Shown here: in pieces, positions 1-35,583 of the stretch
How positions within the stretch are numbered: position 1 is the stretch's first letter
Layout of the letters: each line of letters starts with the position of its first letter
Assembly: GCA_017609145.1 (NCBI GenBank)
Contig: JAFCEM010000002.1
Coordinates: 1 to 35,583, forward strand
DNA: 35,583 nucleotides
Direction of reading: 5' to 3'
Origin: Candidatus Aenigmatarchaeota archaeon
Lineage (GTDB): Archaea > Aenigmatarchaeota > Aenigmatarchaeia > QMZP01
Notes under the pieces: model-generated
Seen by the model: the letters and a program-made list of their open reading frames with translations, nothing else
What the model was told of the DNA's origin: nothing
The model's database searches: none
Program-made: the position numbers and the translations under genes

Positions 1-472
1 CGACGACCATTGGTATGCCGTTTCTCTCAGCAAACTCAAATGCTTTTTTGTTTGCCGAACTAAAAAGCGTCCTTGAGTTGTACACTTCAATTGCATCAAT
101 ATACTTCAATATTTTCTGCATGTTTTCACCAACACCGGACCTGAGAATATCAAATGGGTGGGGGACTATTATGAACCCTCCCTGTTTCCTGATTTCCCTG
201 CAGGTTTCCAGAAGCCCCATATGCTTGTCTATATCCTTTTTTATACCAAAACCAATTATCTCTCCATCCGTTGTTTTGATTTCTTCTCCGGGGATAACCA
301 GCAGGCCTGTTTCTTTTGCTTTTGATGCTGTTTCGAGTGCTCCCACAACCGTGTTGTGGTCAACAACTCCAACTACATCCAGACCCCGTGCCATTGCTGT
401 ACTTATCAATTCCTCAGGAGATGTGTCACTGTCACCCGAGTGGTACGTATGGACGTGCAAATCTGCTTTCAT
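1..472 (-). CDS. PHP-domain metal-dependent phosphoesterase (N-terminal part; the C-terminus runs off the window start)
   Basis: Absent from the ORF track because it has no stop in the window. The minus-strand ATG at 472-470 reads MKADLHVHTYHSGDSDTSPEELISTAMARGLDVVGVVDHNTVVGALE...GGFIIVPHPFD. This is the HxH / DH / H metal-ligand pattern of PHP domains. It starts 5 nt after the GT2 stop. Confidence 0.7.
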   Translation of the reverse strand, partial: MKADLHVHTYHSGDSDTSPEELISTAMARGLDVVGVVDHNTVVGALETASKAKETGLLVIPGEEIKTTDGEIIGFGIKKDIDKHMGLLETCREIRKQGGFIIVPHPFDILRSGVGENMQKILKYIDAIEVYNSRTLFSSANKKAFEFAERNGIPMVV

Positions 473-476
473 AATA

Positions 477-1598
477 TCACCAGTCACGAAACTTGAGTTC
501 CGGGTTTCCTATGAGCTTGTCGCGTATGCCGGATGCCACACCGAAAAGGTAGGCAAGTATTATCACTGGCATGAGGCACAACCCGGTCATGTGCATATGG
601 TATTTTTTCCTGCTTAACTTGCGTGGAGCAAACTTTATATTCACGAGAGTGATAGCCGGTATCAGAAAAAGTAGTGCGATACCTGTAAGGATGTTCGCTA
701 ATGGTGTAGTCAAAACAAAAATGAGTAGAAGTGCCAGCACAAGGAATCCGGGATAAAAGGAGAATGCCGCGTGTTTTGATGCAAGATATACCCTCTTGTG
801 TTTAAGTGCACAGAAAAGCGTGCCCTTGCCATATCTTTTCTTTGCCCTGAAAAATTCACCAAGTGTCTCGGGCTCTATCACCCTAGCGCATGCACGTGGC
901 TCATATTTTATCCTGTATCCGAGCCTGTACATCCTCGCGACAAAATCCCCATCCTCGAGGACTGTTGGTATAAATCCTCCTGTTCTTTCAAAGTCTGACT
1001 TTCTAATCAGCATGCATGAACCCCTTATAGAGAGTATGCTTCCCAGGTTCATCTGGCTCTTGAGCCATGTCTGGTGGGTGCGCTGCTCAAGATGCGATAT
1101 CTTTGCAACGGGCATGTGCTGGTTGCTGCCTATATACTCAGGCACCACCATACTCGTTTTCGGATCTTCTGATCTGTAGTGATAGAATGAAGAAACCAGT
1201 TTGCTTAGTGTATCTCTCTCAAGCATAGTGTCGGAATCAAGAAAAAGTAGGAATTCGCCATTTGCTTCTTTTGCTCCTTTATTAAGTGCATTTCCCTTAC
1301 CACCTCTCTGCATATTCTGAATGACCTTTGCGCCGTATCTTTTTGCTATTTCCGATGTTCTGTCGTCAGAGTCATTGATCACTATGATTTCTTTTTTGGG
1401 GTAATCGCTTTTGATGATCGAATCCAGTGTCTTGCCTATTGTTACCTCTGATTTATATGCCGGCACGACGACCGAAACCAGTGGTGTTTTTTTGGTTATT
1501 GGTATCTCCTTTCCATTGATGCTTTTCTCAAATCTCTGGGAGAGCACGTAAAAACTCAATGATATAAAAATTACTACAACAATGATTATGAGCAGCAT
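477..1598 (-). CDS. Membrane-bound family 2 glycosyltransferase
   Basis: N-terminal TM helix, then a GT-A core (VSVVVPAYKSE..., INDSDD, FLDSDT DxD motif), then C-terminal TM helices. Confidence 0.8.
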   Translation of the reverse strand: MLLIIIVVVIFISLSFYVLSQRFEKSINGKEIPITKKTPLVSVVVPAYKSEVTIGKTLDSIIKSDYPKKEIIVINDSDDRTSEIAKRYGAKVIQNMQRGGKGNALNKGAKEANGEFLLFLDSDTMLERDTLSKLVSSFYHYRSEDPKTSMVVPEYIGSNQHMPVAKISHLEQRTHQTWLKSQMNLGSILSIRGSCMLIRKSDFERTGGFIPTVLEDGDFVARMYRLGYRIKYEPRACARVIEPETLGEFFRAKKRYGKGTLFCALKHKRVYLASKHAAFSFYPGFLVLALLLIFVLTTPLANILTGIALLFLIPAITLVNIKFAPRKLSRKKYHMHMTGLCLMPVIILAYLFGVASGIRDKLIGNPELKFRDW

Positions 1599-1655
1599 AT
1601 AAATAGTTGCGGCATAGTCTTAAATAAATCGCAACCTGCTGGTTGGGTGTGTTTT

Positions 1656-2810
1656 ATGAAGATAGGTGTATTCACGGAGACCTTCCTTCCGAACATAGAC
1701 GGTGTTGTTGTTTCAGTCCTCAATATGAACAGATTTTTGATTAAGCAGGGACATGAGGTTTGTGTCTTTACGGTAGGTAAGGGCCCGCATGTTGTTGACG
1801 GTTATGATGTATTCAGGGCAAGGGGTCTTTCGGTTCTTTCGTACAAGTGTTACCAGCTTGGGGTGCCATCACTAAGGATTATTGAACATGTGGCAGGGAC
1901 CGGGATTGATGTCCTTCATACCAGGGGACCGTTCACAATGGGCCTGATGGCAAAGCACATATCACGTCTTATGAATCTCCCTCTCATCGGCACCTTCGAC
2001 ACCCCCATACAAGAATATGTACACTACCTTCCTGTTGCAGGGAGAATCGGTGCGACAAAGGAAGTGCTATCCAGACTCGCAGTTAAATATGCTGTGTGGT
2101 ACTACAATGGATGTGACATTGTAACTACACCATCAGAAACCGTGAAAAGGCAGCTCATTAAGATGGGTTGCAAAAAGAGAGTGGTGGCGCTTAGTAATGG
2201 TGTTGATATCAGAAGATATAATCCAGATAACTACTCAAATACTATAAGGAATGGATTTTGCAGACCGGATGAACACATGATACTTCATGTGGGCAGGATC
2301 ACAAAAGAGAAGCGTGTTGACATGCTTCTGGTAATGGCGAAACATCTAATGGAAAGGAAGGTTAAATTCAGGCTCATAATTGTCGGTAAGGGGCCAGCCC
2401 TAAAGGAACTTACTGAAGCTTCCAAGAATATGGGCCTTTCAGAGTACGTCACATTTACAGGATTCGTCGCTGACGAGGAACTGCCGAAATACTATGCAAC
2501 TGCCGATGTTTTTGTCACGGCATCGCCTGTGGAAACCCAGGGTATAGTATTGCTCGAAGCGCTGGCATCCGGCACGCCTATTGTTGGTGCACGTGCAGGC
2601 GCAATACCGGAGCTGGTAGAAAACAAAAAAAATGGTCTTCTTTTCAGGATGGGTGATGCCAAAGACGCAGGAGAAAAAATTGCATGGATATTCGAAGATG
2701 ATGGCCTCAGAAAAAGGCTCTCGGGAAATGCAAAAGAATCCGTTGCTGAACATTCACTTGAGAATGTCTGCAAAAAGCTTGAAAAGATTTACGAAGAAAT
2801 GATAAAGTGA
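1656..2810 (+). CDS. Family 4 (GT-B) glycosyltransferase
   Basis: MKIGVFTETFLPNIDGV N-terminus and the C-terminal E-x7-E-type motif region ETQGIVLLEALASGTPIVG...ELVENKKNGLLF. The track ORF starts at GTG 1647; the ATG at 1656 is preferred. Confidence 0.85.
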   Translation: MKIGVFTETFLPNIDGVVVSVLNMNRFLIKQGHEVCVFTVGKGPHVVDGYDVFRARGLSVLSYKCYQLGVPSLRIIEHVAGTGIDVLHTRGPFTMGLMAKHISRLMNLPLIGTFDTPIQEYVHYLPVAGRIGATKEVLSRLAVKYAVWYYNGCDIVTTPSETVKRQLIKMGCKKRVVALSNGVDIRRYNPDNYSNTIRNGFCRPDEHMILHVGRITKEKRVDMLLVMAKHLMERKVKFRLIIVGKGPALKELTEASKNMGLSEYVTFTGFVADEELPKYYATADVFVTASPVETQGIVLLEALASGTPIVGARAGAIPELVENKKNGLLFRMGDAKDAGEKIAWIFEDDGLRKRLSGNAKESVAEHSLENVCKKLEKIYEEMIK

Positions 2811-2814
2811 TTAC

Positions 2815-3570
2815 ATGTCAGATTCTTACTGGTCAGATATATGGAAAGGTGTGGAAAGGGTGAATTTTGACGTTAACAAACCCCCGTACACATGGAACAT
2901 GTATGAGCATCTTCTCAAAGACTACGATCTGAAGGGTAAAAAGGTTCTTGAGTTTGGATGCGGCACCGGCATAAATTCTACCATAATGGTAGCGAGGGGT
3001 GCAAGGATGGTCTTCTTTGACAGCTCCAAAAGCGCGCTGGAGCTTGTAAGGAAGAACCTTGAAAGGCTTTCCTTGGATGCGGAACTTGTCCATGGGGACG
3101 TATTCGATTCGGATTTTAATGGGGAATTCGACCTCGTCCATTCTGAGGGTCTAGTGGAGCACTTTTTAGAGCCCAGAAGGCAAGAGATAGTGGATATTCA
3201 CGCAAGGGCTGCGAAGAAGGGGGGTGAGGTTTTGATCATAGTTCCCCATAGGAAATGCGCACCATACAGGATTGGAAAGTACATTGCAACAAAAACGGGT
3301 ACGTGGCTGTATGGGAACGAGTATCCATATACAAAAAAGGAGTTGAAGGAGAGAATGAGGAGAGCCGGACTCAGGCCTGGGAACATAATAGGCGGGGAAA
3401 CCCTATTCTCGTTGTTTTTCATGTTCTCACCGATAGCTATGCTCTCGAGCAGGTTGGTGCGGCTCGGGCTCACACAACCAATGTCCAAGAATATAAGCAG
3501 GCTGAATTATAACAACTATGTAGCCAACAAATGGGGCAGGAACATCGGTTGTGTGGGCAGGAAGTTGTAA
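2815..3570 (+). CDS. Class I SAM-dependent methyltransferase
   Basis: SAM-binding motif I VLEFGCGTGINS, followed by an acidic residue and the post-I/II pattern (VFFDSS, HGDVFD). Confidence 0.8.
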   Translation: MSDSYWSDIWKGVERVNFDVNKPPYTWNMYEHLLKDYDLKGKKVLEFGCGTGINSTIMVARGARMVFFDSSKSALELVRKNLERLSLDAELVHGDVFDSDFNGEFDLVHSEGLVEHFLEPRRQEIVDIHARAAKKGGEVLIIVPHRKCAPYRIGKYIATKTGTWLYGNEYPYTKKELKERMRRAGLRPGNIIGGETLFSLFFMFSPIAMLSSRLVRLGLTQPMSKNISRLNYNNYVANKWGRNIGCVGRKL

Positions 3571-3598
3571 ATTTAAGAAATGAGCACAAATATTGACT

Positions 3599-5107
3599 AT
3601 GAGCGCTGACAGGATTCTTGACATTGCCAAGAGGAGGGGGTTCTTCTGGCAGAGCTCCCAGATATACGGGGGCATAGCGGGTTTCTACGACTATGCGCAT
3701 CTGGGCACGATGCTGAAAAGGAAATGGGAAAGTGTCTGGAGGGGGTTCTTCCTTTCACTGGATGACAACTTCTACGAGATATCACCCTCTGTGATAATGC
3801 CCAAGAATGTATTCGTTGCTTCCGGGCATCTTGAGTCGTTCGTCGATCCGATAGTAAAGTGTGTGAAATGTAAGAATGTGGAAAGGGCGGATCACCTGCT
3901 TGAGACTCAACTCAAACAGAATTTTGAGGGTATCTCGATAGAAGATATAGAAAAGCTAATCAAGAAGCACAACATAAGGTGCCCGAAGTGTAGGGGTGAG
4001 CTCAGGGAAATTGGAGAGTTGAATATGATGTTCCCTATTGAAGTGGGCACAAGCGATGCTGCCGAAGCCTATTTGACAGGCGAAACCGCACAGGGTGCCT
4101 ATGTAAACTTCAAACTTGAATTTGATTGCCTCAGAAAGAGGCTACCTATGGGGCTTGCTGTTGTTGGCAAGGCATTCAGGAATGAGATAGCACCGAGGAA
4201 TATGCTCATTAGGATGAGGGAGTTCTCGCAGGCAGAGCTCCAGATATTCTTCGACCCGAAGAAAATCAACCAGCACCCGGATTTCAGGAAGGTGTCAAAA
4301 TACAAGCTCAGGTTGTTCCCTGTGAAGAACAGAAAGAAGAATAAAATCAACGAAGTATCATGTAGTGATGTTGTGAAGAAGCTTAAGCTGCCCAAGTTCT
4401 ATGTTTACCATATGGCCAAGGTCCAGCAGTTCTACCTTGACCTATTGAAGCTGCCGCACAAAAAGTTCAGATTCAGGCAGCTCAGTGACGAGGAGAAGGC
4501 ATTCTATAATAAATATCACTGGGATGTTGAGCTTGATATTGAGAGCGTCGGTGGTTTTAAGGAGGTTGCTGGTGTGCACTACAGGACAGACCACGACCTG
4601 AAAGGCCATCAGGAGATTTCAAACCAGAACATGGAAGTCAGCGCTGATGGTAGGAAGTTCATACCACACGTGCTTGAGCTTAGTTTTGGTGTGGACAGGA
4701 ACGTCTATGCCCTGCTTGACCTGGCCTACGAGAAGGAGAAGGGTGTCAGGGACGTTCTCAGGTTCCCGCGGATGGTCTCCACCTTCGACGCTGCTGTTTT
4801 CCCGCTTGTGAACAAGGACGGGCTTCCGGAAAAGTCAAGGGAACTGCAGTGCCTTCTGGTGGATAACGGGCTTAAGGTTTTCTATGACGCCTCAGGCAGC
4901 ATAGGCAGAAGATACAGGCGTGTTGATGAGATAGGTGTTGCTGCATCATTCACATGCGACCATCAAACGCTTAAGGATAACACCATAACCCTGCGCGACC
5001 GCGACAGCATGAAGCAGGTAAGAATTAAGCTCTGGGACGCTCCGAACGTGCTAAAGAGGTTCCTCAGAGGTGAAGAGCTGCCGAAACTCGGCAAGCCCTT
5101 TAAATAA
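3599..5107 (+). CDS. glyS: Glycine--tRNA ligase (archaeal/eukaryal class II type)
   Basis: N-terminus RRGFFWQSSQIYGGIAGFYDYAHLGTMLKRKWESVW and class II motifs (FRNEIAPR, GVDR). The track ORF starts at TTG 3593; the ATG at 3599 is preferred. Confidence 0.9.
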   Translation: MSADRILDIAKRRGFFWQSSQIYGGIAGFYDYAHLGTMLKRKWESVWRGFFLSLDDNFYEISPSVIMPKNVFVASGHLESFVDPIVKCVKCKNVERADHLLETQLKQNFEGISIEDIEKLIKKHNIRCPKCRGELREIGELNMMFPIEVGTSDAAEAYLTGETAQGAYVNFKLEFDCLRKRLPMGLAVVGKAFRNEIAPRNMLIRMREFSQAELQIFFDPKKINQHPDFRKVSKYKLRLFPVKNRKKNKINEVSCSDVVKKLKLPKFYVYHMAKVQQFYLDLLKLPHKKFRFRQLSDEEKAFYNKYHWDVELDIESVGGFKEVAGVHYRTDHDLKGHQEISNQNMEVSADGRKFIPHVLELSFGVDRNVYALLDLAYEKEKGVRDVLRFPRMVSTFDAAVFPLVNKDGLPEKSRELQCLLVDNGLKVFYDASGSIGRRYRRVDEIGVAASFTCDHQTLKDNTITLRDRDSMKQVRIKLWDAPNVLKRFLRGEELPKLGKPFK

Positions 5108-6029
5108 CGAACTGCAGCGCCACAAAGATTATGTAAATTATTATAAGTATAATTGCTTCCATGGGTGTTTTTTTCCATTCGGTTCTCATGAATATAAGGA
5201 GCGCGCCCGTTATTATCAGCATTATTGGTATGTTTACCAGTATCATGGATGTTGTGACCGGTGCAACAACAACAAGCGATGATATCCCTAGTATCATGAG
5301 ATTGAAGATGTTGCTGCCTATTATGTTGCCAAGTGATATGCCTCTCATGCGCTTGCGTGCCGCAACAACTGATGTGGCAAGCTCCGGTAATGATGTGCCT
5401 ACTGCTATTATTATCAGTGATATGAAAAGCTCCGACACACCGAACCATTTCGCTATCTCCACTGTTGAGGTAACTATAATGTTGGCACCAATGATTACAC
5501 CAATACCTCCAATTAGGCAGAACAGTAGGTATTTTATTTCACACCATTTCCTTATTTGTTTTTTACCAGAAGCCCCTATTTCACTTTTCCTTGATCTGAC
5601 AAGCCACACCATATAGATTAACGCCAGTGCTATCAAAACCACACCCTCAAACCAGAACATGCCACCAAGAATGAGAAATGCGCCAAGAATGCTAAAACCA
5701 AACATGAAATATCCCTGCCTGAGGTACTCCCTCTTTGTAATGAATGGTGTAGTGAGGGCTGCCAAACCGAGCACCAAACCGATATTCGTTATGTTCGAGC
5801 CTATGATGGTGCCTGTTGAGATGCTTGCGACACCACTGAAAGCTGATGTTATACACACCGCCAGCTCAGGCAGTGAGGTTGCTATTGCAACAAGCGTTAT
5901 GCCTATCACAAGCTCTGACACACCCAGTGCCCGGGCAATCCGTGAGGCATAGTTCGTAATTATGTCTGCTCCCTTCAGCAGCAGGAAAAGCCCGAAGATG
6001 AAGAGCAGGATGTACAAAAACTGTATCAT
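5100..6029 (-). CDS. Na+/Ca2+ exchanger family (CaCA, YrbG/NCX_Mj-like) membrane protein
   Basis: Polytopic membrane protein with the two alpha-repeat signatures GTSLPELA (ATSLPELAV and GTSLPELATS). Confidence 0.85.
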   Translation of the reverse strand: MIQFLYILLFIFGLFLLLKGADIITNYASRIARALGVSELVIGITLVAIATSLPELAVCITSAFSGVASISTGTIIGSNITNIGLVLGLAALTTPFITKREYLRQGYFMFGFSILGAFLILGGMFWFEGVVLIALALIYMVWLVRSRKSEIGASGKKQIRKWCEIKYLLFCLIGGIGVIIGANIIVTSTVEIAKWFGVSELFISLIIIAVGTSLPELATSVVAARKRMRGISLGNIIGSNIFNLMILGISSLVVVAPVTTSMILVNIPIMLIITGALLIFMRTEWKKTPMEAIILIIIYIIFVALQFVI

Positions 6030-8755
6030 TTCTTCCCCCTGTGCTCAGAAAAGAGCATCTTTGCCTGGACAATGATAAATACCGAGATTGATATTGCTAT
6101 TACCCTGAGCCAGTCCCATATATCCAGAGCAGTTGTTCCGAATGCCGGTTGCAGTGCTGGAAGATATATCACCAGCAGCTGCAAGAGTATGGATGACATT
6201 ATAGCGAGTATGAGCTTCCTGTTTGAGAAGAACCCTGTACTGAAAATTGAATGCTTAGATGAGCGGCAGTTGAGCACATTGAATATCTGGAACATCACTA
6301 ATATTGTGAATGCCATTGTCCTCGCTTTCACAACACCGAATGGCAGCTCCGCTGCAAAGATATAGAGCGTCCCTATGCACATTATTATCCCTACACCGAA
6401 TATGAATATCAGGGTATTCCAATTGAGTATATTCTCCTTCGGGTCTCTGGGTGGTATCTTCATTATATCAGGCTGCGGCGGCTCTGTGCCCAGTGCCAAT
6501 GCAGGCAGACCATCAGTGACGAGGTTTATCCAGAGTATCTGCACTGCTATTATTGGGAGCACGAAAACTCCGGTCTGTGGGTCAATAAAGCTTATCAGCA
6601 TAGCAATGAAAACAACAAGAACTTCCCCGAGATTGCTCGAGAGCAGATATATTATGAAGTTTTTTATGTTATCATAAATGCTTCTCCCGTTCCTCACGGC
6701 GCTGACTATGCTGCTGAAATGGTCATCAACGAGTATCATGTCAGAGGCCTCCTTGGCGACATCAGTACCCGTTACTCCCATTGATATTCCTATGTCCGCC
6801 TTTTTGATTGCTGGTGCATCATTAATCCCGTCTCCTGTCATTGCTATGATATGTCCTTTCTTCTTGAATGCGTCCACTATCCTTACTTTGTGTTCGGGGT
6901 TGACCCTTGCATATACTGTAATCTCTTCCACCCTCTTCCTCAGTTCGGTTTCCGAGAGCGAATCCATCTCAGGACCAGTAATGACGTGCCCATCGTTCTT
7001 CATCATATCCAACTGTTTTGCTATTGCAACAGCAGTATTCCTGTGATCGCCGGTTATCATGACCACCTTAATCCCAGCCTGCTTGCATAGCGCTATGTCC
7101 TCTTTAACTCCCTCTCTAGGTGCATCAAACATGCCTGCAAGACCGAGGAATGTGAGTCCGCTCTCAATCTCCTTTTCTGTGCTGAAGCCGGTCCCTTCCT
7201 TATATGCGATGCCAAGTACGCGAAGCGCTTCCTTTGCCATCTCCTGGTTTATTTTTAATATCTTTCTCTTTTCTCTCTCAGTTAAGGGGAGCACCTTGTT
7301 TCCCGTGCAAATTTTTGTACAGCGCTTCAGTAATATCTCCGGAGCGCCCTTGGAGCAGACAAGTTGTTTTTTACCGATGGAATGGATAGTTGACATCATC
7401 TTTCTCTCAGACGTAAACGGAACCTCGTTCTTCTTGGGATATTTGTTGTTTATGTTCTCCTGTTTTATGCCTGCCTTGGCAGCTGCCACAAGAAAAGCAC
7501 CTTCTGTTGGGTCGCCTATAATATGCCATTTACCGTCCTTCTCAAGCGTTGTATTATTGCAGAGAACGCCTATCTTCAGAAGCTGCTTAAGTATGACGTT
7601 CTTCTCTGGCCTGATTGGACTCCCCTCATGGAAAAATTTGCCCTTTGTGTTGTAGCCGCTTCCTTTAATCCTTATTATCTTGTTGTCAAGCCAAATCTTG
7701 GATATGGTCATCTCATCCCTGGTCAGTGTTCCTGTCTTGTCAGCACATATCACGGTCGTACATCCTAATGTCTCGACTGCGGGAAGCATCCTTACGAGCG
7801 CGTTCTCTTTCGAGAGTTTCTGCAGGCCTATTGTTAATGTTATTGTCACGACAGCGGGCAGGCCCTCTGGTATTGCGGCTACCGCAAGGGCCACGCCTGT
7901 TATGAACATATCAATAATAGGATTGCCGCGGAGCACCCCCATTATTGATACGACAGCGCATATTACCAGAATCAGTATGCCGAGTTTTTTGCCAAAGGCG
8001 TCCAGTCTTCTTTGAAGTGGGGTATGTTTCTCCTCTGCTGATTCTATCATCTGTGCTATGTGTCCCATCTGGGTCTTCATGCCTGTTTCAGTGACAACAC
8101 CCACACCCCTCCCAAAGGTTACAATAGTACCCATGAATGCCATATTCTTCATTTCTGGTATGCTCTCTGTTCTTACAGTGTCGGTGTCTTTCAGGACAGG
8201 CATCGATTCTCCGGTCAGTGATGCCTCGTTTATCTTCAGGTTCATGGCCTCTATTATTCTCATATCAGCTGCAACCTTGTCGCCCTCCTTGAGGAAGACA
8301 ATATCACCCGGAACAAGGGTCTTGCTTGGTGTTTTGAGTTTCTTGCCGCCACGCATAACAACAACCTCCGGAGAGGCGAGTCTTTTCAGGGCTTCTATGG
8401 TTTTCTCTGCCTTGTATTCCTGCACGAACCCAAAAATAGCATTGAGTATCACTATTGTAGTAATAACAACCGTATCAATGAGATTGTCTATAAGCAGTGA
8501 TATAACTGCAGCTATGATAAGTATGATGATAAGAAAACTCTTGAACTGCCGCAGAAATATCATAAGAGGGCCTCGTTTTTTCTTCTTTGTAAGTTCATTG
8601 GGTCCGAATCTGGCAAGCCTTTTGCCGACCTCGGATGAGCTAAGACCTTTACTGATGTTAGAGCCCATTGCTTTCAGAACATCACTGCTCCGAAGCGACT
8701 GCCATTTTTCAGTCTTCTTCTTGGGTGTTGTAGGGATTGGCGACCTCCTGCTCAT
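6026..8755 (-). CDS. P-type (P2-like) cation-transporting ATPase, probably Ca2+
   Basis: DKTGTLT phosphorylation site, TGES, the PEGLP motif in TM4 and the MTGDGINDAPA hinge. 909 aa. Its stop overlaps the start of the CaCA gene (ATGA on the minus strand at 6026-6029). Confidence 0.9.
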   Translation of the reverse strand: MSRRSPIPTTPKKKTEKWQSLRSSDVLKAMGSNISKGLSSSEVGKRLARFGPNELTKKKKRGPLMIFLRQFKSFLIIILIIAAVISLLIDNLIDTVVITTIVILNAIFGFVQEYKAEKTIEALKRLASPEVVVMRGGKKLKTPSKTLVPGDIVFLKEGDKVAADMRIIEAMNLKINEASLTGESMPVLKDTDTVRTESIPEMKNMAFMGTIVTFGRGVGVVTETGMKTQMGHIAQMIESAEEKHTPLQRRLDAFGKKLGILILVICAVVSIMGVLRGNPIIDMFITGVALAVAAIPEGLPAVVTITLTIGLQKLSKENALVRMLPAVETLGCTTVICADKTGTLTRDEMTISKIWLDNKIIRIKGSGYNTKGKFFHEGSPIRPEKNVILKQLLKIGVLCNNTTLEKDGKWHIIGDPTEGAFLVAAAKAGIKQENINNKYPKKNEVPFTSERKMMSTIHSIGKKQLVCSKGAPEILLKRCTKICTGNKVLPLTEREKRKILKINQEMAKEALRVLGIAYKEGTGFSTEKEIESGLTFLGLAGMFDAPREGVKEDIALCKQAGIKVVMITGDHRNTAVAIAKQLDMMKNDGHVITGPEMDSLSETELRKRVEEITVYARVNPEHKVRIVDAFKKKGHIIAMTGDGINDAPAIKKADIGISMGVTGTDVAKEASDMILVDDHFSSIVSAVRNGRSIYDNIKNFIIYLLSSNLGEVLVVFIAMLISFIDPQTGVFVLPIIAVQILWINLVTDGLPALALGTEPPQPDIMKIPPRDPKENILNWNTLIFIFGVGIIMCIGTLYIFAAELPFGVVKARTMAFTILVMFQIFNVLNCRSSKHSIFSTGFFSNRKLILAIMSSILLQLLVIYLPALQPAFGTTALDIWDWLRVIAISISVFIIVQAKMLFSEHRGKK

Positions 8756-8801
8756 AAGAATATATTATCTGTTCTGTATTATTAATCCAAACAGGTAAAA
8801 A

Positions 8802-9149
8802 TCAACCTTTCTTTTCGGTCTTCAGTTTAATTATAGCCTGTGCAAGATCGCCTTCAGATTCCTCGAGTGCATTCCTGGCCTCATCTTCTGAGGCGCCCGT
8901 TCTGTCCATAACAACCCTGACATCATCTTCATTACTTTCGTTTTCCGGAGATTCTGGCTCTCTCTCAGAAACATCACCCACAATCTGAAAAGTGTCCTGC
9001 CCCCCCACATTCACTTTGGTGACTTGTGGGTTAGATATAACAATCTCTTTATCAGCACTTTTTATTATCACTTCTTCTGCATCTATCTGGTCCATCTTCA
9101 TACCCATTCTTCTCATTGCACGTTCCATTTGCCGTGGATTAATCTTCAT
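8802..9149 (-). CDS. nac: Nascent polypeptide-associated complex protein (archaeal NAC alpha)
   Basis: MKINPRQMERAMRRMGMKMDQIDAEEVII...VTKVNVGGQDTFQIVG NAC domain plus a C-terminal UBA-like helix bundle (EDEARNALEESEGDLAQAI). Confidence 0.85.
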   Translation of the reverse strand: MKINPRQMERAMRRMGMKMDQIDAEEVIIKSADKEIVISNPQVTKVNVGGQDTFQIVGDVSEREPESPENESNEDDVRVVMDRTGASEDEARNALEESEGDLAQAIIKLKTEKKG

Positions 9150-9271
9150 ACATATCTCCTATATTTTGATATGTAAGAATAAGCTATAAATAGGTTCTCA
9201 AATCGTTGTTTTTCAAAAAACATAATCCAGTTGGTTTTGTGTTTTTATTGCTTTGAATGCATCTTTAAATT

Positions 9272-11920
9272 ATGGTTGAGTTTCAGTTACTTGATGTAGA
9301 TTATGTTAATGTTAATGGAAAACCAATCATAAGGATTTTCGGCAAGACCGAGGATGGAGAAAGCGTCTGTGCCTTTTATGAGAACTTTGTTCCATATTTT
9401 TATGCGGAAGATGGTGCAGACAGGGTTCTTGAGGGCGAACCACAGGTGATAGAAATGGAGAGGGTCACCAAAAAAATGGTGATGGGCTATAACGTGACCA
9501 AGCAGCTTTACAAAATAAAAATAAAGGATCCCTCGAAGACCCCGGAACTTCGTGAAAGGCTGTCCGCCAGCGGAATAAAGACATATGAAGCGGACATACT
9601 CTTCAAGTATCGCTTTTTGACTGACCTTGATATGCAATGCCTTGGGTGGATAAGAACGAACGTGGATAATGGCGCGGCAACGAATACCGTCTCTGTTGAT
9701 AAGAAAATAGAGCTCAAGGATATGGAAAAGTTGGATAAGGAAAAGGATGCCCCGCTAAAAATTATGGCATTTGACATAGAATGTATAGCTATGGAAGCCG
9801 GGAATGTACCGGATTCAAAGACGGATCCCATAATTCTAATATCAGTAGTATTCAGTGAACCATACAAGGGCCAGAAATCAATGGTTCTGGGCACCAGAAC
9901 TGGTAGGGGAGTTAATCCCTACACATCGGAAAAGGAAATGCTTGAGGGTTTTGTTAATATAATAAATGAATACGACCCGGATATAATAACCGGTTACAAT
10001 GTTAACAATTTTGATATACCTTATGTTGTTGAAAGAATGAGACAAAATAAGGTAAAGCCGGTTTTTGGAAGATGCAATGAAAAACAAGTTATGGCCAGAA
10101 AGATTGGAAATAGATACAAGGTATCGATATCTGGCAGGATCATTGTTGACAGTTTTGAGTTGGTGAAAAAAGATTTTTCTCTGAAAAGATACGGGCTTGA
10201 TTACGTGTCACAGAATCTGCTTAACGAAAAAAAGGTTGATGTAAAGCACTCGGAGATTGAAAGGTTATGGAAGGGTAGTACGGAAGAGTTTGAAAAATTG
10301 GTGAATTATTCCAGGGTTGATTCGGTGCTTGCAATGAATCTTGTACAGAAACTTAACTTAATTGATAAATACGTAGCTCTTTCAAAGATATCAGGCACCC
10401 TGTTACAGGATACGCTCAATATGGGTGAAACAACACGCATAGAGAATTTCCTTCTCAGAGAATTCAACAGACGCGGTTATGTATATTCCGGCAGACCTAA
10501 CCAAAGCGAGGTTTCGAGAAGGGAGAAGAACAGGAGAAAGGAACTGAAGGGTGGATTCGTCCTGGAGCCCGAGAAAGGCCTGCACTCATCTGTGCTTGTT
10601 CTTGACTTCAAGAGCATGTATCCTTCAATAATAAGAAGTTTCAACATATGTCCCACGACCCTTTTAACGAACGAGTCCCAAGAGCCGCCTGAGGATGTAA
10701 TAACAACCGTAGCGGGCACGAAATTCGTTTCAAAAAATGTTAAGGAAGGCATTATACCTCATGTGCTTGAAAAACTAATGAAGAAGAGGCAGGAGACCAA
10801 GCGCGCCCTGAAGAAAGAAAAGGATCCTGCAAAGAAAAAGAGTCTTCATGCGCGCCAATGGGCACTCAAAATACTGGCGAACGCCTTTTACGGGCATATG
10901 GGATATGTGAGGGCAAAAATATACAACTTGGATATAGCTAATACCATAACATCCAGCGGCAGGGATATAATACACAAAACAAAAACAGAGATCGAAAAGA
11001 AATATGGATATAAGGTTGTTTATGGTGATACGGATTCTGTAATGGTTAAAGTTGATAATGAAACTGACATGCAGAAAATCAGACAAATCGGTACAGAGAT
11101 ATCAAAACATATTACAGAAAAACTGCCGGGATACCTTGAACTTGAGTTTGAAAAGTTCTTTAAGCAGTTCCTTCCCTTAACCAAGAAAAGATATGTTGCA
11201 TGGAAATTTGAGCCTGATGGTGATGGCTGGCAGGAAGGTATAGAAATGAAGGGGATAGAAACCGTGAGAAGGGACTGGTGTGACTTGGTATCTGAGACGC
11301 TCAGTGAGATTATAGAGATTATACTGAAGAAGGGTGATGTAAAAGGAGCTTTGGAATATTTCAAATCCGTGATCAAGAACCTTATGCGAAACAAAATTCC
11401 TACGGAAAAACTGGTCATAACAAAGACCATAACCAAGGCGCCTGGCAAGTATGAAGGTATACAACCACATATAGAAGCGGCAAAAAAAATTACAGCAAGG
11501 AATCCCAACGAAGCGCCTGGTATAGGCGACAGGATTGGCTATGTGATAATCAAAGGCACTGACATGCTTTCAAAGAGGGCGGAAGACCCGACCTTTGTCG
11601 CTGAAAGGGGGATTGAAATTGATCCAAAGTATTACATAGAGAATCAGTTGCTGCCTCCTATGGAAAGGATATTTTCTGTTCTCAGCATATCCAAGTCCGA
11701 GCTTCTCGGGAACGGGAAGCAAATGGGGCTCATGGAAGCCATCAATAATTACAACGAAACCAATCATATAAAGGTGCTCCCACGAACTGAGACCAATGGT
11801 TTTATATGCACCAAGTGCAGCAAATTCTATCCAAGGATACCTCTCGTAGGCACATGTGAATGTGGAGGGGAGCTTGCTTTTTCATCACCCAAAGGCATGG
11901 TCAAACAGGTCACATTATGA
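9272..11920 (+). CDS. polB: Family B DNA polymerase with an extra C-terminal Cys4 zinc ribbon
   Basis: Exo I FDIE, Exo II NVNNFDIPY, Exo III YSRVDS. Pol A DFKSMYPSI, Pol B KILANAFYG, Pol C YGDTDS, and KKRY. A further ~55 aa follow the usual archaeal PolB end and contain CTKC-x12-CEC. Confidence 0.95.
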   Translation: MVEFQLLDVDYVNVNGKPIIRIFGKTEDGESVCAFYENFVPYFYAEDGADRVLEGEPQVIEMERVTKKMVMGYNVTKQLYKIKIKDPSKTPELRERLSASGIKTYEADILFKYRFLTDLDMQCLGWIRTNVDNGAATNTVSVDKKIELKDMEKLDKEKDAPLKIMAFDIECIAMEAGNVPDSKTDPIILISVVFSEPYKGQKSMVLGTRTGRGVNPYTSEKEMLEGFVNIINEYDPDIITGYNVNNFDIPYVVERMRQNKVKPVFGRCNEKQVMARKIGNRYKVSISGRIIVDSFELVKKDFSLKRYGLDYVSQNLLNEKKVDVKHSEIERLWKGSTEEFEKLVNYSRVDSVLAMNLVQKLNLIDKYVALSKISGTLLQDTLNMGETTRIENFLLREFNRRGYVYSGRPNQSEVSRREKNRRKELKGGFVLEPEKGLHSSVLVLDFKSMYPSIIRSFNICPTTLLTNESQEPPEDVITTVAGTKFVSKNVKEGIIPHVLEKLMKKRQETKRALKKEKDPAKKKSLHARQWALKILANAFYGHMGYVRAKIYNLDIANTITSSGRDIIHKTKTEIEKKYGYKVVYGDTDSVMVKVDNETDMQKIRQIGTEISKHITEKLPGYLELEFEKFFKQFLPLTKKRYVAWKFEPDGDGWQEGIEMKGIETVRRDWCDLVSETLSEIIEIILKKGDVKGALEYFKSVIKNLMRNKIPTEKLVITKTITKAPGKYEGIQPHIEAAKKITARNPNEAPGIGDRIGYVIIKGTDMLSKRAEDPTFVAERGIEIDPKYYIENQLLPPMERIFSVLSISKSELLGNGKQMGLMEAINNYNETNHIKVLPRTETNGFICTKCSKFYPRIPLVGTCECGGELAFSSPKGMVKQVTL

Positions 11921-11964
11921 ACTTCATGTGCATTCCGGTTAAGCTGGAATGAAAGACATGGTTT

Positions 11965-12064
11965 TTCCACACGCAACCAGGGGGTGTTTCCACATGAAAT
12001 GTGTTACTTCACAGCAAATTCATTTCAGTATCATGCGAGCTTCTCCACATGAAATAAAGGGGTG
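11965..12064 (+). repeat. Cluster of three direct ORB-like (origin recognition box-like) elements
   Basis: TTCCACACGCAACCAGGGGGTG (11965-11986), TTTCCACATGAAAT (11987-12000) and TCTCCACATGAAATAAAGGGGTG (12042-12064). The 12-mer TCCACATGAAAT is identical at 11989-12000 and 12044-12055. Two elements carry a G-string, as canonical ORBs do. Confidence 0.45.
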
Positions 12065-12099
12065 TTAGGTGTGTGATATTCATATTACTTAATATTGCT

Positions 12100-13320
12100 T
12101 CATATACCAAAGAGTCCCAACAGGAATATGTTCATACCAGAGAAATAGAGTATTGTAGGTAATATAAGGAATCCCATTAAGTGTGTTCTCCTTATCCCCG
12201 AAAGAATTGCCAGAAGCCCTATGCAGGTTCCCACAAATGCCACAAGTATGCCTGTCGGTCCTGAGAACAGGAGTATGAGAGCAACAAGCAGAGCGATAAC
12301 ACACTTGTTTATGATATCGTAATTGAGTTTGCTTATTCTTCTTATCATAAATCTGCCTATCTTTATTGTCAAAAACGCAGAGACAAAGCATGCAATCACA
12401 CCAACGCAAACAAGGAGTATTATGTCATGAATGGTTATGCTCTCAACTAGTTGTGATATAGCCCATGAAGCCCCTGAGCGGGTTTTCCCAAGCGTATAAA
12501 ACACTATAAACGTGAAGAATATGTTGGCTGTGTTTATTCCCCCAAGGGCCGTAAGGAAGTCCTTTGTCTTTGCCTTAAATAACTGGGCTGCTATGACGCC
12601 TGCCTGGGCTGCACCAATACCGGGCAGAATTCCCGTTATCATGCCAGCGAACCAGCCCGCCAAGGAGCCCTTCAAATGGCTGGTATTGAGGTTCCTACAT
12701 TCCTGTTGGGGTGGTATTCTGGTTTTGTTCACTGCGGTTATTAACAAGGCGCTAAAACCAAACAGACCGGTTAGTGCGGGAAAAAGTGCTGTTTCCGATG
12801 GCAATGTATTCAGGGTAACGAACCCGAACAATCCCGCAAGGAGAAAGACCAGGAAAGAAGCAAGCCTGTTTTTGTCGGATATGCACATCCATACAGCGAT
12901 GAAGATAAGTATTGCATGTATAAAGGTGTGAAGAATTTCATAACCATTTGGTAGGATATAGAGAAGCAGAGGGAAGGTGAGGATTGTAAGCAGTGTCACA
13001 CCCACACCACCACAAACGGTAAGGAATAGGGCTTCATATCCTCTTCCCTCCAGAAGAAGCTTGTGACTCGGCAGCACTGACAAACAGGAATCCGCTTCGG
13101 GTGCGCCGAACAATATTGTTGGTATGAAGTTCGTGAATGTGTTACTCAGTGCTGTTGATATTATAAAAACCAGAATACAGGAAGCCGGGAAGATTGCCAT
13201 AAGTGGTGAAAAGGAAAGTATAATGATGAAAATGGTATTGGGGTGCAGGCCCGGTATCAGCCCTGTTATAGTGCCCATGGATACACCAAGGAAAAGAAAA
13301 AGCAGCATTTCAAGAAACAT
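12100..13320 (-). CDS. TctA-family-like (DUF112) polytopic membrane protein
   Basis: About 10 predicted TM helices, with repeated TGLIPGLHPN and TGILPGIGAAQAG motifs typical of TctA-like proteins. Assigned from memory of the family. Confidence 0.55.
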   Translation of the reverse strand: MFLEMLLFLFLGVSMGTITGLIPGLHPNTIFIIILSFSPLMAIFPASCILVFIISTALSNTFTNFIPTILFGAPEADSCLSVLPSHKLLLEGRGYEALFLTVCGGVGVTLLTILTFPLLLYILPNGYEILHTFIHAILIFIAVWMCISDKNRLASFLVFLLAGLFGFVTLNTLPSETALFPALTGLFGFSALLITAVNKTRIPPQQECRNLNTSHLKGSLAGWFAGMITGILPGIGAAQAGVIAAQLFKAKTKDFLTALGGINTANIFFTFIVFYTLGKTRSGASWAISQLVESITIHDIILLVCVGVIACFVSAFLTIKIGRFMIRRISKLNYDIINKCVIALLVALILLFSGPTGILVAFVGTCIGLLAILSGIRRTHLMGFLILPTILYFSGMNIFLLGLFGI

Positions 13321-13325
13321 GTTAT

Positions 13326-14288
13326 TTACCTAATTTTTTGGAATTTGGTTTCGTGTGACCAGAGATTCACCAGAGCTGTGGTTTCCCTGTCGCAGGATAT
13401 TATATTCACACCCTTGTAGTTCTCGTTCCATGTATTCTTCTGCAGCAACCAGAACACGGTTGGAATGGGGTTTATAAGATGTGGGTCATTGGGAGGACGT
13501 ATTTCATTTTTGTTTGGAGAAAGATGCCTCTTTCTGAGCCAGGAGATTGCCTTTTCCGGCGTGGCATCTTCAGTAGGGGAATAGAATAGTATATTTATTT
13601 TCGTGGTTTTCTTTGAGATGCCTATCCAGCATGGGTTATGGGGACAGGTTATTATCCTCCTGGACTTCTTGCTTGGTGTGGCCGGAGTAATTATAAAACC
13701 CACACTACCCATGGCCTCAATCTCCTGTGTCAGTTGTGCTGTAAGAATGATATTGATATCAATTCTTTCAGGTTTGTTGCTAAGGGGCACATCAGGCAGT
13801 ACTACTTCCCTTGCAAACATCTTCCCTTCTTTCACAGAACCGGTGAGTCCTATCACATCATCAACCGCAACATGGTTGGTATTTTCGCCTTGTAGTATGA
13901 CAGGAATCTCTCCTGTAGGGTCTTCCAATATCATACCGCTGGGGGTTAGCTCCCTGACCATTCCTATAACAGAAATCTCTGAGAAAGCAGACTTTGCATT
14001 GTTTATTGAAACCGCATTGAGCTTGGCTGACAACATTTCCTTGATGGTGTTGTATCTGGTCTTGTAATAATCAGTAAAATCCTGAACCCCCAGCTTGTTT
14101 TTTGTTTTGGTTTTTGTAACGCGTGCCGAAGGGGCGGATTCGTCGGTTTTGGTGAATACAATCTCATCCGACTGCCCTGCGCTATGTAGGAGCTGTCGCA
14201 TCCTGTCTTCATTCAGGTTTTCAACAAGCTCGGGAGAGAGCAACACACCGGATTTCAGAAGCAGCCTGAGCATTTCCTTCTTGTCCAT
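13326..14288 (-). CDS. DNA polymerase II (PolD) small subunit DP1-like protein, shortened and lacking phosphodiesterase motifs
   Basis: DP1-like N-terminal helical region (MDKKEMLRLLLKSGVLLSPELV). OB-fold core ISVIGMVRELTPSGMILEDPTGEIPVIL...VIGLTGSVKEGKMFAREVVLPDVPL. Conserved late motif WLRKRHLSP. No DxH, GDxxD, GNHD or GHxH motifs. The start at ATG 14288 is preferred over 14321 because a TATA-like TTAAATTTTTT on the coding (minus) strand lies about 20-30 nt upstream of it. Confidence 0.65.
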   Translation of the reverse strand: MDKKEMLRLLLKSGVLLSPELVENLNEDRMRQLLHSAGQSDEIVFTKTDESAPSARVTKTKTKNKLGVQDFTDYYKTRYNTIKEMLSAKLNAVSINNAKSAFSEISVIGMVRELTPSGMILEDPTGEIPVILQGENTNHVAVDDVIGLTGSVKEGKMFAREVVLPDVPLSNKPERIDINIILTAQLTQEIEAMGSVGFIITPATPSKKSRRIITCPHNPCWIGISKKTTKINILFYSPTEDATPEKAISWLRKRHLSPNKNEIRPPNDPHLINPIPTVFWLLQKNTWNENYKGVNIISCDRETTALVNLWSHETKFQKIR

Positions 14289-14348
14289 GGTTAGATTTGT
14301 GAGTAAAAAATTTAAGAGCATACCGAAACGTAAATAACTCGTAAATAA

Positions 14349-15551
14349 CTAAAAGAGGGAGCGCTCCTGTAGTATTTTCTTGATCCTGCCTGTTATTGCT
14401 TTGTTTGAGGGTATTGTTATCTCCCTCGTTCTCCCGTACCTGCCCCTAGATATCACCCTTGCATTGATTACACCAAGCATGTCAAGTTCGGCCACAAGGT
14501 CTGATATCCTTCTTTGTGTGAGCGGCCTTATGGCACACTGTCTGCATATCTTTTCATAATACACGAAAACGTCTCCGGTCTGTATGTTCTGGTGGCCGTC
14601 TTCAGTAAGCTTGATTATGGCTGATAACACAGACTGTGACTGTCTTGGCTGGCTCTTAACTATTTCTTCAACCCTGTCCATATCCAGCCGTTCCTCTGCC
14701 ATGTCAATATACTCGGTTCCTATCTTGAGTGCCCCGGACCTTTCCGCAATCTCACCAGCTATCCTCAGAAGGTCAAGCGCGCGGCGGGCGTCGCCGTGCT
14801 CCTGCGCGGCAAGGGCAGAACACTTAGATAAAACCCCCTCTTCAAGCACATTCTCGTTGAAGGCATCCAGTGCCCGCTCCCCGAGTATGTCCTTTAGTTG
14901 GTTTGCGTTGTAGGGGGAGAATATTATCTCTTCTTCCGACAGCGAGGACTTGACCCTGGGGTCGATATCGTTCATGAAGGTTGTGTTGTTGGATATGCCT
15001 ATAATCGATAGTTTGGCGTTCTTGAGTTCCTGGTTTATTCTCGTAAGATTGTAGAGAATCTCGTCCCCGGCCTTTTCGATAAGGACATCAATCTCATCGA
15101 GCACGAGTATCACACTCTGTTTTCTGGAATCAAGCGCATTGAAGAACATGTTATAGATGTGGTCGGTTGGCAGGCCGGTTGGTGGGACGAAAAGCCCAAG
15201 TTTTCGTGTGAGTTCGGCAAGCAGCCTGTATTCAGTGTCCGACACCTTCTTCATCTTGCAGTTTACATAAAGTATCCTGACGTTTTCTGATGCCTTTTCG
15301 AGCTCTGACGCAACATACTTCATCGATACACTCTTGCCTGTGCCAACAGTGCCGAATAGGAACATATTGGACGTCTTCTCCCCCCTGAGGCTCGGTGCGA
15401 GCGTCTCCGCTATCTGTTTTATCTCCCTCTCACGGTGAAGAATGTGGTCAGGCATATAGTGGTCTGTCAGGCTTTCCTTGTTCCTGAATATGCTCTTCCT
15501 TTCAATATACTGCTTAAATATTTGATTTAGATTGAGCTGAGTTGCTGGCAT
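14349..15551 (-). CDS. cdc6: Orc1/Cdc6 replication initiator
   Basis: AAA+ Walker A FGTVGTGKS, Walker B VLDEID, sensor regions and a C-terminal winged helix (ISDLVAELDMLGVINARVISRGRYGRT). Confidence 0.95.
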   Translation of the reverse strand: MPATQLNLNQIFKQYIERKSIFRNKESLTDHYMPDHILHREREIKQIAETLAPSLRGEKTSNMFLFGTVGTGKSVSMKYVASELEKASENVRILYVNCKMKKVSDTEYRLLAELTRKLGLFVPPTGLPTDHIYNMFFNALDSRKQSVILVLDEIDVLIEKAGDEILYNLTRINQELKNAKLSIIGISNNTTFMNDIDPRVKSSLSEEEIIFSPYNANQLKDILGERALDAFNENVLEEGVLSKCSALAAQEHGDARRALDLLRIAGEIAERSGALKIGTEYIDMAEERLDMDRVEEIVKSQPRQSQSVLSAIIKLTEDGHQNIQTGDVFVYYEKICRQCAIRPLTQRRISDLVAELDMLGVINARVISRGRYGRTREITIPSNKAITGRIKKILQERSLF

Positions 15552-15584
15552 AAATTCTATATGAAACCATTATTTAAATTGTTT

Positions 15585-15775
15585 TCCAAACAATTTCATG
15601 TGCAGTTCATATGGATAGCAGACCACCCCACAGTTTCTCATGGAAACAGCACACAACAACAAACATTCGAAAAGAAAAACAACTATAACATTGTTATATT
15701 ATAATTAATAAAATTATTTTATTTTATTAAGCAATTCCACAGGAAATCATGGTGTGGTGTTCCAGTAGTTCCGAA
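15585..15775. other. Probable chromosomal replication origin (oriC): inverted ORB-like boxes flanking an AT-rich unwinding element
   Basis: Minus-oriented CACATGAAAT (15593-15602) and TTTCCATGAGAAACTGTGGGGTGG (15623-15646). A near-pure AT tract at 15691-15730 has one G in 40 nt. Plus-oriented TTCCACAGGAAATCATGGTGTGGTG (15735-15759) and TTCCAGTAGTTCC (15760-15772). The region lies immediately upstream of cdc6. Confidence 0.6.
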
Positions 15776-16061
15776 TGGCAAAATCAAATGTTTTGGTTTC
15801 TAGTTAATACACTACTCTTATATTCCGGTTTGATTAGTAACTCTTTGGGTGTATTATCAGGCCCTAATAAGAGTTTTGTAATATCCTTGTATAGTGATTT
15901 TCTCCTTCAATCACAATCTTCTTGTAATTCAATATCAATTATCCCACACTAATATCCAATGATACTTAATTATCGATATTTTGTCTATTTTCGGGTTGGT
16001 GTATTATATTTTTGGTAAACATCAAACCCAAACCTTAAAAAACCACAACTAATTATTTAAT

Positions 16062-16745
16062 ATGAAAATGATTGTATTCGCTGATGTGCATGGGGACTTT
16101 GACACCCTGTCCTCTGTACTTGAGAAAATTAGCAAGAACGATGTTGAAGAGGCAGACCTTGTTGTGTGCCCAGGTGATTTTACGGATATGTTCTCAACAC
16201 CTGAGGAATTTTCTCAGATGGATATAGCTGATATGGTTCTCCAGCGACTGATGTCTCTGGGCAAGCCCCTACTCTGCATCCCCGGAAACCATGACCCCTA
16301 TGAAATTCTCAATGAATTTGATGAGTTTGGTGTGAACCTTCACAACAAAACCAAAACAATAAACAACATAAAATTCGTCGGTTGGGGTGGTGCCGCAACC
16401 CCCTTTGATACCATCTTCGAGCCGCCCGAGCCTGAGACAAAAGAAGCCCTTGAAACACTTGGTGAGGGGATTGATTCCAAATTCGTGCTCATCATCCACA
16501 ATCCACCAAAGGATACGAAAGTGGATATGGTGAGCTCCGGGGAGCACGTCGGCTCCCAGGCCATAAGAGATTTCGTTGCAGAGAAGCAGCCGATTCTCGC
16601 AGTGTCTGCACATATACACGAAGCCACGGGTACTGATAAACTTGGAAAAACAACACTATTCAATCCAGGACCTGTTTTTAACAGGCAGTACGGTGTTGTC
16701 GAGATAAAAGGGAACAATGTAAATTGTAGAATAAAAAAAGTTTAG
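16062..16745 (+). CDS. Calcineurin-like metallophosphoesterase
   Basis: All five motifs are present: ADVHGD, PGDFTD, GNHD, HNPP and SAHIHE. Confidence 0.85.
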   Translation: MKMIVFADVHGDFDTLSSVLEKISKNDVEEADLVVCPGDFTDMFSTPEEFSQMDIADMVLQRLMSLGKPLLCIPGNHDPYEILNEFDEFGVNLHNKTKTINNIKFVGWGGAATPFDTIFEPPEPETKEALETLGEGIDSKFVLIIHNPPKDTKVDMVSSGEHVGSQAIRDFVAEKQPILAVSAHIHEATGTDKLGKTTLFNPGPVFNRQYGVVEIKGNNVNCRIKKV

Positions 16746-17479
16746 TGGTCCAGTTTTTGGAGGTTTTCCACTATCTTATCAACACTATCGAATCTGCACA
16801 CTGTAAGTGGTATGCCCTCTGCATCAGCTATCCTTTTGGCAATCTCATCAACCATATTGAGCCCGTGAAGCACAATAATTGGTGGATGAAGATTGGTAAC
16901 CTTCACGGCGACCATCGGTGTTTTCCCTGTAGATACCTTTGTAAATATCATGGCCCTTTGTGTTGTCATCCCATAGAGTTTGATGAGCTCCGAAAATGAA
17001 AGCTCTGTTATGGCTTTGAGGGAGTCGATTATAGTGTAACCATATATCTTCTGATTAAGCTTCTGGTTGTTTTTCGTGACAAATGTAGCATTTATTTGCT
17101 TGCAGAAATCGTAAATACTGATACCGGAAGAGAATTCCTTAATATCGATTATAGCATTGGAAAGTGGTCTGGAAGAGGAATCGTGCTTCACAAAGGTCTT
17201 TATCACATTACCTCCCCTTTTCATGTCTATGGAGATGAGTGTGTTGATGTACTTTTTGATTACCTTGATGCCGGGTGACTTTCTCCTCCCAGACTCGTAA
17301 TCGGAAACAACTGAAGATGTTATACCGAGCTCGTTTGCCAGGTTTTTCTGTGATATCTTGAATATATTTCTCCATTTCTTTATGACCTTTTCCGGACTGT
17401 CCGATGTTACTATCTCACCTGCTATATCCCTCACAAGTTTATCCTTCGCAATAGAATTTTCGTCAGTTAACTCATCCAT
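16742..17479 (-). CDS. XRE-type HTH transcriptional regulator (archaeal conserved family)
   Basis: HTH segment ISQKNLANELGITSSVVSDYESGRR followed by a ~150 aa C-terminal domain. Confidence 0.65.
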   Translation of the reverse strand: MDELTDENSIAKDKLVRDIAGEIVTSDSPEKVIKKWRNIFKISQKNLANELGITSSVVSDYESGRRKSPGIKVIKKYINTLISIDMKRGGNVIKTFVKHDSSSRPLSNAIIDIKEFSSGISIYDFCKQINATFVTKNNQKLNQKIYGYTIIDSLKAITELSFSELIKLYGMTTQRAMIFTKVSTGKTPMVAVKVTNLHPPIIVLHGLNMVDEIAKRIADAEGIPLTVCRFDSVDKIVENLQKLDH

Positions 17480-17535
17480 ATTCGGTAATTAACTTATATG
17501 TATTTAAATTTATTCCAAATCCCTATATTATAACC

Positions 17536-17919
17536 ATGAAAAACACCACAGCCAAGGGCGCGAGGTTTGAGCGCGATATCCTGCATTTTCTCAATGGCAA
17601 GGGATTCAGCTGCATGAGGGCACCCTCGTCAGGGAACTGGTTATCACCTGTTGATGTTGTTGCAATAAAAAGAGGGAGCGTGCTTGCAATAGAGTGTAAG
17701 AACCATTCAAAGAAACCAAAACTCAATCAAAAAAGCATGCAGAAGTTCAGGGAATGGTGCGACCGCGCAGGCGCAACCGGGCTTCTCGCATGGCAGGTGC
17801 CTGGCACGGGCTCAGGCGCCAGCTGGAAGTTCCTGCGGCTGGAAGACGCGGAGAACAACAGATACGAGGATGAGAACTGGTTTGATATACAGGTCTTCAT
17901 GAAGGTTTTTTGCGTCTAA
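17536..17919 (+). CDS. hjc: Holliday junction resolvase Hjc
   Basis: KGARFERDILHFLNGKGFSCMRAPSSG...VDVVAIKRGSVLAIECK, which is the E...D...E-x-K nuclease signature of archaeal Hjc. The size fits (127 aa). Confidence 0.8.
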   Translation: MKNTTAKGARFERDILHFLNGKGFSCMRAPSSGNWLSPVDVVAIKRGSVLAIECKNHSKKPKLNQKSMQKFREWCDRAGATGLLAWQVPGTGSGASWKFLRLEDAENNRYEDENWFDIQVFMKVFCV

Positions 17920-19084
17920 TTTTTAGCTTCTTCACAGTGTTTTCAATTCTGTCAAGAGCCTTTTCTATCTTGTCATATGATGTTGCATACGAGCATCTTA
18001 TGAACCCTTCACCAAACCTTCCGAACTCAGTTCCCGGAAGCACCGCAACCTTTGCGTTCTTCAGCAGCCACTCAGCAAACAACAGCGATTTCATACCGAA
18101 GCTGCTTATGTTGGGAAATGCATAAAATGCACCCTTCGGCTCGACACAACGAAACCCATCTATCTCATTCAGCCTCTTTACTATAAGCTTTCTCCTTCTG
18201 TCATACTCCTTTCTCATCTTCTCTATACATCCCTGCGGACCCCTCAAAGCATCGAGCCCCGCCAGTTGTGATATTGTCGGGGCGGATATTGTACTGAATA
18301 TGTGAAGCTTGGTCATGGCCTTTATGATTTTTTCTGGTCCGACTGCATAACCGAGCCTGAATCCAGCCATTGCATATGTTTTTGAAAAAGAATGAAGCGT
18401 CATCACATAATCCTCCATACCGTTCAGCGAACCGATTGATATGTGCCTTGTGTTATCATAAACAAACTTCTCATAAGCTTCATCCGATATGACAAGAACC
18501 TCATTTTCGACTGCGAAGTCTGCTATCTCCTCCAACTCCCTCTTTGTCATTACAGTGCCAGTGGGATTGCATGGTGTGTTGATTATCATGGCATTCGTCT
18601 TTTTGGGTACTATTTTCTTTTTTATCTTTTCCACATCCAATCTGAAACCTTCTTTTTCATGGAGCGGTATGCAGATTGACTTGCCGTTCAGGACCTCAAT
18701 GCTTGGTTTGTATGCAAGGAATCCCGGGTCTGTTATCACAACACTCTCACCCGGATCGACCATACACATGAGAGCCAGTAGTATCGCTTCAGTAGAACCG
18801 GATGTAACAATGATGTTCTCGGGTTTTGTTTTGATTTTATTCTCCTTTCTGAGTTTTTTGGTTATTGCTTCTCTAAATTCCTGCCTACCTCCCGGCGGTG
18901 AGTAATGTGTATAGGACTTGTCCAGCCATTTCTTGGCAGAGCGAATTATGTTTTTCGGCGAAACAAAGTCGGGTTCCCCGGGTCCGAGTGAGATGACGTC
19001 TTTGTTCTCCACAGCAATCCTGAGCAGCTTTCCTATGGTCGATTCGGGAAGTTCCTTTTCTCTTTCAGAGATGATGTTTCTCAT
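17897..19084 (-). CDS. Class I/II pyridoxal-phosphate aminotransferase (aspartate aminotransferase-like)
   Basis: PLP-lysine motif SFSKTYAMAGFRLGY, plus NPCNPTG and an overall length of 395 aa. Confidence 0.9.
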   Translation of the reverse strand: MRNIISEREKELPESTIGKLLRIAVENKDVISLGPGEPDFVSPKNIIRSAKKWLDKSYTHYSPPGGRQEFREAITKKLRKENKIKTKPENIIVTSGSTEAILLALMCMVDPGESVVITDPGFLAYKPSIEVLNGKSICIPLHEKEGFRLDVEKIKKKIVPKKTNAMIINTPCNPTGTVMTKRELEEIADFAVENEVLVISDEAYEKFVYDNTRHISIGSLNGMEDYVMTLHSFSKTYAMAGFRLGYAVGPEKIIKAMTKLHIFSTISAPTISQLAGLDALRGPQGCIEKMRKEYDRRRKLIVKRLNEIDGFRCVEPKGAFYAFPNISSFGMKSLLFAEWLLKNAKVAVLPGTEFGRFGEGFIRCSYATSYDKIEKALDRIENTVKKLKIRRKKPS

Positions 19085-19143
19085 ACTGTTTAATATTGTG
19101 GATAGCTCAAGATAAATTTAATATCTGGAATCAATATATTATC

Positions 19144-20523
19144 ATGGATACGAAAACGAAAATGGACCGCTTTTTTGAACCCCGAAGCGTTGCCGTAATC
19201 GGTGCATCGAGGCACCCCAAAAAAATAGGGCATGTAATATTCAGGAATTTTCTTGAAGGTAAATACAATGGCAGGCTCTTCCCAATCAATCCCAACGCGG
19301 AAACCCTTTTTGGAATCGAATGCCATGCCAGCGTTCTTGATGTTAAAGAAGCTGTTGATATGGCCGTGATAACAGTACCGTCAGAGTTCGTTCCCGAAAC
19401 ACTTGAAGAATGTGGAAAAAAGAATGTGCCTGCTGTTATAATAATATCGAGTGGTTTCAGGGAGATAGGTAAGATCGCGCTTGAGAACAAGCTGAAGGCC
19501 ATAGCAAAGAAGTACGGGCTCAGGGTCATTGGCACGAACTGTATTGGCGTCTACGACCCATACTCCGGTGTTGATACGTTCTTCCTCCCACCCTACAAAC
19601 TTGAAAGACCGGACAAAGGCAGCATAGCATTTATATCACAGTCCGGTGCGCTCGGTTCCGTGGTGCTCGATTGGATGTCGATGAAGGACTACACCATATC
19701 AAAGTTCATATCCTATGGCAATGCAACCGACGTTGACGAGTCGGACCTCATGGAATACCTTGTCACTGATGACAAAACCAGGGTCATATGCGCCTACTTT
19801 GAAGGCGTCAATAATGGGAGGAAGCTGTTCAACATAGCGAGCAGGCACTCGAAAACAAAACCAATCATTGCGATAAAGGGTGGGGTTACCTCAGAGGGTA
19901 TAAGTGCCGTGTCCTCGCATACGGGCTCCCTTGCTGGAGAGAGTGATATATACTCTGCAGCGTTCAGGCAGTCGGGTATAATAGAGGCCAAGACACTGGA
20001 GCAGGTCTTTGATTTTGCAAGGGTACTTTCAACCCAACCAGCGCCAAAAGGCAATAAGGTACAAATAATAACTAATGGGGGCGGCTTTGGAATCCTGACG
20101 ACCGATTGGATTGTAAAGAACCAGCTAAAGCTTGCGAGAATGACAAAAAAGAACAGGGATGTTGTCAGAAAAGCATGCCCTTCCTATGCCTCTATCAAGA
20201 ATCCAATTGACCTCACAGGAGATGCCACTGTTGACAGGTATGCTGTTGCCATACAGGCAGCGCTCGATGACCCGAATGTCGATATGATAGCGCTGATAAC
20301 ATTATTTCAGATACCCACACTTACCGCGGAGATAGTTGATGTCATTTCCGAGGCAGCAAGAAAATCCAAAAAACCCATTGTGGTTATAGCCGCAGGCGGC
20401 AGGTTCACCGAGGTGTTGAAGAAATCCTTGGAGGGCAACGGTGTTCCATGCTTCTCATATCCGGAGAAGGCTGCGGAAGCGCTGCGTGCCTTGTATGAAT
20501 ATGGGAGAGCTGCTGGAAAATGA
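19144..20523 (+). CDS. acdA: ADP-forming acetyl-CoA synthetase alpha subunit-like (CoA-binding / succinyl-CoA-synthetase-like)
   Basis: FFEPRSVAVIGASRHPKKIG CoA-binding N-terminus and the phosphohistidine loop VSSHTGSLAG. The ATG at 19144 is preferred over the upstream track start. Confidence 0.8.
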   Translation: MDTKTKMDRFFEPRSVAVIGASRHPKKIGHVIFRNFLEGKYNGRLFPINPNAETLFGIECHASVLDVKEAVDMAVITVPSEFVPETLEECGKKNVPAVIIISSGFREIGKIALENKLKAIAKKYGLRVIGTNCIGVYDPYSGVDTFFLPPYKLERPDKGSIAFISQSGALGSVVLDWMSMKDYTISKFISYGNATDVDESDLMEYLVTDDKTRVICAYFEGVNNGRKLFNIASRHSKTKPIIAIKGGVTSEGISAVSSHTGSLAGESDIYSAAFRQSGIIEAKTLEQVFDFARVLSTQPAPKGNKVQIITNGGGFGILTTDWIVKNQLKLARMTKKNRDVVRKACPSYASIKNPIDLTGDATVDRYAVAIQAALDDPNVDMIALITLFQIPTLTAEIVDVISEAARKSKKPIVVIAAGGRFTEVLKKSLEGNGVPCFSYPEKAAEALRALYEYGRAAGK

Positions 20524-21986
20524 AGACCCACAAAATCCTAATAGACGGGAAATGGAGGAGCTCGTGTTCGGGGAAGACTTTTGAGAGCCTGAACCCCGCA
20601 ACAGAGAAGCCCATAGGAAGATTCCAGTCGGGAAACGTGGATGATGTGGAAAAGGCCGTGCAGGCCGCAAAGAAGGCATACGAAAAATGGAGAAAGGTGC
20701 CAGCGCCCAAGCGCGGGCTCATATTATTGCGCGCTGCCCAGCTTCTGAGGAAGAACAAGGAATCACTAGCGCGGCTCGTTACACAAGAAATGGGAAAGGT
20801 CCTTCCGGAGGCGCGCGGCGACGTCCAGGAAGCCATAGATATGGCAGAATACATGGCTGGTGAAGGCAGGCGCCTCTTCGGCCACACAACAACCTCGGAG
20901 CTTCCTGAAAAGTTCTCAATGACAATAAAGTCACCTGTCGGTGTTTACGGACTCATAACACCATGGAATTTTCCAATAGCCATACCCGCTTGGAAGATAT
21001 TTCCGTGCCTCATCTGCGGTAACAGTTTTGTGTTCAAACCCGCCTCTGATGCACCGTTATGTGCAATCAGATTCATACAAATACTGGAAAAGGCCGGGAT
21101 TCCTAGGGGTGTGATGAATCTGGTTACGGGTCCGGGAAGCGATGTTGGCGCGCCTATTAACAAACATGAAGACATAAGAGGGATTTCCTTCACAGGTTCG
21201 AGGGATGTGGGTGAATCAATAATAAAGGACTCGGGTGTAAAAAGGGTCGGTCTTGAGCTCGGTGGAAAGAACGGAATAATAGTGATGGATGATGCTGATC
21301 TCAGGCTCGCTTTGGATGGTGTTATATGGGGCGGCTATGGTACAACAGGACAGAGATGCACCGCAGCCTCACGAGTCATAGTGCACGAAAAAATAAGGAA
21401 GAAATTTGAACGCATGCTCGTGAGTAGGATAAGAAAACTCAGGCTTGGCAACGGTCTGATGAAAACAACCGATGTTGGCCCGCTGATAAACAGGGATGCA
21501 GTCGACAAGACACACCAGTATACTGTAATAGGAAAGGATGAAGGAGCAAAGCTTCTCTGTGGCGGCAGGGCAACAAAACGAAAGGGATTCTTCTATGAGC
21601 CCACACTCTTTACTGATACCAGTCCTAAGATGCGCATAGCGCAGGAGGAGATATTCGGCCCAATTGTTTGTATAATACCGGTCAGGAATCTTGACCAGGC
21701 AATAGATACTATGAACAGCATAACCTACGGCCTGAGTTCTTCCATCTACACTAACGATATAAAGAATGCATTCACTGCGATTGAGAACATAGAAGCAGGC
21801 CTGGTATATGTAAACTCAAGCACAATAGGCTCTGAAGTGCACCTGCCGTTTGGGGGTGTAAAGAAGACCGGAAACGGTACAAGGGAGGCTGGTATAGAGG
21901 GCATAAACGAGTTTTCCGAGACTAAGGTGGTTTATGTTGATTATTCGGGAAAGCTGCAGAAAGCGCAGATTGATGTAGAGGATTGA
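20520..21986 (+). CDS. NAD(P)+-dependent aldehyde dehydrogenase
   Basis: ITPWNFP, the FTGS Rossmann region, the catalytic Glu in LELGGKN, the catalytic Cys in GQRCTAASR, and EEIFGP. ATGA overlap with the upstream gene. Confidence 0.9.
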   Translation: MKTHKILIDGKWRSSCSGKTFESLNPATEKPIGRFQSGNVDDVEKAVQAAKKAYEKWRKVPAPKRGLILLRAAQLLRKNKESLARLVTQEMGKVLPEARGDVQEAIDMAEYMAGEGRRLFGHTTTSELPEKFSMTIKSPVGVYGLITPWNFPIAIPAWKIFPCLICGNSFVFKPASDAPLCAIRFIQILEKAGIPRGVMNLVTGPGSDVGAPINKHEDIRGISFTGSRDVGESIIKDSGVKRVGLELGGKNGIIVMDDADLRLALDGVIWGGYGTTGQRCTAASRVIVHEKIRKKFERMLVSRIRKLRLGNGLMKTTDVGPLINRDAVDKTHQYTVIGKDEGAKLLCGGRATKRKGFFYEPTLFTDTSPKMRIAQEEIFGPIVCIIPVRNLDQAIDTMNSITYGLSSSIYTNDIKNAFTAIENIEAGLVYVNSSTIGSEVHLPFGGVKKTGNGTREAGIEGINEFSETKVVYVDYSGKLQKAQIDVED

Positions 21987-22829
21987 ATGAAAAGCGTGAC
22001 AAAGACCATGGTAAAGAGGTTGTTTCCGAAGAGGAAGCCGTGGAGCTACAAAGGTAGGTTTGGCAAGCTTCTCGTTGTGGGTGGTAGCCTGAGATATTCC
22101 GGCTCGCCAGCATTCGTTGCACTGGCTGCTATAAGGACCGGTACCGATCTCACACTCATTGCTGCGCCGCGCAGGGCTGCTGACATAGTTGCACGCTTCC
22201 AGCCGGATCTGATAACAGAGCCACTAAAAGGCGACTATATTAACCCGATTCATGTAGGTCACGTTTTGGAACTCGCTGAATGGGCCGATGCCCTTGTGAT
22301 AGGCGGAGGGCTTGACAGGAATCCAAAGACATATGATGCTGTCCGCAGCATAATAAAAGATATCAAAAAAATGGACAAGCCGTGTGTCATTGATGCAGAG
22401 GCTCTCCGTGCGGTTGCTGGTTATGAAAAGCTGATGAGAAGCAATTTTGTGCTGATGCCACACGGGGATGAGTTCCATGCGCTTACTGGTAAAAAACCAG
22501 ACACTGGCATAAAACAGCGCAGCAATCTGGTCGCTTCTTCCGCAAAGAAGCTTAGATGCACGATTCTGCTCAAGGGTCGTGTTGATGTGATATCAGACGG
22601 TAGGGATACCCATCTGAACAAAACAGGTAACCCCTACATGACAAAAGGCGGCACGGGGGATACACTCGCAGGTATTTGCGGTGCATTGCTCGCGCAGGGG
22701 AACAATACAATCAATGCTGCATGCGCTGCTGCGTGGATTAACGGTGCTGCGGGTGATATGGCAGTTCGTGTGATTGGTAAGGGGTTTTTCGTATCCGAAA
22801 TGCTTGATTTCATACCAAAAGTGATTTGA
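21987..22829 (+). CDS. nnrD: ADP/ATP-dependent NAD(P)H-hydrate dehydratase (YjeF C-terminal domain family)
   Basis: GKLLVVGGSLRYSGSPAFVALAA, VIDAEAL and GGTGDTLAG motifs. Its start directly abuts the upstream stop. Confidence 0.8.
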   Translation: MKSVTKTMVKRLFPKRKPWSYKGRFGKLLVVGGSLRYSGSPAFVALAAIRTGTDLTLIAAPRRAADIVARFQPDLITEPLKGDYINPIHVGHVLELAEWADALVIGGGLDRNPKTYDAVRSIIKDIKKMDKPCVIDAEALRAVAGYEKLMRSNFVLMPHGDEFHALTGKKPDTGIKQRSNLVASSAKKLRCTILLKGRVDVISDGRDTHLNKTGNPYMTKGGTGDTLAGICGALLAQGNNTINAACAAAWINGAAGDMAVRVIGKGFFVSEMLDFIPKVI

Positions 22830-24139
22830 TGAGCACCAAAAAAGTGATTATTCTCGGCGCAGCCGGAAGGGATTTCCATAACTTTAATACACTTTTTCGC
22901 AAAAACTCCGCATACAATGTCATATGCTTTACAGCTGCACAAATACCCAATATATCCGGAAGAAGATACCCCCCAGAGCTTGCGGGAAAGCAATACCCAA
23001 AAGGCATACCAATATATCCAGAAGAAGACCTACCAAGACTTATAAGGAAATACAAAACCGATATTGTTATACTCTCTTACAGTGATTTATCTTATGCCAA
23101 TAGCATGCATAAAGTTTCGCTGGTAAATTCTTATGGTGCAGATTTCTGTTTCCTTGACCCGAAGAAAACTATGCTGAAATCAAAGAGGCCTGTAATAGCT
23201 GTGACAGCTGTAAGAACAGGATGCGGCAAGAGCCAGGCAACACAGAGGATATGCAGCATACTAAAGAAAAAAGGTAAAAAGGTTGTTGTTGTCAGGCATC
23301 CTATGCCTTATGGTAACCTGAAAAAACAGGCATGCCAGAGATTTGCAAGCATAGCAGACCTGAAGAAGCACAATTGCACAATAGAAGAAATGGAGGAATA
23401 CATACCCCACATAGAAATGGGAACAGTTGTTTACGCAGGTGTTGATTACGAGATGATTTTAAGAGAAGCTGAAAAGGAATCAGATATAATAGTCTTTGAT
23501 GGTGGCAACAATGACTGTCCGTTCTTCTTTCCGGACCTCTGGCTCGTCCTGCTGGACCCTCTCAGGCCCGGGCACGAGATATCCTATTATCCCGGAGAAA
23601 TTAACCTTCGCATGGCTGACATAGCAATAATAAACAAGATAAGAGTAGCCAAACCGGAGAACATACAAAAAGTCCATTCCAACATAAAAGAGTACAACCC
23701 GAAAGCAAGGATTATCGAAACAGAGTCGGCAATCGTGGTTGACAACCCCGCATTGATAAGGAAGAAGAAAGTGTTGGTAATAGAGGACGGACCGACTTTA
23801 ACACACGGAGAGATGAATTATGGCGCAGGTGTGATAGCGGCCAGAAGATTCAGCGCAATACCAATTGACCCGAGGAAGCATGCGGTCGGCTCATTGAGAA
23901 AACTCTACAGTAAATATACTAAACTCGGCCCGCTTCTTCCGGCTATGGGATATTCAAAAAGACAAATACTGGAGCTTGAAAAAACCATAAACAGGACACC
24001 ATGTGATGCCGTAATATGCGCAACGCCAATTGACCTCAGGAAATTTATGAGTATAAAAAAGCCCCTCGTAAAGGTTTCTTACATGCTTAAGGAGAGAGGA
24101 AAAATAAAGCTTGACTATATACTGAAAAGGTTCATGTAA
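22826..24139 (+). CDS. P-loop protein of the cyclic 2,3-diphosphoglycerate synthetase-like (predicted GTPase) family
   Basis: N-terminal ILGAAGRDFHNFN and P-loop AVRTGCGKS. The family assignment is from memory and is tentative. Confidence 0.5.
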   Translation: MMSTKKVIILGAAGRDFHNFNTLFRKNSAYNVICFTAAQIPNISGRRYPPELAGKQYPKGIPIYPEEDLPRLIRKYKTDIVILSYSDLSYANSMHKVSLVNSYGADFCFLDPKKTMLKSKRPVIAVTAVRTGCGKSQATQRICSILKKKGKKVVVVRHPMPYGNLKKQACQRFASIADLKKHNCTIEEMEEYIPHIEMGTVVYAGVDYEMILREAEKESDIIVFDGGNNDCPFFFPDLWLVLLDPLRPGHEISYYPGEINLRMADIAIINKIRVAKPENIQKVHSNIKEYNPKARIIETESAIVVDNPALIRKKKVLVIEDGPTLTHGEMNYGAGVIAARRFSAIPIDPRKHAVGSLRKLYSKYTKLGPLLPAMGYSKRQILELEKTINRTPCDAVICATPIDLRKFMSIKKPLVKVSYMLKERGKIKLDYILKRFM

Positions 24140-24179
24140 AATAGTTACTGATTTATTTGGTCCTTTACAATAATGATAT

Positions 24180-24896
24180 ATGACATGGATTAACGATGTA
24201 ATGAAAAGAACATTTCACTACAAACCCCCGGTGCTTGGGGGAAGATCGGAAAAGCTCGGCAAAGTGAGCTTTGATGACCTTGTCTTTGTTCCTGCACAGT
24301 TGCACAGAAGACCAGTTGATTATTTCAGGGAAAACATAAACACCAAAACCGTAATAGGAAAGAAAAGCAAGAAGCCGCTTGTTTTGAATATGCCAATATT
24401 TGTGGCTGCCATGAGTTTCGGGGCTCTCAGTAAAGAGGCAAAGATTGCGCTTGCAAAGGCCAGCTCCTCTGTCGGTACGGCTACAAACACTGGTGAAGGC
24501 GGCATGCTTCGAGAGGAACGCAATAACGCAAAGCTGCTCATAGCCCAGTACTCAACAGGAAGATTTGGTGTTGACAAAAAATATATACAGAATGCTGATG
24601 CTATTGAAATTAAGATAGGCCAGGGCGCAAAGCCCGGCCAAGGCGGACTGTTACCAAAAGAAAAGGTCACAGCAGATATAATGAAAGCAAGGAATGTTAA
24701 GGAACCAAAGGATCTTCATTCTCCGTGCGCGCACCCGGACATACATACCATAAACGATCTCAGAAAAAAGGTTTCGTGGCTGAAAAAATTGTCTGGAGGA
24801 AAGCCAATAATAATAAAGCTGGGTGCCGGTAATGTTGAAAAGGACGTGGCTGCTGCCCTAAAGGCAGGTCCGGATGCAATAGCCTTGGAGAGATAA
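24180..24896 (+). CDS. Glutamate synthase domain-2-like FMN oxidoreductase, N-terminal fragment
   Basis: MPIFVAAMSFGALSKEAKIALAKA...NTGEGG...KIGQGAKPGQGGLLP, which are typical GltB FMN-domain motifs. The ORF ends at a TAA inside the conserved core. Confidence 0.75.
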   Translation: MTWINDVMKRTFHYKPPVLGGRSEKLGKVSFDDLVFVPAQLHRRPVDYFRENINTKTVIGKKSKKPLVLNMPIFVAAMSFGALSKEAKIALAKASSSVGTATNTGEGGMLREERNNAKLLIAQYSTGRFGVDKKYIQNADAIEIKIGQGAKPGQGGLLPKEKVTADIMKARNVKEPKDLHSPCAHPDIHTINDLRKKVSWLKKLSGGKPIIIKLGAGNVEKDVAAALKAGPDAIALER

Positions 24897-25336
24897 TGCT
24901 GAATGACTTTGGCATTCCCACACTATCTGCCATAGTCAGGGCGAGAAAAACACTCGACAAACTCGGTGCAAAACAGGAGTTGCTTGTGGGCGGCGGTCTC
25001 AACAAAGGCAGTGATATCGCCAAGGCCCTTGCATTGGGTGCTGATGCCGTGTTCATGGGCTTTGCCCTGCTTGTTGCAATGGGGTGCATGTATTGCAGAC
25101 AGTGCTTCAGGGGAACCTGCCCCAAGGGCATAACAACACAGACACCAAGGCTCAGGAAGAATCTTCATATCAACAAGGCAGCAAAATCCATAAGTAATTT
25201 TCTGAACTGTTGCAACGAAGAGGTAAAAATGGCAGCGGCGGCAACAGGAAAATGTGATGTCCATAAACTTGATAGACATGACCTGAGAGCAAAGAATATA
25301 AACACATCAAAGATAACGGGCGTTGAGCTTGTATAA
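24896..25336 (+). CDS. Glutamate synthase domain-2-like FMN oxidoreductase, C-terminal fragment
   Basis: FGIPTL...LLVGGGLNKGSDIAKALALGADAV...GCMYCRQCFRGTCPKGITTQ continues the same family in another frame. The ATG overlaps the upstream TAA (TAATG). Confidence 0.7.
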   Translation: MLNDFGIPTLSAIVRARKTLDKLGAKQELLVGGGLNKGSDIAKALALGADAVFMGFALLVAMGCMYCRQCFRGTCPKGITTQTPRLRKNLHINKAAKSISNFLNCCNEEVKMAAAATGKCDVHKLDRHDLRAKNINTSKITGVELV

Positions 25337-25822
25337 TCACCAGACCCATATATTGATAACCAGGACTGCCGACCCTTGATCTGAAAGCGCGAACCTCTTG
25401 ACATGAGCCACTGTCGCAGAGCCCGGCATGGCTGCGTCTTCACAATTTAGAAGAGTTTCGCTGCCTTTCATTATATTTATTTTTACCGTTCTTTTACTGA
25501 AGTCTCCAGTAAAATCAAGTTTGCTGAGAACGTCATCAAAATCACTTTCGCAGTAATTATTTAGATGCTCTATCTTTGCCTCACTGAGCACGGGCCATTT
25601 AGATGCCAGACCAAGCACAATAGGGACATCACCATCCCACGTGCCCGTGTTTTTAAGCAAAAGTTCTGATATCTGTATTGCTTTTGAATACAAAGAGTTT
25701 GAATAAAAAGCAAAACTGAAGCCTGAGGCAGTCGCACTGAGGTAATTTATGCTATAGAAGATTATGCTGAAAAAAAGTATGGTTGCCAGCAGAAATTCAA
25801 ATATCATCTGCCCCTTTTTCAT
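25337..25822 (-). CDS. Type IV pilin-like protein with a class III signal peptide
   Basis: N-terminus MKKGQ|MIFEFLLATILFFSIIF: a basic residue plus Gly at -1, Glu at +5 and then a hydrophobic helix. This is the prepilin peptidase substrate pattern. Confidence 0.6.
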   Translation of the reverse strand: MKKGQMIFEFLLATILFFSIIFYSINYLSATASGFSFAFYSNSLYSKAIQISELLLKNTGTWDGDVPIVLGLASKWPVLSEAKIEHLNNYCESDFDDVLSKLDFTGDFSKRTVKINIMKGSETLLNCEDAAMPGSATVAHVKRFALSDQGSAVLVINIWVW

Positions 25823-25851
25823 ATTAATATATTGATTAGCAATTATTTAAT

Positions 25852-26874
25852 ATGACGACAAGAGCGCTTTTTCTTTTGCCTGTAATAGCCATTATTGTTC
25901 TCACATCCGGCTGTACCTTTTTCCCCAACGTCACTACAGGAGCGAGCGACGTGATTATCATACAAAGCATGAGTGCCATACCAAGTACAATTATGGCAGG
26001 ACAGAGTACCAAAATCACTGCTGTGATAAAGAATCAGGGTAGCGAGCATGTGCCGCAGAGCGGCATGGATGCAGACACAAATGTAATAACTGTACACCTC
26101 TACGATTATTGTCAGGGACTGTTCAGTCTATCGGATAACGACATGGTATGTAACGGGGAAAAGGTCCAAAGTAATGGTTCATCAAAGTTTGATATCTGTA
26201 AACTGAATACCCTATCAATAAATGAGATGAAACAGGTTGAATGGGGCCTCAAACAGACACCAAATGCACAGGTCAAGAGTACTTGTGACGTCAAGGTTTC
26301 CATTACCTATCCATACGAGACAATAGGTCTGACACCAATATATCTTATAAACTCTAAGGAGCTACAGAACCAGATAGCCGATGGCACATATGCTGGAAAA
26401 ACCCCTGATGTGACAAAGGGCGACGGGCCTGTGAAGGCGTGGTTCGAGGTTGTTGGCACGCAACCAGTTTCTGTTGACCCCGGCAGCAGCACAGAAAATA
26501 GCATAACACTTGAGCTTCACATTGAGAATACGGGCACGGGGAATGTGGAAAACAACAAAGTCTGGATCTCGGATATCAAGCTGGCAGCCAGTGATGGAAG
26601 TACGAATGATCAGATAATAATAAAGAACGAGGGTGCAACAGCAATTTGCAAGAGTTTGGGAGAATTAAATAACCAACCAAAGAAGGATAAACGGAAAGAT
26701 ATGATAGAAGTGGTTCTTGTCCAGGGTGAGAAAACCATAATCTGCCCTGCCACCATAAGCGATAGTCTGGCAAACTTCCCAAAGGAGACAACAACTCACG
26801 CAGAGGTTACGATACAATATACCTATGAGGACACGAAGGAGACCAAGGTCACTGTTGAGCCGCTGGTTGCCTGA
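25852..26874 (+). CDS. Secreted lipobox protein, paralog 1 (two beta-sandwich/CARDB-like modules)
   Basis: Signal peptide ending in the lipobox LTSG|C. Module signatures ...MAGQSTKITAVIKNQGSEHV... and ITLELHIENTGTGNV. Shared blocks with the next two ORFs. Confidence 0.6.
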   Translation: MTTRALFLLPVIAIIVLTSGCTFFPNVTTGASDVIIIQSMSAIPSTIMAGQSTKITAVIKNQGSEHVPQSGMDADTNVITVHLYDYCQGLFSLSDNDMVCNGEKVQSNGSSKFDICKLNTLSINEMKQVEWGLKQTPNAQVKSTCDVKVSITYPYETIGLTPIYLINSKELQNQIADGTYAGKTPDVTKGDGPVKAWFEVVGTQPVSVDPGSSTENSITLELHIENTGTGNVENNKVWISDIKLAASDGSTNDQIIIKNEGATAICKSLGELNNQPKKDKRKDMIEVVLVQGEKTIICPATISDSLANFPKETTTHAEVTIQYTYEDTKETKVTVEPLVA

Positions 26875-26947
26875 GCACGGGATGCTGACTACATGGCACC
26901 CATGACAAACTTATAAATTAATAACGACAATAATAAAAGGAAGTGAC

Positions 26948-27877
26948 ATGCCAAAAACCGAAGTTCTCAAAAACATGAAACTGGCTATTCTTATTTTGCC
27001 AATCATTGCAATCGTCGCCGTCTCCGGTTGCACCACCGGTACCACTATAGTGACAGGGAACGGCATAATAATCGAGGAATTCAAGCCCACACTGACAGAC
27101 GTCTATTCCCAGGATCCTGTGGGACTCATGCTCAAGATAGAGAATCGGGGCGAAGCAAAGGCAGAGGACATAGAGGCGCTAATCTTCAATATAAATATAG
27201 ATGACTGGGATGTATCTGATGAAGAGAAAGACCTTAATGACCTGCTTGGAGTTGATCCTTTCACGTCAACACCCGGAGGAACAAAGACCGTCTACTGGTC
27301 AGATATGGAAGCGCCAGAGCTTGCAGCCAGCCTTGAGCACACATATACACCCAAAGTAAGGGTATCATATGATTACAGCACATCAGCTGAAAAACCAATC
27401 ACCATCGTGGACAGGGATGAGCTCATAAGCATAATACAACAGGGAGACTCCCTCCCAACAGGAACGACCACGTGCACAGCAGGCCCGCTTTCAGTTGATA
27501 TAATGACCGGCGACTATGTTGCAAGTCCTGACACCTCGGGTGATGATCCCTTCAATCTCCACATCTACATAACCAATCTTTTGTATGGTAGCCAGGGAAA
27601 GGTAGTTGAGGGAGACTTTGGTGACAGTGAAGACCAGTACCCTCTTGAGATGAAGATAACGCTGCCTGATGAACTTGACTTTACCTCAGATTCTCCTGAT
27701 GAATGCAGCGAATCATGGACGGCCATAAGCATGTGGGACGCACATGATACGGAAATAACATGCCAGCTTCAGGTTGAAGAGGGCCCGGAAATAATGACAG
27801 AGGGTCTGATAAAGGTGGACATCAGGTACAGGTTTGCAATTGATGCCTCGACAACAATCAAGGTTACAGGAATTTAA
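26948..27877 (+). CDS. Secreted lipobox protein, paralog 2
   Basis: Lipobox AVSG|C. IIIEEFKPTLTDVYSQDPVGLMLKIENRGEAKA. SD-like GGAAGTGA just upstream of the ATG. Confidence 0.6.
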   Translation: MPKTEVLKNMKLAILILPIIAIVAVSGCTTGTTIVTGNGIIIEEFKPTLTDVYSQDPVGLMLKIENRGEAKAEDIEALIFNINIDDWDVSDEEKDLNDLLGVDPFTSTPGGTKTVYWSDMEAPELAASLEHTYTPKVRVSYDYSTSAEKPITIVDRDELISIIQQGDSLPTGTTTCTAGPLSVDIMTGDYVASPDTSGDDPFNLHIYITNLLYGSQGKVVEGDFGDSEDQYPLEMKITLPDELDFTSDSPDECSESWTAISMWDAHDTEITCQLQVEEGPEIMTEGLIKVDIRYRFAIDASTTIKVTGI

Positions 27878-27900
27878 ATCAGAACACCATTTCTTTTAAT

Positions 27901-28833
27901 ATGAAGAATCTTTCAGCCCCCACACTCGTTCTAATTTTCCTTGTTTTGATAATATCAGGCTGCACAACACAGGTTGTTCAGGTCACAGAAAAAGGCCTTG
28001 AAATAGAAACATTTGAAGCGGATTTCAGCAATGTTTATTCCGGAGAGCAGGTGGATTTTAGGATGATAATCAGGAATACGGGTTCTGCTGATTCGCCTGA
28101 GGTTTTTGCAGAGGTTCTCGGTATTGACCAGGAGTGGGGCCCAAACCCCGGAGTTGAAGTGCTGCCGAACGAAGACGAATGCAGGTATACCAGCTCGGAG
28201 CATTTCAGCCTTCTTGCCCCTGACACCATATCAGGGACACCGGGCGCTTCACACCAGTGCACATGGACTTATATAGCTCCTGTGTTGCCTGCAGGCCAGT
28301 CAATGACATACGAAGTGACCGGCAGGGTTTTTTACCGCTATTCAAGCGCTACCATAACATCTGTGACATTCGGCTCCTATGATGAAATTAAGCAACTGCA
28401 AAGCTCAGGGCAGTCGTTGCCCGCTGAAACTACATCATCAAGCAAGGGCCCGATAAAAATAGAGATTCAGACACAGGGACCAGTGCGCTTTTCCGAGAAT
28501 GAGGGCGAGGCAGAATTTCCGTTATATATAACAGTTAAAAACCTGGGTGGTGGTGTTGTATGCAACACAGAAAAACCCAACGATTGCAGTATGCATTCCG
28601 ACGTGGATTATAGAAACAAGATTGACATTACACTTTCTGCGAGCAACATAGATCTTGCGGACTGTGAAAAAAAGGCCCTGTCAGTCTTTACCGGCAGCTA
28701 TAATTCTTACAGTTGTGAAGCAACTGCGACGGACCTTAAGGATCAGCCACTTACACAGAGAACGATAACAGCAAGCGCAGATTATAGCTACTACAGTGAC
28801 AAAGAGATAACAGTAATAGTGACCGGTGACTAG
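27901..28833 (+). CDS. Secreted lipobox protein, paralog 3
   Basis: Lipobox IISG|C. LEIETFEADFSNVYSGEQVDFRMIIRNTGSADS. The C-terminal block YSYYSDKEITVIVTG parallels paralog 2 (YRFAIDASTTIKVTG). Confidence 0.6.
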   Translation: MKNLSAPTLVLIFLVLIISGCTTQVVQVTEKGLEIETFEADFSNVYSGEQVDFRMIIRNTGSADSPEVFAEVLGIDQEWGPNPGVEVLPNEDECRYTSSEHFSLLAPDTISGTPGASHQCTWTYIAPVLPAGQSMTYEVTGRVFYRYSSATITSVTFGSYDEIKQLQSSGQSLPAETTSSSKGPIKIEIQTQGPVRFSENEGEAEFPLYITVKNLGGGVVCNTEKPNDCSMHSDVDYRNKIDITLSASNIDLADCEKKALSVFTGSYNSYSCEATATDLKDQPLTQRTITASADYSYYSDKEITVIVTGD

Positions 28834-28836
28834 TCA

Positions 28837-30120
28837 TCAGAAATCAGACAGATTTTTCTGCTTATTTATTTTGCTGGTTTTATTGTTTATCTTTTCTTCT
28901 TTCACAGATTCTTTGCCAAATACAGGCACACCATATTTCCCGTCATAACCAGCTTTAATCTTCACTCTCCCCTCCCTGACCATAAGTATTGCCTCTGCGA
29001 GCCTGCTGCCCGAAACAGAGGAAATTTCCTCCTTTGGGGCTTTCAGCAGCACCGCCAGTTCAGAGCCGAATTTTGAAACAAGCCTTTTGTGTTCATTATA
29101 TATCCTTTTTGAATAGAGCTGTTCAATTCCCAATACGGATGCTATTATTTCGGACAGTGGTATAAGGGACTTGAATGGTATTGCACCCACTGGTACGAAT
29201 CCTTCTTTCCTGTCAGCAAGTTCCTCGACCCTATGGAGCACCCCTATAGTCAGCCGGTTTCCACACCTCGGACAAACATTTCTAATTTTCTCTGATTCCC
29301 TTGGTTCAATACAGATACCGCAGTTCCTGTGCCCGTCCAGATGATATTTTCCATAGGCTGGATCAACCTCTATTGTATACAAAAATCTTTTCGGATCTTT
29401 CTCTTTTATTACCCTGAATATACTGTCATAAGTTACGTTTTTCAGCTCAAAAACATTGGCCTCCCTTCCTATTCTCCATGGCCAAAAACTGTGCGAGTCC
29501 GAGTTGCTGACAAGCGTAAATCTGTCCAGAGCCGATATTCTCCAGTTCATTGCCGGGTCGCTGCTCAGACCGGTTTCCAGAGCAAAGATATGTTTGGTCT
29601 GATCCTGAAAACACTCCTCTACACTATCAAATCCGGACATGGAACCGAACAGGCTGAACCACGGCGTCCATATATGTGCGGGAATTACCTCGCATCTTTT
29701 ATCAACTCCTTTCACAATCTCTACAAGCTCAGGGCAATGGATTCCGCAGATAGGCCTGCCGTCCGAATCCAAATTAACTCCCTCCTTCCTCAGGGATTCG
29801 TTGAGCTGCTCCGCGGCACCGAAGTCCGGGGCAAAGATAATATTGTGTATCTTTCTGACTTTTCCGCCGTGTTTGTATATACTTGATATTTCTGTCGTAA
29901 GCACAAAACCAAAACCATCATTTGTTCTTAGCACTCCGGTTCCATCCTCGCTCAGTTGCCCCTTAAGCTCACTGAGCCATAAGGGATGTGTAAAATCACC
30001 TGTCCCCAAAAGGCCAAGCCCCTTAATCCTCGCGTATTTTGCAAGGTTTTCTATGGTTATTTGCTTGCTTGTGGCCCTGGAATATCTTGAATGTATATGA
30101 AAATCAGCTATTATTTCCAT
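28837..30120 (-). CDS. Endonuclease Q-like PHP-domain nuclease with zinc finger
   Basis: DFHIHSRYSRATS, GTGDFTHP, PAHIWTPW, SNSDSHS, GKYHLDGHRNC and a CPRCGNRLTIGVLHRVEEL zinc ribbon. The order and ~427 aa length match my recollection of Pyrococcus EndoQ. Confidence 0.7.
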   Translation of the reverse strand: MEIIADFHIHSRYSRATSKQITIENLAKYARIKGLGLLGTGDFTHPLWLSELKGQLSEDGTGVLRTNDGFGFVLTTEISSIYKHGGKVRKIHNIIFAPDFGAAEQLNESLRKEGVNLDSDGRPICGIHCPELVEIVKGVDKRCEVIPAHIWTPWFSLFGSMSGFDSVEECFQDQTKHIFALETGLSSDPAMNWRISALDRFTLVSNSDSHSFWPWRIGREANVFELKNVTYDSIFRVIKEKDPKRFLYTIEVDPAYGKYHLDGHRNCGICIEPRESEKIRNVCPRCGNRLTIGVLHRVEELADRKEGFVPVGAIPFKSLIPLSEIIASVLGIEQLYSKRIYNEHKRLVSKFGSELAVLLKAPKEEISSVSGSRLAEAILMVREGRVKIKAGYDGKYGVPVFGKESVKEEKINNKTSKINKQKNLSDF

Positions 30121-30159
30121 GAAAATATAGTTAAAAATTAACTATTAAAACAAAACTCT

Positions 30160-31353
30160 TCAAGTGAGATTAATCTTTCGTCTTCTTTTCTTTGCCAGCA
30201 AATCCTTTTCGTATGATTCAATCCACTTTTCAAGTTTTTTAATGTCTTTTTCACTGTTACCAACACCGGAGCTGTTGCCGACCCCGACCACTATGATATT
30301 GTCACCCTTCTTTGACCTTTCAATGCTTCTCATAAGAGCCTCTTTGACTTTTGGTATCGCGTCCTTTATCGCTTTTCTCATTGGCATTATTGCCTCTTCT
30401 TGGCTCATCTTCACTACTATGGAATCAAGCGGCAGGTTCTTTGTCACAGCAATATCCTCTATGTAACTTCTCTCTACACCCGGTCCGCCCATTGCAACAC
30501 CCACACCTTCTGCCACGCTTCCTGTTTTTTCGCCTTCAAGCTTTGCGGCCGCGTCTATCGTTACTATTTTTGATATCTTATTGTTTTTTATCACCTTCTC
30601 AACCGCCTTTCCTGGATATCCTATCCTCCCGCCCGGGCCCGTTGCCTTCATAAGGAAAAGATTCCTGCCATTCATTGTGCTCCTTTTCATAATTATGTCC
30701 TTTTCTACCTCATGGAATTTTCCATTGCCCATCAGGTGGGTAACGACAAGAGGTCCGATTCCGTCACCTATGGGTTTCGCAGTAGACATTGCTTTTGTTC
30801 CCTTGAACATGGCCTTTGCCAGCCTTTCCACCATAGGAAGCTGCATGTGGATTATCATTGCCATCTGATAAGACTTCTCTTTCCTTATTAGCTCTACATA
30901 GTGCCTGACAATTTTTGCTATGGTATGAACCGTAATTCCACCAGCCAGGCCCATTTGTATCGCGGCCTTCTTCTCTTTATCTGCGGACGGCATAATCTGA
31001 TCAGTAAAGTAGACGAATCTCTGCTTTTCGTTCTTTATTACATGATCCAGTTTTTTCACAACACCATAAGGGTCCAAAGAAATTGGCTGTATCATGAAGA
31101 ACTCAAAGAATCTGTCTATTGAGTCATTCAATTTTTTGGTTGGTTTTTTGCTTATCTCCTTTTTTACTATGCTCTTTGCCTGGTCAGAAAGCACTTCAAG
31201 CTCTGAAGCCACCCTTTCAATCTTCCACATTATCTGTGAGAGCATGAGTCTTGGGTAAAAGAAAAACATTATTACAAAAAATAAAATGAAGACTATCCAT
31301 GAGATCCAGCTATCACCACCAAGTTGAAAAAGCAACATGTTCATAGCCATCAA
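30160..31353 (-). CDS. Conserved archaeal membrane-anchored protein (DUF1512-like)
   Basis: N-terminal TM helix (WISWIVFILFFVIMFFFYPRL) followed by a ~330 aa soluble part. The family name is from memory only. Confidence 0.45.
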   Translation of the reverse strand: MMAMNMLLFQLGGDSWISWIVFILFFVIMFFFYPRLMLSQIMWKIERVASELEVLSDQAKSIVKKEISKKPTKKLNDSIDRFFEFFMIQPISLDPYGVVKKLDHVIKNEKQRFVYFTDQIMPSADKEKKAAIQMGLAGGITVHTIAKIVRHYVELIRKEKSYQMAMIIHMQLPMVERLAKAMFKGTKAMSTAKPIGDGIGPLVVTHLMGNGKFHEVEKDIIMKRSTMNGRNLFLMKATGPGGRIGYPGKAVEKVIKNNKISKIVTIDAAAKLEGEKTGSVAEGVGVAMGGPGVERSYIEDIAVTKNLPLDSIVVKMSQEEAIMPMRKAIKDAIPKVKEALMRSIERSKKGDNIIVVGVGNSSGVGNSEKDIKKLEKWIESYEKDLLAKKRRRKINLT

Positions 31354-31438
31354 TTATACTATTAATTGCACATCTTATTATAAATATTAATCGGCACTAT
31401 TTCAAAAATCATATAAATTACCAAAACAAGATAATACT

Positions 31439-32005
31439 ATGGACTGGAAAATACTGGCAGCATCCTTCGCCGCGCTTGTTATAGTATCCTCGGTACTCCT
31501 CGGCGGTTTCGGGCTTGGTGATTTCTTTTCAGATATAATAAACACCATAGGAGAGTTTCTCGGAAGTTCGCCTTTCGGGGGTTTGGGCACAACAGAATCC
31601 GGGCTTTTTATTAGCATTACGCTTTTCCCGTCAAAATTCTCAACAGAGATAGCAGACGGTATAAATATAACCACGGACACACTCAATATCCAAAAATTCA
31701 CTGGTACGTTGCATGTTGATTACGAGAATAGTGTAATAGCATTCGAGCCTCAGGACACAGAAGTTTCGATAAATATCCCGCTTCAGGACATTTCGCTTGA
31801 TGGACTGAAACTCAGCAAAATATCAGTAGAGGACATTGATTTTGAAATAGGTAATGAGGAATCCGGGATGACTACAGGAAAGGGGAACATTGACATATTT
31901 GATTTTTCAGGTGAATTTATGATACTTATAGACAGGGTGGAGTTTAACGGGAATGTTTCAAGCATATCCATCAAAACAGGAGATTCCGAATGGGAGCTCA
32001 AATAG
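31439..32005 (+). CDS. Hypothetical membrane-anchored protein
   Basis: Single N-terminal TM helix (ILAASFAALVIVSSVLLGGF), then a beta-rich acidic domain. No recognisable family. Confidence 0.5.
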   Translation: MDWKILAASFAALVIVSSVLLGGFGLGDFFSDIINTIGEFLGSSPFGGLGTTESGLFISITLFPSKFSTEIADGINITTDTLNIQKFTGTLHVDYENSVIAFEPQDTEVSINIPLQDISLDGLKLSKISVEDIDFEIGNEESGMTTGKGNIDIFDFSGEFMILIDRVEFNGNVSSISIKTGDSEWELK

Positions 32006-32058
32006 ACCATTAACTTCTTTAAAAAGGTAAAAAACATAATACTATCCGTCTGATTTAA

Positions 32059-32157
32059 GCCCTGGTAGCTCAGTAGGTAGAGCACACGGCTGTTAACCGT
32101 GGTGTCGGAGGTTCGAGAAATCCTTGTGAAAGGAAACCGGAATTCCTCCCCTGGGCG
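32059..32157 (+). tRNA. tRNA-Asn (GTT) with a ~26-nt intron in the T-loop
   Basis: Acceptor GCCCTGG / CCTGGGC (one U-U mismatch). D arm GCTC-AGTAGGTA-GAGC. Anticodon arm CACGG-CTGTTAA-CCGTG. T stem GGAGG (32107-32111) and CCTCC (32145-32149) are separated by 33 nt instead of 7. The insert contains the hairpin TCCTT-GTGA-AAGGA. Confidence 0.8.
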
Positions 32158-32159
32158 CT

Positions 32160-32435
32160 ATGACAGATCTCATATCACACATAAGCAGGAACTTTGACCT
32201 CAGAAATTTCAGCAGAAGCTGTAACATACACGGATGTAACCGGCTGCCGACAAAAGAAGCTGTAATAGTCGAGTTCGACCCAAAAACAGGCCGCAGAAGA
32301 GAACTGGTTTCTTTATATTTTTGTGGTGAACACTATAATAAAAGTATCAAGAAAATAATGAGAGACATCAAAAAAATAGAGAACACCAAGGTAATAGATA
32401 AAAACGTATTTGACATAGGTTATGTCACACACTAG
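32160..32435 (+). CDS. Small hypothetical Cys/His-containing (possible zinc-binding) protein
   Basis: 91 aa. CNIHGC ... CGEH spacing suggests a CCCH metal site, and the C-terminus is basic. It is wedged between two tRNA genes. Confidence 0.5.
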   Translation: MTDLISHISRNFDLRNFSRSCNIHGCNRLPTKEAVIVEFDPKTGRRRELVSLYFCGEHYNKSIKKIMRDIKKIENTKVIDKNVFDIGYVTH

Positions 32436-32445
32436 GGACGAGACT

Positions 32446-32539
32446 GGGACGGTAATCTTGAAAAGAGACCGTACGCTCAGCCTGGGAGAGCAACCGACTG
32501 AAGATCGGTATGTCGCGCGTTCAAATCGCGCCCGTCCCA
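32446..32539 (+). tRNA. tRNA-Phe (GAA) with a ~20-nt intron between the acceptor stem and the D stem
   Basis: Acceptor GGGACGG (32446-32452) pairs perfectly with CCGTCCC (32532-32538). D arm GCTC-AGCCTGGGA-GAGC starts only at 32475. Anticodon arm ACCGA-CTGAAGA-TCGGT. T arm GCGCG-TTCAAAT-CGCGC. Twenty-two nt occupy the place of the 2 nt at positions 8-9. Confidence 0.8.
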
Positions 32540-32552
32540 TCTGGTGAAATAA

Positions 32553-32753
32553 ATGGGAAGAATAAAGAGCACGGCAATAAGGAACCTGGGAGATGAACTG
32601 ATAAAGGAGTTTGGTAGCAGATTCAGTATTGATTTTGAGAAAAACAAAAAGATATTAGAGGAAATCAAACCAATTAAATCAAAGAGAACAAGAAACATTC
32701 TTGCCGGTTACATATCAAAGGAAATGCAAAAAATCGGGAAAAAGGGCATCTGA
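32553..32753 (+). CDS. rps17e: 30S ribosomal protein S17e
   Basis: MGRIKSTAIRNLGDELIKEFGSRFSIDFEKNKKILEE...RNILAGYIS matches the archaeal S17e pattern. SD-like GGTGA lies 7 nt upstream. Confidence 0.85.
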   Translation: MGRIKSTAIRNLGDELIKEFGSRFSIDFEKNKKILEEIKPIKSKRTRNILAGYISKEMQKIGKKGI

Positions 32754-32754
32754 T

Positions 32755-33873
32755 ATGGACATCAGGGAAATCTTTGAAAAGCCACTCATACTGAAACCAG
32801 AGGAAAGAGTATCCAAGGCAATTTCTGAAATGCATCAAAAAAAGAAGCACGAAGCGCTTGTAATGGAAGGTAAAGAACTCCTTGGCGTTTTGGTTGCAAG
32901 AGATCTGGTAAAGAGAAAGATAAACACACCAGATAAAACAACCATCAAAAAATTCATAAGGAAGACGAACCCCCTACTGCCGGGCTCAAGTATAGAGGAT
33001 GTGATGAATTCCATGATGGTCAATGACTTCAAGTGCGTTCTAATAAAGGATGAGAAGGGCGAAATATTTTTTATCACAAAACTCGGGATGCTTAGTCAGG
33101 TCAAAAACAACAAGGAGTTTAAGGACAAGAACGCATCGGATATTATGGTCCCTCCCTATTGTATTGACTCTGGTGATTCCCTGGCAACCGCACTGTCAAT
33201 AATACGCTTTGCAAATATATCAAGGGTACCGGTCGTTGATGAAAAGAACAGTGTTCTTGGGGTTCTTGATACACTAGACCTGTTAAAGGCCAGCATCAAG
33301 ATGTCAAAGGCATCCATAGGTGAAAAATCAGGAGAACATATCAAATTAAGAGACGTTTTTGCCTCATCGTTTATGGATACCAATATACAGAAAATAGCAC
33401 CGGACACGAGCATCAGGAATGTCATCAATACTATGATACAGAAAGAAACAGAGACCATTCTCATTGAAAAAAACAACAAGCTGGTTGGAATTATTACACC
33501 AAAACTGATACTGAAACTCATAGGCAAAAACGTCAGCGGGATTCGTGTTCAAATTAGTGGCATCGGGGATGAGGAAATGTTCATAAGATCGGTCATTGAT
33601 AAGCAGTTGAGAAATGCTGTGAAAAAGATGAGCAGGTTTATACCATTGGAGTTTCTGGTGCTACGTATTGACAGGCACCATAAAACGGGTAAGAGAGCTA
33701 AATATTCAGTCAAGGCCACGCTTGCCACAAGAAAGGGCACCTTCTATGCAAATGATTTTTCATGGGATCTTACCAAGGCAATAAGAGGCATACTCAACAA
33801 ATTCGAAAAAGAAGTCATCAAGAGGAAGGATCATCTAATAATGGGCAAGGTGGGAAAAACGAAAGACTTATAA
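32755..33873 (+). CDS. Four-CBS-domain protein fused to a C-terminal HPF/RaiA (S30AE)-like domain
   Basis: Four CBS repeats (for example LLGVLVARDLV, IFFITKLGML, VLGVLDTLDLL, LVGIITPKLIL). The last ~100 aa, IRVQISGIGDEEMFIRSVIDKQLRNAVKKMSRF...VLRIDRHHK...YSVKATLATRKGTFYANDFSWDLTKAIRGILNKFEKEVIKRKD, follow the hibernation-factor beta-alpha-beta-beta-beta-alpha pattern. The ATG at 32755 lies 1 nt after the rps17e stop. Confidence 0.75.
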   Translation: MDIREIFEKPLILKPEERVSKAISEMHQKKKHEALVMEGKELLGVLVARDLVKRKINTPDKTTIKKFIRKTNPLLPGSSIEDVMNSMMVNDFKCVLIKDEKGEIFFITKLGMLSQVKNNKEFKDKNASDIMVPPYCIDSGDSLATALSIIRFANISRVPVVDEKNSVLGVLDTLDLLKASIKMSKASIGEKSGEHIKLRDVFASSFMDTNIQKIAPDTSIRNVINTMIQKETETILIEKNNKLVGIITPKLILKLIGKNVSGIRVQISGIGDEEMFIRSVIDKQLRNAVKKMSRFIPLEFLVLRIDRHHKTGKRAKYSVKATLATRKGTFYANDFSWDLTKAIRGILNKFEKEVIKRKDHLIMGKVGKTKDL

Positions 33874-33910
33874 ACCCGAATTTGCAATAGGGAATATCAC
33901 GGTGGTTAAT

Positions 33911-34432
33911 ATGCCCAAGAATGAGTCATTCAAGTCAACGGCGCTCTATATATTACTTGGTGTTTTGCTTGCCTTTTTCATAAATCAAGGACTATGTCTC
34001 GCGCTTTCGACGGATATGCCCGTGGTAGCTGTCGAATCCAACTCAATGTGTGGGGATTCAAGCTGTGTTTTCGCAAGGGGAGACCTGCTAATACTTCAGG
34101 GGGTTTCTGCTGAAGATCTCAGGGTTGGTGATGTAATAGTATACTCCGTACCCAATCAACAGACGCCTATAGTCCACAGGATAATAAAGATTAATTCCGA
34201 TGGAACCTTCCAGACCAAAGGTGATGCGAATAGCGCCCAGTTGCCCTTTGAAAAAAACATAAAAGCATTAAGTATCCACGGAAAGGAGATAATGGTGATT
34301 CCGTTGCTGGGATGGTTAAAAATAGGGCTGACAGAGTTTATTATGCCAAATATCGTATGGATAATCATTGCCGTTGCAGGAATATATATTATAGGCAGAT
34401 ACAAACCATATCAAAAAATACAGCCGGCTTAG
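33911..34432 (+). CDS. Signal peptidase I, archaeal/ER type (S26B)
   Basis: N-terminal TM helix, Ser box ESNSM, His box PIVHRII, GDAN box and a C-terminal TM helix. SD-like GGTGG upstream of ATG 33911. Confidence 0.8.
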   Translation: MPKNESFKSTALYILLGVLLAFFINQGLCLALSTDMPVVAVESNSMCGDSSCVFARGDLLILQGVSAEDLRVGDVIVYSVPNQQTPIVHRIIKINSDGTFQTKGDANSAQLPFEKNIKALSIHGKEIMVIPLLGWLKIGLTEFIMPNIVWIIIAVAGIYIIGRYKPYQKIQPA

Positions 34433-34438
34433 GGTGAT

Positions 34439-34765
34439 ATGATGCAATTTTGTGAGAAATGCAAAGCGGTTATGGTGAGCAAAAAGAAAGGAAATAAGAC
34501 AATTCTTTTCTGTAGGAAATGTGGTCATACGAGTACGGATTATAAATCATTGGAGATTTCAGAGCAGGTCAAGAAAAGACCAAAGGATGATGTCATAATC
34601 ATAGAGAAGGACGAAGAGGCCCTTCCGAAAACAAAGGCGGTTTGCCCTGTGTGTGGGAACAAGGAAGCGGTCTGGTGGTTGCAGCAAACACGCTCTATAG
34701 ATGAGGCGCCTACTCTTTTCCTGCGCTGTACAAAATGCAAGCATTCCTGGCGTGAATACGGGTAA
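34439..34765 (+). CDS. tfs: Transcription factor S (TFS) / RNA polymerase subunit M-like
   Basis: N-terminal zinc ribbon CEKC...CRKC. C-terminal ribbon CPVCGNKEAVWWLQQTRSIDEAPTLFLRCTKCKHSW with the acidic DE hairpin. SD GGTGAT upstream. Confidence 0.9.
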   Translation: MMQFCEKCKAVMVSKKKGNKTILFCRKCGHTSTDYKSLEISEQVKKRPKDDVIIIEKDEEALPKTKAVCPVCGNKEAVWWLQQTRSIDEAPTLFLRCTKCKHSWREYG

Positions 34766-34796
34766 TTATAAATCCTTTTCTGTTGAATTGAATTAA

Positions 34797-35583
34797 ATGA
34801 GCAAAAAAGGGAGAATGAAGATACTTTTGCTTGGCTCCAAGGAATATCCATTTGGGAGCAGCTATAAGTATGACAGGAAAGCGGGCGGTGGAATAGAGAT
34901 TCATGTGGAAAAACTGGCCAAATTTTTGGCAAAGGAAGGACATGATGTTTTTCTTATAACAAGACAATTTCCCGGGCAGCCAAGAAAAGAAATATTACAT
35001 ACCGGACAGGGTAGGATTCATATTTTAAGGACATGGTTTCTTTACAATCCCCTTTTGCGTGCAATAACCTTTAATCTTTTTGCTTCTACCACTGCACTGA
35101 ATTTGATAAGAAAAGAGCGCATCGACCTTATACACTGTCATGGTCCGGTTGCCGGGGTCTTTGGTGCAATTCTTTCCAAAATTTTGAGAAAACCAATGAT
35201 ATTTACTCCTCACGGCACTGTTAGCACCTGGAGATTCCCGCTGAGTGAAATACTGAAAGTATTTGAGAAAGTCTCTGTGCTTTCGGCAAAGAAAACACTT
35301 TTCATAAGCGAGAAAGCACGCAGGGAAATGACCGCAAAAATGCGCTTTCCGAACATTCTTCTGACCAACGCAATTGACAAGAAAGACTATGCTTCTGAAA
35401 ACATCAGAGAAGGAAGGCCAAAAAGATTCCTGTTTCTTGGAAGGCTGGAGAAAATAAAGGGTATAAAGGAACTGCTGGACGCTTTCAATATGCTCATAGA
35501 AAAGCACCAGGATGCCGTGCTTACAATAGCGGGTGACGGGATAATGAGAAAATATATAGAAAGTTTTATCAGGAATAATGGCA
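34797..35583 (+). CDS. Family 4 (GT-B) glycosyltransferase, N-terminal part (runs off the window end)
   Basis: Absent from the ORF track because it has no stop. ATG 34797 reads MSKKGRMKILLLGSKEYPFGSS...GGIEIHVEKLAKFLAKEGHDVFLIT...HCHGPVAG...FLFLGRLEKIKGIKELLDAF, a typical GT4 N-domain and the start of the C-domain. Confidence 0.8.
   Translation, partial: MSKKGRMKILLLGSKEYPFGSSYKYDRKAGGGIEIHVEKLAKFLAKEGHDVFLITRQFPGQPRKEILHTGQGRIHILRTWFLYNPLLRAITFNLFASTTALNLIRKERIDLIHCHGPVAGVFGAILSKILRKPMIFTPHGTVSTWRFPLSEILKVFEKVSVLSAKKTLFISEKARREMTAKMRFPNILLTNAIDKKDYASENIREGRPKRFLFLGRLEKIKGIKELLDAFNMLIEKHQDAVLTIAGDGIMRKYIESFIRNNG

Follow-up and report, generated by a model that had tools for sequence, protein, structure and literature searches.

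A gene for a family-B DNA polymerase (PolB), a gene for a DP1/B-subunit homologue and an orc1/cdc6 gene lie close together in the window, by which we mean the whole 35.6-kb stretch of DNA that was analysed (Table 1). No DP2 gene is encoded within it. The DP1-like open reading frame spans 331 aa and reaches position 14321; M12 (nucleotide 14288), where almost all homologues begin, is the likely start of the protein. The Orc1/Cdc6 and DP1-like genes probably form one operon. Their arrangement is repeated in three related loci (L001-L003), in which the synteny of PolB and the DP1-like gene was also seen.

Table 1. Features of the PolB and DP1-like locus, in positions of the window.
Feature	Position	Strand	Description
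PolB gene	9272..11920	+	882 aa; 'B6-aenigma1' type of Aenigmatarchaeota; exonuclease and polymerase domains look active (judged from motifs)
PIP-like box Q817-MGLMEAI-824	11720..11743	+	site of the C-terminal PCNA-binding box in canonical archaeal PolB; here internal
Variable linker N825-N842	11744..11797	+	length and sequence differ among homologues
Zinc ribbon G843-L882, DP2 Zn-III homologue	11798..11917	+	putative ligands C846, C849, C862, C864
Three ORB-like boxes, clustered	11964..12065	+	immediately 3' to the stop codon of PolB
DP1/B-subunit homologue	13326..14288	-	N-terminal helical domain, OB fold, shortened phosphodiesterase-like domain; catalytically dead
Orc1/Cdc6 gene	14349..15551	-	Pfam Cdc6_C, Cdc6_lid, AAA; directly upstream of the DP1-like gene, same strand
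Candidate replication origin	15593..15760	.	inverted ORB-like boxes at 15634 (-) and 15735 (+) around AT-rich 15690-15733

The catalytic motifs of PolB are intact. They comprise ExoI (FDIE167), ExoII (NVNNFDIPY243) and ExoIII (YSRVD346), motifs A (D445..SMYPS), B (KILANAFYG533) and C (YGDTDS584), and KKRY638, and all of them occupy columns that are invariant in an alignment of 76 homologues, in agreement with the original prediction of an active-looking enzyme. Human Pol delta gave the best match in the PDB (E 3.8e-118), by a narrow margin over the PolBs of Thermococcales. The AF2 model has a mean pLDDT of 87.4. The nearest database relative is 68% identical; the named homologues and the GTDB records are nearly all from Candidatus Aenigmatarchaeota. 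The Pfam DNA_pol_B match ends at residue 802, and PolB of Tgo, Pfu and KOD can be aligned with the protein as far as query residues 819-824 (chain residues 764-770 of 773-775). Because these alignments stop there, some 55 residues of the protein lie past the canonical PolB end.

The PIP-like box, which is devoid of aromatic residues, follows immediately on the part that aligns with Tgo PolB. G813, G815 and Q817 around it are invariant among the 76 homologues, and the box (Q817-824) may bind PCNA. The stretch that follows is likely a flexible linker. Residues 815-824 and 828-832 have pLDDT values under 50, and the only helix modeled in this C-terminal region, at residues 817-829, is of low confidence. 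Beyond it, the AF2 model consists of short beta strands at residues 835-881, with pLDDT values of 70-86. The tail holds one Cys4 module, and a helical bundle is absent. Its motif is C846-x2-C849-x12-C862-x-C864, followed by GG, with the cysteine codons at 11807-11809 (C846), 11816-11818 (C849), 11855-11857 (C862) and 11861-11863 (C864); both the coordinates (11807-11863) and the CxxC-x12-CxC spacing that had been proposed for a C-terminal extension of about 55 aa are correct. The four cysteines presumably bind zinc.

Of 120 homologues (54-68% identical), 119 keep the tail with its exact 19-residue cysteine spacing. A scan of GTDB species genomes with a C-terminal alignment retrieved further loci (a scan with the single PolB gave none), and the tail is present in all 79 that were examined. 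The spacing is identical in 77 of these, the remaining two having CxxC-x12-CxxC. The invariant columns of the tail are G, C, C, P, L, G, C, C and G. The original prediction had made its case depend on conservation of the cysteines in orthologs, which is thereby confirmed, and this conservation rules out stop read-through or misassembly as the source of the tail. More broadly, the small size of the module and the weak matches to unrelated zinc fingers might speak for an artefact of this kind or for a chance resemblance of a generic zinc ribbon to DP2. This reading, refuted by the occurrence of the tail across the homologues and GTDB loci and by a similarity to DP2 that appears in three libraries, has a negligible probability.

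The similarity to DP2 is specific. Two NCBIfam models of DP2, TIGR00354 (E 4.9e-6) and NF003103 (E 6.3e-6), match the tail near the C-terminal ends of the models. A profile of the tail searched against the PDB found residues 1129-1164 of the DP2 chain 6knb_B (E 7e-8), as well as 6hms_B and 6t8h_B (E 4e-6). The profile search of 1.84 billion representative proteins returned PolBs in which 18-25 aa separate the motif from the C-terminal end, or DP2-sized proteins in which this distance is some 62 aa, the exceptions being short fragments and a few motif-less proteins; three of the DP2-sized matches were confirmed as DP2 by Pfam. The likeness is significant in each of three independent libraries, and DP2 Zn-III is the sole significant match of the tail, with unrelated zinc fingers at E >0.03. 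No sequence match to the eukaryotic CTD was detected by Pfam or by the PDB profile search.

The Zn-III fingers of Pyrococcus abyssi (6T8H/6HMS) and T. kodakarensis (6KNB) DP2 share with the PolB tail the pattern F-x-C-x-K-C-x3-Y-x-R-x-P-L-x-G-x-C-x(1-2)-C-G-G and the beta strand that comes after it. The knuckle loop K851-G860 (nucleotides 11822-11851) retains R855, P857, L858 and G860 of the loop by which DP2 docks on DP1, and the best-conserved residues of the tail, R855-x-P857-L858-x-G860, are the ones that align with this loop. Relative to the KxRRxP docking loop of DP2, the ribbon and R-x-P-L-x-G are conserved, whereas the lysine and the first arginine of RR are not. The two fingers sit on different cores, family B here and a double-psi beta-barrel in DP2. 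The PolB tail also lacks the flanking helices alpha1' and alpha3' and the stretch of approximately 62 residues found after Zn-III in DP2; it has 18 residues after its last cysteine. We also considered the CxC as a one-residue deletion specific to PolB relative to the CxxC of DP2, and rejected it, as many DP2s also have CxC. Judged from sequence, the PolB tail is a homologue of DP2 Zn-III, the DP1-docking finger of PolD.

The neighbouring gene encodes the kind of protein on which such a finger docks. The NCBIfam DP1 model NF003118 matches the DP1-like protein (E 3.4e-25), and the PDB chains of DP1 were found by the single sequence (E 7.9e-6) and by a profile (E 1.5e-17), the latter giving DP1 matches only. 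The AF2 model (pLDDT 87.4) was compared with known structures by Foldseek, and its top 44 matches were all DP1 or eukaryotic B subunits, at probability 1.00; the model matches p50, p59, p70, Pol31 and Dpb2. No Pfam Metallophos match was obtained for the protein, and no conserved His/Asp metal-ligand set of the phosphodiesterase site was found among its homologues. Past residue 180, N301 is the only conserved D/E/H/N column. The GHVH motif is replaced, and one member of the family has a single histidine in the whole protein. The neighbour, 1.4 kb from the PolB gene, has the DP1/B-subunit fold and has lost the catalytic ligands, as the expectation of a dead DP1 homologue at this distance had it. 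The two genes also travel together. Among 58 informative GTDB species genomes, 56 have a DP1-like gene no more than 10 kb away from PolB, and in four of those loci it is upstream of PolB on the same strand, at approximately 1-2 kb, an order that recalls the DP1-DP2 gene pair.

In PolD, the basic Zn-III loop is reported to enter the groove of DP1 between its OB and phosphodiesterase domains (Raia et al. 2019, PMC6355029), and a 20-aa Zn-III peptide is cited there as binding DP1 with nanomolar affinity. On these grounds we favour an explanation in which PolB serves an Aenigmatarchaeota (DPANN) archaeon as its replicative family-B polymerase and is tethered by its finger to the dead DP1-like subunit, giving a PolB plus B-subunit enzyme that replaces PolD. 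We place the probability of this explanation, taken jointly as a whole, at roughly 0.8. The polypeptide would run from a complete PolB through the PCNA-box-like motif and a flexible linker (about 20 aa) to a Zn-III-derived ribbon (about 40 aa). The finger would most likely dock, in a geometry presumed to be like that of PolD, on the shortened and dead DP1 homologue from the cdc6 operon. The outcome would be a two-subunit polymerase in place of PolD, in which proofreading would come from the PolB exonuclease domain, and the B-like subunit, so tethered, would probably connect the polymerase to other parts of the replisome.

Three points speak against docking on DP1. The DP2 helices alpha1' and alpha3', which are missing from the tail, also contact DP1 in PolD, and the first arginine of the RR pair in DP2 is not conserved. 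The partner has, moreover, a strongly shortened phosphodiesterase-like domain, such that the groove may differ. The CTD of Aenigmatarchaeota has been termed 'degenerate', with a different predicted structure, in a study (PMC12680538) that used AlphaFold3 predictions and yeast two-hybrid assays and that reported interaction of DP1 with the PolB-DP2CTD fusion in Aenigmatarchaeota. The tail might instead have a role other than tethering the DP1-like protein, given that Zn-III and the adjacent strands lie beside the nascent duplex in PolD, the activity of which is impaired by cysteine mutants of Zn-III (Raia et al. 2019, PMC6355029), and that the tail is found on its flexible linker behind the PolB thumb domain in the AF2 model. 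We consider such a role unlikely, as the clamp-1 helices and most of the basic residues of this clamp are missing from the tail and the residues that are conserved are those of the DP1-docking loop; the tight linkage to the DP1-like gene and the reported two-hybrid interaction (PMC12680538) argue in the same direction. Less probable still is recruitment by the finger of another replisome partner (for example the primase subunit PriL, GINS or PCNA) instead of the DP1-like protein. It would leave unexplained both the linkage of the PolB and DP1-like genes and the retention of a dead DP1 after the loss of DP2, and the Baldrarchaeial PolB3 CTD gave no two-hybrid interaction with a canonical archaeal primase, even though an interaction of the DP2 CTD with primase was described for the Heimdallarchaeal primase in the same work, with reference to a comparable finding in T. 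kodakarensis (PMC12680538).

A PolB with a DP2-like finger has precedents. Kazlauskas et al. 2020 (NAR, PMC7544198) described the 'B6-aenigma1' PolBs of Aenigmarchaeota, most of which lack DP2 and keep an inactive DP1. The window PolB has in common with them a length of about 880 aa, a single C-terminal Cys4 motif closest to DP2 Zn-III, an origin in Aenigmarchaeota and the co-occurrence with an inactive DP1, here the nearby DP1-like gene without the ligand set. We noted no substantive difference, the assignment being made by features and not by accession identity. The B6-aenigma1 PolBs are characterised as relatives of the Delta-like clade / group B6, and the taxonomy of the homologues suggests placement of the window PolB in group B6. 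The absence of DP2 from the phylum is reported in both PMC7544198 and PMC12680538, and the tail is confined to this clade and is not shared with the ordinary archaeal PolBs that accompany PolD, in line with the original prediction. The feature is not new, both papers having described it already.

The PolB3-DP2CTD of Baldrarchaeia (formerly 'B6-aenigma2') is alike in joining a PolB to a DP2-derived CTD, with DP2 lost and DP1 kept, and a two-hybrid interaction with DP1 was reported for this fusion (PMC12680538). Its CTD is full-length and resembles those of DP2 and eukaryotes, whereas the CTD of Aenigmatarchaeota is a short form; the long form may be represented by P0229, a protein of 1014 aa in which 60 residues come after the motif. 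Eukaryotic Pol alpha, delta, epsilon and zeta follow the same logic of a PolB core, a C-terminal metal finger and an inactivated B subunit derived from DP1. The proposed resemblance of the tail to the tethering modules of both DP2 and eukaryotic polymerases was correct for DP2 Zn-III, to which eukaryotic CysB/Zn-2 corresponds, and incorrect for the eukaryotic layout: CysA and CysB sit at the ends of a helical bundle in the eukaryotic CTD, whereas the window PolB has its lone Cys4 module, a minimal Zn-III finger. The phosphodiesterase-like domain of the partner is likewise much smaller here than in eukaryotic B subunits. The locus is a living archaeal example of the chimera seen in eukaryotic replicative polymerases, in which PolB contributes the core, DP2 the finger and a dead DP1 the B subunit, and this architecture bears on the origin of the eukaryotic replisome. 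The architecture itself is already known, from its description by Kazlauskas et al. 2020 (PMC7544198) and the two-hybrid tests of 2025 (Nat Ecol Evol, PMC12680538). The window adds one more member, together with quantitative support for conservation and linkage over approximately 80 species genomes.

The same finger was encountered in virus-like PolBs of another clade, an observation that may be new. Four PolBs of this phage-like clade, 24-29% identical to the core of the window PolB and with phrog_262 as their best PHROG family, end in a CxxC-x12-CxC-GG finger with an intact YRRPPL-type loop. Their contigs are short and carry small same-strand open reading frames and genes of nucleotide metabolism (ThyX, UDG, a Cas4-like nuclease); no DP1 gene was seen on them. 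Scans of IMG/VR for one of these PolBs (P0182) and for two back-translated tail patterns gave no matches, and tblastn of P0182 against deposited phage genomes returned only T4-like or halovirus PolBs of about 25% identity, none of which spans the tail. No description of virus-encoded PolB-Zn-III fusions was found in the literature searched. It is tempting, if speculative, to see in Zn-III a mobile module by which archaeal viruses or mobile elements might plug their own polymerase onto host DP1, and the Aenigmatarchaeota PolB could descend from such an element, a descent on which Kazlauskas et al. 2020 (PMC7544198) had also speculated.

The surroundings of the genes were also searched by pattern for boxes resembling the origin recognition box (ORB). 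Direct repeats upstream of cdc6 were uninformative. Of 42 related loci, 40 have ORB cores on the far side of cdc6, and 68 cores were located within 250 nucleotides of the PolB stop codon across related loci. Clusters of ORB boxes on both flanks of the cdc6-DP1-like region may represent a new observation.

The family-B DNA polymerase (PolB) is encoded in the window by one long ORF, 9272-11920 (+), with a product of 882 aa. ExoI-III, motifs A-C and KKRY are retained, and those columns are invariant in 76 homologues. The structures of Thermococcales PolBs align only as far as query residues 819-824, which correspond to residues 764-770 of chains 773-775 residues long. Because these alignments end there, some 55 residues lie beyond the usual end of a PolB, bearing out the C-terminal extension of the original prediction; the four cysteines within it are also located where they had been placed. 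The segment QMGLMEAI (817-824), between the thumb and the linker, sits where canonical PolBs have the C-terminal PCNA box. G813, G815 and Q817 are invariant among the 76 homologues, and we infer that this segment binds PCNA. The AF2 model of the full-length protein (pLDDT 87.4) places a low-confidence linker at 815-832 and, after it, a small module rich in beta structure that covers 835-881 (pLDDT 70-86).

Locations of the PolB domains, the tail cysteines, the ORB-like clusters and the phage-like PolB genes
Feature	Location	Strand	Detail
DNA_pol_B_exo1	PolB residues 103-312		Pfam
DNA_pol_B	PolB residues 379-802		Pfam
Tail cysteines	nt 11807-11863	+	C846, C849, C862, C864
ORB-like cluster 3' of PolB stop	11964-12065		core at 11988
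ORB-like cluster past cdc6	15593-15760		cores at 15634 (-) and 15735 (+)
P0182	L004 2317-4707		phage-like PolB
P0231	L005 3355-5694		phage-like PolB
P0187	L086 807-3158		phage-like PolB
P0230	L087 2242-4584		phage-like PolB

The tail is neither chance nor artefact. Among the 120 best PolB matches (54-68% identity, nearly all approximately 880 aa, the named members labelled Candidatus Aenigmatarchaeota), CxxC-x12-CxC is found with unchanged spacing in 119, the remaining one carrying a deletion. When a single genome was scanned for each GTDB species, 122 genomes had a PolB C-terminus of this kind; of the 79 loci inspected among the best 80 of these, 77 show CxxC-x12-CxC, and in the other two the spacing is CxxC-x12-CxxC. 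The tails share the consensus GF-C-x-K-C-x-K-F-Y-x-R-x-P-L-x-G-x-C-E-C-G-G-x3-F-S-S. In several PolB relatives of 1261-1728 aa (P0093, P0167, P0169, P0171, P0183 and P0188), the finger still forms the very C-terminus; intein and LAGLIDADG domains are present in P0093, and the other five probably carry inteins too.

Scanned alone against NCBIfam, the 66-aa tail matched two models of DP2, the large subunit of archaeal PolD, namely TIGR00354 (positions 1013-1049 of 1096, E 4.9e-6) and NF003103 (positions 1041-1077 of 1125, E 6.3e-6), in both cases near the C-end of the model. When the whole PDB was searched with a profile built from 50 tails, DP2 was retrieved from P. abyssi (6hms_B/6t8h_B, E 4e-6) and from T. 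kodakarensis (6knb_B residues 1129-1164, E 7e-8), with no significant non-DP2 match (next best E 0.04). The matched DP2 stretch is Zn-III, the finger that docks onto DP1. In DP1, an electronegative groove that separates the OB domain from the phosphodiesterase domain receives the Zn-III loop with R1131/R1132 (KxRRxP), and nanomolar affinity of a 20-aa Zn-III peptide for DP1 is cited in the same study (Raia et al. 2019, PMC6355029). R855, P857, L858 and G860, which align to this docking loop, are the best-conserved residues of the PolB tail after the cysteines. Against 1.84 billion representative proteins the profile gave 117 matches; many were no more than short fragments, and a few came from unrelated proteins in which the motif is missing. 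Two classes made up the longer ones: PolBs whose motif lies 18-25 residues before the C-end, and proteins with no PolB core whose motif lies approximately 62 residues before it. Three of the second class were scanned with Pfam and were all DP2. Many of the latter class also have CxC, so this spacing is not PolB-specific. P0229 (1014 aa), a PolB 41% identical to the window core, has a further 60 residues after its Zn-III-type motif, a layout shared with DP2, and is probably an example of the long, DP2-like type of CTD known from Baldrarchaeia / 'B6-aenigma2'.

The ORF 13326-14321 (-), which likely starts at M12 (nt 14288), has no Pfam match. It is matched by the DP1 model NF003118 (E 3.4e-25) and by PDB DP1 chains. 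An alignment of 20 homologues (270-351 aa) gave DP1 as its sole match (E 1.5e-17), which takes in the OB fold and the end of the phosphodiesterase domain. In this family the GHVH motif of DP1 is replaced, the middle of the phosphodiesterase domain is reduced from approximately 170 residues to approximately 70, and there is no conserved His/Asp/Asn ligand set past residue 180; one homologue contains just one His over its full length. The top 44 Foldseek matches of the AF2 model (pLDDT 87.4, pTM 0.77) were DP1 and the B subunits of Pol delta, epsilon, alpha and zeta. Collectively, the profile, ligand and model results identify this as a DP1-derived, catalytically dead, B-subunit-like protein, in keeping with the dead DP1 homolog originally noted near PolB. 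No DP2 was found among the genes encoded in the window.

The order NAC<-, PolB->, (TctA<-), DP1-like<-, Cdc6<- recurs in three metagenomic contigs; on one of these related contigs, L002, a 116-aa OB-fold gene (PF01336, 14161-14511) lies between TctA and the DP1-like gene. Across the 58 GTDB loci that extend at least 4 kb past the 3' end of PolB, the DP1-like gene is 0.2-6.5 kb downstream in 52, convergently in 50 of those. In four more it precedes PolB on the same strand, within approximately 1-2 kb of the inferred PolB start. This arrangement, which recalls the DP1-DP2 gene pair, marks a divergent subgroup (L063, L080, L083 and L084, also L082 and L085), in which L080 and L085 have the CxxC-x12-CxxC spacing found in Thermococcales DP2.

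The best reading of these sequences is that the Zn-III finger would tether PolB to the dead DP1-like subunit, giving a PolB plus B-subunit enzyme that would replace PolD and proofread through the exonuclease domain of PolB. No archaeal lineages other than Aenigmatarchaeota and Baldrarchaeia are reported to keep DP1 in the absence of DP2, and for both an interaction of DP1 with the PolB-DP2CTD fusion is reported, tested by AlphaFold3 prediction and yeast two-hybrid assay (PMC12680538). Against tethering, the PolB tail is without the DP2 helices that contribute to the DP1 interface and does not conserve the first Arg of the DP2 RR pair, the phosphodiesterase-like domain of the partner is reduced in size, and the 2025 paper terms the CTD degenerate (PMC12680538). 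The original prediction had likened the tail to tethering modules of both DP2 and eukaryotic polymerases. The DP2 part is upheld by Zn-III homology and by linkage to the dead DP1; with one Cys4 module and no helical bundle, however, the window PolB falls outside the eukaryotic CTD family. Nor is its tail a DP2 CTD proper, since the flanking helices are absent and the catalytic core is different. The enzyme would function like both. The tail finding is real and was correctly interpreted, but it is already known, as exactly this arrangement was described by Kazlauskas et al. 2020 (PMC7544198), who found most Aenigmarchaeota to be without DP2, named the inactive DP1 group 'Aenigma_GB_GCA_002789635-like' and proposed that the arrangement mirrors the origin of eukaryotic polymerases.

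The same finger is present in four PolBs just 24-29% identical to the window core (P0182, P0187, P0230 and P0231), in all cases as CxxC-x12-CxC-GG with a loop of RRPPL or RRPSL type. The best PHROGs match of the two scanned, P0182 and P0231, was phrog_262. The contigs of all four are short, with small same-strand ORFs throughout, and look viral or mobile; genes for ThyX, UDG and a Cas4-like nuclease are also found on L004, and on L086 a ThyA-like gene lies upstream of PolB. Nothing similar was found in IMG/VR or deposited phage genomes, and our literature search found no description of such mobile-element PolBs with a DP2-type finger. No DP1-like gene was found on any of the four short contigs. 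Taken together, these contigs suggest mobile elements that could use the host DP1 through their own finger-bearing PolB.

Related loci totalling 1.22 Mb contain 256 copies of the origin-recognition box (ORB) core TTCCANNNGAAA, versus approximately 9 expected, in some cases followed by a GGGGT string. In the window and in L001-L003 and L006-L085, the cores form two conserved clusters, 3' of the PolB stop and just past cdc6. The first approximately 250 nt after the PolB stop hold 68 cores (79 loci); at least one lies within 800 nt of the stop in 42 of 71 loci, and one just past cdc6 in 40 of 42. In the window, the two boxes past cdc6 are inverted around an AT-rich stretch (15690-15733), and together these make a candidate oriC beside cdc6-DP1-like. 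Across this candidate origin from cdc6 is a 227-aa calcineurin-like metallophosphoesterase (16062-16745 (+); PF00149, PF14582), an intact phosphoesterase near a DP1 that lost its own. It has a counterpart at the same place in L002 (16891-17559), and another lies approximately 7 kb past cdc6, at the end of L001. Elsewhere in the window, a glutamate-synthase-like domain (PF01645) is divided between two abutting ORFs, 24180-24896 and 24896-25336 (+), which match positions 51-234 and 251-367 of the profile; a frameshift, a sequencing error or a truly split gene could each account for this.

What the first reader, a model, noticed from the sequence alone, without database searches (positions are those of the whole stretch)
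13326..14321. Catalytically dead, shortened DP1 (PolD small subunit) homolog in the canonical oriC-cdc6-dp1 slot, with no DP2 beside it
Seen in the sequence:
- The protein has a DP1-like N-terminal helical region.
- It has a convincing DP1 OB-fold core (ISVIGMVRELTPSGMILEDPTGEIPVILQ...DDVIGLTGSVKEGKMFAREVVLPDVPL).
- It keeps the late conserved block WLRKRHLSP.
- Where DP1 proteins start their Mre11-like phosphodiesterase domain with the D-x-H motif, this protein reads ILTAQLTQ.
- I find no GDxxD, GNHD, lone-His or GHxH equivalents. The closest are CPHNPC, ILFYS and LLQKN.
- The region after the OB fold is only ~150 aa, compared with roughly 250 aa in active DP1s.

Established knowledge: in Pyrococcus and many Euryarchaeota, oriC is followed by cdc6, DP1 and then DP2. 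Eukaryotic B subunits of Pol alpha, delta and epsilon are inactivated DP1 homologs that dock on C-terminal zinc modules of family-B polymerases.

In this window the DP2 slot is taken by a TctA-like membrane protein. The nearest polymerase is a PolB with an extra C-terminal Cys4 ribbon.

Inference: this may be a eukaryote-like B-subunit working with PolB rather than with PolD. I do not know of such an arrangement being described in archaea, and that needs a literature check.
Basis: partly seen in the sequence, partly recalled or inferred. Interest (0 to 1): 0.82.

Follow-up and report, generated by a model that had tools for sequence, protein, structure and literature searches.

The report
Inactive DP1 partner of archaeal PolB
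This gene encodes a shortened, catalytically dead copy of the archaeal polymerase D small subunit that very likely docks on a zinc ribbon at the end of the neighbouring family B polymerase, a eukaryote-like arrangement already described for Aenigmatarchaeota in 2020 and supported by yeast two-hybrid tests in 2025.

Summary
ORF 13326-14321(-), with a probable start at Met12 (14288), is a real DP1/B-subunit homolog:
- It matches NCBIfam DP1 at E=3e-25.
- The family profile aligns to canonical DP1 with hhalign probability 99.9%, E=6e-36.
- The AlphaFold2 model (pLDDT 87) has DP1 or eukaryotic B-subunits as its top 44 PDB matches.

All phosphodiesterase metal ligands are gone:
- Motif I D/H is replaced by Q196/T198.
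- Motif II is deleted.
- Motif III N/H is replaced by T215/P216.
- Motif IV H is replaced by S248.
- Motif V H/H is replaced by Q294/N296.

No alternative His/Asp set is conserved in 153 relatives.

The gene is not decaying. At least 252 clusters (50% identity) hold full-length relatives. The order Cdc6, DP1-like, (TctA), convergent PolB recurs in Aenigmatarchaeota loci. Every complete neighbouring PolB carries a Cys4 ribbon homologous to DP2 Zn-III (profile E=2e-8).

Kazlauskas et al. 2020 (NAR) described this inactive DP1 with a Zn-motif PolB and no DP2 in Aenigmarchaeota. A 2025 Nat Ecol Evol paper reported AlphaFold3 and yeast two-hybrid evidence for the DP1-PolB contact.

I could not test DP2 absence or the interface for this genome.

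The parts
13326..14288 (-). DP1-like (B-subunit-like) gene. Probable start is Met12 at 14288, the stop codon is 13326-13328, and the mechanical ORF extends to 14321.
14172..14288 (-). N-terminal helical domain (aa 12-50). It is conserved in the family (G25, P30) and may correspond to the DP1 N-terminal domain.
   Evidence: Conserved. It is helical in the model. The match to DP1N structures 2kxe and 7e15 is only E=0.6-1, so this is inconclusive.
13782..14090 (-). OB-fold domain (aa ~78-180), ending in the conserved PDVPL linker.
   Evidence: NCBIfam DP1 E=3.4e-25; PDB DP1 profile hits; hhalign; pLDDT above 90.
13329..13766 (-). Reduced, inactivated phosphodiesterase-fold domain (aa 186-331). 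All five metal-ligand motifs are lost and it is about 125 aa shorter than in canonical DP1.
9272..11920 (+). Family B DNA polymerase (882 aa) with intact exonuclease motifs (FDIE, NNFD, YSRVD) and polymerase motifs (DFKSMYPS, KILANAFYG, YGDTDS). It is the presumed catalytic partner.
   Evidence: Sequence. Pfam PF00136 E=1e-115 and PF03104 E=3e-42. It neighbours the DP1-like gene in all sufficiently long related loci.
11798..11917 (+). C-terminal Cys4 zinc ribbon of PolB (aa 843-882; Cys846, 849, 862, 864). It is homologous to the Zn-III module of the DP2 C-terminal domain.
   Evidence: NCBIfam DP2 PRK04023 positions 1041-1077, E=3e-4. Pairwise match to T. kodakarensis DP2 1127-1165. A profile of 13 PolB C-termini hits DP2 at E=2e-8 and 5e-7, with the next hit at 0.016. 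It is conserved in 12 of 12 neighbouring PolBs.
14349..15551 (-). Orc1/Cdc6 initiator gene, immediately upstream and co-directional with the DP1-like gene.
   Evidence: NCBIfam NF001625 E=5e-149 and Pfam Cdc6_C/Cdc6_lid. The adjacency is conserved in all related loci.
15552..16061 (.). Candidate replication origin: an AT-rich gap with two ORB-core-like boxes (15635-15646 TTCTCATGGAAA and 15735-15746 TTCCACAGGAAA).
   Evidence: 7 matches in the window against 1.95 expected, two of them in this gap. The same box occurs in the Cdc6-upstream gap of 13 of 14 loci. Origin function is inferred, not shown.

Best explanation
The gene encodes a non-catalytic second subunit of the replicative polymerase, derived from DP1, in an Aenigmatarchaeota archaeon.

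It keeps three parts of DP1: the N-terminal helical domain, the OB fold, and a trimmed phosphodiesterase fold. The last two together form the docking groove. It has lost every nuclease metal ligand.

Its partner is the convergently encoded family B polymerase. That enzyme has its own intact 3'-5' exonuclease and carries at its C-terminus a single Cys4 ribbon derived from the Zn-III module of the DP2 C-terminal domain.

By analogy with PolD and with eukaryotic Pol alpha, delta and epsilon, the ribbon inserts into the groove between the OB and phosphodiesterase domains. This gives a two-subunit PolB holoenzyme in which the small subunit is a scaffold rather than a proofreader.

Shown here: homology, inactivation, conservation, gene linkage, and the DP2 origin of the ribbon.
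Taken from the literature: absence of DP2 from Aenigmatarchaeota, and the yeast two-hybrid interaction.
Inferred: the scaffold role, including a possible link to GINS/CMG through the N-terminal domain.
For: - Homology to DP1 and B-subunits: the top 44 Foldseek hits are all DP1 or B-subunits; model pLDDT 87; hhalign 99.9%.
- Inactivation.
- Selection, not decay: 252 clusters (50% identity) at E<1e-30, all about 265-370 aa and full length. tblastn matches run uninterrupted across nearly the whole protein in most loci, apart from those on truncated contigs.
- Gene linkage: Cdc6, DP1-like, (TctA), PolB in L001-L021.
- The ribbon is present in all 13 PolBs examined and is homologous to DP2 Zn-III.
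- Zn-III is the DP1-docking element. [quoted passage not shown]
- PolB catalytic and exonuclease motifs are intact.
- Literature: PMC7544198 and PMC12680538 report no DP2 in Aenigmatarchaeota and a yeast two-hybrid interaction between DP1 and PolB-DP2CTD.
Against: - No interface prediction or experiment exists for these exact proteins.
- DP2 absence was not checked in this genome; only 35.6 kb is visible.
- The PolB C-terminal domain is 'degenerate' (PMC12680538). Only the ribbon is clearly DP2-like, and the KxRRxP loop reads K-F-Y-P-R-I-P.
- The DP1-like protein diverges much faster (24-44% identity) than PolB (52-67%) or Cdc6 (51-73%). That is unusual for an obligate core subunit.
- Pfam PF04042 does not detect the protein.
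Confidence: 0.85

Rival explanations
1. The gene is a decaying relic of DP1, left behind after PolD was lost, with no current function.
For: All catalytic motifs are lost and about 125 aa are deleted. It diverges faster than its neighbours.
Against: - Intact full-length ORFs occur in at least 252 clusters at 50% identity.
- Non-catalytic residues are strongly conserved: S105, E133-D134, T136-G137, P176, R265, P287, Y302-K303-G304 at 93-100%.
- The model is confident and well folded.
- The position next to Cdc6 and PolB is fixed across a phylum.
- A yeast two-hybrid interaction is reported in PMC12680538.
Confidence: 0.02
2. The protein still serves a PolD: a DP2 is encoded elsewhere in this genome and uses it as a non-proofreading small subunit.
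For: Only 35.6 kb of the genome is visible. Kazlauskas et al. say DP2 is absent in 'most', not all, sequenced Aenigmarchaeota, and they show an Aenigmarchaeota DP2 alignment (Fig. S16).
Against: PMC12680538 states that Aenigmatarchaeota lack DP2 while retaining DP1. The neighbouring PolB carries the DP2-type docking ribbon in every locus, which makes sense only if PolB is the partner.
Confidence: 0.06
3. Its main role is at the origin rather than in the polymerase. For example, it could be an OB-fold ssDNA-binding or Cdc6-associated factor, which would explain why it is co-transcribed with orc1/cdc6.
For: It lies directly downstream of and co-directional with Cdc6 in all loci, next to a gap with ORB-like boxes. 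It retains an OB fold.
Against: The cdc6-DP1 adjacency is ancestral (Pyrococcus oriC-cdc6-DP1-DP2; established knowledge) and does not imply an initiator role there. The conserved surface elements are those of the DP2-docking region. This role would not exclude the polymerase-subunit role.
Confidence: 0.07

Closest known systems
[quoted passage not shown] 2020, NAR, PMC7544198; interaction tested in PMC12680538, 2025)
   Same: - Aenigmatarchaeota origin.
- DP1 homolog with inactivated phosphoesterase motifs.
- Neighbouring PolB with one C-terminal Cys4 motif most similar to DP2 Zn-III.
- No DP2 nearby.
   Different: Nothing essential differs. This copy shares only 24-55% identity with other members. 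The conserved oriC, Cdc6, DP1-like, (TctA), PolB gene order and the roughly 125-aa reduction of the phosphodiesterase domain are details I did not find in the parts of those papers I read.
Canonical archaeal DP1 (PolD small subunit; e.g. P. abyssi, PDB 5IHE, 6HMF, 6T8H)
   Same: - N-terminal helical region, OB fold, PDVP linker and phosphodiesterase fold.
- RHLxP, PD(I/L)F and Y(K/N)GV blocks.
- Position downstream of cdc6 next to an origin.
- Docking partner carrying a Zn-III ribbon.
   Different: - All five Mre11-like metal-ligand motifs are lost.
- About 125 aa of the phosphodiesterase domain are missing.
- About 320 aa in total, against 480-720 aa.
- The partner is PolB, not DP2.
Eukaryotic B-subunits of Pol alpha, delta, epsilon and zeta (e.g. 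PDB 6TNY_B, 5VBN_A, 4Y97)
   Same: An OB fold plus an inactivated phosphodiesterase fold (Foldseek E=8e-14 to 1e-7). They are non-catalytic scaffolds bound to a Cys-rich C-terminal domain of a family B polymerase.
   Different: - The partner's C-terminal domain has one Cys4 motif (equivalent to CysB/Zn-2), not two, and little of the helical bundle.
- The small subunit is much smaller.
- Whether it is ancestral to the eukaryotic subunits or a parallel development is unresolved. PMC12680538 favours Baldrarchaeia PolB3 as closer to the eukaryotic enzymes.
Baldrarchaeia (Asgard) PolB3-DP2CTD plus DP1 (PMC12680538)
   Same: A lineage that lacks DP2 and retains DP1, with a PolB fused to a DP2-derived C-terminal domain. 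The interaction was shown by yeast two-hybrid.
   Different: Baldrarchaeial PolB3 has a fuller DP2 C-terminal domain, while the Aenigmatarchaeota one is called degenerate. It belongs to a different phylum.

Membership tests
DP1 / DNA polymerase B-subunit superfamily | OB-fold domain homologous to the DP1 OB fold | tested here: met
   NCBIfam DP1 E=3.4e-25; PDB DP1 E=1.5e-17; hhalign 99.9%.
DP1 / DNA polymerase B-subunit superfamily | Calcineurin/Mre11-like phosphodiesterase fold C-terminal to the OB fold | tested here: met
   A second HMM stretch aligns to the DP1 phosphodiesterase C-terminal half. Full-length Foldseek matches to DP1 and B-subunits give TM(query) 0.5-0.63. hhalign covers aa 1-331. 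The fold is reduced by about 125 aa.
DP1 / DNA polymerase B-subunit superfamily | Pfam PF04042 (DNA_pol_E_B) hit above the gathering threshold | tested here: not met
   No PF04042 hit even at E<=1. The precomputed Pfam field is also empty for all relatives. Homology is visible only to more sensitive methods.
DP1 / DNA polymerase B-subunit superfamily | N-terminal helical domain like DP1N (GINS-binding in Thermococcus) | tested here: inconclusive
   The profile of aa 12-52 hits 2kxe_A and 7e15_C only at E=0.56 and 0.96, among chance hits.
Active PolD small subunit (proofreading DP1) | Five metal-ligand motifs (DxH, GDxxD, GNHD, H, GHxH) | tested here: not met
   The ligand positions read Q196/T198, deletion, T215/P216, S248 and Q294/N296. 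No conserved His/Asp set exists in 153 relatives.
Active PolD small subunit (proofreading DP1) | A DP2 large subunit encoded in the same genome | not testable with these tools
   No DP2 is in the window. Whole genomes could not be scanned. The literature reports DP2 absent from Aenigmatarchaeota.
Aenigmatarchaeota inactive-DP1 / PolB-DP2CTD system (Kazlauskas 2020) | Aenigmatarchaeota origin | tested here: met
   All 16 species-representative genomes with a relative are labelled Aenigmatarchaeota, 'uncultured archaeon', or in one case Nanoarchaeota. The whole neighbourhood is syntenic with them.
Aenigmatarchaeota inactive-DP1 / PolB-DP2CTD system (Kazlauskas 2020) | Co-occurring PolB with a single C-terminal Cys4 motif similar to DP2 Zn-III (B6-aenigma1 type) | tested here: met
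   (profile E=2e-8 to DP2 Zn-III). There is only one CxxC...CxC motif in the tail.
Aenigmatarchaeota inactive-DP1 / PolB-DP2CTD system (Kazlauskas 2020) | PolB belongs to phylogenetic group B6 | not tested
   No phylogeny with reference B6 sequences was made. The PolB is 52-67% identical to the PolBs of named Aenigmatarchaeota genomes.
Aenigmatarchaeota inactive-DP1 / PolB-DP2CTD system (Kazlauskas 2020) | Physical DP1-PolB C-terminal domain interaction | not testable with these tools
Yeast two-hybrid and AlphaFold3 evidence exists for Aenigmatarchaeota proteins in PMC12680538.
Eukaryotic polymerase B-subunits | Partner C-terminal domain with two Cys motifs (CysA and CysB) on a helical bundle | tested here: not met
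   The PolB tail has one Cys4 motif only.

The most novel reading that the evidence does not exclude
This may be the most reduced B-subunit known, at about 320 aa with roughly 125 aa of the phosphodiesterase fold removed. It keeps only the Zn-ribbon docking groove and a DP1N-like N-terminal domain. In this reading its real job is to tether the PolB replicase to GINS/CMG, as Dpb2 does for Pol epsilon. The fixed oriC, cdc6, DP1-like, PolB block would then be a co-inherited replication module, possibly of mobile-element origin as Kazlauskas et al. speculated. None of this is shown. The N-terminal homology is only suggestive.
Probability: 0.3. Interest if true: 0.5.

Novelty: already known. Interest (0 to 1): 0.3.

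Why it matters
The arrangement is a family B polymerase with a DP2-derived zinc module bound to an inactivated DP1. It is the archaeal counterpart of the eukaryotic Pol alpha, delta and epsilon catalytic/B-subunit pairs, and it features in current scenarios for the origin of the eukaryotic replisome. Those ideas were published in 2020 and tested in 2025, so this window adds another, fairly divergent, example rather than a discovery.

What it does add:
- A residue-level map of the lost motifs.
- Evidence that the family is large and under selection.
- A conserved gene order around a likely origin.

Tried and rejected
- Pfam scan for PF04042: no hit. Homology had to be shown by NCBIfam, profile, structure and hhalign instead.
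It worked with the 11 closest sequences.
- Search of the 2020 paper's supplements for accession numbers (GCA_002789635, OIN85950, RLJ05308), to link my sequences to their groups: nothing found in the stored text.
- Profile of the N-terminal domain against the PDB: the DP1N structures appear only at E about 0.6-1, among chance hits to protein A repeats. Inconclusive.
- The idea that the conserved stand-alone metallophosphoesterase across the origin (16062-16745) is a displaced DP1 nuclease domain: rejected. It matches generic Metallophos, YfcE and SbcD families and shows no DP1 similarity.
- Pseudogene or decay reading: rejected on conservation and family size.
- dN/dS was not attempted, because the closest relative is only 55% identical and synonymous sites would be saturated.

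Full report
**Observation.** The ORF at 13326..14321(-) encodes 331 aa. All relatives begin at the residue equivalent to Met12 (MDKKE...), so the real protein is probably about 320 aa and starts at 14288. Pfam finds only a sub-threshold OB-fold hit and no PF04042. NCBIfam places aa 71-186 on the DP1 model PRK04036.1-3 at E=3.4e-25. No DP2 is present anywhere in the window.

**Homology.** A search of 5.8 billion proteins found 20 full-length relatives of 270-350 aa with 27-56% identity, some labelled 'DNA polymerase II small subunit' by JGI and one from an Aenigmatarchaeota MAG.

A profile of these hits PDB DP1 chains (6KNB_A, 5IHE, 6T8H) at E=1.5e-17 to 7e-15, in two stretches:
- The OB fold.
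- The C-terminal end of the phosphodiesterase domain, where LLKkRHLsP aligns to LLKLRHIAP, PDilwliqkk to PDLFQAGHVH, and NYKGV to YNGV.

An AlphaFold2 model built on the alignment is confident (mean pLDDT 87.4, pTM 0.77). Its best 44 Foldseek matches in the PDB are all DP1 or the B-subunits of eukaryotic Pol delta, epsilon, alpha and zeta (E=6e-15 to 2e-6). The next matches are only OB folds of lysyl-tRNA synthetases.

**Inactivation.** I recovered canonical DP1 genes from metagenome contigs. I aligned their profile to a 153-sequence profile of the short family with hhalign, which gave probability 99.94% and E=6e-36 over aa 1-331. The ligand positions map as follows:

| Motif | Canonical DP1 | This protein |
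|---|---|---|
| I | SDiHvGS | T194-A195-Q196-L197-T198 (D replaced by Q196, H by T198) |
| II | GDvvDG | Inside a gap of about 70 aa |
| III | GNHD | A214-T215-P216, then a gap |
| IV | iaHG | F246-Y247-S248-P249 (H replaced by S248) |
| V | GHVH | L293-Q294-K295-N296 |

Across the 153 relatives, no column after the OB fold holds His, Asp, Asn, Glu or Cys in more than 54% of sequences. The one exception is D288 (80%, the PD of PDIF), which does not fall at any of the five ligand positions in the alignment. The protein therefore cannot have a conserved binuclear metal site. The region after PDVP is about 155 aa, against about 280 aa in the aligned canonical DP1.

**Not a decaying copy.** An exhaustive HMM search of 1.84 billion cluster representatives found 1168 proteins at E<=0.001 and 252 at E<=1e-30. 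The best 150 are all about 165-380 aa, and nearly all match the profile end to end. Non-catalytic positions are very well conserved: S105 99%, D134 99%, P176 100%, R265 99%, P287 99%, and Y302-K303-G304 93-96%.

**Taxonomy.** In species-representative genomes the family was found in 16 loci. Every named one is 'Candidatus Aenigmatarchaeota archaeon', apart from one MAG labelled Nanoarchaeota and several labelled 'uncultured archaeon'. Two are closed chromosomes, CP070801.1 and CP070804.1.

**Gene neighbourhood.** The order Hjc, HTH, metallophosphoesterase, intergenic gap, Cdc6, DP1-like, (TctA), convergent PolB, NAC recurs in nearly all loci long enough to show it. TctA is sometimes absent (L002, L006), so it is a passenger and not a functional replacement for DP2. 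The DP1-like protein diverges faster (24-44% identity to the window) than Cdc6 (51-73%) or PolB (52-67%).

**The partner polymerase.** The PolB has intact exonuclease motifs (FDIE, NNFD, YSRVD) and polymerase motifs (DFKSMYPS, KILANAFYG, YGDTDS), all visible in the sequence. Its last 40 residues form a Cys4 ribbon, FICTKCSKFYPRIPLVGTCECGG. Evidence that the ribbon derives from DP2:
- NCBIfam places aa 843-878 on DP2 PRK04023 positions 1041-1077 (E=3e-4).
- phmmer aligns it to T. kodakarensis DP2 1127-1165, [24 protein letters not shown].
- The ribbon is present in all 12 complete neighbouring PolBs from related loci.
- A profile of the 13 tails hits only DP2 Zn-III significantly in the whole PDB: E=2e-8 for T. 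kodakarensis and 5e-7 for P. abyssi, with the next hit at 0.016.

In PolD, Zn-III fits the groove at the DP1 OB/PDE interface. [quoted passage not shown] The same docking geometry is seen for the eukaryotic Zn-2 module and B-subunits (PMC6355029).

**Origin.** The 510-bp gap upstream of cdc6 (15552-16061) has low G+C. It holds two ORB-core-like boxes matching TTCNNNNGGAAA. The window has 7 such matches against 1.95 expected. The same box, often the classical TTCCAGTGGAAA, occurs in the equivalent gap of 13 of 14 loci. This supports the 'oriC-cdc6-DP1 slot' description. Origin activity is inferred, not shown.

**Mechanism.** The protein is most likely the non-catalytic second subunit of a two-subunit PolB holoenzyme.
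- Shown here: descent from DP1, loss of the nuclease site, purifying selection, tight gene linkage with a PolB, and the DP2 Zn-III origin of that PolB's tail.
- From the literature: Aenigmatarchaeota lack DP2 while keeping DP1, and DP1 binds the PolB-DP2CTD fusion but not canonical PolBs, in AlphaFold3 predictions and yeast two-hybrid assays (PMC12680538).
- Inferred: proofreading is done by PolB's own exonuclease. The small subunit serves as a scaffold, possibly linking the polymerase to GINS/CMG through its N-terminal helical domain as DP1N and Dpb2 do. The N-terminal homology is only suggestive.

I could not co-fold the two proteins, and I could not scan a whole genome for DP2.

**Comparison with what is known.** The arrangement is published. 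Kazlauskas et al. 2020 (PMC7544198) report the following:
- They found C-terminal Zn-binding motifs in archaeal PolB groups B10 and B6.
- They distinguished B6-aenigma1 (one motif, most similar to DP2 Zn-III) from B6-aenigma2 (two motifs).
- They noted that DP2 is absent from most sequenced Aenigmarchaeota.
- They proposed this as a possible archaeal forerunner of the eukaryotic catalytic/B-subunit pairs.

The 2025 paper adds the interaction data. It calls the Aenigmatarchaeota C-terminal domain 'degenerate', and it reassigns the two-motif sequences to Baldrarchaeia. The window matches the B6-aenigma1 plus inactive-DP1 description in every feature I could test. Two features were not tested: the PolB phylogenetic group and DP2 absence from this genome.

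**Verdict.** This is a further, fairly divergent member of an already described system. The residue-level motif map, the size of the family, the extent of the phosphodiesterase reduction and the conserved origin-proximal gene order are modest additions.

Noticed in passing
window 24180-24896 and 24896-25336 (+): A glutamate-synthase domain (PF01645) is split over two adjacent ORFs that overlap by one base. They cover profile positions 51-234 and 251-367. This is either a frameshift or sequencing error, or a genuinely split gene.
   Followed up: no
window 16062-17919; also L002-L020: A block of Hjc resolvase (17536-17919), an HTH protein (16742-17479) and an intact stand-alone metallophosphoesterase (16062-16745) lies on the far side of the putative origin. 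The block is syntenic in at least 12 Aenigmatarchaeota loci. The phosphoesterase is a generic calcineurin-like enzyme with no DP1 similarity. Its conserved position next to the origin is unexplained.
   Followed up: partly
window 32066-32126 (+): An Rfam tRNA hit lies just above threshold (29.7 bits against a cut-off of 29; model positions 8-63), and ARAGORN does not call it. It could be a degenerate, intron-containing or partial tRNA, about 340 nt upstream of tRNA-Phe.
   Followed up: no
window 22826-24139, 25337-25822, 25852-26874, 26948-27877, 27901-28833: Five sizeable ORFs have no Pfam match, and the four of them tried in NCBIfam (all but 25337-25822) have no match there either. Four of the five are consecutive.
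   Followed up: no
L002 2006-8522: In one relative (a 520-kb JGI contig), about 7 kb is inserted between the metallophosphoesterase and Cdc6, in the presumed origin region. The insert carries a DDE transposase, an SMC_N-like protein, an AAA ATPase and several unknown genes.
   Followed up: no
L005 10880-11230: One relative has an extra 116-aa OB-fold gene (PF01336) between the DP1-like gene and TctA.
   Followed up: no
window 13326-14288 versus neighbours; L001-L021: The DP1-like protein diverges much faster (24-44% identity) than the flanking Cdc6 (51-73%) and PolB (52-67%). L021 has the most divergent copy (24%), and its PolB is on the same strand.
   Followed up: partly
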